From Octopus sinensis (Eukaryota): a stretch of 64,000 bases of DNA. Position 1 is the first letter of the stretch. Every line of letters starts with the position of its first letter. The stretch spans positions 62,001 to 126,000 of the forward strand of contig NC_043000.1 in the NCBI RefSeq assembly GCF_006345805.1. Reading direction: 5' to 3'. The notes under the pieces were generated by a model. That model was not told the DNA's origin, ran no database searches, and saw nothing but the letters and a program-made list of their open reading frames with translations. A program made the translations under genes and the position numbers. This document shows positions 1 through 64,000 of the stretch, piece after piece.

Positions 1-276
1 TCAGTGTTATTTATTTTTTACATTAATCTTAATCTTATTTCGGCCAGAGTTCTTTCGTCACACTCCTGTGACCGCATCAGTGGTCCTTTGTTTTCTTCTT
101 TCTTATTTGTGTCTCTCCTTACTAACCGTCAAAATACAAAATGGCTGACGGTTAGTAAGGAGAGACACAAATAAGAAAGAAGAAAACAAAGGACCACTGA
201 TGCGGTCACAGGAGTGTGACGAAAGAACTCTGGCCGAAATAGGATTAAAATTAATGTAAAAAGTAAATAACACTGA
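1..276. repeat. Long inverted repeat (arms 1-131 and 146-276, 14-nt spacer) with a hammerhead-like motif in each arm; probable Penelope-type inverted pLTR
   Basis: Arms are reverse complements with few mismatches (TCAGTGTTATTT... / ...AAATAACACTGA). The left arm may continue beyond the window start. Confidence 0.9.
191..235 (+). ncRNA. Variant minimal type I hammerhead-like motif (mirror copy on the - strand at 42-86)
   Basis: GGACCA-CTGATGC-G-GTCACA ggag TGTGAC-GAAA-G aa C-TC^-TGGCC. Stem II is a perfect 6 bp. The core deviates (A9->C plus an extra G). Confidence 0.55.
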
Positions 277-361
277 AGCAAAACAACACCAAATATATAG
301 TGCGTGTGTTTTTATTGGCTAAACTGGCAAAATGACCATTCCGAAATATAACAATATAACA

Positions 362-395
<34 letters not shown>

Positions 396-396
396 C

Positions 397-1913
397 CAGA
401 AACACACTAATAGCTTAGGAGTAAAATTTAGGATTTCTCACTTTTCTCTGAATCGATTTTGATAAAACTCTTCCCACCTGGTTTGCACACTTTGGCAACA
501 CCATTGTTATGTTTTAATTATTCTATGTAACGTCCTTTCTCTTTTGTTTTATTTTAGATTATTCAGTTTTTGGGTGAATCAGGCTAATAGCGTCTTTCCT
601 CTCCAAGAACAATGGGTCATGGAAAAGGCCTTAACGATGAAAAGTCTGTCATCAACAAGAAAAGTGCTTAATGCACTACTCCATGTCATTGCATAGAAGT
701 TAGACCGTCGTGTGGACACGGTTAGACGATTCCTAAAGGACCCTTCGCCAAGAAAGAAACGATCCGATTGTGGAACCTCCAAGACTGTGACAGCTAGGGA
801 TTGAACGAATATTGACCGCAAGTTACGTGAGAGACCTGGACAAACAAGTAAAGCCATTTTCACCGCCTCCGAACTTCCTTATATACCGAATACCACCGGA
901 AATTGCATCCTCAGAACCATGACTTCCGTGCGGGAACCCTTGATACTGCCTCTTTAACGCCTCGTCACAGGAGTTTGAGGCTTCAATGGCCCCAAAATTA
1001 TATGAAGTTAGGCATGATTTGTGTTCTGTTCACTGACGAAACCAGGGTGAGCCTTGTCGGACTTGACGGTTGGGCAAATGGTTGGGTCTATTTTGGAGAT
1101 GAGCGTCACCAACGTTTACGACAACAACAGCGGGGGGGGGGGGGGGGTCAAGTTGTGAGCTGGTATCATTGGGAACAGACTTGTTGGCCCAGACAGGGTG
1201 TCTGAAGGGGTTAAAGTGACCGCAGCCGCCTAATGCAATCTCCTGCAGGAAGTCTTAAATCCTTGGCTAAATGACATACCATTGTCACTTCTAAAGAATC
1301 TGGTATTTATGCATGACAACGCTCCCCATCCCCAAATATTGCTAGGATCTTATAGCATAAAAGGTGAAAGGTTGATGGTGTGGCCGCCAGCATCTCCGGA
1401 TCTCAACCGTATAGAAAACATTTGGTCCATTATTAAACAATTTACGCCAATTTACGCCGAAAGATGTTTTATGGGCGACCATCAAAGCTGCAGCAGAGGC
1501 AATCCAGCCTGCTAATATAAAGAAATTGACAGATTCTATAACTAATAGGGTTTTTGAAGTTATCTGTTGAAATGGCGCTCATTTGACTAAATAATTCATT
1601 ATGTCAATAAATGTTACAATATGATTATGGTTTTCTGTTAAATATATACTCAATGTATGTTTAATATGTATCATTACCCTTCATTTTCTGGAAAAATGTC
1701 TAGATGGGCTATTTTTATTCAATAGCTATTAGCGTGGTTTATCCAAAGCTGAAGAATCTGAAATAAAAAAGAAAGGACGTTACACAGAATAATGGAAACA
1801 TAACAATGGTGTTGCCATAGTGTGCAAACTAGCTGGGAAAAGTTTTATCAAAATCGATTCAGAGAAAACCGAGAAATCCTAAATTTCACTCCTAAAATAT
1901 TAGCGTAGTTCCG
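397..1913 (+). mobile_element. Tc1-like DNA transposon with ~190-bp terminal inverted repeats (397-591 / ~1725-1913), decayed; probably TRT (DD37E) type
   Basis: Long imperfect TIRs seen directly, with TA after the right end. The internal transposase remnants include the 'FTDETR.SL.GLDGW' motif, which resembles TRT-family transposases (inference). Confidence 0.9.
612..1594 (+). pseudogene. Tc1-family transposase pseudogene (stops and frameshifts)
   Basis: Across frames: LDRRVDTVRRFLKDPSPRKKRSD (HTH/linker), VLFTDETR, FMHDNAP, WPPASPDLNRIENIWSIIK. Confidence 0.9.
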
Positions 1914-1928
1914 TATATATATATATAT

Positions 1929-1996
<68 letters not shown>

Positions 1997-2149
1997 GTTC
2001 AGTGCAACTATTCAGTAACTAGCTTGGACATGCACCAAGTTGAACTCTGCAAAACAAACAAAGCTTTCAGGTCTACAAGGTTCTTTTACAATTACAAATG
2101 AGCACAAACATAGACTAATCTAAATAAGCAAACTTGTGCGCGCAGCCTT

Positions 2150-2214
<65 letters not shown>

Positions 2215-2318
2215 TGCACACATACATACGTACATACATACATACATGCCCACACACACATAAAAACAGTCACACACATATATATGTATATATGCGTATG
2301 TATGAATGTATGTGTGAG

Positions 2319-2850
2319 AGTGCGTGGCCCAGTGGTTAGGCTGACGCAATTGTGACCGGGCGTTGCGTTGTGCACTTGAGCAAGACACTTCATTTCACAT
2401 TGTTGTTGTCCTATCGCGTTCAGGAGCAATATTGTCATCTCGATTAGTCATTTTTTTTTATTTATCTATGCGCCCTTTTCAAGCTTGGCCAGATTCATGG
2501 GACCGGGTTCCCTGTTTCTGTGGTGTATGTGTCTCCACCATCTAGCTGGGCGAGACGCCAGCCCATCGCAGCGTTACTCAAGAAACATGAAGAAAGAGTG
2601 AGAGAAAGTTGGGGCGAAAGAGTACGACAAGGTTCGCCATCACCCCTTGCCGGAGACTCGTGAGAGCTTTAGGTGTTTTCGCTCAATAAACACACACAAC
2701 GTCCGATCTAGGAATCGAAACCGCGATACTCCGACCGTGAGTCCTAACCACTGGACCATTGCGCCTCCAATCGATTACTTATACGCTATAGAAACCGGTT
2801 AACCAGCATTATGAGTTCTAGTACTCGAGAGAGTATCTGATTTACTTTCA
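2319..2850 (+). mobile_element. CORE-type tRNA SINE (+) interrupted by a tRNA-Arg-like SINE on the - strand (~2455-2769)
   Basis: Head GTGGCCCAGTGGTTAGG and core CTTGAGCAAGACACTT. The inner element matches 60714-61020 in reverse, and a TCGATTA duplication flanks it. Confidence 0.65.
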
Positions 2851-3080
2851 TGTATGTAAATGTATATAGAAAACCAAACATATTCGTATAACAGTGGAGA
2901 ATTTAGGGAGATTTTTTTCAGTTGAAAGTATAATGGAAATGAGTACAAATTTCGCATTCTTTAAAGGAAGTTCCACTCAAAAATCGTAAGGGCGAGGACT
3001 CAGATAATTTTCATTATCCAAAAGTTGGATGCATAGAAGGCCTGATGGAGCAATGAACTTCGAAAGAAAATATGCCCATT

Positions 3081-3440
3081 GGCGTAGGCGTGGCTGTGTG
3101 GTAAGAAGCTTGCTTCTCAAGCACATGATTCCGAGTTCAGTCCGACTGCGTGGCACCTTCGGCATGTGTCTTTTAGTATAGCATCGAGCCAACCACAGCC
3201 TTTTGACGGAGGAAGACTGAAAGAAACCTGTCGTATATGTGTGTGTGAGCGTGTGTGTCTGTGTGTCTGTGTTTGCTCCCACCATCCTTGACATCTGATG
3301 TTGGTGTGTTAACGTCTCTGTAACTTCACAGTTCGGCAAAAGACACGGATAGAATAAGTCTTAGGATCGATTTCTTTGATTAAAAACATTATAAAGCGGT
3401 GCTCCAGCACGGCTACAGTCAAATAATTAAAAGAATAAAG
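3081..3440 (+). mobile_element. SINE family B (CORE-like; GGCGCAGGAGTGGCTGTGTGG head, internal (TA/TG)n)
   Basis: Matches the consensus shared by many copies in the window. Confidence 0.8.
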
Positions 3441-3656
3441 GAATGTGATTACGTTAAATACTATAACCAATGGACTGCTGTAGTATTTTCTTTTCTTTGA
3501 TAATGCTTTGCTAAGGGGATCCAGTAATACCGAAATGAGTTTAAAAAGTAATGTTTTATCCATTGCTGTTAAGGATAATGGCAAAAGGGAATGCGAAATT
3601 GTAGTTTGGGGAACGAAACTGTGCAATCAGCACTAACAGATATATGCATATATATA

Positions 3657-3828
3657 GGCGCAATAGTGGCTGTGTGGTAAGTAGCTTGCTAACCAACCAC
3701 ATGGTTTCGGGTTCAGTCCCGCTGCGTGGCATCTTGAGCAAGTGGTCTTCTGATATAGCCCCGGCCGACCGACCATCTTGTGAGTGGATTTGGTAGACGG
3801 AAACTGAAAGAAGCCTGTCGTATATATG

Positions 3829-3861
<33 letters not shown>

Positions 3862-4077
3862 TTGTGTGTCTGTGTTTGTCCCCCTAGCATTGCTTGACAG
3901 CCGATGCTGGTGTGTTTACGTCTCCGTCATTTAGCGGTTCGGCAAAAGAGACCGATAGAATAAGTACTGGGCTTACAAAGAATAAGTCCCGGGGTCGATT
4001 TGCTCGACTAAAGGCGGTGCTCCAGCATGGCCGCAGTCATATGACTGAAACAAGTAAAAAAGAGTAAAAAAAAAGAG
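3657..4077 (+). mobile_element. SINE family B, full length
   Basis: A/B-box head, CTTGAGCAAGTG core, GAGTAAAA tail repeats. Confidence 0.9.
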
Positions 4078-4124
4078 AATATGTACCATTTTTATTACTG
4101 TATCGACAAGATTAGCAGATATTC

Positions 4125-4336
4125 TTTTCTATTCTAGGCAAAAAGCCCGAAATATTTGGGGAGGGGGCCAGTCAATTAGATTGACTCCAGTACGCAACTG
4201 GTACTTAATTTATTGACCCTGAAAGGATAAAAAGCAAAGTCGACCTCGGCGGAATTTGAACTCAGAACGTAAAGACAGACGAAATACCGCTAAGCAATTT
4301 GCACGGCGTGCTAACGTTTCTGCCAGCTCACCACCT
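4125..4336 (-). mobile_element. SINE family A (tRNA head GGCGGCGAGCTGGCAGAA; central GCCTTTCATCCTTTCGGGGTCGATAAA domain)
   Basis: Reverse-complement match to the repeated family A consensus. Confidence 0.85.
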
Positions 4337-4771
4337 TTGGAGATTTTTATACACCACTAACCACGATGCATATTGCGGCTTTCAAATGATGTTACCCAGT
4401 TGCCTAGGCAGGCAGGCAGGCAGGCAGCAGGTCAACATCCCCTGTGATAGAAAAGTCGCTCTGTGGCATGGCAGGATTAACTGTTTACAGGATAATTACC
4501 TGGGGCAACCTGAAATGAAGTACTTTGCTGAAGGACAAATCATATTGCTGGTTCGGGAACCGAAACAAGGAAATTCCGATCTTAAGGGCAGCAATTAGCA
4601 GCTGGACTAGACACCTTCACATTTGCCTACGGACATACACAGGCACACACACACACACATGCACACAAACACACACAACACACACACACACACACTTACA
4701 CGTACACACAGACGCGCATATATATATACATTTACGCATGTATGTGAGTGTGTATATATATATACATATAA

Positions 4772-5019
4772 TAAAATATTAGGGAATAAATCCAAACTTA
4801 CAGGGAAAAATCAGATTTAGGATTGAATCCAATTTTGTAGTAAATATTATATTATATTAAATTAGAGACAAAACCACTATTAGGCAAATCATACAATGAA
4901 AAACTTAAGCCAATACATAAGATTAATTAATTTATATTATTTAAATATATATCAAAATTATTAAAAAAGATAATTAATATAACACTACGATCGTTTCATG
5001 GGTGTTCATTCTTCAATTC
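4772..5019 (-). mobile_element. AT-rich hammerhead-associated element truncated by the assembly gap; related to 53774-54300
   Basis: Shares TTTTTCCCTGTAAGTTTGGA..ATTCCCT with 54260-54292. The - strand reads GAAA-CGATCG-TA^-GTGTT at 4997-4981 (3' half of a hammerhead). Confidence 0.6.
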
Positions 5020-5119
5020 NNNNNNNNNNNNNNNNNNNNNNNNNNNNNNNNNNNNNNNNNNNNNNNNNNNNNNNNNNNNNNNNNNNNNNNNNNNNNNNNN
5101 NNNNNNNNNNNNNNNNNNN
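5020..5119. other. Assembly gap (100 N)
   Basis: Run of n. Confidence 1.
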
Positions 5120-5150
5120 TTAAATTAACTTATGGTACTCTCTCACCCGC

Positions 5151-5191
<41 letters not shown>

Positions 5192-5629
5192 GTTCGACTG
5201 CCTCTCTCTTTGTCTTTCTCTCTCTTTCGCCCTTTGTCTTATCGTTTATCAGTTCGTCATTCGGTTGTTTTCAAAATTTTCTTTGTTATACTACACACAC
5301 ACACACACACATGCATACACACACATATAGACACATACAGAGACATACATATGCATACATATGCAATCATACATACAAACATATATATATAATACATATA
5401 TATATATATATATAGTATATATATATATATATATATATATACTTGTTTCAGTCATTTGACAGCAGCCATGCTGGAGCACCGCCTTTATCGAGCAATCGAC
5501 CCCGGGACTTATTCTTTTAAGCCCAGTAACTTATTCTATCGGTCTCTTTTGCAGAACCGCTAAGTGACGGGGACGTAAACACACCAGCATCGGTTGTCAA
5601 GCAATGCTAGGGGGACAAACAAGACACAC

Positions 5630-5686
5630 CCAAACACACACACACACACACACTATATATATATATACATATATATGACAGCCTTC

Positions 5687-5720
<34 letters not shown>

Positions 5721-5891
5721 TACACACCCACACATATATATATATATATATATATATACTCACGCCATACAAACACAAAAAGACACACCCATTTCTTGAA
5801 ACGTACATATAATATCACATGCTTGTACACACCAGCACCGACACGTGCACTCATACACATATATATACACGTATACTTACTCATGAAAAAA

Positions 5892-5953
<62 letters not shown>

Positions 5954-6235
5954 CACACATACACACACACACACACCATTTTCTTCGCTTGTTTACTTTC
6001 TTCCGTCTAATCGTTCAGTACTTTAATCGTGTGAAATTTAGCGACTAACATCAGTCTGTCTGTTTGTCTTGCCACTCTCTCCACCCCCACTAACTCACAA
6101 ACGCTTTATATACACATGCGTATTTTTGCGCGTACAGGTGTGTGTGTGTATGTGTGTGTATGTTTGTATACATACATACATATAAATAAGTACATACATA
6201 TAGATATATACATATAAATATATACATACATATAC

Positions 6236-6266
<31 letters not shown>

Positions 6267-6441
6267 TGTATACGCATCTGTGTGTAGATATGTGTGTGTA
6301 TATATATATATGTGTATATACATGTATATATGTATATGTTTGCATATGTATATACATATATACATATATACATACACACACAAACATATATATATATATA
6401 TATTATATATTTACACACTCACACATTATATACATACATCT

Positions 6442-6503
<62 letters not shown>

Positions 6504-6530
6504 TATATATCTATATAATATATATATATA
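5630..6530. repeat. Compound (CA)n/(TA)n microsatellite field
   Basis: Direct inspection. Confidence 0.9.
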
Positions 6531-6786
6531 TGCGTGCGCACGTGGTGTATATAGGTGTACGTAAGTGATGTTACGCATTCATTTTCTGTAGGTTATGTAT
6601 ATACATATGTAGGTACGTTTGGCAATGCACACAGCCTATTTATCTTACCTTAAATACTGTTACAAAGTCCAATATTTACCTGAACAAACTTACACGTTTC
6701 AGCATCATTGTATTCAGTTTTATTATTTGCGTTCATCCCCTATACATAGGGAAAGATTAATAGTTATGGAACCCTTAGAGCATTCT

Positions 6787-7000
6787 TTTCTACTCTAACT
6801 ACAAGGCCCGAAATTTGGAGGCAGGGGGGCCAGTCGGTTATATCGACCCCAGTGCGTAACTGGTACTTAATTTATCGACCCCCGAAAGGATGAAAGGAAA
6901 AGTCGACCTCGGCGGAATTTGAATTCAGACCATAAATTCAGAGCGAAATATCGCGAAGCATTTCGCCCGGCGTGCTAACGTTTCTGCCAGCTCGCCGCCT
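6787..7000 (-). mobile_element. SINE family A with ~15-bp target-site duplication
   Basis: CCCTTAGAGCATTCT at 6772-6786 and CCCTTTAAGCATTCT at 7004-7018. Confidence 0.85.
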
Positions 7001-7028
7001 TATCCCTTTAAGCATTCTAAGGGGCCAC

Positions 7029-7258
7029 AAGGCAGCGAGCTGTCAGAAACATTAGCACGCCTGGCGAAATGCTTAGCAGCATTTCGTCTGTCATTGGGCT
7101 CTGAATTCAAATTCCGAACAATCAGTCCCACTGCGTGGCACCTTGGGCAAATGTCTTCTACTATAGCCTCGGGCCGACCAAAGCCTTGTGAGTGTGTTTG
7201 GTAGACGGAAACTGAAAGAAGCCCTTCGTATATATGTATATATATGTGTGTGTATGTG

Positions 7259-7304
<46 letters not shown>

Positions 7305-7495
7305 CTTTGCTTATCTCCCAACATCGCTTGACAACCGATGCTGGTGTGTTTACGTCCCTGTAATTTAGCGGTTCGCCAAAAGAGACCGATAGAATAAGTA
7401 ATAGGCTTACAAAGAATAAGTTCTGGGATCGATTTGCTCGACTAAAGGCGGTGCTCCAACATGGCCACAGTCAAATAAAAGAGTAAAAGAGTAAT
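7029..7495 (+). mobile_element. SINE A 5' part fused to a 5'-truncated SINE B
   Basis: Family A head to ~7115, then family B body and tail. Confidence 0.75.
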
Positions 7496-8199
7496 ACTCT
7501 AACGATTTTCTCAGTTCTTAATAATTGGCCTTGTGCCGGTTTTCTTGGCGTATAGGTTCGTCGCAGGTGAGCTGCAAGATGCAGGAGGAAAGAGTGAGAG
7601 ATAGTTGTGACGAAACAGTCAGCAGAAGTTCACCATTACCTTCTGCGGGAGCCATGTGGAACCTAGATGCTTCGCTCATAAACACACACATCACCCGGTC
7701 TGAGATTCGAACCCACGATCCCTCACTTCGCCCGGCGCTCTAACGATTCTGTCTAATCGCCGCCTTATCAAATAATGGTTTCCGATTTTGGCACTGGGCC
7801 AAAACTTTGGGTAAGTCGATTACATCGTCCTCGTACTCAACTGGTACTTAATATATCGACCCCGTGTGTGTGCGTGTGTGTGTGTGAATGTGTTTGTGTG
7901 TCTGTGTTTGTCCCCCCACCATTGCTAGACAGCCGATGGTGGTGTGTTTACGTCACCGTATCTTAGCAGTTCGGCAAAAGAGAACCCATATAATAAGTAC
8001 TAAGTTTCAAAGTATAAGTCCTATGGTCGATTTGTTCGATGAAAATCGTTTCAATGCGGTGCTGCAGCATGGCCGCAGCCAAATACTTGAAACAAGTAAA
8101 AGATTTAAAACGCAAAAAAGTAACCTAGCTAATCGTTAAAAAGACGAGACCGTCACGGTTGGAACGAGTTTCGATCAGTTCGATTTTAAGGTTGGCTTC

Positions 8200-8247
8200 A
8201 TCACCACCACCTCCACCACCACAACCACCACCACCATCACCACCATC

Positions 8248-8322
<75 letters not shown>

Positions 8323-9062
8323 ATTTGCGTCGATGTTATCCGAAACCTTGGCCGCAATTACAAAGGGAACTATTCATTGACCAACCATACTGCCAGTCGT
8401 TTATCAGTCATCATACTTTAACCTTATATGTCACTCAAACACACTTGAAATGTGAATCATCACCATACGCCCCTTCACCCCCCTCCCCCGGCTCCTGCTC
8501 ATCGTCATTATCATCATCATCATCATCATCATTACCATTATCATTTTTCTTACCAGTATCACAAACGTGACTACGACGACGACTACGACGACGACTACGA
8601 CGATTACCACGACAACCACAACGACCACCGCCGCCGCCGCCGCCATTGTTCCATCATCATGACCAACAATAACTACACTGCTGCCAACGCCACCACTACC
8701 ACGATCTACGCCCTACCACCACCACCACTACCACGACCACCAATACCAATACCTCCATTGTCACTACTACTACTACTGCTCCTTCAACTGCCACTACTGC
8801 CGTCACTACTACTACCACCACCACCACCACCAATACTACATCCACCACAACTATCACAACCGCTCCCATCACTACCACTGTTAGTACGAACTCCAATAAC
8901 AACACCACGAACATCACCACCAAAGACACACTCCATGACGACCGCCACCACTTCCAACACTACCACTATCATCACCACCACCACCAACACCACTACATCT
9001 AACACCACCATCGCCACCACATCACCAAATGTCAACAGCAACAATATCAACAACAACAACAG
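8200..9062. repeat. Degenerate trinucleotide low-complexity region (CAC/TAC/CAT/GAC/CAA)
   Basis: Direct inspection. Confidence 0.9.
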
Positions 9063-9254
9063 TTAATATAACCCTTGACCTGTTTAATATTCCCAAAAAA
9101 CAATGCAGCTGGTCAGGTCTTATCATGTCAGGTTTCGACAGTCATTTGGAGCTAGAGTTGTTATGATTTGAGGGAAATTTGGCTGTTATTTCTAAATTGA
9201 TTAGCAATTTCTCAGAGACTTTTCTTGTCGTTTCGTTATTATTTTTGCTGTTGT

Positions 9255-9990
9255 TGTCTCTATGTTCTGAATTCATATTTCGCCGAGGCCAACTTTGCCT
9301 TTCATCCTTTTGGGGGTCGATAAATTAAGTACCAGTGAAACACTGGAGTCAATGTAATCAACTAAGCGAGTCGGAAAAAGCGCTAAGTGGCATTACATTC
9401 GGCTCTTTACTTTCTATGTTCAAATTCTGCCGACGTCGACTTTGCCTTTCAACATTTCGGTGTAGATAATATCAGTACCAGCCAAATACTGGGGTCGAGA
9501 TAATCGACTACCCTCTTTGCCCCAAATTTCAAGCCTTGTATCCATACTAAAAAGAATTATCATAGGAAGCGAGCTGGCAGAAACATTCGCAAGCCGGGCG
9601 AAATGCTTAGCGGTATTTCGTCTGCCGCTACGTTCTGGGTTCAAATTCCGCCGAGGTCGACTTTGCCTTTCATCCTTTCGCGATCGATAAATTAAGTACC
9701 AGTTACGCACTGGGGACAATGTAATCGACCTAATCCCTTTGTCTGTCTTTGTGCCTCTATGTTTAGCCCCTTGTGGGCAATAAAGAAATAAGAATCATTG
9801 GTACATCGGGAAAAATGTTCAGCAACATTTCGTCTGTCTTTAAGTTCTGATTTCAAATGCGGTTGTGGGCAACTTTGCTTTTAATCCCTTCGGTATCCAT
9901 AAGATAAATACCAGTTGAGCACTGAGGTCGCTGGAATCGACTTCCTCTTCTCCAAAATGTTAAGCCTTATAGCTATAGTAAAAAGGACAT
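9255..9990 (+). mobile_element. Cluster of ~4 head-to-tail SINE A copies, one with the Tx1-like tail (9565-9790)
   Basis: Repeated central domain; tail AGCCCCTTGTGGGCAATAAAGAAATA. Confidence 0.8.
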
Positions 9991-10015
9991 TATTATTGTC
10001 ATTATTCTTGTGGTG

Positions 10016-10314
10016 TGAAGGCGCTTGGCTTAGTGGTTAGGGCATTCGGCTCACGATTGTAACGTCGTGAGTTTGATTCCCGGCGACGCGTTGTGTCCTT
10101 GAGCAAGACACTTTATTTCACGTTGCTCCAGTATACTCAGGTGGAAAAATGAGTTGTACCTGTATTTCAAAATACGCTGAATCTCCCTGAGAACTACGAC
10201 AGGGGTACACGTGTCTGTGGAGTGCTCAACCACTTGCACGTTAATTTCACGAGCAAGCTGTTCCGTTGCTCGTATCAGCTGGGACCCTCGTCGTCGTAAC
10301 CGACGGAGTGCTCC
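10016..10314 (+). mobile_element. CORE-type tRNA SINE with 12-bp TSD
   Basis: ATTCTTGTGGTG at 10004-10015 and 10315-10326; core TGTGTCCTTGAGCAAGACACTT. Confidence 0.85.
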
Positions 10315-10899
10315 ATTCTTGTGGTGATGATCATGTTAAGCCTCAGAGCAGAATTGTGACCATATGTTCCCTGTCGTGACCTTCCATTTCATTCCTATGG
10401 CTATATTTGGTCTCTACTTCTAATATTTCATGCGTCCACGTCCCTAATATTGATAGAGCTGGCAGAATCGGTGAGAATACACAGCAGCATCTTTTCCAGT
10501 TCTTTATCTTCTGAATCCAAATTGCAGTGAAATCGACTTTGTTTTGCATCCGCCCGGGTTCGAAAAAATAAGTATCAGTCAAGTACTGGGATCGATCTAA
10601 TCGATCCTTCAGCCACTAAGATTGATAACCTCGTTCTAAAATTAGAGACCATTATTGATTGTCGTTGGTGATTGGTGTTGCTTTGCAGCTTTAAATGTGC
10701 CTTGATCGAGCAAACCTATGATTAAAGTCTTTCCAATGATGTGTTTATGTGTGTTTATGTGTGTGTGTGTGTGAGAGAGAGAGAAAGACAGAGATAGAGA
10801 GAGAGAGAAAGAGAAAGAGAGAGAGAGGTTACATTTGCAAATATGTTCTTCATAAGCAACAGAAGCGACACTACCATTTCATGCTTTGACGAGACGGCA

Positions 10900-11205
10900 A
10901 CGATATTAATGATGACGGTGATGATGATAACGACGACGACAATGGTAATGACGACGATGATGATGATGGTGACGACGACAATAATGATGATAATGATGAT
11001 GATGATGATAATGATGATGATGGTATAATGATGATGATGGGATAATGATGATGGTGGAACGATGACGTTGATGATGGTGACGGTGATGATGACAATGATA
11101 ATAGTGATACTGGCGACAAAGAAGAAGAAACGAAGAAGAAACAAGAAGAAGAAGAAGAGAAGAAGAAGAAGGAAAAAAGAAGAAGAAGAAGAAGAGAAGA
11201 AGAAA

Positions 11206-11246
<41 letters not shown>

Positions 11247-11355
11247 GCATAAGAGATAAGAAGAAGAATAAGAAGAAGAAGAAGAAGAAATGAAGAAGAA
11301 GAAGAGAAGAAGAAGAAGAAGAAGAAGAGAAGAAGAAGAAGAAGAAGAAGAAGAA
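10900..11355. repeat. (GAT)n/(GAA)n/(TAA)n low-complexity tract
   Basis: Direct inspection. Confidence 0.9.
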
Positions 11356-11554
11356 TTATGCTATTGATGAAGACTCCGTAAACATCCCACTTTTACTAAG
11401 GGTAGTGTTATTGCAGTCTACATTAGACCTTCTCGCCTTCCATCTTTAAGCACGCAGTGTATGATTCCAAGGCAATTTAGCTGCTGTGTTTAGCAGGTCC
11501 ATCATGCAGAGATTCTTCTGCGTCTTGCTGTTGATCTTAGCTGACTTTGCTGGG

Positions 11555-12560
11555 TGGTAAAATGGCAGAATCGTTAGAAAATTCAACAAAGCATCATGCG
11601 GTATTTACTTACGACTCTATACGTTCTGAGTTCAAATCCCATGAAAATCAACTTTGACTTTCATTCTTTCGAGGCCGATAAAATAAGGTACTGGTATCTT
11701 ATTTTAATGTATTAAATCCTGGAAGGCGGCGAGCTGGCAGAATCGTTAGCACGCCGAGCGAAATGCTTACAATATTTCGTCTGCCGGTATTTCGTTCTGA
11801 GTTCAAATTCCGCTGAGGTCGACTTTACCTTCCACCCCTTTCGGGGCTCGATTAAATAAGTGCCAATTACATAAAGGTGTCGATGTAATCGATTTAATCC
11901 CAATGTCTGTCCTTGCTTGTTCCCTGTATGTTTAACCCCCTGTGGGAAATAAAGAGATAACTATATTAAATACTGAGTCGATTTTATCGATTTACATCCA
12001 CCCATCAAAATTGCTGCTTTGGGGCTTAAATTAGAAACAGTATTTAGATTTGTTGATTGGCTGAATCGGTAGAAAGTCGGACAAAATGTCTTGCAGTCTT
12101 TATCTGCGTCTCTTTACATTCTGAGTTCAAATCTCGTGAAGATCAACGTTACCTCCTAACCTTTCCAAGGTCGATAACATGAAATACCAGTAATGCACTG
12201 GTGATTTATTTTGGTATTTTAAATGCCTCGGTTGTTGTAATCTACCCTAACCCCACGCTCATTACGGTATTCAGTTAAAGCTCTTTAGTTTTTGAGTTCA
12301 AATCCCGTGAAAAACCAAGGATACCTTTCACCCCACTAAAGTCGATAAAACGATATACCAGTTAAATACTGCTACTATATTTTAGCATTTTAAAAACTGG
12401 TGTCCATGGAATTTTCCATCCCTCTTCTTGCAAAACTTAATTTAAACTCTTTATGTTTCGACTTCAAATTCTGTGAAGATCAACGTTGAATTTCGAACTT
12501 ACCAGTTAAATACTGGTGTTTTATTTAAATATCTGAAATAACTGGGTTGATGTAATCAAT
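11555..12560 (+). mobile_element. Series of SINE A copies, increasingly decayed (best copy 11723-11960)
   Basis: Repeated GAGTTCAAAT B-box plus central domain. Confidence 0.7.
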
Positions 12561-12884
12561 TCATAATCTTACAGTACATAATTAAGTTCGTTCTTCAAAT
12601 CTCGAGGAACCTGTAAAATACCGGATCCATACGATTGTCTGCAATTTCTCATTAGCACATTCTCATCGCCACCAAAATGTATACACCTGTGTCTATGCTA
12701 AAAATTAGTATTGATCATCTATGTGTCCTAGGCAGTAATATACTCACTTCAAAATCCCTCATAATCATATATATTGTGTTGCGTCGATGCAAAGATAGTG
12801 AATTTTTAAACGTTTATCTTTCAACGGTGAAGTCCTCCAGTTCACCGTTAAATAAATATAAAACTATGTAGTGTGTGTATATGT

Positions 12885-12916
<32 letters not shown>

Positions 12917-14734
12917 ATTTTCTTTCTTTAAAAAAATTCTGTATCATACAACCTGTCATTGTTACCTACCGTTTGAAGCACACGTTTGTGAGGTCTTCAT
13001 TTAGACTTAAGCAACGATAAATGCAAGCGCAACGTGGTGGCTCTCGTGGTTCTTTTAATTCCACACCAGCGCTAAACACGAAATTAATCAGTTTTACAAT
13101 TCAGGCGATAGTGATAATTATTGTAACAACAACAGCAAAGCAACAACAACAACAACAATAATAATGATAATGAAAATGATATTCTTGTTAGATATAATAT
13201 ATAGGTTATTAAAAGGCTCGCGGTGTTAGATATCGTCGAGATTGTATAATCCATAATCGATAGAAGAATTTAGGTTGGTTGGTGATAAAACCTCCTAAAC
13301 AAGATTCTTGTTGGACGTTATACAAGAAATTCAATGATTTATTGATAAAAGTGTTGTAGTTGTGTGGACTTATTGAAGCTGACCGCCTCAATCTAATCTA
13401 GAGGATGCAATCTCTACAGATTTAACAAACAAACAAAGATAGATACACACAAATACAACTTCTCAAAAAGATAGGGATAACAAGAGAGGTTAAAACTTTA
13501 AAATAAGGTATCGATAAAGCTTTGGCTATCTAAATTTTGTATCAGTACTCTTTTGTTTTGAAAAGGATTTATCTAATACGAAATATAACGATATGGTATC
13601 TATGTTATTTCAGTTAGAATATATATATATGATAGATTAAACAATTAAAAGTATTTATTGTAAAGTGAATATTTGAAAGGACGAGCTGATGGATGTTTCC
13701 TTTAGAGATGATGTTGACCAGGGTTACATGATTACTATCGATGTTTCGTTTATTGGATTAAGAGGATTACTCGCAGACTTCTTGGTGTTTAACGCGATAA
13801 ATGCTTATGTCCGTTGAAACTAGAGGTAACATATCTTGAATATGATTTATATAGTTTGAACAACGATTAGCCAAGACACATACACACACACACACGCACG
13901 CACACACACACACACACACACAAACAAACAACGTACACATAGGTATATATACTCACGTAAAATGTACCCGCACACACACATGCGCATGCGCACGCATTAA
14001 TATTGTCCAGTGTGTTCTTTGTAGGATGTCCTATTTGTACTATTGTTGTCTTTAACGAGCATGATGAAGATGATGATACTGATGCTGATGATGATAATGA
14101 TGGTGGTGAAGAGGACGGTGATGGTTGATGATAATGATGATGATGACAAACACACATACACACACACACACAAACTGACACAAATACAGGCACAATTAAT
14201 GCAAACAATTTTTTATTCGAAGTTGATTGTTGATTGTCTCGCTACTCTGAGTTTCTCATGTGTAAGAGAAACCAGATCGGACAAAGGAGCGTATCATCAG
14301 ACACATACCAAAATAAAATGAAGTACTTTGCCTTGGAACAAAACATAATGGCCCGTCCTTACGATCATGGCTACGACACTAGGCCACATACAAACCATTA
14401 TAGATATATATATATATATATATATATAAATATATTATATATATATATATATATATAATATCTATATATATATATAACATACATACATATAAGGATGACG
14501 GCAAAGTCGACCGACCCTCGGTGGAATTTGAACTCAGAACGTAAAGACAGACGAAATGCAGCTAAATATTTCGCCTAGTATATATATATATATATGATGG
14601 TTTTCATTCAATTTTCGTCCACCAAATCCACTTATAAGTTTTTGGTCGGCCCTAAGCTAGAGTACAAGACACTATGCCAGGTGTCACCCTGCGATTATAT
14701 ATATATACCCAAGGTGCAACCCCTACGATTATAT

Positions 14735-14775
<41 letters not shown>

Positions 14776-14777
14776 AC

Positions 14778-14818
<41 letters not shown>

Positions 14819-15074
14819 TATATTTATATATGCATGCGACGGCTTCTTCTTTCAGTTTCTGCCTACCAAATGCACTTATAAATCTTTGCCCGGCCGAGGC
14901 TATAGTGAAGACAACATGCCCAGGTGCCACGCAGTGGGAATGAATTCGGAACTATGTGATTGGGAAACAAGCTTCTTACCACACAGCCACATATACACAC
15001 ACACACACTCACACACACACATACCATATCATATACATACGTCATACATACATACGTACATACATACATATATA

Positions 15075-15112
<38 letters not shown>

Positions 15113-15456
15113 TAATAATAATTTAATTAATGGATTATAATTGCATACGCGAATTATAATTATCAGTCATGTGAATATTGTCTTGGTGTATTTCGTTTTA
15201 ATGGGATTTAATGACTTCTCACCACTCTTCTATATCTTAGACTTCTTTGCTTGTTTGTTATATTTATCATTATCTGATAGGATTTTTCTCTTTTTAAATT
15301 TCTAACCTTCTTATGAAGGTCAATTGTACATCGCACGTTAGCAGATGTACGATGGATAGATTTTCACATACAATTTTTAACGTACATACATTACTTACAT
15401 TCATATATACATTCAAACGTTCATATATATTATATGTACGTATATATATACGCATA

Positions 15457-16714
15457 TTAGGTCATCCCATAAGTTCTGTCCGGTTTTACCTTTTTTAAAA
15501 TTGAATGAAATTTAATAGTATTTTAGAATGTCTAATGGAATTTAAAATTCTTTTTATGCATTTGTGTTCATTTAAACTAATTAAATGTTATTCTACAGAA
15601 TAATAGAATTAAAATTTCTTTGATTAAAACCCTTCTTAACATGGAAATATCCAAAAAGCATTTGAAGCACATAATGCCTTATGAGTACAAAAAACGAAAC
15701 TGTAGTCGAAGCGACTCGAAACATACACTCAGTTTATGGGAAAGAATGCTTGAAAGAAAGAACTTGCAGAAGACGGTTTGCAAAATTCAGAAGTAGAGAT
15801 TTCAGCTTTGAAGATGAAGATCGAACAAGTCGTCCAGTTGAGTTTAATGATAAGATCCTTGAGGCATTACTTGAACAAAATACCTGCATTATCAGTTGAA
15901 GAATTGGCAATAAAGCTTAGTTCAAACCATACAACTATTCATTGTCAACTTCAGCAACTTAGAAAGGTTCCTAAACTTGGAAAATGGGTGCCTCATGAAT
16001 TGCCCGAAATCAACCGCAAATCCTGAGTTGAGATCTGCTCTTCTCGTCATTCTCGCGAACTCATTTCATCGTTTTTGGATAGACGTGTGACTGGAGACGA
16101 AAAATGGATCTTCTATCGAAATGTTAAACATTGTAAACAGTGGCTTGGTAGAAGGGAAAAAGCTCAACCACAACAAAAAAGGTAACTTCATGGGAAAAAG
16201 GTTCTTCGCTCTATCTGATGGGATTGCAAAGGGGTAATTCACTTTGAATTGTTACCACCTAATGCAACAATCAATGCTCAAGTCTACTGTCAGCAATGAA
16301 AGCATTTGAACCAAACTTTAAAGCAAAAAAGACCTGCTTTAGTGAATCGAAAAGGAGTGATCTTTCATCAGGACAATACGCAACCCCACACTGCAAAGAT
16401 CACATCAAAGAAGATCGAATAGCTTTGCTGGGAAAAAATTCCTCATTCACCTTATTCTCCCGACATTGCCCTCAGACCACCTTTGTTTCGTAGTTTACAA
16501 AATCATAGGGAGTTAAACTCTCGCAAGCAGGAGGAAGTCGAAAACTGATATTTCAGAGTTCTTCGCTTTGAAACCAAAAGATTTTTACATTAATGGGATT
16601 AAAAAGCTTGTGAATAGATGGAAGTCATAGATAATCAGGGAAAGTACATAAATATAACTTTAAATCACTGTTTTCTTTCTTCAAAAATCGGACAGAACTT
16701 ATGGGATGACCTGA
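15457..16714 (+). mobile_element. Full-length mariner (DD34D) transposon, 1258 bp, decayed
   Basis: TIR TTAGGTCATCCCATAAGTTCTGTCCG / CGGACAGAACTTATGGGATGACCTGA, with TA on both sides. Confidence 0.95.
15641..16657 (+). pseudogene. Mariner transposase pseudogene
   Basis: WVPHEL, VTGDEKWIFY, FHQDNTQPH and PYSPDIA motifs; several stops and frameshifts. Confidence 0.95.
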
Positions 16715-16770
16715 TATATTATAATGTATATGAATGTTTGAATGTGTGTATGAATGAAATATATACATAA

Positions 16771-16810
<40 letters not shown>

Positions 16811-17099
16811 CTACTCGCCATTAATACCACCACGACACTGGACACACACACACACTACTACTCAACACACGCTGGCACGCTACATACGCTCCCACCCCTT
16901 CCCCTCCCTCCCTTCCTCCTTCCTTCTTTTTCTTACTACTGACCATTGTCTGCTATGCCGACCACTGTCTCGCCTACCTAACACGCCTACACACAGACGC
17001 ACACACTAACACATACATATATTTTTTGTTTTTTATCTCGCCTCACACACACACTACACACACGCACACACTCACACATACACACACATCTGTTGCGTT

Positions 17100-17385
17100 A
17101 CCAACCTTGTCTCCACTCTTTGCCTTTAAAAACCTACTTTGCTCTTGTTATCGTAAACTTCCGCCTTCACCAGTGTAACTCGTAAACACCAGTCGTTTTT
17201 TTTCTCTATCCCTGTTGCCCGCTTTGGATCTCTTCCTCTCTCTTCCTTCTTTATGTTTCCGACGAAGAGCTCCGCTCGAAACGTCATGCCCTCCTGCTTC
17301 CATTTCCTGAGCGCCTATTAATAATAATACTGTAATTGTTCCTTGGTTGTTGTTTTTTTGTTTTCCCGTTTGGATTAAAATTATA
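17100..17385 (+). mobile_element. Penelope-pLTR-like element with a decayed hammerhead-like motif (17259-17285)
   Basis: CCGACGA-A-GAGC tcc GCTC-GAAA-CG-TC. The downstream CCTGAGCG...TAATAC is shared with the CUGU family. Confidence 0.45.
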
Positions 17386-17798
17386 TACATATATATACAC
17401 ATACATTGATAAATTCGTTATTTATCTTAATCCTTATTTTTAACAAATTAGTCAATAATGTATTCTCCTTCGTAGTTCACTACTTATTGCCAACGATAGA
17501 AATCTCTGGGTTATGACTCGAAGAATTCATCGAGTCATGTCTTTAGCTCTTCGCGTTCTTAAACAAAATGCCTCAGGTACTGCTGGAAAGCGATCGAAAA
17601 AGTTAATAATCTGAAGGCTCTATATCAAGAGAATACTGTGGATACAGTAGAACTTCCCAACTGATCTCTTCTAGTCAAATAAGCGATATGGGACGAGTGG
17701 TGCGGTGTCTTATTGTAGCATGTCGTGTGGCTGATCGGATCATTTTGACCCTACCTATCGAATGGTGATGACGGTTATCGGTATTATGAGAGCATATA

Positions 17799-18030
17799 GG
17801 GCAGCGAGCTGGCAGAATCGCTAGCACGCCGGGCGAAATGCGTAGCCGTATTTCGTCTGCCGTTACGTTCTGAGTTCAAATTCCGCCGAGGTCAACTTTG
17901 CCTTTTATCCTTTCGGGGTCGATTAAATATGTACCAGTTACGCACTGGGGTCGATATAATCGACTTAATCCGTTTGTCTCTCCTTGTTTGTCCTCTCTGT
18001 GTTTAGCCCCTTGAGGGTAGTAAAGAAATA
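17799..18030 (+). mobile_element. SINE A with Tx1-like tail and imperfect 16-bp TSD
   Basis: GGTATTATGAGAGCAT at 17780-17795 vs GGTATTTTGAAGGCAT at 18031-18046. Confidence 0.85.
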
Positions 18031-18459
18031 GGTATTTTGAAGGCATGCCATTTGCTGGATCAATTTCTTAATGGCTTGGGGTGGATACTCGTGGATGAGT
18101 TTATTCAATCAAACTTCATTGTACTGAAAACATCGACCGGCAGGTGGAGAGTCTGCGTGATCGAATTTACATACCCGGCTTACAGCGTATTAACTATTTC
18201 TGTGCAGTCCTTTCAGTAATAACACAGTACAAATTCCTACCTCGAGTGACTTTTGGAATCTTGATTGAAAGCAAAGAGAAGCAGGTGTCGAAAATGCTAA
18301 TTTTATTCTACCTGGCACTCCCCCACCATACGCCTGAAAAAAATGTAATTTCAAGGAAGATCGAACAAAGGAAACTGTTTATGATCAACATCCGGTCTGT
18401 AATATGGTGGACTGGATGTGAACCAAAATTTTGCAATATTTTAAAAAATTCTACATCGA

Positions 18460-18795
18460 ACCCAGTACGCAAATAGTACTAAATTTATCGACCCCGAAAT
18501 GATGAAAGGCAAAGTCGACCTCAGCGGAATTTGATCTCGGAACGTAAAGACAGACGAAATACCTATTTCTTTACTACCCACAAGGGGCTAAACACAGAGG
18601 GGACAAACAAGGACAGACAAACGGATTATGTCGATTATATCGACCCCAGTGCGTAACTGGTATTTAATTTATCGACCCCGAAATGATGAAAGGCAAAGTG
18701 GACGTCGGCGGAATTTGAACTCAACGTCACAGCAGACGAAAAACCGCTTAGCATTTCACCCGGCGTGCTAACGTTTCTGCCAGCTCACGGCCTTC
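18460..18795 (-). mobile_element. Nested/tandem SINE A (Tx1-tailed unit followed by a second body)
   Basis: Junction AAAGAAATA|GGTATTTCGTC on the - strand. Confidence 0.85.
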
Positions 18796-18839
18796 GAGAA
18801 GAATAAATATTAATAGAGCTTGTTACTAGTAACAGATCG

Positions 18840-19092
18840 TGGAGGCGCGCGGCTTAGTGGTTATGGTGATAGACACATGAACGTAAATTGTGGTTCGATT
18901 CTGGACTAGGCGACGCGTTGCGTTCTTGCGGAAAACACTTCATTTCCCGTTGTGCTCCAGTCCACTCACCGGCAAAAATAAATGAGTAATCCTGAGACAG
19001 ACCGGTGTCCCGTCCAGTTGGGGAATGTATACGTCATGAAAACGGGATATTACCCCTTATGAGTCAGTATAACTCGAGAAGATAACTTTACC
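18840..19092 (+). mobile_element. CORE-type tRNA SINE
   Basis: GGAGGCGCGCGGCTTAGTGG head and CTTGCGGAAAACACTT core; tail like that of 60910-61000. Confidence 0.7.
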
Positions 19093-19124
19093 TATCTATT
19101 TTTAAGTAATAGATCCAGATCAAG

Positions 19125-19838
19125 GCCGACACGCGTATCACCCAGGAAAGCTGAGCATGCGAGTGGCTACGTGGATCAATGTAAGAGAGGAGAGGTATTA
19201 GGCTGGCCACGAAGTTAAAGGTATAACGAGCAGTTGTACTGACTACTGTACTGTACACCTGTGAGACATGGACGGTTTATGAATGACACATCAAAAACCT
19301 ATATCATTTCTACATGAACTGAATGAGAAACTACTGAGAATCACCTGGCAAGACAAGGTCCCAGACACGGAGGCCTTCCTCGAGCTGATCAGTCAAGCTG
19401 AAGAGAGCCTAAGTCAGATAATCAGGCCACCATGTTCGAATGCCCAAGAAACTGCTGTACGGGGAACAGGTGGAAGGCAAGTACAAGCAAGATAAACAGA
19501 AAAAGCGCTTCAAGGATATACTCAAAGTCTCATTGAAAAGCTTCCATGCCAACCCCAACACCTGGGGGGAAAAAGCGCAGTACTACCCTGTCTGGCGAAG
19601 CTGTACCAGCAGAGGTACCACGTCCTACAAATAGAATAGGAACGCACAGGCACAAAGAAAATGTGAACCGCTACAAGTCCTAGAGCCAACTCCTTGCCTT
19701 CAGTCCCGGCAGACCACCAGTTCCGACCTGTAGCAGAGCCTTTCGAGTACGCATCGAGCTGATCGGTCACTGCCAGACACACTATGCCATATCTTCTCCC
19801 ATATGATGTCTTTGGTCGTTGTCGATAGCAACGGACGA
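19125..19838 (+). mobile_element. RTE-clade (BovB-like) LINE 3' fragment
   Basis: AVVLTTVLYTCETWTVY, LLRITWQDKVPDTE, MPKKLLYGE...KKRFKDILK are typical RTE ORF C-terminal motifs. Confidence 0.85.
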
Positions 19839-19856
19839 AGGGCGTGTGTGTGTGTG

Positions 19857-19923
<67 letters not shown>

Positions 19924-19927
19924 TATC

Positions 19928-20125
19928 TAGGGGGGGTTTCACGAAAAAAAAAACAACAAAAGACGAAGACAGGTGGTGTACAAAACAAATAGATGTATTA
20001 GTATAACGCTCAGGAATAGAAAAAGTCTTTTACGTTCGGGCCTACGCTATTCTACAGAAAGGGACACAGAAAAAGACAAGGAGAGAAACAAGGAGACAAA
20101 AAAATGTATGTAGTGGCTACCGATC
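19928..20125 (-). mobile_element. Dispersed hammerhead-like ('CUGU') element, abutting (TA)n
   Basis: Reverse complement of 21283-21450; motif partly mutated. Confidence 0.75.
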
Positions 20126-20640
20126 TATCATATATATATATATATGTATGTGTATGTGTTTGTGTTGTGTTGTCTGTGTATATGCGTGTTGTGCGTGTTG
20201 TTGTTGTTTTTTTTGGGGGGGTGGGCATGTGTGTGTATATTCATTATTTGCGCTGTGTACAGTGAGATCTGAAACAATGATTTGCAGATTCAAACGGGTA
20301 TTTGTGTTTGAACCTGTCGGAACACATTGAAAATAAATACGCAAATCATCGTTTCAGATCTCGTTGTACATATTGCAAATAACGTTGTTTTTTTCCCTGT
20401 CGATTGGTAGATATAAGCACAGATCAGAAACCAGTTTATTTGCTGAAATAATAAACAAAGCCATGGTCTTATTGAGGCCTAAAGGTCCTGGTACTTCTGG
20501 CTGAGAAGACACAACATATCGAAATACCAGTGTCCTAGAGTTCCTCCTGGGACGTACACAACAGCAACTAACACATTTGCGTTGCATCTCACGGAATGAA
20601 TTAAGAATAAATATCAAATCATTGTGTTTATATATATATA

Positions 20641-21081
20641 TCTACTACATATGTGGAAAATCGGTGTGTGTTTGTTTGTGGCGTTGTTATCTAACTCCTC
20701 CTACATTATTTTATTGATTTTGATGAAACTTGACACATGAGTAGAACTCATGTCTGGAAACCTCGTGACATACTTAGATTGTTGAAAAACTCGATAATAC
20801 GGTCCCTGGAAGGGACCTTTATAACTCCTATAGGTAATTTTTTAAACACCCAAGGGAAATAACCAACACCACCTGTACAATATTTTTTTTCTAAACACTC
20901 AAGGGAAATAACCCATTTTATTGTTTATGTTCGATCACAATTGTTTGGATAGTTCCAATTAAATAAGTCCAGAAGTTAGGTTAAATATATATACATACAT
21001 AAGTAACACGGATTCCCATTCTACAAACTGACAAATAATTCCGTGAATACTTTACCGAACAACGCTGCGTAGTAAGTCTAG
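20641..21081 (+). mobile_element. Probable non-autonomous Helitron
   Basis: Starts A|TC after (TA)n and ends with a degenerate GC hairpin plus CTAG (followed by C rather than the expected T); internal duplicate AAACAC(C/T)CAAGGGAAATAACC. Confidence 0.55.
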
Positions 21082-21282
21082 CATTCATATATATATCAGC
21101 TACACATACATACACGCACACGTCCAGACCACCAGCCCTCTTTCACACGCACATACATACTCTCTTATACACACACGCACCTTCGTGTTGGGGGTCATGT
21201 TTACTTTTTTATCTCCCCTAATTCTTCCCCCTCGTGTGTGACCCTTCTGTCCGAAGTCAGTCGCCATGATCGATCGTTAGCC

Positions 21283-21450
21283 ACTACACACATTTTTTTC
21301 TCTCCTTGTTTTTTCTGTGTCCCTTTCTGTAGAAGAGCGTAGACTCGAAACGTAAAATACTTTTTCTATTACTGAGCGTTATACTAATACATCTGTTTGT
21401 TTTATACACCACCTGCCTTCGTCTTTTGTTTTTTTCGTAAACTCTCCCTA
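21283..21450 (+). mobile_element. Dispersed hammerhead-like ('CUGU') element
   Basis: TTT-CTGTAGA-A-GAG cgtaga CTC-GAAA-CG-TA^-AAA at 21324-21357; homologous copies at 19928, 38736, 42612 and 58482. Confidence 0.75.
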
Positions 21451-21451
21451 G

Positions 21452-21486
<35 letters not shown>

Positions 21487-22534
21487 TGTATGTATGTATG
21501 TATGTATTTGCACATAGACAAATATAAACAAATACATACATACGTACACACAAGCATGCATACATACATTAAGTGGAAATCAATTATCAAAAGTAAGAGC
21601 AAAAAAATAATAATGGCTTATTCCACAGCTCCAGCCCCCGTTGTGAATTTGGACCCTAGTGGCTTACAGCTTACCTATTAGTTTAGATCAACAGTGGCCT
21701 AAACCCTTCATATTCTGTACCTACCTACCTACCTACATACATACATACACACATACATAAATACATACATACATACATACATGCATACATACATACATAC
21801 ATACATACATACATACATACATACATACATAAATACATACATACATTCATACATACATACATACATACAAACATGCGTACATATATACGTACATAAATAT
21901 TATTCATCCTTTTATGGAACACATCACAATTCGATCTGCTACTGTTTTGTCGTCCTTTGATCAAGATAAAAAGCGAATTCTAACACTATCGGCCCTATTT
22001 CGACTAAACTTCAATCCCTCTCAACTCTACAGGACATTGCCTTTTTTATCGGTATTCTGTAAATACTTCGCTGGCCATTGTCCTATCGAACTTTTTTTTT
22101 TTACTTCTACCACCTCTTAAGGTTAGTAACCGAGTAATTCGTCTATCTGTTAGGCGTCGTCGTGTTGCTGTCTTCTTCTTCTTCTTCTTCTTCTCCTTCT
22201 CCTTCTTCTTCTTCTTCTTCTTCTTCTTCTTCTCTCAATCAGGACTCACGCCATTAGCCCCAAACAATGATCTCTAATTCGAGCCTACTCTAAACTACTA
22301 AGAATGCGTGTGGAAACTTGAAGATCCACCCACCACACGCGATAGACCGGCGGTTGCACGGGCGCGAAAGCGACGCTGTTATCCTCATTCTGTAAACGGT
22401 GGCTTTTAACGGGTGGTGAGCTGAACCATCCTGGGGTACGGAGGATTCGCAATCTAGACTAGGGTCTGAAATTTTTACCAAACCATAATGGGTTACACCA
22501 TGGCTCCTCTGCTTTGTGGCCGAAGTAGGAAGAC

Positions 22535-22712
22535 AGAGTGAGAGAAAATTGTGGTGAAAGAGTACAGCGGGGTTCACCGCCCCTCCTCGCCGGTGCCTCG
22601 TGGAGCTTAGGTGTTTTTGCTCAATAAACACTCACAATGCCCGGTCTGGGAATAGAAACCGCGTTCTTACGACCGCGAGTCTGCTACCCTAACCACTGGG
22701 CCATTGCGCCTC
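22535..22712 (-). mobile_element. tRNA-Arg-like SINE head and body
   Basis: Reverse match to 60714-60900. Confidence 0.75.
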
Positions 22713-23157
22713 TCTCGTGTTGCTGGTGTCTGCTCTAGTAAGAATTTTCCGCTCAGGTAGTTTCTTTCCATGAACTTCTGTGTTTTTTAATTCTTTTGTA
22801 TTTTACTTTGATTCTGTCATTAGATTGTGGTCAAGCTGCAGTACCGACTTGAAGAATTTTACTCGAACGAACGTGAACACACCAACACCAGTTGTCAAGC
22901 GATGTTGTGTCACAAACACACGCGCGCGCACATGTATTTTTAGACCAGCTTCTTTCAGTTTCCTTCTACCAAATCTACTGACAAGGCTTTGGTCGGCCCA
23001 GAGTTACAGTAGAAGACACTTGCCCAAAGTGCCACGCAGTGGGACTGAACCCAGAACCATGTGGTTGGGAAGTAAACCTCTTTCCACACAACCATGCCTG
23101 TGACTCTATCTTGTACAAGAAATCGCTTGCTTCTGTTTGATTCCCATATATATATAT

Positions 23158-23625
23158 GGTTGGCATCCTTTTTGTCTCGGGAGACAATGGAGTTGCGCAT
23201 AAAATAGTCTAGTCCGGCTTTTACATTTCATGTCCTGATACATTTCCTGCTGTGGCTGTGTAGTCCTATACTGGACAAACACTCCCTCTGGCAGGTGCCG
23301 CAAATGTAGCGAAGACTGTTCCTGGCTGGTTGTAATGTCATAGTTTCTTGTTGACGTCTTTTCTTGTCTTTTCATTTCTCCTCTCTCTTTCTCTGTCTGT
23401 CACTCCTTTGTATTCCCTCTTTTACGGTACGTCGCCAATCTCCACGGTTGCTGGCAACTGCTTCCCAATTGCTAATATTGATGTTGCAGGCCTTCATGTC
23501 CCTTTTGCAAACATCCTTGTATCGTAAGAACGGTCTTTCCACAGACCTAGTACCCCTAGCAAGCTCTCCGTTGAGTATGTCCTTGGGGATTCTGCCATCT
23601 TGCCTCCGGCAAATCCTTCGCATCA
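23158..23625 (-). mobile_element. RTE-clade LINE 3' fragment
   Basis: RQDGRIPKDILNGELARGTRSVERPFLRYKDVCKRDMK...WEAVASNRGDWR; 3' UTR CCATTGTCTCCCGAGAC. Confidence 0.9.
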
Positions 23626-24075
23626 GTATATATATATATATAGTTAGTTGCCCGTTTATATATATATAAAGGTTAGTTGCCCGTTTTCAGTTTCAATTTT
23701 CCTGTAACAAGCGGATTATAAGTGGATAAAACAGTGTATTTGGCTTTAGAATAACCCTCTTTAGCCCTTAATTATATGATGTATATTGCAACCGTAACGG
23801 TTTTTTTAAATATACTGCCCACGCTTCCTGATGAATTCCTTTGCTGTAGAGTAAGGGACTTCATCCTATATTGCTTAGTAGTAAACTCGATGCTTGCTAC
23901 AGGAGGACTGGTAACCATTACAATTTGTAGCGGCGAAAGGTCTGGACGTTGTTTTCTGAGGCTGACCAAAGAATTTTTATTTTTAGATATAAATGATGTA
24001 CTCAAGTGTAGTTATGTTTTTAGCTTGTGCTTTTTCCATGATCATACGTGAGTATTTTATTTATATCCCATCGAA

Positions 24076-24143
24076 ATTTCTACTGAAGAAGGAATATATC
24101 TTTTTTTATAAGATTAAGTCCGAAATTGATTCAATATAGAGAT
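24076..24143 (+). ncRNA. Type I hammerhead ribozyme, copy 1
   Basis: Stem I ATTTCTA/TAGAGAT; core CTGAAGA plus an extra A; stem II GGA..ATCTT/AAGAT..TCC; GAAA; stem III ATTGA-t-TCAAT; AUA^ site after 24136. Confidence 0.85.
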
Positions 24144-24570
24144 AACGAAATTTAAATTTTCTAAAGGTTAGTTGCCCGTTTTCAGTTTCAATTTTCCTGT
24201 AACAAGCGGATTATAAGTGGATAAAACAGTGTATTTGGCTTTAGAATAACCCTCTTTAGCCCTTAATTATATGATGTATATTGCAACCGTAACGGTTTTT
24301 TTAAATATACTGCCCACGCTTCCTGATGAATTCCTTTGCTGTAGAGTAAGGGACTTCATCCTATATTGCTTAGTAGTAAACTCGATGCTTGCTACAGGAG
24401 GACTGGTAACCATTACAATTTGTAGCGGCGAAAGGTCTGGACGTTGTTTTCTGAGGCTGACCAAAGAATTTTTATTTTTAGATATAAATGATGTACTCAA
24501 GTGTAGTTATGTTTTTAGCTTGTGCTTTTTCCATGATCATACGTGAGTATTTTATTTATATCCCATCGAA

Positions 24571-24637
24571 ATTTCTACTGAAGAAGGAATATATCTTTTT
24601 TTATAAGATTAAGTCCGAATTGATTCAATATAGAGAT
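24571..24637 (+). ncRNA. Type I hammerhead ribozyme, copy 2 (GAAA->GAA deletion)
   Basis: Reads CCGAATTGA instead of CCGAAATTGA. Confidence 0.7.
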
Positions 24638-25064
24638 AACGAAATTTAAATTTTCTAAAGGTTAGTTGCCCGTTTTCAGTTTCAATTTTCCTGTAACAAG
24701 CGGATTATAAGTGGATAAAACAGTGTATTTGGCTTTAGAATAACCCTCTTTAGCCCTTAATTATATGATGTATATTGCAACCGTAACGGTTTTTTTAAAT
24801 ATACTGCCCACGCTTCCTGATGAATTCCTTTGCTGTAGAGTAAGGGACTTCATCCTATATTGCTTAGTAGTAAACTCGATGCTTGCTACAGGAGGACTGG
24901 TAACCATTACAATTTGTAGCGGCGAAAGGTCTGGACGTTGTTTTCTGAGGCTGACCAAAGAATTTTTATTTTTAGATATAAATGATGTACTCAAGTGTAG
25001 TTATGTTTTTAGCTTGTGCTTTTTCCATGATCATACGTGAGTATTTTATTTATATCCCATCGAA

Positions 25065-25132
25065 ATTTCTACTGAAGAAGGAATATATCTTTTTTTATAA
25101 GATTAAGTCCGAAATTGATTCAATATAGAGAT
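25065..25132 (+). ncRNA. Type I hammerhead ribozyme, copy 3
   Basis: Same sequence as copy 1. Confidence 0.85.
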
Positions 25133-25559
25133 AACGAAATTTAAATTTTCTAAAGGTTAGTTGCCCGTTTTCAGTTTCAATTTTCCTGTAACAAGCGGAT
25201 TATAAGTGGATAAAACAGTGTATTTGGCTTTAGAATAACCCTCTTTAGCCCTTAATTATATGATGTATATTGCAACCGTAACGGTTTTTTTAAATATACT
25301 GCCCACGCTTCCTGATGAATTCCTTTGCTGTAGAGTAAGGGACTTCATCCTATATTGCTTAGTAGTAAACTCGATGCTTGCTACAGGAGGACTGGTAACC
25401 ATTACAATTTGTAGCGGCGAAAGGTCTGGACGTTGTTTTCTGAGGCTGACCAAAGAATTTTTATTTTTAGATATAAATGATGTACTCAAGTGTAGTTATG
25501 TTTTTAGCTTGTGCTTTTTCCATGATCATACGTGAGTATTTTATTTATATCCCATCGAA

Positions 25560-25627
25560 ATTTCTACTGAAGAAGGAATATATCTTTTTTTATAAGATTA
25601 AGTCCGAAATTGATTCAATATAGAGAT
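25560..25627 (+). ncRNA. Type I hammerhead ribozyme, copy 4
   Basis: Same sequence as copy 1. Confidence 0.85.
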
Positions 25628-26939
25628 AACGAAATTTAAATTTTCTAAAGGTTAGTTGCCCGTTTTCAGTTTCAATTTTCCTGTAACAAGCGGATTATAA
25701 GTGGATAAAACAGTGTATTTGGCTTTAGAATAACCCTCTTTAGCCCTTAATTATATGATATATATATATATATATACATATATATATGAATGACATTAAT
25801 TTCTTAAAATCATGCGTTGATTATATGTAAACATTTGCCACAAAATTTTTAGTTAGATTTTGGCGGTGGGGTTAGTTGATTATATCGACTCTAGTTTTCA
25901 ACTGGTACTTACCTGATCGACTCCGAAAATTCACACAAGCTACTGGTCGACCCAGAGTTAAAGGAGAAGTGAGTTGCCTATAGTGCCATGCATTGGGATT
26001 GAACGCGAAATTATGTGATAGAATAATTAAGTATTTAACTAATTGAGACTTTTGATTCCGAACATTGCAATTTTTTCGTTATACGAAATTCTGGTGAGAA
26101 ATCAAATGAAATCTTATACCCGAGAGAGGAAATAATTTGATTAATCGCCAGAATTTCATTTAATTTGGAGAAGTACAATAGGGAAGGTATTGACATGATA
26201 TATTATGAAAAAGTTGGGGGATAAACAAATTCACAGATCACTTAATTTATGGTGTTGCAACAATGTATAACAAGGAAATACTGGAGTTAGTAACGGGAAA
26301 TACCTATGTAGTTGTGTCTATTAAATACGATTTGTCATTGATAATTATAATTCATTTTCGAGGCGGTGCTTTATCATGATCACAGTTTATTGACTATAAC
26401 AGGTAAAATGCGTATTTGAATAATGATTTCTAATTTAAGACGAAGACCAACGATTCGGGAGATGGGAACAGACTATTACAAACATGGGTAATCTTTTTTT
26501 TTTCCGAGATGTGGGCCGCATGAGACATGCCTCATCGTCAAGTGTGCCGCTCTACTAAAAAGAAAGATAATATCTTGTCAGGCCTGCCATTAAGAAGGTC
26601 TTGTGGACCGCAAGTTGTCCATGGCTTGTCTATTACAACGTGTCCGTTTTTTACCCCGGAAGTAGGAAAGACAACGTTGATGTTGGCGGGATATGAATTC
26701 AAAGTATGAAGATCCGAGACAAATACTGCAAGCAATTTCTTCGGCGCTCTAACAACCCAGCTAATCAGCCCCTCTATAAGTGTGTGGATAATTGTGTGGT
26801 ACCATCCACAGGACTGTTGATTACATGTTTTATATAGCTAAGAGTGTCTACATTCCTCTAAACCCCAGCTCGATCAAATATGATAGGTGATTAAACATCT
26901 CGTACTACTGTAATAATATAATAGGGATTAGTGTAATCG

Positions 26940-27372
26940 TAGCGGCAGACGAAATACCTATTTCTTTACTACCCACAAGGGGCTAAACATAGAGGGGACA
27001 AACAAGGACAGACAAACGGATTAAGTCGATTACATCGACCCCAGTGTGTAACTGGTACTTAATTTATCGACCCCGTAAGGATGAAAGGCAAAGTCGACCT
27101 CGACGGAATTTGAACTCAGAACATAACGGCAGACGAAATACCTTTTCTTTATTGCCCACAAGGGGCTAAACTTAGAGGGGACAAACAAGGACAGACAAAC
27201 GGATTAAGTCGATTACATCGACCACAGTGTGTAACTGGTACTTAATTTATCGACCCCGGAAGGATGAAAGGCAAAGTCGACCTCGGCGGAATTCGAACTC
27301 AGAGCGTAGCGGCAGTAGAAATACCGCTAAGCATTTCTCCCAGCGTTATAACGTTTCTACCAGCTTACCGCC
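26940..27372 (-). mobile_element. Tandem Tx1-tailed SINE A units
   Basis: Two ~183-bp units, each followed by GGTATTTCGTCTGCCG. Confidence 0.85.
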
Positions 27373-27809
27373 GTATAATATTAGACGGGACTAATAATTC
27401 TGCCACGTTGCTGCCATTAAATAGTTTCTAATTTTCGTAGAAGGCTAGCAGTTTTAGGGGTAGGAGTTTAGTCAACAACATCGACTCAAGCACAAAACTG
27501 GTACTTTATTTTATCGACTTCGTAAAGGGTTGAAAGGCAATGTTGACCTCGGCGGGATTGGAACTGAGCACGTAGCAATTCTGAAGAAATTTCATTAAAC
27601 ATGTTGTCGTATTGTTTAACGATTCTGCCAGCTCGCCAATATTGCCACGTCATTGTTGGAAAATCATGTCATGTTTCTATGATAAGAAAAAATATATTAA
27701 AATTTTTTTCCGAAAACAGGAAAATTATCATAAAATGTAAATAAAAAAAAACAGCAACGAGCAGAAACTCAATCACAATCTCAAGAACGATACTAAGGAA
27801 AATATTAAC

Positions 27810-28041
27810 AAATCATCAACATCATCATCATTGCCATCATCATCATCATCATCGTCGTCGTCGTCGTCGTCATCGTCGTCATCATCATCATCATCATCAT
27901 CATCGTCATCGTCATCGTCATCGTTATCATCACTATCATCGTTATCATCATCATCATCATCGTCATCATTATCGTCATCAACAACACCCGCCGCCGCCGC
28001 CAACACCACACCACCATCTCTCTCACCACCACCACCACCAC

Positions 28042-28075
<34 letters not shown>

Positions 28076-28575
28076 TCATCGTCATCATCGTCGTCGTCGT
28101 CGTCATCATCACTATCATCGTTTATCATCATTTTCGTCCTCAACATTACCCGCCACCGCCACCACACCGCCAGCTCTCTCACCACCACCACTACCACCAC
28201 CGCTATCATCATCATCATCATCATCATCATCATCGTCATCATCGTCGTCGTCGTCACCATCACTATCATCGCTATCATCATTATCATCGTCATCATTATC
28301 GTCCTCCACCCGCCGCCGCCACCACACCGCCATCTCTCTCACCACCACCACCACCACCACCACCACTGCTATCATCATTATTATCAGTATCATAAGAGAC
28401 AAGGAAAAGAAAAAAGAAAGAAAAAAAAAGAAAAAAGAAACTATGATTACAATGTCGATGGCGATGGCAATAAGAACGACAGCAACGATAATAATATTAA
28501 CAACAACAACAACGACAACAACAACGATAACAACAACAAAAATAATCCACAGCAACAACAACAATAATAATAATC
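27810..28575. repeat. (CAT/CGT/CAC)n region with a thrice-repeated higher-order unit
   Basis: CCCGCC..GCC..CACACC..C(A)..TCTCTCACCACCACC recurs near 27987, 28148 and 28308. Confidence 0.8.
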
Positions 28576-28699
28576 GAGTGTGAACAAACAAAATCGAAGT
28601 GGTTTCTACAACATTGGCCCTCTTACTTCTTATCTCTATTCTCTATTTGATACTCATTTGTGTAATTTACTCACTAAAACATGGTACTTGAAGTTACAA

Positions 28700-29260
<561 letters not shown>

Positions 29261-29441
29261 CATATATATGTGCACACACACAAACACCTTAAAAGTTGTT
29301 AATTTCTCTTCTTTTTCTCTAGATTTTATTTGTTGGGTTTTTGTGTACTTGGTTCATGACCCGGTGTCATATGTAAAAAGACAAACGTGGCGTACTTGAT
29401 ATGAAGTAGGATCAGAAGTACAAAGGATTCGTGTTCTAATA

Positions 29442-29634
29442 CAGTGGTCCTCTACCTTTTATTTTGTTCACTTGCTGTACACTTATATGCTTCCCAAAAT
29501 TTTGCGGCACGCTTGAACTAAGAACATAACTAAAAGTATAAGGAAAAAAAATTATATTCAAGTTACACTGCGGCACACCCAGTATCGTCTCGTGGAACAA
29601 CAGTGTGCCGCAGCATACCGGTTGCGGAGCACTG
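29442..29634. mobile_element. Possible hAT-type MITE remnant
   Basis: CAGTGGTCC.../...GGAGCACTG termini with internal GCGGCAC/GTGCCGC motifs; no clear TSD. Confidence 0.35.
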
Positions 29635-29899
29635 TTTGTAATATGGCCGCAAGCAGTTTCATTGTTCATCATTTATCTTGTTTTAGTCAAGGGACTGCGG
29701 GTATGCTGGGGAGTGGGGCCCCGCCTTGAAGGGTTTTAGTGGACCATATCGACATCGATGCTTATGCTTTTTTACAGTCTGGTATTTATTTTATAGGTCT
29801 CTTTTGCCGAAGTGCTATGTTATGGGTCCGTAGACAAACCTACACCAGTTATGAAGCGGTATTGTGAGACAAATACAAATACACACACACATCTCTCCC

Positions 29900-29970
<71 letters not shown>

Positions 29971-29971
29971 G

Positions 29972-30007
<36 letters not shown>

Positions 30008-30168
30008 CCTATCTATCTAGCTGTCTATCTATATATCTATCTATCAAGCTGTCTATATGTCTGTCTGTCTGTTTAACTGACTAGCTGGAGAGTTATTACT
30101 CTTTCCCCCTCTTTCTCTGACTCTATCTATCTATCTATCTATCCATCTATCTATCTACCTATCTGTCC

Positions 30169-30249
<81 letters not shown>

Positions 30250-30250
30250 A

Positions 30251-30645
30251 CCACTTGAAAAGGAAAGTGAGAGTAGAGAGGCAAGTTTTGTCTAGCGAAT
30301 GTTTTAAAAAAAGATGGGTGAATGTAGCAAGGATGGTACGTATGAATGACGAAGCCACCTTGAGCATAATCCTATGAACTCAGAAATTGAAAACAGAGGG
30401 TTACCCACTTGCAAACAAATGTGGTAACATATAACAATATTGACCAAGGTTACGGTGGTCTTTTTCGTAGGCTTTTCTTCCCACGGATAAACCTTACTTG
30501 CTTTCCCCTTTACACCATATATCATAACACTGTGATACACGATCCCTATTGATCGTTTTTTTTCCTCTTCCCCCTTTTTTCCCCTTTTTTCTTCTTTTTT
30601 CATTTCTCTTTTCTTTTGTTCCTTTTCCTTTTCTTCCTTTTTTTA

Positions 30646-30677
<32 letters not shown>

Positions 30678-30845
30678 CTTTTCTTTTTTTTTTTTTCTTC
30701 CCTTTTACGATCCCTCTTGATCGAAAACCTACGCCACCCCCTTTTTTCGTTTCTTTTGTTTTTTGTTTTTTTCATCCCCCAAAAGAAAAGCTCTACCTTG
30801 TAACTTGTCCCATCTGTGTACAGCCCTGTGTGGCCAATAAAGAAA
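30251..30845 (+). mobile_element. Tx1/L1-clade LINE 3' fragment inserted in a (TATC)n tract
   Basis: 30255-30377 encodes LKRKVRVERQVLSSECFKKRWVNVARM...* (resembles a Tx1 ORF2 C-terminus, by recall); T-rich 3' UTR ending AATAAAGAAA; (TATC)n on both sides. Confidence 0.6.
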
Positions 30846-30846
30846 C

Positions 30847-30962
<116 letters not shown>

Positions 30963-31891
30963 TATATTAATACGACAAGCTTCTTTCAATTCCGTCTATG
31001 AACTTCACTTAACATAACCTCGGTCAGTCCGACGCTATACCACAAGATACTTCTCCACCGGAAACGATGTCGTTGCGACACAGAGCTCTGTATCTCTCTC
31101 ATTTAAGAGGGTAGGTTAGGTTTGATGGAAATTTGGCTGGTATTTCTAAATCGTGTTTCAAACGTGTATTTAGGACTGCATTATCTAGAATGTCCTGTTC
31201 TTACTTACGATGTTAGGGTGTGATATGAAAGAAATTTGGTTTCCATTTCTAGTGGACCACGAGACGTCGTACAAACACTCCCAATGTCCTCAGAACCAAA
31301 CGTCTTAATTTACAATGATCGTATCTTGACATACAGCCATATTACTGAAGTTACATCTGATCAGTCTGTGAGAAATGTATGTAATTATACTATATACGTC
31401 CTTTCCCAGCCCAACCTGATGTTTTTAATTGACCCTGCCATTGAATTTAGAGACGATTTCATGCCTACCCATGTCTCATAGCAAATAGAAACAACATATT
31501 ATAATACTGTAATAGAATAGCTATAACAAGAAAAAATTATATATATATATATGTCAGTTTGTTTGCGTATGTGTGCGTGTTTGCGTGAGCGGACAGGCCC
31601 GTGTGTGTGAGTCTATATGCACACACATAGATTAATACGTCCATATGTGTGAATGTGCGTGTCATATATGTATGTACACACACACACACACACACGCACA
31701 CAGACACACACACAAACATATGTACATGTATATGTATGCACATACGCACACACATATTTGTATGAAAATGTATGCATGTATGAATGCATGTATCTGGAGT
31801 CGTGTGTAGTAAATTTTGCAGTTAAAATATGCATTAATTTGTAACTTTATAGGTCGCTCGGTTTCTCTATTTTGAGGTATCTATAACTATG

Positions 31892-31923
<32 letters not shown>

Positions 31924-32077
31924 CACATATTTATATGTATATATGTATGTGCTTGTATGTACCTATGTATGTGTAAATGTGTTAGTGTCTATGTATGCAT
32001 GTGTGCTTATATATATATATATATATATATTCATACACATACACAGAAGCACACAAATACACACATATACACACTCA

Positions 32078-32131
<54 letters not shown>

Positions 32132-32916
32132 AACACACACACACACAGCTATCCGTATGTTTATACAATACACGTAGGTGAATATTTCTGTAATTTCATG
32201 CACGTGGATATGCATTGAATTGGCCCTTTTTTATTCCAAGCCAAGCAGTCACATCTCTGAATTTTCTACCTACGTTCCGTCTTAAAACAGCCATACAATT
32301 TATTCAGCGTGTCATTCTGAGGTCATTAACTAACATCTAACATTTTTGACATCTCAAGCAAAGTTTCTCCTGAGATCTTAATGTCGCAGCCACCCAAAGT
32401 CATTCACCTTCTCATTTGAAATTTTCATTAGTTTTTTTTTTTTGTTTTTTAATCCACAAATAATTCACATGGATATGTTAAAAGTCATTAAAGGAACTTT
32501 AACCTATCATACTATAGTCAGTACATCATTCTTAATTTCCATCCCAATTTATTCAAAGCAAAGATGAGCACACCCTGAAGTTGTTTTTTATTTGTTAGAT
32601 TCGTGTCTTTTCTTCTTGTTGTTGTCTGCGGTGATGTAGTTTTTGTTGTCGTAGTCGTTTAGTGACCAGGTTATATTTCACGAAACGGACACCAATAATC
32701 GAATATGTTCCAGTTATGACCCTCCTGTCTGTTATTCAGGAAAATACATTCGCTGATTTTGTAAATGGTTCGAAAGATTCTTTATGTGAACTCGTGTTTT
32801 GAAACAATTCAGAAACAAATTTGTTGTATCTCGGAAGGGTCATTATGCCAACAGTAAACACACACACACACACTGGTTCTATTTCACTTCTTTTGTTACG
32901 ATTATTAGTCGACTGA

Positions 32917-33130
32917 AGGCGGCGAGCTGGCAGAATTGTTAGTGCGCCGGGTAAAATGCTTAACAGCATTATCGTCCGTCTTTACGTTGTAAGTTCAAAT
33001 TCTACCGAGGACGACTTGCCTTTCATCCTTCGGGATCGATGAAATAAGTACCAGTCAATCATTGGGGTTGATGTCATCGACTAACTCCTTCTCCTAAAAT
33101 TTCAGGGCTTGTGCCTACAACAGAAAGGAT
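32917..33130 (+). mobile_element. SINE A
   Basis: Full head and standard tail. Confidence 0.85.
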
Positions 33131-33269
33131 AATCATAAGTCGATTGCAGGTGGGGATCTGGTACAATTGAAACACAATGAACTTCTTGAAGGATCCACGG
33201 ACAATTTGGTTGCAAATGCAATGACTCAGTTATCGAAAAGATAGTATCAAATAGACGCATTGTTTTCTA

Positions 33270-33780
33270 GATATGGCTTTGTGTTCAGTTCTACCACGCA
33301 GCACCTTGGACAAGTGTCCTTTACTCTAGACCCCGGAAGAGCAAAGCATTGTGAGGGAATTTGGTAGACAGAAACTTGCCTTTCATCCTTTCGGAGTACC
33401 AGTTACGCACTGGGGTCGATATAATCGACTTAATCTGTTTGTCTGTCCTTGTTTGTCCCCTCTGTGTGTAACCCCTTTTGAGCAGTAAAGAAATAAGAAA
33501 CTATGTGGAAGCTCAGAGTATATATGTATATAAATGTGTATTTGTGTGTGTGTGTATGTGTTTGTGCGCGCGCATGTCCTTGTGTTTGTCCAACCTATAT
33601 CTTGACAACCGGTGTTTAACTACCTGTAACGTAGCGGTTCAGAAAAAAATGCAGAATAGAGTAAGTGCCAAAGTAAAAAGAAGAAAAAAATAGGTACTGG
33701 ACGCATTTAATTGACTAAACCCTTCTAGCTGGTGTTCCAGCATGGCTACAGTCCAAAGACTAAAACAGACAAAAGTGTGA
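33270..33780 (+). mobile_element. SINE B containing a truncated Tx1-tailed SINE A (33376-33497)
   Basis: AGAAACT is duplicated around the insert. Confidence 0.65.
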
Positions 33781-34094
33781 AAAATTTAAGAATTTTTTTG
33801 AGTAAGATGTCTGAAGAATAGCAAAAGAAAGCTAAATTAGACGTTATAGCTGCAAGAGGTATGGCACAACAGATGTAACAAAACAGATCTGGATTCTAAA
33901 TTATTGTACAAGATATTCGAAGCAAGGGACCAAAAAGCATACAGTTTTTGGAGGCAACGCGAGTGTTTTGTAAAATAATATCTTTTTCAGGATGTAGTTA
34001 GCAAGTTATCTTTGAATCTGATACGATGTTCTACAGGGAGGTTAGAAGAAATGTCTTCCCGTTGGTTATCTAAAGATAGTCAAAGGATGAATAT

Positions 34095-34620
34095 TATTAG
34101 TTTCAAATTTTGTCTCAAGGCCAGTAATTGTAGGGGAGGGGATAAGTCGATTAAATCGACTCCGGTGTTCAATTGGTTTTTATTTTATCGACCCCGAAAG
34201 GATTAACGACATAAAGACTTCGGCGAAATTTGAACTCAGGACATAAGGACGGACGAAATATCGCTAAGAATTTCGCCTGGAGTGCTAACGATTCTTATTT
34301 CTTTATTGCCCACAAGGGCAAAACATAGAGGGGACAAGCAAAGGCAAAGAGATTAAGTCGATTACACCGACTCCTGTGCGCAACTGGTACTTAATTTATC
34401 GACCCCGAAAGCATGAAAGGCAAAGTCGACCTCAGCGGAATTTGAACTCAGAACGTAGCGGCAGACGAAATACGTCCTAACGATTCTGCCGTTACGTTCT
34501 CAGTTCAAATTCCGCTGAGATCGATTTTAACTTTCAGGGTCGATAAAATAAGTACCGGGTTCGATCTAATCGACTTATCACCTGCCCCCGAAATTGCTGG
34601 CGTGTTGCCAAAATTTGAAA
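34095..34620. mobile_element. SINE A cluster (nested - strand copies plus an inverted + copy)
   Basis: Central domains occur in both orientations. Confidence 0.75.
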
Positions 34621-34904
34621 TAAATATTATTTATCACTTTGACTATCTTTAGATAACCAACGGGGAAGACATTTGATTTCAAATTTTGGCACAAAGCCAG
34701 CAATTTCGGGGACAAGGGAGAAGATATTTCGACCAAGAAATTGTGGTTAAAATAAAGATTTATATTTTACTGAATTAGTTTGGATGAAGAAACTATGCCT
34801 ATGACCTTTGCTAACCCTCCGAAATCAGTGAGGTCAGTCGAGTTAATGTCATGTTTGAACAGTTACAAGTCGACTGATGCAGCTAAAAAAAAAAAGAAAG
34901 AGGG

Positions 34905-35360
34905 GAGGCTGGTAAAAGAGCCGAACTTGTTATAATCAATTTGAACTTCGTTCCTATCCTCACCAAATATTGGGTTATGGCTGAAAGAGCACGATCACTA
35001 ATACAAACGGCCGAAATTGGGTTGCTCCGGTGGATTTCTGTAATAACGTTACTTGACTGGGTACATAGATCGGAGATCAGAGAGTCTCTCGGTCGATCGG
35101 ATACTTCTCCGCATTGTGAGGTCACAGTTCCGACACAACGGATATGTGGTTAGAATGTCGCTGGAAAACAAAATATCGCAAGACGGATTCTTCAAGCCAG
35201 ACCAAGAACGTGATAGACAGGATCCATAGTCTCAGCTCGTCACACTTGGAAATGCTTCCAGAAAGTGTAATGACGGCTGCTTTTGAAAGAACCCAATGGA
35301 TGAGGTACTTGAGGATTCTATCCCTTTTACCCTCCCTAGTATAGAGGACGGAGAAGGATG
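34905..35360 (+). mobile_element. RTE-X/Expander-like LINE 3' fragment, decayed
   Basis: FVPILT..WVMAERARSLIQTAEIGLLRWIS..TLLDWVHRSEIRESLG. Confidence 0.75.
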
Positions 35361-35652
35361 GGTGGATGGAAGTGAATTCCTGAAGGTTGACGTTCTGAAG
35401 AGAAAGGATTGAATATAGTGATTTGTGTGACACAACATGTATGTCGGAAGAAGGCGAGATAATAGAGGCAACAACAGATCTATTAGTCCCGAGCAGAAGT
35501 GCAATTGTACAAGCGAAAGAAAGCAGAGTACAGTGTCGTTACATTTGTAGACCGGAGGCTAGAGACTGTTGGTAAACAGTAGCTCTTTTTAGGATGCTTC
35601 TTCTTGTATTAGATCTTTGCTATCGAACTTCTATAAGAATGAACCAGTATCC

Positions 35653-35826
35653 TATTTCTTTACTACCCACAAGGGGCTAAACACAGAATGGACAAACAAC
35701 GACAGACAAACGGATTAAGTCGATTATATCGACCTCAGTGCGTAACTGGTACTTAATTTATCGACCCCGAAAGGATGAAAGGCAAAGTCGACCTCGGCGG
35801 AATTTGAACTCAGAACGTAACGTCAG
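35653..35826 (-). mobile_element. 5'-truncated Tx1-tailed SINE A with perfect 14-bp TSD
   Basis: ATGAACCAGTATCC at 35639-35652 and 35827-35840. Confidence 0.9.
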
Positions 35827-35858
35827 ATGAACCAGTATCCGTCAATTTGCTATTTCTA

Positions 35859-36004
35859 TCTACGAAGCCCAAGAAGTAAATATGCAGTAATAAGTTGTGC
35901 GAAACAGGGTTTATTTTTTAAAAATACCTGAGGAAACACATCTACACCGAAGGATACACCTAAAGCAGTTGTGCAGTATCCCACACGCGCGGGATCGATG
36001 CTAG
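35859..36004 (+). mobile_element. Possible mini-Helitron
   Basis: A|TC start; ATCCC..GGGAT hairpin followed by CTAG|T. Confidence 0.4.
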
Positions 36005-36150
36005 TATATGGAAACGACTGTAGTGATCAGTAAAGATACTCGTATATTTCATCTTCCATCTGTTTCATTTACCACATACCCAGCGAACCATTGAACGTGC
36101 TTTACCGGCAAACTACCAGGTGTATACTATAAGATTTATTATTAACTAAC

Positions 36151-36189
<39 letters not shown>

Positions 36190-36233
36190 TATATATATAT
36201 AGTTATATGTATATATATAATATATATATTTAG

Positions 36234-36270
<37 letters not shown>

Positions 36271-37045
36271 ACATGACCAACGCTGGTCATCAACACACAG
36301 AAACACCTCCCTCTCACGCACTACACATATATACGATGGGTTTCCACACATTTTCCGTTCACCAGATTCACTCACAAACTATCAGCCTTTACAAAGCAAA
36401 GACGAAAAAGGCATGATCAGTCAACAGAAAAGCCATCAAATCGTTGATGCTCGATATGGCGCCCATGTCTTTTCCCGAAAAAGAATTTGCGTCTTTAGAG
36501 ACCAAGCGTTATTCTAAATTAGAAATCGAAACCAGATCACTGACTCTTTTGCTAACCTTAGTCCTCGGCACTTGGTTCACATTCTACAGATATTGCTGAT
36601 AACCAGTTTGTTACATCCGTGTTCTTTGAACTCGTTAATCAGTGATTGACTTGAAAACAACATTGACGACAACAACAACAACAACAATAATGAGTGAAAT
36701 AACAGAAGAAGAAGAACAACAATAACAACAGCAACAACAAGAAAAAGAGAAACAACGACGATGCAATAACAATGATTTCATGGCAGATAACCTAAATATG
36801 CATCACATTTAACTAAAGTCCTAATAAATCGAGGTTCATGGAAAAATTTGGAAGGCGTATTCAGTGATGTTAGAACAATAGTTTATATACAGTGTAGCGC
36901 TTAATATCACCGTGTCCGACCAGGCTATCAGATGTTGCTATACATCGCTGGTCACAATGCGCTTCGCAATGTTTTAGCCTTGAAATGACGCCATCCCGCT
37001 GGCTAAACGAGCAGGCTAGTAGCTCTTAGTATATGATGTAAGAAA

Positions 37046-37630
37046 GGCGGCGAAATGGCAGAAAACGTTAGCACGCCGGGCGATATGCTTAGCGGTATTT
37101 CTACTGCCGCTACGCTCTGAGTTCAAATTCCGCCAAGGTCGACTTTGCCTTTTATCCTTTCGGGGTCTATTAAATAAGTACCAGTGACGCACTGGGATCG
37201 ATATAATCGACTTAGTCTGTTTGTCTGACCTTGTTTGTCCCCTCTGTGTGTAGCCCTTGTGGGTAGTAAAGAAATAGGTATTTCGTCTGCCGCTACGTTC
37301 TGAGTTCAAATTCCGCCGAGTTCGACTCTGCCTTTTATCCTTTCGGGGTCGATTAAATAAGTACCAGTTACGCGCACTGGGGTCGACATAATCGACTTAA
37401 TCCGTTTGTCTGTCCTTGTTTGTCCCCTCTATGTTTAGCCCCTTGTGGGTAGTAAAGAAATAGGTATTTCGCCTGTTTTTATGTTCTGAGTTCAAATTTC
37501 GTCGAGGTCGACTTTGCCTTTCATCCTTTCCTGGTCGATAAATTAAGTACCAGTTGCGTACTGGGGTCGATGTAATCGACTGGACCCCTCCACAAACATT
37601 TTGAGCCTTGTGTCTAGAGTAGAAAAGAAT
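37046..37630 (+). mobile_element. SINE A triple: head, body+Tx1 tail twice, then body+standard tail
   Basis: GGTATTT restarts at 37094, 37277 and 37463. Confidence 0.9.
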
Positions 37631-38735
37631 ATATGAATTGAGAATTTTGAAGGCAGCGATCCGGCAGAATCGTTGGCACGACGGGCAAAATTCTTAGCGG
37701 CATTTTGTCTATCAGCACGTTCTGCATTCGACATTCCCTTTCATTCCTTATGGTAGTAGATACAATAAGTACCCAACTGACTGGAGTCGATGTAATTTCA
37801 TTTAACTCTTCCACTGTACTTGCTGGCGTGGAGTCAAAATCTGAAACCGATACTTGATGTAAAAACTTTAAGGCGACGAGCTGGCAGAATCGTTAGCATG
37901 CTGGGCAAAATGCTTAGCAGCACCTTGTCCGTTCTCCTTTACGTTCGGAGTTCAATCTCCGTCAAGGTCGACTTTGCCTTTCAACCTTTCGGGGTAGATA
38001 AAATAATATCAGTTGAGCACTGAGGTCGGTGTAATCGGCTTACCTGTTTCCCCAATCTTGCTGGCCCTGTGAAACCAATAAATTATGAAAGAATTTTTTT
38101 ATATTAACTGTAAACAGAAATAAAGGAGTGAATACAAGTAGTTGTATGTTACGCTAAGGTCAAGTACAAGTCAATGAAAATGATGTAAATAGAAAATAAC
38201 TGATAACAATTCAAGTCTTTTGAAGCTCCTCGTGGGTACGGCTCATGGCGCAAGTATGACTGTGTGGTTAGGAGACTGTCTTTACAACATGGTGGTTTCG
38301 AGTTCAGTTCCACTTCGCGGTTCCTTTAGCAAGTGTCTTCTAATATAGCCCTGGGATGCTCAGTCGTTCTAAGTGAATTTGATAGACTGGAACTTGTATG
38401 ACCGAAGAATATATTGTCGGTATTTTGACTAAAGAGATCTGAGTTCAATATCTGTCACAGGCGTTTTGTTATGAGATGTGGGACGGTAAATGATTGAAAC
38501 GGGATGGCAGTTTGTAACTGTATAGGTTATCTATACAGTGTTTTGGTACGCGTAGCGGATGTAGTTGTACTGGTCAAAATCACCAATGAACAAAGACCTT
38601 CAAGGTGGAATCTCTAGTGACGACTACATTTTTCCTCATATTCTTTTGCTTTTTGATATAAAATGCCCTAGGGCGGTGTCACCCTAAAGCTCCCTCAGAA
38701 CGTCAAATATGAAGTGTGCTTTAAACCGTTAATCT

Positions 38736-38895
38736 CTACACATTTTTTTCTATCTCCGGCTTTTCGTTCTCTCTCCATTATTTTTCCATTCTGTCGAAGA
38801 GCGTAAGCTCAAAACGTCAGAAACTTTATTCATTCTTCTTGGGCGGCGTCAAACTAATACACCTGTTTGTTGTTCCCATACCTGTCTTCGTCTTT
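38736..38895 (+). mobile_element. Dispersed 'CUGU' hammerhead-like element, diverged
   Basis: CTGTCGA-A-GAGC gtaa GCTC-AAAA-CGTC at 38791-38818. Confidence 0.6.
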
Positions 38896-38905
38896 AAACC
38901 ATGTG

Positions 38906-38943
<38 letters not shown>

Positions 38944-38954
38944 CGTGCATATAG

Positions 38955-39355
38955 CCGCAGGAGTGGCTGTGTGGTAAGTAGCTTGCTTACCAACCACATG
39001 GTTCCAGGTTCATTCCCACTGCAACTTGGGCAAGTGTCTTCTACTATAGCCTCGTGCCGACCAAAGCGTTGTGAGTGGATTTCGTAGAGGGAAACTGAAG
39101 GAAGCCCGTCGTATATATATATGTGTGTATGTGTGTGTTTGTGTGTCTGTGTTTGTCCCTCCCCAACATCGCTTGGCAACCGATGGTGATGTGTTTACGT
39201 CCCCGTAACTTAGCGGTTCGACAAAAGAGACCGATAGAATAAGTACTGGGCTTCCAAAGAATAAGTCCCGGGGTCGATTTGCTCGACTAAAGGCGGTGCT
39301 CCAGCATGGCTGCTGTCAAATGACTGAAAGAAGTAAAAGAGTAAAAGAGTAGAGT
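38955..39355 (+). mobile_element. SINE B
   Basis: Full length. Confidence 0.9.
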
Positions 39356-39814
39356 AAATATGTATGTATATGACGTGTTATCACTTCTAAACAGTCATTT
39401 TAAAGGTCTGGGAGCCTGGGAAACTGAAAGTAACTGAAAGATAGTCTGTTTGAAGTATGTTGAAGTAAATCCTTTTGACCACCGGAGTTTGAACTCGGTA
39501 CTTATTCACCTAACAAGTTTACTATCACGTGTTATTTTGTTTCTAGTTAAAACTGGCTGAAGGTTGGGCCAACAATAGAAGATTCCTTATCAGAAAAAAA
39601 ACTTTGTTCTTAGGTTTCCTTATGAGCACTCGACCTCAATATATTGTTTAATTTCCCTCTGTTTGATTTTGTCAGTTGTTTTTATTTTTAAAAAAACATT
39701 AAAAAAAACAACGAGTCTCCTTTCAAATTGTGGTTTGCTCCGTTCCCACGCCAAAATATAGACTCGTTAGAAAAAAATTGAAAAATAGAAATAAAGCACA
39801 ATAAAATGAAATAA

Positions 39815-40243
39815 TTTGGGGGTGAGGGGGCTTGTCGATTACATCGACCCGAGTGTTTAACCGGTACTGTTTATTCGAACCCCAAAAGGATGAAAAGCAA
39901 TGTCGACCTCGGCGGAATTTGAATTCAGAGCGTAAAGAGAGCCGAAATATCGCGAAGCATTTCGCCCGGCGTGCTAACGTTTCTGCCAGCTAACCACCTT
40001 ATCCCTTAGAGCATTCTAAGGGACCACAAGGCGGTGAGCTGGCAGAAACATTAGCGCGCCGGGCGAAATGTTTAGCAGCATTTCGTCTGTCTTTATGCTC
40101 TGAATTCAAATTCTGATGAGGTCGACTTTTCCTTTCATCCTTTCGGGGCCGATAAGTTAAGTACAAGTAGAATTTGAAGTCCGGACGTAATGATGTTAGG
40201 CATTTCGCCTGGCGTGCTAACAATTCTGTCAACTCACCGCCTC
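39815..40243. mobile_element. Head-to-head SINE A pair plus a fragment
   Basis: Same spacer as 7000-7028. Confidence 0.8.
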
Positions 40244-40454
40244 ATAATAAAATAAAATAAAATAAAATAATAAAATATGTTTGAGATTTAACTTATCTAT
40301 TTCATACTTCTCACATCTTCAGAGGTATGAAATAAAGAAAGTATTGGAGTGATTTCTATTATTAATGAAATTTGACTGATTGCTGTCTAAGATTTACATG
40401 AAGAGAATATGTTTCTGTGGAATATTCAACCACTTATAGTATTATTCATTGGTA

Positions 40455-40611
40455 GGTGCAGGAGTTGCTGCGTGGTAAGTAGCTTGCTTACCAGCCACAT
40501 GGTTCCGGGTTCAGTCCCTTGGGTAAGTGTCTTCTACTATAGCCTCGGGCCGACCAAAGCTTTTGAGTGGATTTGGTAGCCGGAAACTGAAAGAAGTCCG
40601 TCGTATATATG

Positions 40612-40654
<43 letters not shown>

Positions 40655-40882
40655 GTATGTGTATATGTTTGTGTGTCTGTTTTTGTCCTCTCAACATCGC
40701 TTGACAACCGATGCTGGTGTGTTTACGTCCCCGTAACTTAGCGGTTCGGCATAAGAGCCCGATAGAATAAGTACTAGGCTTACAAAGAATAGGTCCTGGG
40801 GTCGATTTGCTCGACTAAAGGCAGTGCTCCAGCATGGCCGCAGTCAACCGAAACTAGTAAAAGAGTAAAAGAGAGTAAAGAG
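40455..40882 (+). mobile_element. SINE B
   Basis: Full length with a small internal deletion. Confidence 0.85.
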
Positions 40883-40979
40883 AGCAGCTCAACTGATACA
40901 AAGGAAACGTGAGCAGGGAAAGGCTTCTAAAGAGTTGAACTTCTGGCAACAGAAGTTATATATAGTATCTAGCATTATA

Positions 40980-41575
40980 TTGGTTTCAAATTTTAGTAAA
41001 AGACCAACAGTTTGGGCGGAGGAGGGTGGGAGTTAAGTTGATTACATCAAGCACAGTAATCAACTGATGTGTTCTTTTTTTATCGACTTCAAATGGATAA
41101 AAAACAAAGTAGATCCCAGCGGAATTTGAACTCAGAACGTAAAGACATACGAAATACCTATTCCTTTATTACTTACAAGGGGCTAAACATAGAGGGGACA
41201 AACAAGGACAGACAAACGGATTAAGTCGATTACATCAACCTCCAGTGCGTAACTGGTACTTATTTATCGACCCCGAAAGGATGAAAGGCAAAGTCGACCT
41301 CGGCGGAATTTGAACTCAAAACGTAGCGGCACACGAAATACCTATTTCTTTACTACCCACAAGGGGCTAAACACAGAGAGGACAAACAAAGACAGACTAA
41401 CAGATAAAGTCGATTACATCGACCCCAGTGCGTATCTGGTACTTAATTTATCGACCCCGAAAGGATGAAAGGCAGAGTCGAACTCGGCGGAATTTGAACT
41501 CAGAACGTAGCGGCAGACGAAATACCGCTAAGTATTTCACCCGGCGTGCTAACGTTTCTGCCAGCTCACCGCCTT
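40980..41575 (-). mobile_element. SINE A triple (two Tx1-tailed units inside an older copy)
   Basis: GGTATTTCG restarts on the - strand at ~41342 and ~41157. Confidence 0.85.
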
Positions 41576-41696
41576 GACTTGCGCTATATTGCGTTATAGA
41601 AGTACTAGAAGACTAAAGGTGTGACTAGTGCATTACATGGATTTGAACATAAAGTGAACACAGCATATTATTTTAGTAAAGCAGAAACTATCTTAG

Positions 41697-41768
41697 GCGT
41701 CGGTGGTGTAACGGTTAGCACGGTTGCCTTCCAAGCAGTCGGTCCGTGTTCGACTCCCGGCCGACGCA
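41697..41768 (+). tRNA. tRNA-Gly(TCC), 72 nt
   Basis: Acceptor GCGTCGG/CCGACGC; D-arm GTGT/GCAC; anticodon loop CTTCCAA (TCC 41730-41732); T-loop TTCGACT; one T.C mismatch in the T stem. Confidence 0.9.
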
Positions 41769-41779
41769 TACCTGGTGTC

Positions 41780-41787
41780 TTTTTTTT
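41780..41787 (+). terminator. Pol III oligo-T terminator of the tRNA gene
   Basis: T8 starting 12 nt downstream of the tRNA 3' end. Confidence 0.75.
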
Positions 41788-42386
41788 CTAATGGCGGTGC
41801 CCCAGCATGGCTACAGCCCGTGAGCTGAAACTAGATGAAATATGAAATATATTCTTTGGAATGAGTAGAAGACAATTTTATACAAGTGGTTGTGTAGTTC
41901 CTACAGCAGGTCGTGACAACAGAAGACCCGTAGCGTATACACCTTTTATTCTAAAAATGTTTGTATCGACGCAGGTATATCATTTTATCTTTTGCTTATT
42001 TTAGTCATTGGATTGCAGCCATGCTAGACCACTTTGGAGAGTTTATCTGCACACATCATCCCAGTAGATATTTCTAAAGCTGGTACTTATTTTATCGGTC
42101 TCTTTTATTCAGACGCTAAGTTGCGGTTACATATACCAATCAGCACGGTTGACAAACACAAAGACAAAGACACATTCATAGTTATATATAAGATCGGGAG
42201 AGGAGAAGCTTGCCTATGAACTAAGTGCTGCAAGCTTGAATACAACATTCATTTTACATCACTACACAACACTTAGGTGCCTTTAGCAAAGACCAGTCTA
42301 TAGCAAGCTTTTAGATCTGGTTTCCAATATGAAGGTACAGTCGCCCTTTCTCTCATCAGACTCGGAGCTTCTCCAAAGGTAATGCG

Positions 42387-42454
<68 letters not shown>

Positions 42455-42590
42455 TAAATGATTTTAGTTTTCATTCACTTTCAGAATTACACCAATTAGT
42501 GGCTTGGAGTTTAACTGCTCTTTCTAATGAGTCAGATATCCTACTTTTTGGTTATCTCTTATGTGTTTGAATGTACATTGTATTCTTCTC
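42455..42590 (+). mobile_element. Fragment of the ~475-bp hammerhead element family
   Basis: TTCAGAATTACA..TTGGAGTTTA.CTGCTCTTTCTA.TGAGTCAGAT matches the reverse complement of 63480-63575 and, partly, 58200-58252. Confidence 0.7.
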
Positions 42591-42611
42591 TGAATATATA
42601 TAATTATATAT

Positions 42612-42778
42612 AAGGAGAATTCACAAAAAACAAAAAAACAAAAGACGAAGACAGGTGGTGTAGACAACAAACAGATGAATCAGTATAACGCTCGGGAATT
42701 AAAAAAGTCTTTAACGTTTCGAGCCTACGCTCTTCCACAGAAAGGAACACAGAAAGAAACAAGGAGAGAAAATAAAGT
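42612..42778 (-). mobile_element. Dispersed 'CUGU' hammerhead-like element between (TA)n tracts
   Basis: - strand CTTT-CTGTGGA-A-GAGC gtag GCTC-GAAA-CG-TT^-AAAG (42744-42709). Confidence 0.75.
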
Positions 42779-42789
42779 ATATATATATA

Positions 42790-42834
<45 letters not shown>

Positions 42835-44804
42835 AGAGTAAAAAAGAGAGACAGAGACAATCAGAAAAAGGAAAATGTCCCTTACATTTGAAAACTATGT
42901 AAATATTAAAAAAAAATTCCATTTAATTTTTCAACAATTTAATTGTTCTTCATACCTTACTCTAAGTTGAAAAAGTCGCAATGACCGAAACCTGTACTAA
43001 AATGTTCTTTACGATAAAATTGTTTTAGCATTTTCTACCTTGCCTTATTTTCCCTTTATAATATATATAAGTTTTTCGAAATCAGTGGCAGACGTCACTA
43101 GAAAAACTCTTATATATTTGCAAGGCGGCCTTCTCTTTCATCGCGACCTGCTGGTTACCGCCCGTTGACAGGGACAAAAATCCCGAACTAGTCCGAGCGT
43201 ATCACTCAGGCTTGCGGAGGGAGGGCCTCCCTTTGCAAATACTTCAAGGGCACTGAAATGGTGTCTAAAGCCAGCTGGAGACGACGATCTCCTGGGGCTA
43301 TAAAGCTACAGTAACACCTCCTCCCCTATGTGGTTAGCCATGTTAAGATGGCTTCTATACTTTACATTTTATATATATATATATATATATATAGCATCTG
43401 AAATATGTTAATTAGTTTTAATTATATTGTTTAGCATAATATGAACACGACGCAGGTGAGGTTATGTGGTTAGAAGTTTGCTGTTTGGTTTCAGTCTCAC
43501 GGCCTGGCATCTTGAGCAAGTGCTTTCTACTATAGGCCAACCAAAGCCATCTGATCGGATTTGGTTGACGGAAACTGAAAAACGCATCATATACATGGAC
43601 AATTTTCTCTCACCAAAAATATCACAAGCACTCTCATATCGCTGTTTTATATCCTCCCTCTCTCTGTACTCTTGTATATTTACTAAATCAATTTCTATTC
43701 AAATGAAGATGTAAGCTGTATGTAATTTATGCCTAAATCCGATTAATCCACGCATTACGCTTTCAGTCTTCTTACTGCGCTTCCATCACAGAATCTAACA
43801 CCAGACAGTGTGTAAAATTCTATTGGCAGAAGTGCCATTCTCTGGAAGTCTTTCTCTGTTCATGTTCTCATCTCTACAGTTATCATCAATGTGCAGAATC
43901 TAAAGTTGAACATCAAACTCATTGATTGGGTTCCCCTAACGCAAGAAAGAACACGCGCCAAATTGAAGCTATTGTTCCTAGTCTTGCTACAAAAATATGT
44001 AAGATAATATCTATTCCCCTTGAAATATTGGCTTCAAATTTTGGCATAGGGAGAGCACATTTTGGAGAGGGAATAAGTCGATTATATTGAACCCAGTGTC
44101 TAACTGGTATTTAATTTATCGACCCGAAAGGACGAAAGGCAGATTCAAATTCGGCGGAATTTGCACTTAGAACGTAAAGATGTACGAAATGCCGTGAAGA
44201 AATTTTCCCGGCGTGCTAACGATTCTGCCAGCTCGCCATTTTGACAGATTATTTTAGATAACACAACAAGCTTATATGACACAGCAAGCTTATCTTCAGA
44301 ACATTCCGTTTATTGAGCACTATCATTATTATATATATACTTTTAACTTCAGTCTAAATAAACATGCGAAGCAAAATTTTAAGTAAAGCGAGAGATAATA
44401 GATGCAAATGCCATTCCAGAACATTGAGTAACTAAATAAAATTTAAAGCCACATATATAGAAAATGTTAACTCTTTAAATTTATGAAGTTTCATAAATAC
44501 CAAAATTATTAGTCATACAAATTCATACAGTTGTACATACACAACACTGCTTGTAAAACTGTAGAAAATAATCGGGGTTTGTGAAGAGAGTGTGAAACAA
44601 CTATTGATAAGCAACAAGATATATGTTTACTATTTCAAATATTTAATTTCAATGAAAATAATTTAACCAAAAACGTATCTATTTAATTGCCTCATATAGA
44701 GCCTATCTATTTATCCAAAATCAACAGGCTGCCGTATCTCTATCTATTCATTCAACTACAACAGGCGGTACTTATGTGTGTCCGGCTCATATATTTTCAA
44801 ACTG

Positions 44805-45560
<756 letters not shown>

Positions 45561-45911
45561 GCCATGAGTACCGGCCCAATAACAACAGCTTCTGTGTGTC
45601 TATCTATCTGTTTAGTAACAATCCACGTCTATCACATACACATGTTTATATTTATATGTGTGTGTATGTGGTGTGTGTTATGTATATGTGTGTGTGTGTG
45701 TGTGTTATGTATATATTATGTGTGTGTGTCTGTGTGTGCAATCAAAATTTTAATCTGTGTCTAACTCTCTAGCAGCTATACAATCTCTATGTATTTATCT
45801 AAGCATAACATGCTGCGGACAATGCATATCCCATCAATGTCAACACAAAATGCTTAACCATACAATGTTCCTCAAAAAAATCAATATACTACATATATTC
45901 AGTTGGCATAT

Positions 45912-46348
45912 ACTCTTTTACTTGTTTCAGTCATTTGACTGTGGCCATGCTGGAGCACCGCCCTTAGTCGAGCAAGTCGACCCCAAAAGACTTATTCTTT
46001 GTAAGTCTAGTACTTATTTTATCGGTCTCTTTTTGCCGAACCGCTAAGATACGGGGGGCGTAAGCACACCAGCATCGGTTGTCAAGCGATATTAGTCTGA
46101 GACTTTAGCACGCCGGGCGAAGTGTTTCGCGGTATTTCGTCTGACGTTACGTTCCGAGTTCAAATTCCGCCGAGGTCGACTTTGCCTTTCACCCTTTCGG
46201 GGTCGATAAATTAAGTACCAGTCGCACTGGGGTCGATGTAATCGACTTAATCCGTTTGTCTGTCTTTGTTTGTCCCCTCTATGTTGAGCCCCTTGTAGGT
46301 AATAAAGAAACAGATATTGGGCGGACAAACACAGACACACGAACATAT

Positions 46349-46392
<44 letters not shown>

Positions 46393-46540
46393 CACATACA
46401 TATATATATACATATATACGACGGGCTTCTTTCAGTTTCAGTCTACCAAATCCATTCACAAAGCTTTGGTCGGCCCGAGGCTATAGTAGAAGATACTTAC
46501 CCAAGGTGCCGTGCAGTGGGACTGAATCCGAAACCATATG
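45912..46540 (-). mobile_element. SINE B (-) with a nested Tx1-tailed SINE A (+, ~46100-46311)
   Basis: GATATT is duplicated around the insert. Confidence 0.8.
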
Positions 46541-46669
46541 TAATGAAGAGCAATAAAAATATTTTAAAATACATGTCAAGTCAAATATATGCAATTGGAA
46601 AACGAAATATTATCAACGTTTCGGATAAAGATCTTTTTCTCAAGTTGGAAAAGAAAGATATGAAAAACA

Positions 46670-46785
46670 GAGAAATATTGAGAAATGTCCAGTTACTCTA
46701 TCCAGATTACAAGTTCAGGTTTATTCTTGTAATTACTGGGGTCCTGGGATATGTAACAAACTGCCTAAATACCAATCTTGAATAT
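46670..46785 (+). mobile_element. Short R4/Dong-like LINE fragment
   Basis: LRNVQLLYPDYKFRFILVITGVLGYVTNCLNTNLE, near-identical to 48790-48898. Confidence 0.75.
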
Positions 46786-47602
46786 CCTATTATTATTAGC
46801 GAGGATAAAGGAAAGACTCAGTTGATTGTGCTGTTTCTATGTTGGAACGAATGGAGGTAAAATCTGAACCAAAATGTCCCTTTATCAAAGAAAGGAAATG
46901 AATGAAAAGTAAACAAAAAGTACCGATGCATGCGCGCACGTGTAGGTATGTGTGTGTGCGCGTGCGTGCGTGCGTGCGTGCGTGTGTGTATGTGTGTGTG
47001 TGTGTGTATCTGTGTATGTGTATGTGTAGACGGGCGCAAAATAATACGTGTCCAAGGAAATCGTTCGTAAGTGAATGCGCAGAGAAAAGATCGAATACTG
47101 TTCACGAACTAGTCGAATTTAACCGATAGCGCTGGAGTACACCAAATGCATTCAAGATAGTGGGAGTAATATGCGAATTTGAAATTGATTGCAACTGGTT
47201 TAAGTGATTTGTTATTATTGCAACGTACATGATGCAACGGCACTCTCAACAAACCAACCAAGTTACAGTCTTTCTCCCCTATATACGAGACATTGCAAGT
47301 TTGCTTTTAAGGCTATAAAAATATTACTGGAAGTACCGGGAAGAGTCATTCTGTTTTAATGCCTTATTAATTAACACATTCACCGGTTCGACTTCCACCC
47401 ATTTACCTACTTATTTTTTTCTGTATATTCTCTTGTATCTGGGGAGAGTCATTTTCTTTTTGTGCCTTATGATTTAACACACTCACCGGTAAAAATTTCC
47501 ACTTATTTCTTATTTTTATTTTCCTAAAATTTTCGTTGCGTCTTCCAACCTTTTCAATAGTCTGTATATTGTAATCAATAAATATATAAAAATAATTTAA
47601 AT

Positions 47603-47765
47603 AGCTGTGTGGTAAGAAGCTTGCTTCCCAACCACATGGTTCCGGGTTCAGTTCCACTGCGTGGCACCTTGGGTAAGTGTCTTCTACTGTATCCTCGGGC
47701 TGATCAGAGCCTCGTGAGTGGATTTGGTGGACGGAAACTGAAAGAAGCCTGTCGTATATATGCAA

Positions 47766-47819
<54 letters not shown>

Positions 47820-48020
47820 GTTTGCTCCCCATCACCGTTTGACAACCGGTGCTGGTGTGCTTACATCCACGTAAGTTAGTGGTTCGGCTACAGAGACCGA
47901 TAGAATAAGTACCAGGCCTATAAAAAGTAAGTACTGGGGTCGATACATTCGACTAAAAGTTCTTTAAGGATATGCCCCAGCATGGCCACAGACTAATGGC
48001 TGAAACAAGTAAAAGATAAA
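47603..48020 (+). mobile_element. SINE B
   Basis: Near full length. Confidence 0.85.
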
Positions 48021-48236
48021 AAAATAAGGTACAGAAAATTAACTACATATAGATATAAGCCCTAAAATTTGAATTTTAGTATAGTTTAGTATTTTTCACA
48101 TATTTAATATATAGCCTTACATTGGTTCATGGCTGACCCAGTGAAATTTTGCGGCACATTAGTGTATAGTGGGATATCTGGGAGCTTCTGTTTTCCAGGT
48201 TTAGTCCATCTTCAGTTTATAAGTATAACCAATCCG

Positions 48237-48334
<98 letters not shown>

Positions 48335-48357
48335 CATATCTATCTATCTATCTATCA

Positions 48358-49262
48358 AGTACCAGATATACAAAAGGGTTAGAGATGCAGGAAAAGCCGT
48401 AAAATGTGACAACCGATGCAGACTTCGTGGAGATCACACTGAAGATATTACCCACATCAAAAGCAGTTGTCTGAAACGGTCATCACGGTATTATCTATCG
48501 ATGAGACATGATGTTTTATCCAAGACACTCTATAATGAAATCCCTGAGAAGGATAATCCCGAAAACAAAGAAACAAAAACCCACAATATGGTAAAAGCCA
48601 CAGCCACTCATAATAAAAAGAAATACTGGTGGAATGACCCAGTGAAGACGTCAATAAAATGTAAGCACAACAGACCTGATATAATGATTTGGGATAGAGA
48701 AAGAAACTGTGTACAATTGTGGAAATTAACTGTCCAGCGGATGTTAACATAAAGCTGAAGATCAGTGAAAAAGAGAACACCTATGCTGAACTATTGAGAA
48801 ATGTCCTGATACTCTATCCAGATTACAAGTTCAAGTTTATGCTTGTAATTACTGGGGCCCTGGGATATGTAACAAACTGCTTAAATACCAATATTGAAAG
48901 AAGAAAGCTAATTCGAAGACTCTAGATCCAAACCATCACTGGAAATGTAAAGATCTGTAAAACTTTCCAGAAGTTTATCATTTGAATATATATGAGCATG
49001 TCTCGATATGTAACTGTATACATGAGAATACAAACATAAGATGTAAAAATCTACACATACATACATACATACATACATACATACATACATACATACATAC
49101 ATACATACATACATACATACATACATGCATGCATACATACATACATACAAAAATACATTGTTGTGTTGTTGAAATTCCAATGAAGGAATCTTGGATCTAG
49201 TTTAGAAACCGATTCTTTCTCTATTGGCAAGAAATTTTGAAATAAACTGAATGATCACATAC
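48358..49262 (+). mobile_element. R4/Dong-like (restriction-like endonuclease) LINE 3' fragment with 3' UTR
   Basis: Decayed CCHC region CRL..H....C, RHD, HNRPDIMIWD, EI.CP, GALG. The 3' UTR has an internal (CATA)n and a conserved tail shared with the second copy. Confidence 0.85.
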
Positions 49263-49267
49263 ATACA

Positions 49268-49447
49268 GGCGCAGGAGTGGCTGTGTGGTAAGTAGCTTGC
49301 TAACCAACCACATAGTTCTGGGTTCAGTCCCACTGCGTGGCATCTTGGGCAAGTGTCTTCTGCTATAGGCTCGGTTCGACCAAAGCCTTGTGAGTGGATT
49401 TGGTAGACGGAAACTGAAAGAAGCCTGTCGTATATATATATGTATAT

Positions 49448-49538
<91 letters not shown>

Positions 49539-49762
49539 CGTGTATATGTTTGTGTGTCTGTGTTTGTCCCTCTAGCATGCTTGACAACCGATGCTGGTGT
49601 GTTTATGTCCCCGTCACTTAGCGGTTCGCGCAAAAGAGACCGATAGAATAAGTACTGGGCTTACAAAGATAAGTCCTGGGGTCGATTTACTCGACCAAAG
49701 GCGGTGCTCCAGCATGGCCGCAGTCAAATGACTGAAAGAAGTAAAAGAGTAAAGAGTAAAGA
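49268..49762 (+). mobile_element. SINE B inserted in (CATA)n
   Basis: Full length. Confidence 0.9.
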
Positions 49763-50072
49763 GGTACATACATACATACACACATACATACATACATACA
49801 TACATACATACATACGTACGTACATGTACGCGACTTTATCGAAGTTCCAATCACAAGGCATTGGTGGGATCGAGGCTTTAGTAAAAGACACTTGCTCAAG
49901 ACACTTCCGCGCAGTGGGATTGAATACGAAACGGCATGGCTGCAAAGTGAGCTTTCTAACTAATAGTTTAATCATATATTTCATGTAAATGGTATGTATA
50001 AATATATGAATATTATTTATATAGACTCAACTTGAGTATGTAATGAGTAACTTGTCTTTGCAATTATGAGAT

Positions 50073-50638
50073 GCGCAGGCGTGGTTTGGTGATAAGAAAC
50101 TTGCTTTCCAACCAAATGGCTCAGAGTTCAGTCCCACTGCGTGATACCTTGGGTTAGTGTCTTCTTGTATAACCTAGGGCCAACCAAAGCTTTGTGTGTG
50201 GATTTGGTAGACGGAAACTGAAAGAAGCCCGTCGTGTATGTGAATGTATGTGTGTGTATGAGTGTGTGTGTGTGCGCGCGGGTGGGTGAATGGGATTATG
50301 CCTGTGCTTGTCCCCGACTACTGCTTGACAACCAGTACTGGTGCGTTTACGTCGCCATAACTTAGCGGCTCGTCAAAATACGCAGATACAATAAGTACCA
50401 AACTTTTGAAACAGAAGTACGGTATGTATATATATATATGGTACGTATGTAAATACACACACATCACACACATACACACACACACACACACTCACACATA
50501 CATACATACATACATACATACATACATACATACATACATACATACATACATACATACACATATTCGACTAAAAATTCTTGAGGGCAGTGCCCCAGACTGA
50601 CCGCAATCTAAAGACTGAAACAAGTAAAAGATAGAAGA
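50073..50638 (+). mobile_element. SINE B, diverged, with expanded microsatellites
   Basis: Head, core and tail are recognisable. Confidence 0.75.
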
Positions 50639-51243
50639 TAAGCCTTATACGATTTACATAACCATATAAAGACGATGGCCTTCATATTGTATTCGACTCA
50701 GTATCATTGATTTTAAGAGATGCCACACTTTAAATTTTCAAAGAACCCGTTATATGGTACTTTCTTTATTCAGGGTGTACACAAAACAGAATACTGATTT
50801 AATAAAAGGTGTACGTATAAGTAAACCCCCCCACCACCACCTTCCAGCTTTTCTTAATGTGGAAACATTTGTGAAGGTTTAGGCGTGTCCAGGCTCATGT
50901 TTTATAACCCATGTGGTTGATTGTATCTCAAGTATGTTGACTGAACGCTAACAAAATATAAGGGAAGTAACTTTTTATGTCTTCGGCGGTCACCGCCAGT
51001 TTACATAGCGCTATTTTTTAACTGTGAGATAACGGCGTTAACCGAGGATGGGGAGGTGTGGTGTTAAGTAATGTGTGTGTGTGTGTATGTGTATGTGTGT
51101 GTATGTATTTTAAATACGTATGTGTGTGTGTGTGTGTGTATGCGTATGTATGTGAATGAATATCAGTGAGTCAGCTTCTATATTTGTTTATGTGAGTAGG
51201 CCAATGTCTATCAGTGTGCATGCGTGAGTATAGTGTGTGTAAG

Positions 51244-51303
<60 letters not shown>

Positions 51304-51749
51304 TGTGTGTGTGTGCGTGTGTGTGTGTGTGTGTATCTCTCTGCTTCTCTATGTGCGTGTGTGCGTTTGTGTGTGTATATGTGTGAATGTGTATGACTGT
51401 AAGTGTGCGTGTTCATACGTGTATATATATGTATGTATGTATGTATTTATGTATGTATGTATATGTGTGAGAGCATGTATGATTCTTTTTTTTTTTTTTG
51501 GTGATTTGAGTGCGTATATTTGTGTGTTCACGTTTCTGCATGTATGTATGTATGTACGCATACACATACATACACAGACACACACATAACGACAAACATA
51601 CACCGACATAGACACATATGCAGGCAGTTATACATATATACGTATATATGCATCCCTGTATGTATATATGTATGCGCGCATGTAGACATGCTCACCCATA
51701 CAAAAACACACATATATATGTACGTATGCATGTATGCATATACATATAC

Positions 51750-51795
<46 letters not shown>

Positions 51796-52063
51796 TGTGT
51801 ATGTATGTGTGTGTATGTATGTATATATAGGTGCACCTTTGTTTCTCTGCATACAAGTATGTATGCAAATATACACACAGATACACAAACATATATATAT
51901 ATATATATATGTGTGTGTAAGTGTATATATGCATCCCTGTGCGTATATATGAACGTTATACTCGGACATACACAATCACCCACTCATATGTATATATGTA
52001 TATATGCACGTACGCACGTCTATATATGTATTTATGTATGTTTCTATGTATGTATGTATGTAT

Positions 52064-53095
52064 ATCATTCCTTAGTTTTATTTCACGATTTCTTGCCAAT
52101 TGTGAAAGAAGCGGTTTCGAACCTGGATTCAATGCTCCTTCGTTGGAATTTCAACTTCAACTACAGAGTATTTTTGTTTGTATGTATGTATGTATGTATG
52201 TATGTATGTATGTATGTATGTATGTATGTATGTATGTACGTATGTATGTATATGTGCAGATTTGTATGTTGTTGTATGTATGTATTTTCATGCATATAGT
52301 TGCATATCTAGACATGCTCATATATACATAAATGGTAAACTTCAGGAAAGTTTTATAGATTTTTACGGTTCCAGTGTTGGATTTGATCTGTATACTTCGA
52401 ATTAGCTTTCTCCTTTCTAGATTTGAGAAGCCTAATTTCTCTAGTTTGGTATCTAGGCAGTATGTTACTTATCCCAGGGCCCCAATAATTACAGGTATAA
52501 ACCTGAACTTGTAATCTGGATATAGTAAATGCCGATTTCTCAATAGTTCAACATAGGTATTCTCATTTTCACTAATCTTCATCTCTATGTTAACATCCGC
52601 AGGGCAGCTAATTTCCACAACTGTGCACAGTTTCTCTTCTCTATCCCAAATCATGAAATCATGACTGTTGTGCTTACATTTCATTGAGGTCTACTCTGGG
52701 ACATTCTACTAGTACACCTTTTTATTATGAGTGGCTATAGCAAGGCGGCAATCTGGCAGAATCGTTAACACGCCGGGCGAAATACTTAGCGATATTTCCT
52801 CTGTCAAGACGTCTTGAGTTCAAATTCCGCCGGGGTCGACTTTGCCTTATATCCTTTCTGAGTCGATTAAATAAGTACCGGTTACAAACTGCGGTCGATG
52901 TTATCGACTTAATCCTTTCCCTTAAATTTGAGGCCTTCTGCTTCCAGTAGAAAGGATAAGTGGCTATGGCTTCTACAACACTGTAGGTTTCTATTTCTTT
53001 GTCTTCGGGGTTATCCTTCCGACGGATTTCATTATAGTGTGTCATAGCTACAACATCATGTCTCATTAGTACCGTGATGACATTTTCGGACGACT
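52064..53095 (-). mobile_element. Second R4/Dong-like LINE 3' fragment, interrupted by a SINE A
   Basis: MRHDVVA..YNEIRRKDNPE, KCKHNSHDFMIWDREEKLCTVVEISCPADVN..GALG. Confidence 0.85.
52742..52958 (+). mobile_element. SINE A inserted into the LINE, 12-bp TSD
   Basis: AGTGGCTATAGC at 52730-52741 and AGTGGCTATGGC at 52959-52970. Confidence 0.9.
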
Positions 53096-53643
53096 GCGTA
53101 TGATGTGGGTGATATATTCGGTGTGTGTGTGTGTGTATGTATGTATGTACGTACGTACGTGTGTATGTATAAGTGCCTATTTTTTTGTATGCGTGTATGT
53201 TGCTAGGCTGCCTGTTTTTCAAAGCACAGAGAAGGACCTCTGTGTATTTGTATTTATGAGTGAGAGGTATTTTTTTATTTTCTAAGTATAACTGTTTGTG
53301 AATATGATCGCCAGATGTCATTAAAGTTTTTTATGGCACTTTATAGATATATGAGTTTTTGGGTTTACTTGTATGAGCGCGCGTTTCTCGTATATGGAAA
53401 TGTGTGTGTGTTTATGTGTGCGTTTGTGTGTGCGCGTATGTGTGTGTGTGTGTGTGTGTGTGAGTAGAAAGGGTTGTGTGGGACGAATAATTATTGGAGG
53501 AATTCATGCCAGTGAAGTGACGAAAGTGTGACTTATTTTAAGAGACGCAATGAGGAATATCAATCTTGTTCATGTAATTTAGCACCAAGTCATTTCTGTC
53601 CAAGCTGATCTTCGATTAATGGAGTTCTAACTGTGAATATCCG

Positions 53644-53681
<38 letters not shown>

Positions 53682-53773
53682 TAAATAAATAAAACATATG
53701 CATATATACATACATATATGTACGTACCTACCTCTACATGTATATATACATGCATATATGGGTACATATATCA

Positions 53774-54300
53774 ATTAGAAATAAACCACGTTTTATCAAT
53801 TCAAAATGAAAAATTAAATTAATCATCTAGAAAAGTACATATAATAGAAATATTAAATATAAGATAAAAAATAATATACCGATGATTAAGTAATGTGCAA
53901 AATAAGATTATTTACGTATATAAATAAATTAATTAATGTATTAGTGTAGTTATTTTTAACCTGATGAGTGGCTATATTTATATTGAAGTGATTTTACTAC
54001 TACAACTATTTTTACTATAATCATTTCTTAAATACAGCCACGAAACACGTGTCATTATTTTACCAAATATATACGTTTTATTTATTATTTTGCACATTAC
54101 TTAATCATCGGTATATTATTTTTTTATCTTATATTTAATATTTCTATTATATGTAATTTTCTAGATGCTGTAATTTAATTTTTCATTTTGAATTGATAAA
54201 AGGTGGTTTTTTTCTAATATTATATTTTGTGAAATTTGATTTAGTATTTCTAAATTGAATTTTTCCCTGTAAGTTTGGAACAATATTCCCTCAATTTATA
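53774..54300 (+). mobile_element. Hammerhead element flanked by a ~132-bp inverted repeat (53774-53905 / 54085-54218)
   Basis: Arms are imperfect reverse complements with the hammerhead between them; ends ATTCCCTCAATT. Confidence 0.85.
53957..54057 (+). ncRNA. Type I hammerhead ribozyme with canonical core and long stem II
   Basis: CTGATGA-GTGGCT...AGCCAC-GAAA-CACGTG-TC^ (after 54053). Stem I is weak (C.A mismatch next to the core). Confidence 0.8.
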
Positions 54301-55184
54301 TATAATTTAAGACTACATTGTTGCTATTTGAGAGGTTATTTGGTTGTTATTTCTGTTCGGTCGTGCGACCGTTGGATTGTGTTTACGTACGAATATTTAT
54401 ACCTTTGAAGTTTGTATAATGCTGTGGTTCTTATTTATCGCTGGTGTCATTCTTGAACAGCATTCTAATGACCAATGGCGTTCCAAATGTGACCATCTTG
54501 CCTTTTATTCACACACAGTGTGTATAAAGGACTGCATTATGTCACATTTTCTAAATTTTTAAAAATACATTTAAGATGTGAAAGTTTTCAGCAACTAGCT
54601 ATTATGTCTAGTATACTGAGTGACAACTAAAAGCGATTAATTAATATTGCACAAAGAAGCCTTGTTCGTACGGAGTTTATTTCGAGGGAGGTGATAATTT
54701 GAAATATACTGTAAAGTATGTTTCCATAAACACCAGCTTTAGTCATGTTATAAGTAGTAAATACAGTCGGCAAAAAAAGTGGATGCAATCTAATTAGTTT
54801 CAAGCTTTATAGACTTTCATCAGAGAAAGAAATATTGATTTCTGTTCACGAAGAGATTCGTTACAGGCGCAGCTAAACAACTCCGCTTAATTTGCGTAAC
54901 AGAAGATGCGCTTGCAATGTTGATAATGAATTCGCAGGGAGGCCTAAATTGTATGTTTTTCAAATATGCTTTGCTGGACATTAAATTCAGAATCAATAAG
55001 CAGAGATTCTTTCATATGTTCATCCCCAGGTCGTCTTTTATTGAGTTGAAAGGCCTTATCAGTTTTTGTGGACTTGTATATTATGACTTTTTCTTCAGGC
55101 GTAATATACGAAAAACTAAATATTCTGTGATATTCTTTAGGCTTGTACAGTGTGCTATGAGGTTGATTTGGTTATAACTTCCAG

Positions 55185-55222
<38 letters not shown>

Positions 55223-55343
55223 CATACATATCTTGCATACAGACGCACATATCTATCACTCTCTCTCTTTCTTTCTCTTTTTTTCTGTCTCTCTCTCTCT
55301 CTGTCTCTGTACACACACACACACACATACACACACATATATA

Positions 55344-56090
55344 CAGAGGTTAGAGAAGATAATGGAAACACCTTACAATTTCAAACAAATTTATTTTAAT
55401 ATCGGGTAATGGAGGATATCGACTCCTTACTTGTTTTTTTCTAAAATGCACCATAAATATTCACTAATGTTGAAATTTGGGGACCGTGTTGACCAGATAA
55501 GCGTTCAACTTCACTAGAATCTTCCTCGTGCCATTCAGTAACAACTTTAGCTGTGTGAATTGGTGCATTATCATCCTGAAAGAATGCGTTTCCCTCTGGA
55601 AACAGCTCCGCAACCATAGGATGAATTTGATTAGATAAAATGCTTAGTCTTGACAGCGGATTTCCATGATATAGCCCCACCACCAGATCTTTATCAATTG
55701 GAAGAGGGAAGTCTGGATCAAATGCTTCTTATGGCTGTCTCTACACGTATACTCGGCCGGTGGCCGGAAATAAGGTAAAGGATGACTCGTCTGAGAAAAT
55801 AGCATTATTCCACTGCTCTGTGGACCAATTCTGTAGGTTTTTACTCCACTCTAAACGCTTTGCAACTTTTGCTTTTGAAATTAGTGGTTTTCTGATTGTA
55901 GCTCTCCCTTTGTGCACCTTCCGGCGAACACTTTTTGTGGAAACTGTGTTCTCGAGATGGTCATTAAGCTCTGCAGTAATTTTAGGAGCTGTACTTTTGT
56001 GATCCTTTCTAATAATTCACGTAGGAGTCCGACAGTCCCTATCTGAAAGTTTTGGTTTTCTTCCGGAATTTTGTCCCTCTTTCTCAAACT
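55344..56090 (-). mobile_element. Tc1-like transposon fragment (one end plus a decayed transposase)
   Basis: FSDESSF, FFQDDNAPIHTAKVVTEW; TA|CAGAGG terminus. Confidence 0.8.
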
Positions 56091-56312
56091 TTACCTTTCT
56101 CTTCTCAACGGAAGTGTAAGACTGCGTAAGGGATCCATACTCTAAATATTCGGCTGAATCTCAAGACTTTAAGAAAACAATTTGTGAGGTATTATCTCAT
56201 CGTAAACTTAAAATATTTGCTGGTCTTTTTCTGGAAAAGTTCTGGATTTCTATAAAAGGAAAAAAATATCTTACTGTCCATTTGGAAACAATATGTATAG
56301 TTTTTACCATAT

Positions 56313-56537
56313 TTTACTTGTTTTAGTCATTAGACTGCAGCCATGCTGGGGCACAGCCTTGAAAAAGGTTTTAGGCGAATAAATCGACCCCAGTGCTTTT
56401 TATACCAGGTACTTATTCTGTCGGTGTCTCTTGCCGAACCGCTAAGATACTGGGACGTAAACACACCAACACTAGTTGTCAAGCGGTGGTAGGGACAAAC
56501 ACAGATACACAGATACACCACACACACTCACACAAGC

Positions 56538-56583
<46 letters not shown>

Positions 56584-56585
56584 TA

Positions 56586-56617
<32 letters not shown>

Positions 56618-56755
56618 CGATGGGCTTCTTTCAATTTCCGTCCATCAAATCCACTCACAAGGCTTTGGTCGGTCCAAAGCTATAATAGAAGACACTTGCC
56701 CAAGGTGACACGCAGTGGGACTGAACCCAGAACCATTTAACTGGGAAGCAAGTAT
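56313..56755 (-). mobile_element. SINE B
   Basis: Reverse match to consensus. Confidence 0.8.
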
Positions 56756-57431
56756 CCACACATACAGGTATTCAAGTATTTGTGTGTTAGGTTCAGGGCA
56801 AAGCTTTGTCATATTTTACAAATATCAAGAGGAAAGACAGAAATAGACAAACCCGATTTAAGTGTTTGTGTACCAAAAGAAAAGCATAGATTCTCAATAG
56901 AGAAGCAAATTTCATTATCTGAGCTGCTTTCAAAAATAACATTGCCTTGACCCGTATGACATGTTACCTTGATTTATCTCATACACTTCCAACATTATCA
57001 ACGAAAGATTAAGTTATTGTAGTAGTTATTATCTCTTCTGGTTCTGTTTATAAGCGTTACATAGGCTGTTGGGTTTTATGAGTATATTTTTGCACATACA
57101 GACTCACTCGATTGTTGTTGTTTTTTTTTTCTTGAGCTTAATTTTTTTTCATTCCTAGCATTTTGAAAAACTTGAGAAAAATTTATGTTTTGTTAAATAA
57201 GAAAATCTTTTTTTCTTATTTTAGTAATTTGACTGCGATCGTGCTGGAGCACCACCCTGAATGGTTTTAGTCGAATAAATCGACACCTGAGACTTTTTTT
57301 TATCGTTCTAGTCTTGTGCTAGAAAGAGCAGTAGAAGAGTTTTCTACTGCTCTTTCTAGTACTAGGCTTTCCTATTTGGAAGCCTCTTAATGTGTTCTAA
57401 TGGACAAGATATTTCTATGTGAATAATATAT

Positions 57432-57850
57432 AGGCGCAGGAGTGGCTGTGTGGTAAGTAGCCTGTCTACCAACCACATGGTTCCGGGTTCAGTCCCACTG
57501 CGTGGCACCTTGGGCAAGTGTCTTCTACTATAGCCTCGGGCCAACCAAAGCCTTGTGAGTGGATTTGGTAGACGGAAACTGAAAGAAGTCCGTCGTATAT
57601 ATGTATATATATATATGTATGCGTGTGTGTGTTTGTGTGTCTGTGTTTGTCCCCATAGCATTGCTTGACAACCGATGCTGGTGTGTTTGTGTCCCCGTCA
57701 CTTAGCGGTTCGGCAAAAGAGACCGATAGAATAAGTACTGGGCTTACAATAGAATAAGTTCCGGGGTCGAGTTGCTCGATTAAAGGCGGTGCTCCAGCAT
57801 GGCCGCAGTCAAATGACTGAAACAAGTAAAAGAGTAAAAGAGTAAAGAGA
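57432..57850 (+). mobile_element. SINE B, full length, inserted in the first direct repeat
   Basis: The empty site is visible in the second repeat (AATATATA|GTCTATT). Confidence 0.9.
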
Positions 57851-58091
57851 GTCTATTGACTTTGTTTTTTGTGCTAGGCCACTGGTAATAATAATTTCTA
57901 TAATTTTTATTACCCTAATATTATTTATTATGTTTAAATAATTTTTGATAGATTTGTTCGAAAATTTTTACCGGCATCCTCTCTGTCGCCGGAAATATAC
58001 TGCATCAACGCGGTTGTTTTGAAAAATTAGAATATACAGGCAACCGGTTTACACGCGAATCTAGTTGTGTGTATATTTGAAATCTAAAGGC

Positions 58092-58163
58092 TTCCTACTG
58101 ACGAAACTAGCCTCAGTAAATATTTTTTTTTACTGGAATGAGTTAGAAACCATGGTCTAGGAA
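58092..58163 (+). ncRNA. Type I hammerhead ribozyme
   Basis: Stem I TTCCTA/TAGGAA; CTGACGA; stem II AACT..CAGTAAA/TTTACTG..AGTT(A); GAAA-CCATGG-TC^ after 58157. Confidence 0.85.
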
Positions 58164-58414
58164 CTAAATTAGATGGTAAACGTGTTTAATTTTCAATCCT
58201 TTCGAGAATTTATCCATAATTAGTGGTTTGAGTTTCCTACTGCTCTTTCTAGCACAAGGCTTTCCTATTTGAAAGCCTCTTAATGTGTTCTAATGGACAA
58301 GATATTTCTATGTGAATAATATATAGTCTATTAACTATTTTTTTTTGTTCTAGACCACTGGTAATAATAATTTCTATAATTTTTATTACCCTAATATTAT
58401 TTATATATATGTAG

Positions 58415-58467
<53 letters not shown>

Positions 58468-58481
58468 CATATACATATATA

Positions 58482-58638
58482 CATTTTTTTCTCTCCTTGT
58501 TTTTTCTGTGAACCTTTCTGTAGAAGAGCGTAGGCTCGAAACGTAAAATACTTTTTATTCTGAGCGTTATACTAATACATCTGTTGTTGTACACCACCTG
58601 TCTTCGTCTTTTGTTTTTTTTTTCCTAAACTTTCCCTA
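58482..58638 (+). mobile_element. Dispersed 'CUGU' hammerhead-like element between (TA)n tracts
   Basis: TTT-CTGTAGA-A-GAGC gtag GCTC-GAAA-CG-TA^-AAA at 58515-58548. Confidence 0.75.
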
Positions 58639-58651
58639 TATATATATATAT

Positions 58652-58714
<63 letters not shown>

Positions 58715-58735
58715 TGTATATATATAAATTATATA

Positions 58736-58853
<118 letters not shown>

Positions 58854-58869
58854 TATATCATGTTCCTGG

Positions 58870-59110
58870 GTTCTATTTTCCTGTTTGTATTACCAAATTT
58901 CTACTTCCTTGTCGGTCTCTTTATAATAAAGTTCCTTGCACTTGGAATTTTGTAGATCTTCCTCGTTTTATCTTCCAGGTGTTGTGATTATCAGTGGTGT
59001 AGGCAGTACGTTGTTTTTTATTTTTAATTCCCTTTTATTGTAGACAAGAATAATAGGTGTTACATTATAATAAAGATATTGTTATAATCGAAATCTGAAA
59101 TATTGATCGT
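58870..59110 (-). pseudogene. Possible highly decayed Penelope-type reverse transcriptase fragment
   Basis: Ordered remnants R-YNNIFII, ELKIKNNVLP and LYYKETD resemble RYVDDIFII, E.E.NN.LPFLD and VYRKPT. Confidence 0.3.
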
Positions 59111-59609
59111 TAACAGGTTTCTTTCAACATGATAGAGGAAGCTTGTTAACGGTCCTACTTTGCTTTAGGAGTTCTGTGGCCACCCAATTGTATCTATCTA
59201 TCTATCTGTCTGTCCACCTGTATACACATGCATACATATATACATACATACATACATGCATAATACATACATATACATAGGTACATGCATGCATATGTGT
59301 GTGTGCTATGCATATATATATATATAGATGATAATAATAATAATAATAATAATAAATAATAATAATAATAATAATGATAATAATAATAATAATAAAAAGA
59401 AAGAAGAAGAAGACAAGAAGAAGAACAAGAAGAAGAACAAGAAGAAGAAAACAAGAACAACAGAAACAAACAACAAGAATAAAAGAAAAAATAACGAATA
59501 AGAAAAACAGAAAAAATAACAACAACATACAACTAATAATAAGAAATAAAAATAATAATAATAATAATAATAATGAAAATAATAATGATAAAAATATCAA
59601 AAATAACTA

Positions 59610-59900
59610 GCAGATGACAACGTTTCTCTAAAAGAAATGAAAGAGAAACTTCAAAATACACAACACCTGGACAATGGTAGAAGTGAAAGCACATGGTACT
59701 CAATGAATAATAATAAAAAAAAAAAATAATTCCTATCATAGTAGGTGCAGTAGAGGATGATTAAAAAATATTGAATAAATAAAAAAAATACAGATAGACA
59801 AATAAATACCACACACTACACCAGAAACACCATCTAAGCAACATTGCACACATGCCTACACGCATGCATTGACAATATCCTACGCAGACATCACTATTCA
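59610..59900 (+). mobile_element. Very decayed RLE-LINE 3' remnant
   Basis: EKLQ..., IPIIVGA motif. Confidence 0.35.
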
Positions 59901-60011
59901 ACTAAAACACAGCTCAAAACACAAACCCACAGCCACATACTACCTGAAGCTAGCCCATGAAGCAAGCTCTCATAAAAATGAAAACACATGAATAAAATAT
60001 AATAAATAATT

Positions 60012-60043
<32 letters not shown>

Positions 60044-60713
60044 TAATAATAGGACTGAGTATCTGGAGGTGATTCCAAGCCTATTATGCACCCTCATATA
60101 TACCTGTCTAAAATATAATGATAAAATACGCAACAATACGTGAGACAACACCACTTTAGTCCGTTAGAAATTGAGGCAACATAAACCATGAGCGTATGAT
60201 ATCCTACGGATATTAGATATTATCATTAGATAAGATAAGCCGTGGAAACCAAAGCCTAAAAAAGTTATGGGATGGTTACTTCAGGAATGCTTTTGATCAA
60301 TGGCCCGTTCGATATGGGTTAATTCGCAGCTAAGGGTGGCAGAGCAAAGACAAATGAAAATTGAAGTATATCGTGAGCACAGACAATATCTGCCAAAATT
60401 TAATCACTTTTATAGAAATAATAACATGGTTCCTAGAAATTTCTGTTTCACTTTCTCCTTCTCTTCCTCCCCTCTTTCTCTCTCTAACACACACGGACTC
60501 AAAACACATTGGGAGGTATATTTTATATCACTATCTATCTGTCGATCTGTCTGTCTGTCTAATAATATATATATGTGTGTATATATAATATATAGTATAT
60601 ATGAGATATATAAATAATAAATGTGTGTATAATAGTTATACTATATATACATTTATATATATATATATATAGATATAATATTTACTATATAACATGTATA
60701 TCATATATCTACG

Positions 60714-61026
60714 TGGAGGTGCAATGGCCCAGTGGTTAGGGCAGCAGACTCGCGGTCGGAGGATCGCGGTTTCGATTCCCAGACCGGGCGTTGTGTGTGT
60801 TTATTGAGCGAAAACACCAAAAAGCTCCACGAGGCTCCAGCAGGGGGTGGTGGTGACCCCTGTTGTACTCTTTTGCCACAACCTTCTCTCACTCTTTCTT
60901 CCTGTTTCTTGAGTAACGCTGCGATGGACTGGCGTCCCGTCCAGCTGGGAGGAACACATACGCCACAGAAACCAGGAAACCGGCCCCATGAGCCTGGCTA
61001 GGTTTGAAAAGGGTGACGTTTTTTTT
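60714..61026 (+). mobile_element. tRNA-Arg-like SINE with 16-bp TSD
   Basis: ATCATATATCTACGTG at 60700-60715 and 61028-61043; A box TGGCCCAGTGG, B box GTTTCGATTCC. Confidence 0.9.
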
Positions 61027-61104
61027 TATCATATATCTACGTGTGTATGAATGATGACTATAAATATATACCTATCCACTACACACATACACGCACACAC
61101 ATTA

Positions 61105-61442
61105 TCGTGAACAGCTTACTCGTGAAGTTAACGTGTAAATGGCTGAGCACTCCACAGACACGTGTACCCTTCACGTAATTCTCGGGGAGATTCAGCGTGA
61201 CACAGAGTGTGACAAGGCTGGCCCTTTGAAAAACAGGCACAACAGAAACAGGATGAAAGAGTGGGAGAAAGTTATGGTGAAAGGGTTCAGCATGTTTCGC
61301 CTCCCCCACCGCACGTCGGGGCCTCGTGAATCTTCAGGTGTTTTTCGCTCAATAAACATTCACAACGCCCGGTCTGGGAATCGAAACCGCGATCTTTTGA
61401 CCGCGAGTCCGCAGCCCTAACCACTGGGCCATTGCGCCCCCA
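61105..61442 (-). mobile_element. tRNA-Arg-like SINE with an alternative tail
   Basis: Head as at 60714; tail as at 10175-10265. Confidence 0.8.
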
Positions 61443-61565
61443 CACATATATATATATGTGTGATATTAAAATATTCTAATATTATATATACATGCATATA
61501 GTATATACATATACATATATATTTACATATATATGCGAGTGTATTTGTATGTGTGTGTGAGTGTG

Positions 61566-61636
<71 letters not shown>

Positions 61637-62012
61637 GCATAAAGAGCAAAAAGCCATAACAGAATTTAACCACCAACGATGAGTATATATTTCAATATGC
61701 GACGAATTCTGAAGCTTGATACTATTTACTATCTAAACAGCCTGTGTTATTTTGGGAGTTGCTCCGAGAGAGATCTCTCAACCAATACATATATTAAGAC
61801 AATGGTGGTCTTATATCAGCGTTTAGCATCTCTTCGCATACATTGACATCCATCACGAATGAAAAATTCAATATAAGCGAACCATTTAGACGCGAAGTGT
61901 TGCTTTCTGTAAGGAGCTTGATGAGTCTTAACGTCATAGTGTCCTATACACACCGGATTACTTAGACATACGCAAACACACTCACACACATATATGTATT
62001 AATATATATATA

Positions 62013-62051
<39 letters not shown>

Positions 62052-62231
62052 TTAGTTATATGTTTAGATGTACTACGTTTGTGTATGCGTGAATATATAC
62101 AATGGTACACGCCACACGGATGAATCTATGGTGAATATCTATCTATCTATCTATCTCTCTATCTATCTATCATCTATCTATCTATTATCTATCTATTATC
62201 TATCTATCTATTATCTATCTATATCTATCGA

Positions 62232-62280
<49 letters not shown>

Positions 62281-62283
62281 CTC

Positions 62284-62352
<69 letters not shown>

Positions 62353-62408
62353 TTGCCTGTTTGTCTGTCTATCTGCCCCTCTCTCTTTCTATATATGTGT
62401 GTGTGTAT

Positions 62409-62451
<43 letters not shown>

Positions 62452-62553
62452 TGTGTGTGTGTATGCGTGTGTGTTAGTCCATATGTGGGGTGGTTCATGA
62501 ATTTTTTCCGCGGGATTCCAAGTTTGAATTCATTAAGTGGTATTTTGGGTGTG

Positions 62554-62589
<36 letters not shown>

Positions 62590-62699
62590 GATATATTATA
62601 TATATATATATTATATATATACATATATAATACATACATATATATACATTCATACATAAATACATACATACATACACACACACACACATATATATGAAT

Positions 62700-63065
62700 T
62701 GCTGTGTGGAAGAAGCTTCCTTCCTAACCCATGCTTCCGGGTTCACTGTGGGCGAGTGTCTTTTACTATTGCCTCGGGCCGTCCAAAGCCTTGTGAACAG
62801 ATTTAGTAGACAGGAACTGAAAGAATCCCGTCGTATATATTAATGTATGTATTTGTGTGTCTGTTTATCGCCCCACCATAGCGTGACAACCAATGTTGGT
62901 GCGTTTACGTCCCAGTGATCTAGCGGTTCGGCAAGAGAGACCGATAGAATGAGTATTAGTCTTACAAAAAATAAATCCTGGAGTCGCTCGTTTGACTAAA
63001 GGCAATGTTCCAACATGGCCGCAGTCAAATGACTGAAACAAGAAATAAAATAAAAGAATAAAAGA
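62700..63065 (+). mobile_element. SINE B, diverged
   Basis: Match to consensus. Confidence 0.75.
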
Positions 63066-63115
63066 ACATATATACATACATATATATATATATACATACA
63101 TATATATATATATAT

Positions 63116-63323
63116 AATCGGTGGACGCACGCAGTTGACGAGTGGTACCCGCGTGAGCGAAAAGACCACCGGAAGACCCTCCACGACGGTGGAGTGGACG
63201 ATTTCAAGAGGACGATTGGGATCACGTGGATGAGAAAGGCGCGATCCAGAGAGCAGTGGACAGCGTGCTGTGACCAGCGGTGTCAAATGAACGCCTGACG
63301 GACTGGTCGGTCAAAGTGATCAA

Positions 63324-63328
<5 letters not shown>
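63116..63328 (+). mobile_element. RTE-clade LINE extreme 3' end inserted in (TA)n
   Basis: NRWTHAVDEWYPRERKRPPGRP..RW; tail (AAGTGAT)2. Confidence 0.8.
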
Positions 63329-63369
<41 letters not shown>

Positions 63370-63384
63370 ATATCATATAATTAA

Positions 63385-63860
63385 TAATAAATTTTAGGGT
63401 AGCAAAAAATTCTAGAAAAATTCTCCGCTACCAGCGGGTCACGTGACAAAGAAAAAAAAAGTCAATAGACTATTAATATACATCAAACAATAAGGGATGG
63501 CTATAATAGGACATCTGACTCACTAGAAAGAGCAGCTAAACTCCAAACCATTAATAGTTGTAATTCTGAAATGGAAAGAGAAATAAAAATGTTTACCCTC
63601 TCGTTTCTGGACTATGCATAGTTTCGGCAATCTTTCGTAAATAAATAAAATAAAATAAAATTTATTTAACAGTGGCGTTGCACTCATTAGCAGAAAAGCC
63701 AAGGACTACCATATATTCACAAGGCGATAACGAGCATGCCTCGAGTCTATATGCTATAGACTTTCAAAATCAACCGCATTTGCGCGGTTCTCTCAGCAGT
63801 AAATATAAACTGCCGATTTAATTTCAAAATTAGTCAAAAAAATCATTAATTAATAGATTT
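63385..63860 (-). mobile_element. Diverged monomer of the ~475-bp hammerhead element family
   Basis: Shares GCGGTTG.TTTGAAA, CTGCTCTTTCTAG, GTCTATTGACTTT and TACCCTAA with 57850-58403. Confidence 0.75.
63604..63696 (-). ncRNA. Type I hammerhead ribozyme with G5A substitution (probably inactive)
   Basis: - strand: TTTCTG-CTAATGA-GTGCAA...TTGCC-GAAA-CTATGCATAG-TC^-CAGAAA. Confidence 0.75.
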
Positions 63861-64000
63861 TCAGAATTAATTTACGCAATTCATGTTGAGATCGTTCTGT
63901 ATCATCTGTTTCGTTATCGTATTCTTTATCTTATTATCTATTCATAATAGCTTATGATCATCGTGTATTACTATCCTTTACGTCTATCTATAGTCATAAT

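Follow-up and report, generated by a model that had tools for sequence, protein, structure and literature searches.

The window, by which we mean the whole stretch of 64,000 nucleotides analysed here (G000:C4:62001-126000, from the 2.7 Gb genome of Octopus sinensis), contains at 53904..54300 (+) a forward piece of 397 bp, the 5'-truncated end of a Penelope-like element (PLE), and at 53774..53905 (-), head to head with it, an inverted arm of 132 bp. Positions in the family are counted from the predicted ribozyme cut, which falls after 54053, so that +1 is 54054; on this count the inverted arm corresponds to +32 to +165, and the forward piece runs from about -150 through the hammerhead to the long 3' end of the family (+258). 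The arm is the reverse complement of 54085-54218 with 95.5% identity over 134 columns, which confirms the statement of the initial annotation that the sequence 3' of the ribozyme is inverted upstream. The two arms meet at 53904..53905, where a 2-nt microhomology (AA) is common to both. It had also been stated that the repeat encloses the hammerhead; the 132-bp arm is real, but the arrangement is asymmetric, as the forward piece extends about 80 bp beyond the inverted region, to ~54300. This one-sided tail of ~76-80 nt (54219..54300, +) lies between the two fixed 3' ends of the family and is carried by the forward arm only, and the outer end of the inverted arm is the short 3' end of the family (an internal TA run, called +182). 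On the left, the insertion is bordered by a degenerate (TA)n/(TATG)n microsatellite (53647..53773), which is likely the insertion target and at which no TSD is discernible, and on the right it ends in a short ATT/TA run (54294..54307). A long-hairpin transcript had been anticipated, and in agreement with this the 481-nt region is predicted to fold into one long hairpin (MFE -196.1 kcal/mol versus -71.9 +/- 4.7 for shuffles, z = -26.5). The locus is a broken stub of a Penelope-type element in a back-to-back layout which is already known for PLEs.

No host exon was recognised among the 60 of 210 window ORFs that were scanned, which yielded nothing but a Tc1-type transposase fragment and low-complexity noise. 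The broken remnant of a Tc1/mariner-type transposase lies at 55444-56090 (-) (Pfam HTH_Tnp_Tc3_2, E = 9e-7). Both ARAGORN and Rfam call a tRNA-Gly(TCC) at 41697-41768 (+), which may be a gene or the head of a repeat, and across 23755-25532 equal-length ORFs return every ~495 bp (23755, 24250, 24744, 25239), pointing to a tandem repeat. At 52727-52975 (+), a repeat-like stretch of ~250 bp stands between two similar 15-nt words (ATGAGTGGCTATAGC and ATAAGTGGCTATGGC); we take it to resemble an abundant short interspersed repeat, and the word that it has in common with the hammerhead looks like chance.

The type I hammerhead occupies 53957..54057 (+) and consists of the 5' strand of stem I (TAAC, 53957-53960), the core CTGATGA (53961-53967), a stem-loop II of 74 nt (53968-54041), GAAA (54042-54045), the palindromic stem III ACACGTGT (54045-54052), the GTC of the GUC site (54051-54053) and the 3' strand of stem I (54054-54057), where A replaces the G of the family at 54054; all of these are on the forward strand. 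The stem II pairs GTGGCT/AGCCAC, TATTTA/TAAATA and GAAGTGATT/AATCATTTC are formed in the MFE fold. The hammerhead had been called canonical, and this stands for the exact core, the GAAA, stem II, the palindrome and the GUC site but not for stem I, which in the family is UAAC/GUUA and in the window copy closes with C-A. Because A at +1 breaks this closing pair, the ribozyme of the window copy is predicted to be impaired. Among 57 family hammerheads, retrieved by fuzzy core patterns, the closing pair is C-G in 40 and C-A in 11, and C-A likely results from CpG decay; G dominates at +1 in contigs of all four sequencing runs examined.

The same 57 copies have CUGANGA exactly in 51 cases, GAAA in 53 and NUH in 53. 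In an alignment of 34 closely related copies 95% of cells pair, and no pair is changed on both sides, with no compensatory change in stem II either. Rfam gave no hammerhead family among the best 150 of its 228 matches on the window, these being microsatellite-driven miRNA matches and one tRNA. The duplex of the palindromic stem III has a computed energy of -11.7 kcal/mol and would allow a dimeric ribozyme to form from two RNAs. Several variants were also recorded: CUGAAGA, which changes the free core position, is common to 8 of the 57 copies (L043, L047, L060, L070, L090, L191, L192 and L195), and the length of loop II differs between family variants with the stem kept. Two insertions in which both arms read through the ribozyme carry a predicted damaging change common to the two arms, namely L013:1738-1865 (-) with L061:3075-3199 (+), and L057 with L058 (both arms of L067), the changes being CUGAUGA to CGGAUGA and A instead of C before the core. 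Such changes suggest one source RNA with a weak ribozyme.

The window locus is one member of a family with at least 2,436 genome-wide pattern matches at +101 (a DNA search gave 2,911 candidates, of which 40 were scored). Among its copies the 3' ends are fixed and the 5' ends vary, and the longer ones extend upstream via a ~3-kb 3' UTR into an ORF; ORF, 3' UTR and hammerhead end lie in line in seven loci (L067, L091, L092, L096, L097, L098, L099). The linkage of the 3' piece to an ORF with RT and GIY-YIG bears out the earlier proposal of a Penelope-type reverse-transcription product. The ORF contains RIKWK, SDKTK and CTCRDKSTC (CxCx5C) and no CCHH, and its GIY-YIG region shows NVVY..IYIG without the cysteine pair, with CSLC (CxxC) and KCKH (CxH) present. 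Pfam matched GIY-YIG at E = 3e-4 and 21.4 bits, slightly below the cut-off of 22.6, and did not recognise the RT pieces. Homologues of the RT part number 65 at E <= 1e-10 (best 5e-72) and are mostly unnamed; one of them maps along L093, L094 and L096, and among the 34 full-length ones DKT is found in 28 and CxCx5C in 21. The named homologues come from Octopus bimaculoides and from Apostichopus japonicus (three proteins), the latter a species for which the available text of PMC8557442 describes Hydra families. The ORF copies that were read contain stops or frameshifts. One copy, L094, carries +148..+256 directly before its ORF on the same strand, as in a pLTR. Because the last ~110 nt of the sequence 3' of the predicted cut (54054..54300, +) directly precede the ORF in this near full-length copy, that sequence is likely the 5' leader of the element as well as its tail.

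According to the parts of Craig et al. 2021 (PMC8557442) available to us, the Hydra clade has GIY-YIG downstream of RT, RWK-like, DKT and CxCx5C motifs without CCHH, a canonical hammerhead near the 3' end and (TA)n targets, its families being mostly <3 kb, and an inverted 5'-truncated copy is recorded in the supplement for Penelope-13_HM. The octopus family is alike in the order of RT and GIY-YIG, the motifs, the 3' hammerhead, the inverted copy and the insertion at (TA)n; a TA/ATT run is found at 101 of 110 arm 3' ends, a figure inflated by the element's own TA-rich ends. It differs in its length of ~6 kb (ORF ~2.6 kb, 3' UTR ~3 kb), beyond the <~3 kb that is typical of the clade though not strict, in its 3' UTR with a ~890-bp repeat and in an Asn-rich linker. 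Compared by the listed hammerhead row with Hydra-1_Obim, one octopus Hydra family in the same supplement, the hammerhead is also different, with a 74-nt stem-loop II here. Judged from its sequence, the family is an EN+ Penelope-like element, probably of the Hydra clade and a candidate new member of it. The repeat of ~890 bp is tandem (L061:266-2868; L067:2867-5268), and such a 3' UTR is long by the standard of Hydra-type elements. Remnants of three other Hydra-like ORFs stand within a few kb of family copies, at L063:3596-4817 (+), L067:8846-10000 (-) and L100:8623-9792 (+), and from their sequence look like different families. A non-LTR retrozyme was considered and rejected, since the family is ORF-linked and the mapped loci contain no tandem hammerhead units.

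For the family statistics we used an unbiased sample, the first 100 of 2,436 matches of the +101 pattern, which is blind to hammerhead and inversion and covers chromosome C1 only. We removed 8 loci that overlapped or were duplicates and a double row for L188, and in L123, L182 and L188 the 3' end was chained across an interruption. A head-to-head partner lies within 300 bp in 37 of 81 insertions, and 44 have no close inverted partner; the count of inversions among genomic members that the initial annotation asked for thus shows inversion to be common in the family, and an inverted copy with a one-sided tail is the known PLE layout. The 3' ends of the arms fall at ~+182, the internal TA run (54 of 98), or at ~+258 (43 of 98). 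As many as 33 of the 37 pairs consist of one +182 arm and one +258 arm, the other 4 having an unclassified end, so that no pair is of the same type; random arm pairing would yield about half mixed pairs. The window copy obeys this rule, and single copies ending at +182 are common. Of the 33 mixed pairs, 20 have the +182 arm extending further 5' and 12 the +258 arm, and one is a tie, with ends that are coarse to ~15 nt; in the clear cases (L039, L126, L166, L170, L181) the +182 arm outreaches its partner by 50-240 nt. The arm that carries the ORF terminates near +178 in L067 and L103, and the inverted arm near +258. Since the +182 arm outreaches in 20 of 33 pairs and bears the ORF in these two loci, each arm was, on this sequence evidence, likely primed on RNA. 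Arm-to-arm identity exceeds the best of 181 other genomic copies in only 4 of 37 pairs; this gives no indication of the hairpin being maintained, and it is likely a by-product.

The window copy alone is uninformative on cutting, since its inverted arm stops at +32, and the 5' ends of the family were counted in the same +101 sample (3 of 101 arms dropped as segmental duplicates, L185-L187). The stricter end-mapping was used, as the looser one over-extends into AT-rich flanks. Ends per arm at risk are few far from the cut (7/98 at +81..101, 10/91 at +61..80, 5/81 at +41..60), rise to 18/76 at +21..40 and 39/58 at +1..20, and fall upstream of it to 2/19 at -19..0, 1/17 at -39..-20, 2/16 at -59..-40 and 0/14 at -60..-99. 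The step at the cut, 39/58 versus 2/19, has a Fisher p = 1.5e-5. Most ends lie at +8..+30 rather than at +1, and those in the AT-rich stretch are uncertain by ~10 nt, with TA microhomology shaping the ends. As a side observation, L184-L187 (G000:C1, 159.67-160.29 Mb), four long copies that are nearly identical and have their breakpoints in common, likely represent a segmental duplication.

At base level, a pattern for copies reaching +5 gave 1,025 matches (reversed control 19), 485 of which also match through -3. Of the first 100 of the 1,025, on chromosomes C1 and C2, the 45 failing the longer pattern and 27 of the 55 matching it were read, 2 spurious matches and 1 duplicate (L243) were dropped, and start classes were assigned by eye. 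The starts were 16 at G+1, 4 at +2 and 9 at +3..+5, with 68 passing, the +2/+3 calls being blurred by TA flanks; among the 84 copies that extend to +1, 16 have that very base as their first, and 4 of the 40 passing copies examined end in -1..-24. The ending rate is accordingly ~0.19 at +1 versus 0.004 per base just upstream. Genome-wide, TATA is joined to G+1 without the preceding C at 24 places, in many contigs and in three sequence variants, and TATA-joined starts at 0 to -6 amount to 8 places in total. We suggest that the pile-up at +1 likely records run-off of reverse transcription at the ribozyme-cut RNA end, in the animal and before genomic copying.

A pattern across the hammerhead has 259 exact matches genome-wide, and the core is intact in most copies that read through. 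We considered and rejected template jumps that leave a scar at the cut: all 88 of 88 hammerhead halves, a set that is partly pattern-selected, continue cleanly into +1, and L181 and L257 were the two irregular junctions seen. To judge from these junction sequences, clean read-through is more in keeping with RNA that was uncut or re-ligated than with imprecise jumping between templates. A pattern of GUC followed by a TA run had a single match, an internal deletion, and thus gave no sign of a 5' cleavage product primed at its end. Two copies look like restarts at the RNA 5' end, as in L174 +1..+12 is repeated ahead of a second start at +1, and L172 starts at +1 and then skips from ~+16 to +60.

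As the main competing reading, the spike at +1 could also be produced by transcription that starts at the cut site from an internal promoter, in which case ribozyme cutting would be unnecessary. A TATA-like run, TAAATATA, is found 24-17 nt upstream, and the site reads C|G, with TC|G fitting the loose pyrimidine-purine rule of transcription starts. However, measured against the usual spacing between TATA and start, the run is ~6 nt too close to +1, and copying of a cap should add an extra G, which is seen ahead of only 2 of the 16 exact starts and 1 of 24 genome-wide TATA-G+1 places. Since this reading also requires a chance match to the single predicted scissile base, we regard it as unlikely, although promoter-like motifs are described for pLTRs of other PLEs in the available text of PMC3846280. 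Stalling of reverse transcriptase at the folded hammerhead would make ends accumulate immediately 3' of it with no cut needed, and the bulk of ends at +8..+30, near the 3' foot of stem I, together with the long and stable stem II, would agree with that. It is less consistent with the data, ends being rare at the foot of strong stem II: the strongest helix begins at ~-12, yet few ends fall in 0..-24, the single-base spike sits within a weak 4-bp helix, and none of the 37 close pairs of the unbiased sample join at the ACACGTGT palindrome. We therefore consider stalling very improbable indeed.

For the inverted arm, the initial annotation had proposed snap-back, in which the first cDNA folds on itself and is copied, and self-priming on an antisense template has been proposed for PLEs in the sections of PMC3846280 available to us. 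The window copy alone is compatible with it, as its geometry permits; paired inner ends are closer than shuffled ones (median difference 14.5 versus 35, p = 0.0009), though the rank correlation is nil (Spearman 0.004), and private variants are common to both arms of L067 and of L013/L061. These last two observations could be explained by one source RNA or by joining at palindromic microhomologies. Snap-back gives only a nested second arm, so the +258 arm should always reach further 5', but in 20 of 33 mixed pairs it is the +182 arm that extends further; the ORF is on the +182 arm in L067 and L103, single +182-ended copies are common, and an antisense template leaves the spike at a sense-strand cut unexplained. 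As the mechanism of the family, snap-back is thus very unlikely. The least probable reading, close to negligible in our opinion, is a MITE with TIRs or a hairpin kept for its own function as a small RNA or editing substrate. The strong predicted hairpin would suit it, but the family is linked to an RT ORF and the arms are no more alike than other copies. The MITE alternative, which the initial annotation had named as the contrary case, fails on its own terms: the arms vary at their inner ends and differ from each other at their outer ones, a close partner is missing in 44 of 81 insertions, and TA runs form the flanks.

From the arrangement of sequences, we consider it probable that two separately primed cDNAs make the insertion, with the 5' pile-up coming from ribozyme-cut sense RNA by RT run-off. 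The element's protein would nick both strands of a TA microsatellite, the TA flanks of which are observed. Priming on the sense RNA would follow, at ~+258 for one strand and at ~+182 for its opposite, the two ends and their pairing being what is seen in the genome. On a cut RNA, cDNA synthesis would run off at +1 and the product would often be trimmed by 5-30 nt, giving the observed distribution of ends; on uncut or re-ligated RNA, it would pass through the ribozyme into the 3' UTR and the ORF, as the clean read-through copies do. Finally, the two cDNA ends, or a cDNA and the target, would be joined by some repair route that leaves the short microhomologies and templated inserts present at junctions. 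In the window, the forward arm would have been read through to ~-150 and the inverted arm would have stopped at +32.

The published systems are compared here within the parts of the papers available to us. PLE insertions with an inverted pLTR (PMC3846280; PMC8557442) have a head-to-head 5'-truncated copy and a tail on one arm, as here, and the tail is ~76-80 nt in this family versus 30-40 in those described. Set against the antisense self-priming of PMC3846280, this family favours a sense template, and its short/long pairing has been counted (33/37). For Poseidon of Anolis (PAc; Frangieh et al. 2024, PMC11167929), two-strand target cleavage and extension was reported in vitro on an AT-rich target, with two internal RT start sites that define the tail and the hammerhead upstream of them; this family is like PAc in having two 3' ends or RT starts and paired arms that fit two-strand extension. 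In PAc, hammerhead cleavage is dispensable in vitro and no reads are reported to begin at the cut in the available text, whereas genomic 5' ends of this family spike at the predicted cut.

The nearest precedent for a cut mirrored in insertion ends is R2 (Eickbush et al. 2013, PMC3774820), where, as far as the accessible portion describes it, the cut of an HDV-like ribozyme determines where the RNA starts at its 5' end; genomic 5' junctions reflect this cut and show joining by microhomology. R2 differs in that it has another ribozyme, is a non-LTR element and has an rDNA target, and its cut defines the full-length 5' end, while the run-off proposed here would give non-coding stubs of ~180-260 bp. 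Like the minimal and dimeric hammerheads of metazoan PLEs and the retrozymes in the available parts of PMC4209133 and bioRxiv 10.64898/2026.07.22.740005, the octopus hammerhead is of type I, lies in a pLTR and has a palindromic stem III suited to a dimer, but its stem II greatly exceeds the 7-8 bp given there. Unlike the animal non-LTR retrozymes of the bioRxiv report, it forms the end of an ORF-bearing element and not a tandem non-coding unit.

What is new is where the 5' ends fall, since the layout itself is ordinary for PLEs. In the open-access papers searched we found no report of an insertion-end spike at the hammerhead cut for PLEs, and subscription papers or supplements may hold one. 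The spike is known for one family only, because inspection by eye of the sequence 3' of two other Hydra-like ORFs revealed no hammerhead. Wherever a genome is assembled, the end-spike test can be applied cheaply to any of its PLE families. Two questions are informed by the family statistics, namely the role of the hammerhead in EN+ PLEs, which is called 'still unclear' in the available part of PMC8557442, and the strand of the template RNA, sense or antisense, which is left open in that of PMC3846280. The one-base end spike and the strict short/long arm pairing point to cut sense RNA that is primed twice, and the insertion ends of this family are likely base-precise, indirect evidence that the Penelope hammerhead cuts in vivo. 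On balance, we lean towards reading the family as a germline fossil record in which the cut would give the sense RNA template its 5' end, about two thirds of the arriving cDNAs would run off as stubs, and only uncut or re-circularised RNA would give ORF copies, so that the ribozyme would throttle full-length transposition and two priming sites, one per target strand, would build the inverted layout.

Follow-up and report, generated by a model that had tools for sequence, protein, structure and literature searches.

A dispersed non-coding hammerhead repeat of Octopus sinensis, a likely non-LTR retrozyme probably copied in trans by Penelope-like elements

Results

A SINE-interrupted element of 1.37 units

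The window analyzed here is a 64,000-nt stretch of Octopus sinensis contig NC_043000.1 (positions 62,001 to 126,000, forward strand), which contains at 57310-58404 an element that, a SINE aside, consists of a 5′ inverted piece followed by a forward part of 651 bp, or 1.37 units of a 476-bp monomer (Table 1). The original prediction had described ~175-bp terminal direct repeats, a monomer of ~475 bp once the SINE is removed, a short inverted copy capping the 5′ end and no ORF. Repeat finding gave a direct-repeat spacing of 476, and the monomer measured 476 bp after removal of the SINE. The terminal repeats were recovered as well, at about 172 bp compared to 175 bp with intervening bases, the left and right repeats diverging by 4-5%. 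The inverted cap is present but starts about 5 bp further to the left than predicted, and the longest stop-free frame of the monomer is 64 codons, in agreement with the lack of an ORF. No target-site duplication is visible at this copy. Folded as a circle, the window monomer gave a z of −5.1 against 30 shuffles, compared to −2.4 for the opposite strand. The inserted SINE has A/B-box-like sequence, from which we take it to be of the tRNA-derived class. The window copy is a single-hammerhead product of 1.37 units that was hit by the SINE afterwards, and is probably a dead end.

Table 1. Features of the element and of a related copy in the window.
Feature	Position	Strand	Remarks
Inverted head-to-head 5′ piece	57310-57338	−	57310-57334 is 96% identical to the reverse complement of 58237-58261; hairpin with start of forward copy
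Left pseudo-terminal repeat, first segment of 5′ partial unit, up to internal TATATA	57337-57433	+	96% to 58230-58326
tRNA-like SINE, later insertion at internal TATATA, foreign to the element	57434-57852	+	Right boundary approximate; 31 blast matches in window; ends set against three other copies
Second segment of 5′ partial unit	57853-57928	+	57862-57928 is 96% identical to 58338-58404
Complete non-coding monomer (476 bp, 31% GC), predicted circular RNA unit	57929-58404	+	Repeat spacing; circular fold
Predicted type I hammerhead	58083-58173	+	Distal stem I 58083-87/58169-73; proximal stem I 58092-97/58158-63; stem II 58105-145
Hammerhead core CUGACGA and GAAA	58098-58104, 58146-58149	+	Palindromic stem III 58149-58156; GUC, predicted cleavage after 58157
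Predicted Watson-Crick pseudoknot, loop I-loop II	58088-58113	+	58088-92 with 58109-13; compensatory changes F1-F4
Internal TA-rich site 1	58315-58325	+	3′ end region in 59/125 F1 insertions; the SINE entered its left-repeat twin
Internal TA-rich site 2, 3′ end of window copy, into (TA)n/(CA)n flank	58393-58420	+	End region in 51/125 F1 insertions
F3 copy, ~61% to F1, own hammerhead	63380-63850	−	Ends in (TA)n

Other repeats occur in the window. A 495-bp tandem at 23667-25765 (4.2 copies, 99%, TA-flanked) contains a motif resembling a type I hammerhead, the core of which is followed by one extra A; dispersed copies of its unit were found in L067 (with an inversion) and L254. Because of this motif, the TA flanks and the dispersed copies, the 495-bp unit looks like an unrelated retrozyme family; comparison with the 476-bp unit gave a best E of 0.23 and nothing at E≤1e-3, as the original prediction had it. 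Elsewhere in the genome, further unrelated type I motifs with a long stem II and a palindromic stem III (L161:1119, L401, L206:3217 and L156:3338, all on the minus strand) suggest the existence of more retrozyme clans. Another abundant interspersed repeat forms short tandem arrays with a period of 183-186 (26943-27325, 37094-37581 and 41079-41526), and a tRNA gene lies at window positions 41697-41768 (Rfam, 55 bits; Gly-TCC according to ARAGORN).

A clan of at least four related families

The 476-bp monomer belongs to a dispersed family, here named F1. In the 2.72-Gb genome, a 20-base ribozyme motif of F1 returned 83 exact matches compared to 0 for the control, and a second F1 hammerhead motif returned 121 matches at ≤2 mismatches (control, 2). 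Our F1 set comprises 125 insertions from 140 loci, 14 same-place loci having been dropped and one having given no separate insertion. Since most of these loci were chosen by hammerhead motif, the share of insertions crossing the ribozyme (119/125) is biased. Short F1 matches in L066 were rejected as AT-repeat noise. Judged from its sequence, F1 fits the testable defining traits of a non-LTR retrozyme, being a short, non-coding, low-GC unit with a predicted type I hammerhead.

Three sister families, F2 (~490 bp), F3 (~465 bp) and F4 (~463 bp), were reached through diverged neighbors and share 61-70% identity with F1; all three occur as dispersed copies and show partial tandems as well as inverted pieces. 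A 28-base sister-family motif matched the genome 1280 times (control, 0). The whole clan set amounts to ~316 loci (125 F1, 44 F2, 41 F3, 24 F4 and 82 further), a count that includes any overlap between families. The window copy had been proposed to represent an independent non-autonomous lineage using the machinery of Penelope-like elements (PLEs). It stands apart from the 495-bp unit, yet belongs to a group of at least four related families; its use of PLE machinery, to which four fusions described below lend new support, is likely rather than observed. In three further runs, which come from two studies and carry the labels of three organisms, contigs cover 30 of 30 unit bins at ≥85% likeness. 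No run on record as RNA was listed as carrying the unit, and contigs of four presumed-RNA runs overlap the F1 unit in a way that is uninformative on strand, ends and level.

Covariation between families argues for a conserved ribozyme

The window hammerhead was the sole match of a motif scan on both window strands, and Rfam at gathering thresholds gave no hammerhead match in the window, suggesting that standard ribozyme searches undercount such families. The GUC and the palindromic stem III of the original prediction were retrieved, but the "perfect 6-bp stem I" is peculiar to the window copy and incidental, because the fifth pair is formed in only 6 of 28 F1 hammerheads. The usual stem I begins with 4 bp, which an internal loop separates from a distal helix.

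We aligned 28 F1, 28 F2, 31 F3 and 29 F4 hammerheads from loci chosen by whole-unit similarity. Among the 28 F1 sequences, core columns show 98.7% majority compared to 93.8% for their surroundings; covariation between families is stronger evidence for the predicted hammerhead than this difference. As first pair of stem I, F1 and F2 have A-U where F3 and F4 have G-C, and the fourth is C-G or U-A across families. Stem II differs in sequence among F1/F4, F2 and F3 with pairing retained, and within F1 it switches from G-C to A-U (10 and 11 copies, respectively). The stem III palindrome spans 8 or 12 bases. Conservation of the hammerhead, on which the original prediction depended, is thus borne out at the level of the fold: although the families are only 61-70% alike, they retain the core and, with compensatory changes, the helices, which suggests selection for the ribozyme.

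All four families have a GGC in the stem I loop opposite a GCC in the stem II internal loop. Ahead of this block, F1 and F4 have an A-U pair where F2 and F3 have U-A; behind it, the bases are U-A or U-G in 26 of 28 F1 and G-C, G-U or A-U in 29 of 29 F4, and are unpaired in F2 and F3. This contact is predicted to be a Watson-Crick loop-loop pseudoknot, the four families counting as few independent events.

Stem II starts, directly behind A9 and ahead of G12, with an A·A mismatch (alternatively read as two extra As) in 26/28 F1, 20/28 F2 and 20/29 F4, and with G-C in 28/31 F3, such that the canonical pair 10.1-11.1 directly between A9 and G12 is not found in the majority of F1, F2 and F4 hammerheads. 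The window copy lacks the 5′ A of this base, as in 5 of 28, which leaves an unpaired A before GAAA. F4 has a U at core position 3 in 23 of 29 sequences. Ribozyme activity may be reduced by the A·A. Related deviations have been described, namely an extra base after position 9 in PLE hammerheads (PMC4209133) and, in axolotl, a helix II with U·U at its base (PMC7229834).

F1 insertions have Penelope-type ends and lengths

Main segments of 110 out of 125 F1 insertions terminate within the two TA-rich windows listed in Table 1, which together make up 15% of the unit, and 3′ ends run into TA-rich DNA in 93 of the 125 compared to a background of 11.7%. Lengths range from 0.3 to 1.7 units (longest, 800 bp). 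The Penelope-type geometry first seen at the window copy holds for the family, as 27 of the 125 insertions are longer than one unit and 56 carry head-to-head inverted pieces, a tally in which the window copy counts as non-inverted because our script split it at the SINE. Inverted pieces end at the same two TA-rich sites in 39 of 58 cases. F1 therefore displays the microsatellite target, partial tandem and inverted 5′-truncated copy of PLE-type integration, with target duplication not discernible.

At the 5′ side, the cleavage site shows no excess of ends (6/183 compared to 5.0 expected). Only 25 of the 67 non-inverted F1 copies have a TA-rich 5′ flank, the other 42 being without TA. F1 copies extend 5′ into their own sequence and not into a shared ORF, and no 5′ extension is common to the 67 non-inverted copies bar a SINE pair and one duplicated pair. 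Two complete same-strand hammerheads were found in 2 of the 125 F1 loci and in several F3 loci, the window copy having one, and no long F1 array was encountered among the 125 insertions examined.

Whole insertions together with their TA flanks have been locally duplicated or triplicated at L009/L010 (G000:C2:75.54 Mb) and L393 (G000:C1:189.77 Mb), with periods of ~1180 and 528 bp, respectively; such events are a route from single insertions to arrays. TA tracts also serve as shared landing pads, SINEs and other repeats having entered the retrozyme's internal TATATA (57434-57852 in the window; L128:3175-3409).

Coding PLEs of the same genome follow the same end rule

In the coding element PLE-A, the unit measures ~3975 bp and contains two ORFs (RT plus GIY-YIG) together with a minimal hammerhead. 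Its RT matches Pfam RVT_1, and in look-alike clusters of the Atlas as many as 58% of members carry GIY-YIG (score 0.98). A CX4CxxC linker lies ahead of the C-terminal endonuclease; a CX2-5CxxC linker in this place is described as marking Neptune/Nematis and is tied to (TA)n targeting (PMC8557442). By motif definition, PLE-A is Neptune/Nematis-like. It ends at an internal TATATA, behind which either (TA)n or a continuation of its own unit follows (19 of 30 loci readable); this is the end rule of F1. The hammerheads of the coding PLEs are minimal, their stem II being short and their stem III CCGG, whereas the clan form is extended.

L064 (G000:C1665:154000-163999) holds a tandem of near-identical (99.9%) coding PLE-A units, whose overlapping upstream ORF of ~450 codons has no Pfam match and is unusual for single-ORF PLEs. 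A distant, GC-rich PLE family (23% amino-acid identity to PLE-A) starts directly after the (TA)n of an F1 end at L226 (G000:C8:41.65 Mb) and L442.

Four retrozyme-PLE fusions

Direct same-strand joins of retrozyme DNA to a 5′-truncated Neptune-type PLE, without (TA)n, were found in 4 of the ~316 clan loci (L022, L176, L367 and L412), all four with an inverted retrozyme arm. At L022, F1 is joined to PLE-A at a shared CCTCTT microhomology; at L176, an F3 part that breaks off mid-hammerhead is joined to the GIY-YIG end of a second PLE subfamily at a shared TGC. The partner PLEs of L367 and L412 are older and broken, and the L367 joint is near a normal end site.

Several other contacts were rejected as fusions. 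L021, L128, L149, L179 and L371 are tail-to-tail neighbors, L226, L230, L387 and L418 have (TA)n in between (L226, L387 and L418 being head-to-tail neighbors that keep a TA spacer), and at L122 the PLE lies 630 bp away. The apparent PLE contacts at L127, L206 and L255/L393 came from an AT-rich, non-PLE portion of the probe.

The two halves of L022 are both young. Its F1 part differs by 3 substitutions in 369 (0.8%), compared to a median of 3.8% for the 15 nearest copies, and is the least diverged of the 16; the window copy used as query gave 3.7%. Its PLE part shows 11 substitutions in 2531 (0.4%) to the nearest copies and 3.3% to the majority of 15 PLE-A copies, the latter figure arising because most of these belong to another subfamily. 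At L176 the ages are discordant (2.3% for the F3 part and 5.8% for the PLE part, from a mixed reference set).

As a set, the four fusions are reasonably likely to derive from template switching. Alternatively, the PLE may have arrived afterwards, entering the (TA)n that borders the retrozyme, forming its 5′ joint by microhomology and deleting 0-270 bp of retrozyme, in which case any (TA)n-targeting RT, for instance that of Naiad-type PLEs, could mobilize the clan. This course of events is an appreciable possibility, since it would give the same polarity, PLEs enter retrozyme-end (TA)n, and 5′ joints are often without TA. TA tracts are indeed shared by PLEs and clan copies in at least 9 other loci, microhomology 5′ joints and deletions have been described for PLEs (PMC3846280), and Naiads are reported to target (TA)n too (PMC8557442). 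However, later insertion would not readily account for the concordant ages at L022, for the two joints that lie ~200-270 bp from any TA end site, or for a PLE half at L176 that looks no younger than the retrozyme half. We favor template switching.

Discussion

A proposed mobilization cycle

F1 is a dispersed, non-coding, hammerhead-bearing 476-bp repeat. We consider it likely that F1 is a non-LTR retrozyme copied in trans by the RT and GIY-YIG endonuclease of (TA)n-targeting Neptune-type PLEs. The rare loci with two hammerheads would be transcribed and would self-cleave to unit-length RNA, which a host ligase could close into a circle, as in published retrozymes. The PLE endonuclease would nick genomic (TA)n, and the freed 3′ end would anneal to either internal TA-rich site of the RNA, at which the insertions are seen to end. 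Traveling around the circle, the RT may pass its starting point, which would yield the observed 0.3-1.7 units and their pseudo-terminal repeats. Since (TA)n has the same sequence in either orientation, priming could take place a second time, on the opposite strand, and so produce the head-to-head inversions. Occasionally, an RT begun on its own PLE RNA would jump to retrozyme RNA at a short microhomology, giving fusions such as the four described above. Copying beyond unit length from circles has been proposed both for PLEs (PMC4209133) and for retrozymes (PMC7229834).

Trans-mobilization by PLE enzymes could instead proceed from linear read-through transcripts of partial-tandem loci, with template jumping providing the extra length and the hammerhead being weak or incidental. 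The scarcity of loci with two same-strand hammerheads (2/125), the absence of any insertion above 1.7 units among those examined and the non-canonical stem II base of three of the four families would fit such a template, and self-priming and template jumps of PLEs are discussed in PMC3846280. We nevertheless regard a linear template as unlikely: the compensated core and helices across families that share 61-70% identity imply that the ribozyme is under selection, the circular form of the unit folds well, and circles have been shown for other animal retrozymes (PMC7229834). A circular template is the reading retained here.

The F1 unit and the pLTRs of coding PLEs

Had F1 been simply the solo pLTR of a coding PLE, its sequence would be expected in such elements. 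The best match of F1 to the full PLE-A unit had an E of 0.13, and the 29 other PLE-A loci gave none beyond two chance-level matches of 30-40 nt. No clan sequence was detected in 19 PLE-A2 loci, nor F1 in 29 PLE-B loci, where one short F2/F4 neighbor match was seen. No PLE ORF is directly joined upstream to a clan copy in the ~316 loci, and RT plus GIY-YIG ORFs were found only in separate or fused PLEs and not in the F1 unit. L022, which runs into an RT ORF, was rejected as a coding parent of F1 because at the other 29 PLE-A loci the sequence upstream is their own. On sequence comparison, the F1 unit is not the pLTR of the three abundant coding PLE families sampled (77 loci plus the PLE-A unit).

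That F1 is, or recently derives from, the pLTR of an unsampled or extinct coding PLE is improbable in our estimation: a pLTR origin is proposed for Xenopus retrozymes, of which 24 of 57 families are homologous to TEs, nearly all to PLE termini (10.64898/2026.07.22.740005), and the three families checked here are drawn from many in the genome (14548 and 20688 first-look candidates), but homology to any of the three, a 5′ extension shared among the 67 non-inverted copies, an adjoining upstream ORF and the minimal hammerhead of the coding PLEs are all wanting.

Beyond trans-mobilization itself, we tentatively propose a more specific scenario, which falls short of being probable. The clan would consist of circular-RNA parasites that do not descend from the pLTRs of their host PLEs and were captured by a Neptune-type RT through two TA sites mimicking a PLE end; the fusions would be fossils of template switching, and the ribozyme an undescribed hammerhead with a pseudoknot and an A·A core extension.

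Published support for PLEs as mobilizers of animal retrozymes consists of co-occurrence and pLTR homology. If true, template-switch fusions would be direct genomic evidence for PLE enzymes copying retrozyme RNA in trans. For the partial-tandem and inversion mechanism of PLEs, which is listed as unsolved in PMC8557442, a circle of 476 nt would moreover offer a minimal substrate. A single genome provides intact-looking partner ORFs, hundreds of integration footprints, four fusions and a priming rule by which an internal TA site is used on (TA)n, and trans-mobilization is therefore directly testable.

Comparison with known retrozymes, PLEs and hammerheads

Retrozymes and a proposed link to PLEs are already published. 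In the literature covered, which held few subscription papers and lay outside Repbase and Dfam, we found no account of this clan, its integration statistics, a sub-dimer PLE geometry without pLTR homology, the fusions, the A·A stem II base or the ribozyme variant.

The metazoan non-LTR retrozymes of Cervera and de la Peña (2020; PMC7229834), with a mussel example and with PLEs proposed as mobilizers, are described as having, like the clan, a non-coding low-GC unit (31% here), a type I hammerhead, a short palindromic helix III and a predicted self-paired circle. The clan differs by its longer unit (460-495 compared to ~170-400 nt) and by insertions that are nearly all shorter than two units and not tandem arrays, as well as by fixed TA priming sites, head-to-head inversions and direct PLE fusions, the first two of which do not appear in the available portion of that description. 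Li, Clavereau and Pollet (2026; 10.64898/2026.07.22.740005) likewise have retrozymes depend on PLEs, with common monomers and units of 51-972 bp, a range that includes that of F1. Their evidence, as far as the available text goes, is co-occurrence and pLTR homology, mostly in vertebrates, whereas ours is integration geometry and fusions, without homology to the sampled pLTRs.

Within the octopus genome, PLE-A, PLE-A2 and PLE-B resemble F1 in having a hammerhead close to an internal TA end that leads into (TA)n, and in occurring as 5′-truncated, partially tandem and inverted copies. PLE-A is unlike F1 in its two-ORF unit and minimal hammerhead and has no sequence homology to it. Trans-mobilization of pLTR-flanked DNA has been described in rotifers (PMC3846280), and the non-autonomous Chlamys elements of green algae, such as MRC1 (PMC8557442), are non-coding, bear pLTRs and are mobilized by PLEs at microsatellites. 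According to the sections available, Chlamys non-autonomous elements generally share 3′-end sequence with their autonomous partners, whereas the clan shares none detectable.

As for the ribozyme, published PLE hammerheads share with the clan the extra A after A9, the palindromic helix III and the option of acting as dimers. A pseudoknot as tertiary contact is already known from another hammerhead form, in the solved structure of which it replaces helix II. By contrast, the clan keeps helix II, its predicted pseudoknot of 4-5 bp would connect the stem I loop to the stem II internal loop, and F1, F2 and F4 have an extra A before G12 as well.

Follow-up and report, generated by a model that had tools for sequence, protein, structure and literature searches.

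Non-LTR retrozymes have been described in coral, Mytilus and axolotl (PMC7229834) and in vertebrates (bioRxiv 10.64898/2026.07.22.740005). In the accessible parts of these reports, they are non-coding, low-GC units with one type I hammerhead, found as short tandems and solo copies at many candidate loci and coexisting with Penelope-like elements (PLEs). PLEs themselves carry hammerheads in a pseudo-LTR followed by a 'tail', and the sections available of three accounts (PMC4209133; PMC11167929; PMC8557442) describe a short stem I, a palindromic stem III, an extra base after A9 in some copies, opposite-strand pairs, two reverse transcriptase (RT) start sites, inverted 5' arms and (TA)n targets. 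The two-end anatomy is the signature of the PLE tail (PMC8557442, as far as its text is accessible). According to the available part of PMC11167929, the PLE RT starts in vitro at the two internal sites that define the tail and both strands are nicked; insertion of an anole PLE in vitro did not require cleavage by its ribozyme. Covariation among hammerhead-bearing repeats also has a precedent, the Dolichopoda pDo500 satellite, where the accessible portion of the report gives a conserved core and compensatory stem changes across repeat copies (PMC2837043).

Here we analyse a 64,000-nt stretch of the Octopus sinensis genome (the window) and one repeat in it, copy B, whose family shares the features listed above for metazoan retrozymes and for PLE hammerheads and tails. 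The family differs from metazoan retrozymes in unit length (447-475 nt in genomic copies here versus ~170-400 nt for the units reported as RNA in what is available of PMC7229834 and bioRxiv 10.64898/2026.07.22.740005), in a long stem II with an AU-rich extension, and in that no homologous PLE terminal repeat was found for the unit. Unlike PLEs as described in the accessible texts, it has no ORF, and its tail measures 80-90 nt instead of 30-40 nt. Whereas pDo500, in the part of its report at hand, is a tandem satellite compared across species (PMC2837043), this family is dispersed, was studied within one genome and was judged against a tree-aware null. Copy B is very probably a decayed genomic copy of a protein-free unit of ~450-475 nt with one type I hammerhead, from a family that likely spread as a non-LTR retrozyme by means of a PLE enzyme. 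Literature searches, with most subscription papers and supplements outside their reach, returned no paper describing octopus hammerheads of this family, which does not imply novelty.

Results and discussion

Copies of the unit in the window

Copy B is a non-coding unit of ~465 bp, and no ORF of at least 150 aa was found across the window copies (Table 1). The 279 bp upstream of it have no full-length match elsewhere in the genome, and this unique 5' DNA was rejected as a second repeat arm. Copy B departs from the type I hammerhead core at G5, and its hammerhead fold is not its minimum-energy fold (z -0.17). With E values of up to 10 allowed, Rfam recognised no hammerhead near copy A or copy B, and there was none among the 150 of 228 matches listed for the window.

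Table 1. Positions of repeat copies, ribozyme parts and a tRNA gene in the window.
Feature	Position	Strand	Remarks
tRNA-Gly(TCC) gene	41697-41768	+	ARAGORN and Rfam
5'-truncated fragment, third subfamily (C)	42451..42590	+	without ribozyme; (TA)n flanks; ends near site 1
Preceding subfamily A piece	57337..57433	+	ends at 3' site 1; ~415-bp insert parts it from main unit
Subfamily A unit (475-bp period) and tail	57850..58417	+	ends at site 2
Type I hammerhead motif, copy A	58092..58163	+	unpaired A before G12; 10.1-11.1 pair absent
(TA)n target microsatellite at 3' end of copy B	63327..63379		
Subfamily B unit (copy B), ~1.04 monomers	63377..63861	-	5'-truncated against unique DNA; 3' end is site 2 (distal fixed 'tail' end)
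Hairpin immediately before 3' end site 2	63398..63435	-	compensatory changes between subfamilies
Type I hammerhead motif, copy B	63604..63696	-	predicted cleavage between 63610 and 63609
Stem I arms, copy B	63696-63691 and 63609-63604	-	
C17, copy B	63610	-	
Stem III, copy B	63611..63622	-	12-nt perfect palindrome; monomer 4 bp and tetraloop, dimer fully paired
Palindrome inside stem III, copy B	63621-63612	-	
GAAA block, copy B	63625-63622	-	
Core CUAAUGA, copy B	63690-63684	-	
G5A core substitution	63688	-	private to copy B; G in 138/142 copies

The preliminary description had treated copies A and B as homologous, and they are: the two units align end to end with 59.8% identity over 594 columns (blastn E 4e-17), and their Smith-Waterman score is 237, whereas 200 dinucleotide shuffles reached 125 at most. 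It had also reported different stem sequences that still pair. Both motifs are indeed present; only four of the six stem I pairs that it quoted are conserved in the family, and in stem III, where the palindrome is kept, the actual difference is one double change plus a 4-nt insertion. A further fragment, noted at 42455-42590, is likewise homologous (80% identical to copy B over 42451-42579) but is confined to the part 3' of the ribozyme; its CTAATGA at 42524 aligns with a downstream conserved block, not with the hammerhead core. Copy A is itself non-canonical: the base of its stem II lacks one A that most of subfamily A has. The insert that separates its main unit from the preceding piece is presumably SINE-like.

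Donor-like and acceptor-like motifs ~75 nt apart occur in the window at 63511-63585 (minus strand) and in homologues, conserved across subfamilies. A PLE-type intron running from the donor-like motif after the ribozyme to the acceptor-like block ~75 nt on was considered and is unsupported, since no spliced-form junction was present in the fetched loci and no skipping joint in the contigs of four runs.

A dispersed family of at least six subfamilies

Five DNA queries over the 2.72-Gb genome gave 2198, 2328, 1355, 2986 and 1477 first-look candidates, sets that overlap and are not copy numbers, and the best 40 candidates per query were scored. From 150 loci we retained 142 hammerhead copies (160 long matches minus 11 unparsed, two duplicates and five mis-anchored rows). 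The copies form a dispersed family of at least six subfamilies; identity is 56-82% between subfamilies and ~86-92% within them. Unit lengths (periods) are 475, 465 and 447, and the GC content of conserved columns is 31-34%. Two strongly diverged units at L183:2104-3020, 58-67% identical to the other subfamilies, represent a further subfamily outside the sample.

Covariation supports selection of the hammerhead fold during propagation

Because the copies share ancestry, covariation was scored against a tree-aware null of our own design, R-scape-like but not R-scape, in which the substitutions of each branch are reshuffled among columns. In the sequence-only alignment (n=142), pair I.1 is A-U in 83 copies and G-C in 56, I.2 is U-A in 105 and C-G in 30, and I.4 is C-G in 98 and U-A in 34; in stem III, pair III.3 occurs as C-G, U-A and U-G (68, 57 and 6 copies) and III.4 as A-U, G-C and U-G (100, 29 and 9). 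The outer stem I pairs I.5 and I.6 are not conserved, being paired in 103/142 and 106/142 copies. Compensatory events numbered 11 on the flank-only tree and nine on the full tree, against null means of 1.4 and 0.7 (0/300), and rose to 15 and 13 once one gap was shifted to bring stem II into register, a step that favours the structure. Summed G/APC reached 623 versus a null maximum of 154-159. When all column pairs were considered, none reached E<0.05 individually (best 0.07-0.31); with the comparison limited to the 14 proposed pairs, five did.

A second sample comprised 29 whole monomers, hand-picked from 72 to span subfamilies. Here, unguided RNAalifold recovered stems I-III, which showed 7.8 compensatory events versus 0.47 expected (0/500), and sliding stems I and III as a control reduced their pairing from 95% to 20-39%. 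The sole passing helix outside the ribozyme was the hairpin before the 3' end, with three events versus 0.28 expected (0/500) for pairs chosen from the data. RNAalifold also predicted a long-range helix and two small helices beyond the ribozyme, none of which passed against the tree-aware null (148, 500 and 95 of 500). Stem III is palindromic across several variants, with one or two central mismatches in one subfamily.

The 11 invariant core positions had no change on internal branches with at least five leaves, versus 1.43 per flank column, and 27 changes on terminal branches. Each is kept in 136-142 of the 142 copies, and 117 are fully canonical (C3 U4 G5 A6 N7 G8 A9 / G12 A13 A14 / A15.1-U16.1 / H17), values of core conservation inflated by a motif parser that tolerated one change per core block. 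Altogether, the family motif has three stems around this core, with stem I open and the pairing supported by covariation, and reads as a type I hammerhead.

These results support selection of the fold during propagation, as the preliminary description had argued from the compensatory changes between two copies; the signal consists of ~8-11 independent events between subfamilies, not of 142 copies. It is very unlikely that the paired changes arose without selection, by template-switch correction of short inverted repeats or by descent from a few subfamily founder events. Such an origin would fit the small number of independent events (about eight on the 29 monomers) and the arrangement of the stem III arms as adjacent palindromes, and the failure of the long-range helix shows that relatedness can mimic covariation. 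However, the stem I arms lie 60-90 nt apart and still show ~3 events versus 0.19 expected (1/500), G-U wobble intermediates are present in several copies, and internal branches show no change in the unpaired catalytic core even though the subfamilies are 56-82% identical. This phylogeny-aware test thus confirms that selection acts on the ribozyme of a retrozyme in the source copies, and that an inserted copy is free to decay.

G5A is a late change in copy B

G5A is the standard inactive control for hammerheads (PMC4075628 and PMC4027429, in their accessible parts). Its presence in copy B had been ascribed to decay after insertion, and this simple reading is supported by the alignment: A at position 5 is found in two of the 142 copies and falls among private substitutions, 15 of them in copy B, that are strand-symmetric in three subfamilies (p 0.29-0.88), so that G5A probably dates from after insertion. 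The other locus with G5A has a second arm in which G5 is retained. Contigs of four runs, whose RNA origin is a guess, read the G5 allele wherever the position was covered. RNA editing or cDNA deamination as a source of G5A was rejected on the strand symmetry of the private changes.

The base of stem II is labile

The 10.1-11.1 closing pair of stem II is described in the available part of PMC3088659 as the most conserved pair after 15.1-16.1, with one natural U-U reported, and G10.1-C11.1 is called 'highly conserved' in PLE hammerheads in what is accessible of PMC4209133, PMC11167929 and PMC8557442. In the octopus family, by contrast, it is paired in 49/142 copies (three arrangements, copy B included); 47 copies have A-A, 22 an extra A before G12, and 24 other forms. 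About half of the copies are without a canonical pair, in lineages that kept spreading. Copies with the extra A fall into two distinct clades when the tree is built from flanks only, and one of these clades subsequently exchanged a stem II pair. This A-A or extra-A lability differs from the U-U variant given for axolotl in the portion available of PMC7229834. Literature searches for A10.1/A11.1 variants, with subscription papers and supplements mostly outside their scope, found no A-A case.

Insertions carry the anatomy of Penelope-like elements

Insertion ends were counted at 84 loci (90 minus six overlapping or duplicate). Among 129 arm ends, 48 lie at site 1, 56 at site 2, located 80-90 nt downstream, and 25 elsewhere, and 97 of the 104 ends at fixed sites run into (TA)n. 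Because the fixed ends coincide with, or lie close to, the ends of the queries, the main-arm counts are biased, the inverted arms and (TA)n flanks less so. The 5' ends are variable, and arms extend up to 2.1 units (loci of ~3.4 kb). When both ends of a head-to-head pair are at fixed sites, 20 of 21 pairs use one of each: the 37 pairs comprise 20 with site 1 and site 2, one with site 1 twice, none with site 2 twice and 16 with a non-standard end. Target-site duplications are obscured by the (TA)n flanks.

The family thus shows the footprint of retrotransposition (fixed 3' end, 5' truncation, dispersal) and the anatomy of PLE-mobilised copies, with partial tandem and inverted arms and the tail at one end only. 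Its small non-coding unit with one type I hammerhead, tandem or solo, is that of a non-LTR retrozyme, and by its sequence characters the family joins the animal non-LTR retrozymes (PMC7229834 and bioRxiv 10.64898/2026.07.22.740005). The preliminary description, which was right on fold selection and on decay, had missed both the element class and the Penelope-type insertion anatomy. Tandem junctions do exist, as they would in a DNA-level satellite that grew by unequal crossing-over and inherited the ribozyme passively; the end structure contradicts such an origin (dispersed loci, at most 2.1 units per arm, fixed 3' and variable 5' ends, inversions), which makes it extremely improbable.

In the proposed retrozyme cycle, source copies would be transcribed as more-than-unit RNA, which the hammerheads would cut to unit length, probably aided by dimer pairing of stem III, whose palindrome is a known basis of dimeric cleavage (PMC4209133, accessible part); the unit may then form a circle. 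For insertion, the RT-endonuclease of a PLE would make nicks in both strands of TA-rich DNA and begin cDNA at the two internal sites. If only source RNAs with a working fold found new subfamilies, compensatory change would be expected between subfamilies and random damage within. The insertion ends tie a protein-free unit to the Penelope tail mechanism; neither this link nor selection in source copies followed by free decay is new in kind.

A candidate partner enzyme

The genome also holds a young PLE family (L156 at G000:C1665:153000-162900, and L126-L155; 936 candidates, 98-99% identity among the matches listed) that encodes RT, a zinc-finger-like linker and GIY-YIG and targets (TA)n; we take it from its motifs to be Neptune-like. 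An autonomous member has a tandem unit of ~3975 bp (RT E 3.5e-8; GIY-YIG weak at E 0.005) and the same two-end, (TA)n, inverted anatomy as the retrozyme, with ends 42 nt apart. It carries its own 196-bp terminal repeat, distinct from the retrozyme unit, and its own minimal hammerhead, recognised by eye. We found no terminal repeat homologous to the unit in an autonomous PLE; that of the element examined is different.

Two loci join the unit to PLE sequence: in L047 it is joined in frame to an ORF with RT and GIY-YIG, and in L014 to the 3' part of a related PLE. The joins (L121:6132-6644 and L014:1505-2457) lie at microhomologies, with the same polarity in both. They are the only two loci with the ORF joined, as one-off junctions, and no RT and GIY-YIG ORF was found between repeats of the unit in the loci analysed. 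The young PLE or a relative is a candidate for the partner enzyme, and only a candidate, as the joins could reflect either template switching or deletion between neighbours that share a (TA)n target.

The joins also bear on whether the unit is instead the pseudo-LTR and tail of an autonomous PLE family, its copies being 5'-truncated PLE insertions. Both junctions are as such a family would leave them, tail and inversion anatomy are alike, and the accessible part of PMC4209133 reports truncated PLEs with hammerheads paired on opposite strands at distances of 100-700 bp. Yet of 30 loci of the PLE joined in L047 a single one carries the unit next to the ORF, where the two meet at a microhomology, the young PLE has a terminal repeat of its own, and arms longer than one unit run on into another unit, not into an ORF (58/129 exceed 1.05 units); we therefore consider it unlikely that the unit is a PLE end.

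With a separate retrozyme as the preferred reading, we tentatively propose that the family may be a natural hammerhead series in which G10.1-C11.1 is dispensable, though this is the less probable outcome. The A-A and extra-A forms would have spread, gained compensation in stem II and remained active or been assisted by the RT protein; the 3'-end hairpin would serve Penelope RT recognition in trans, and the two unit-PLE chimeras would be template switches that name the partner enzyme. Both the candidate partner PLE and the natural core variants, which form a panel differing at the base of stem II, can be tested directly in vitro.

Other repeats in the window

A 495-bp tandem of 4.2 units at 23667-25765 belongs to a young family with 968 candidates; the matches listed are 96-100% identical and lie in inverted as well as tandem arrays. 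Every unit bears a type I hammerhead motif of its own (near 24077-24144), in which A9 is followed by an additional A and stem III is palindromic. From its sequence, the tandem apparently represents a retrozyme family distinct from that of copy B. A second CUGAUGA, accompanied by strong hairpins, lies at 23820-23950. Tandem units of ~184 bp from a dispersed repeat occupy 26943-27325, 37094-37581 and 41079-41526. Finally, ORF fragments at 48108-48752 (plus strand) and 52725-53330 (minus strand) presumably derive, judging by motifs, from elements resembling restriction-like-endonuclease non-LTR retrotransposons.
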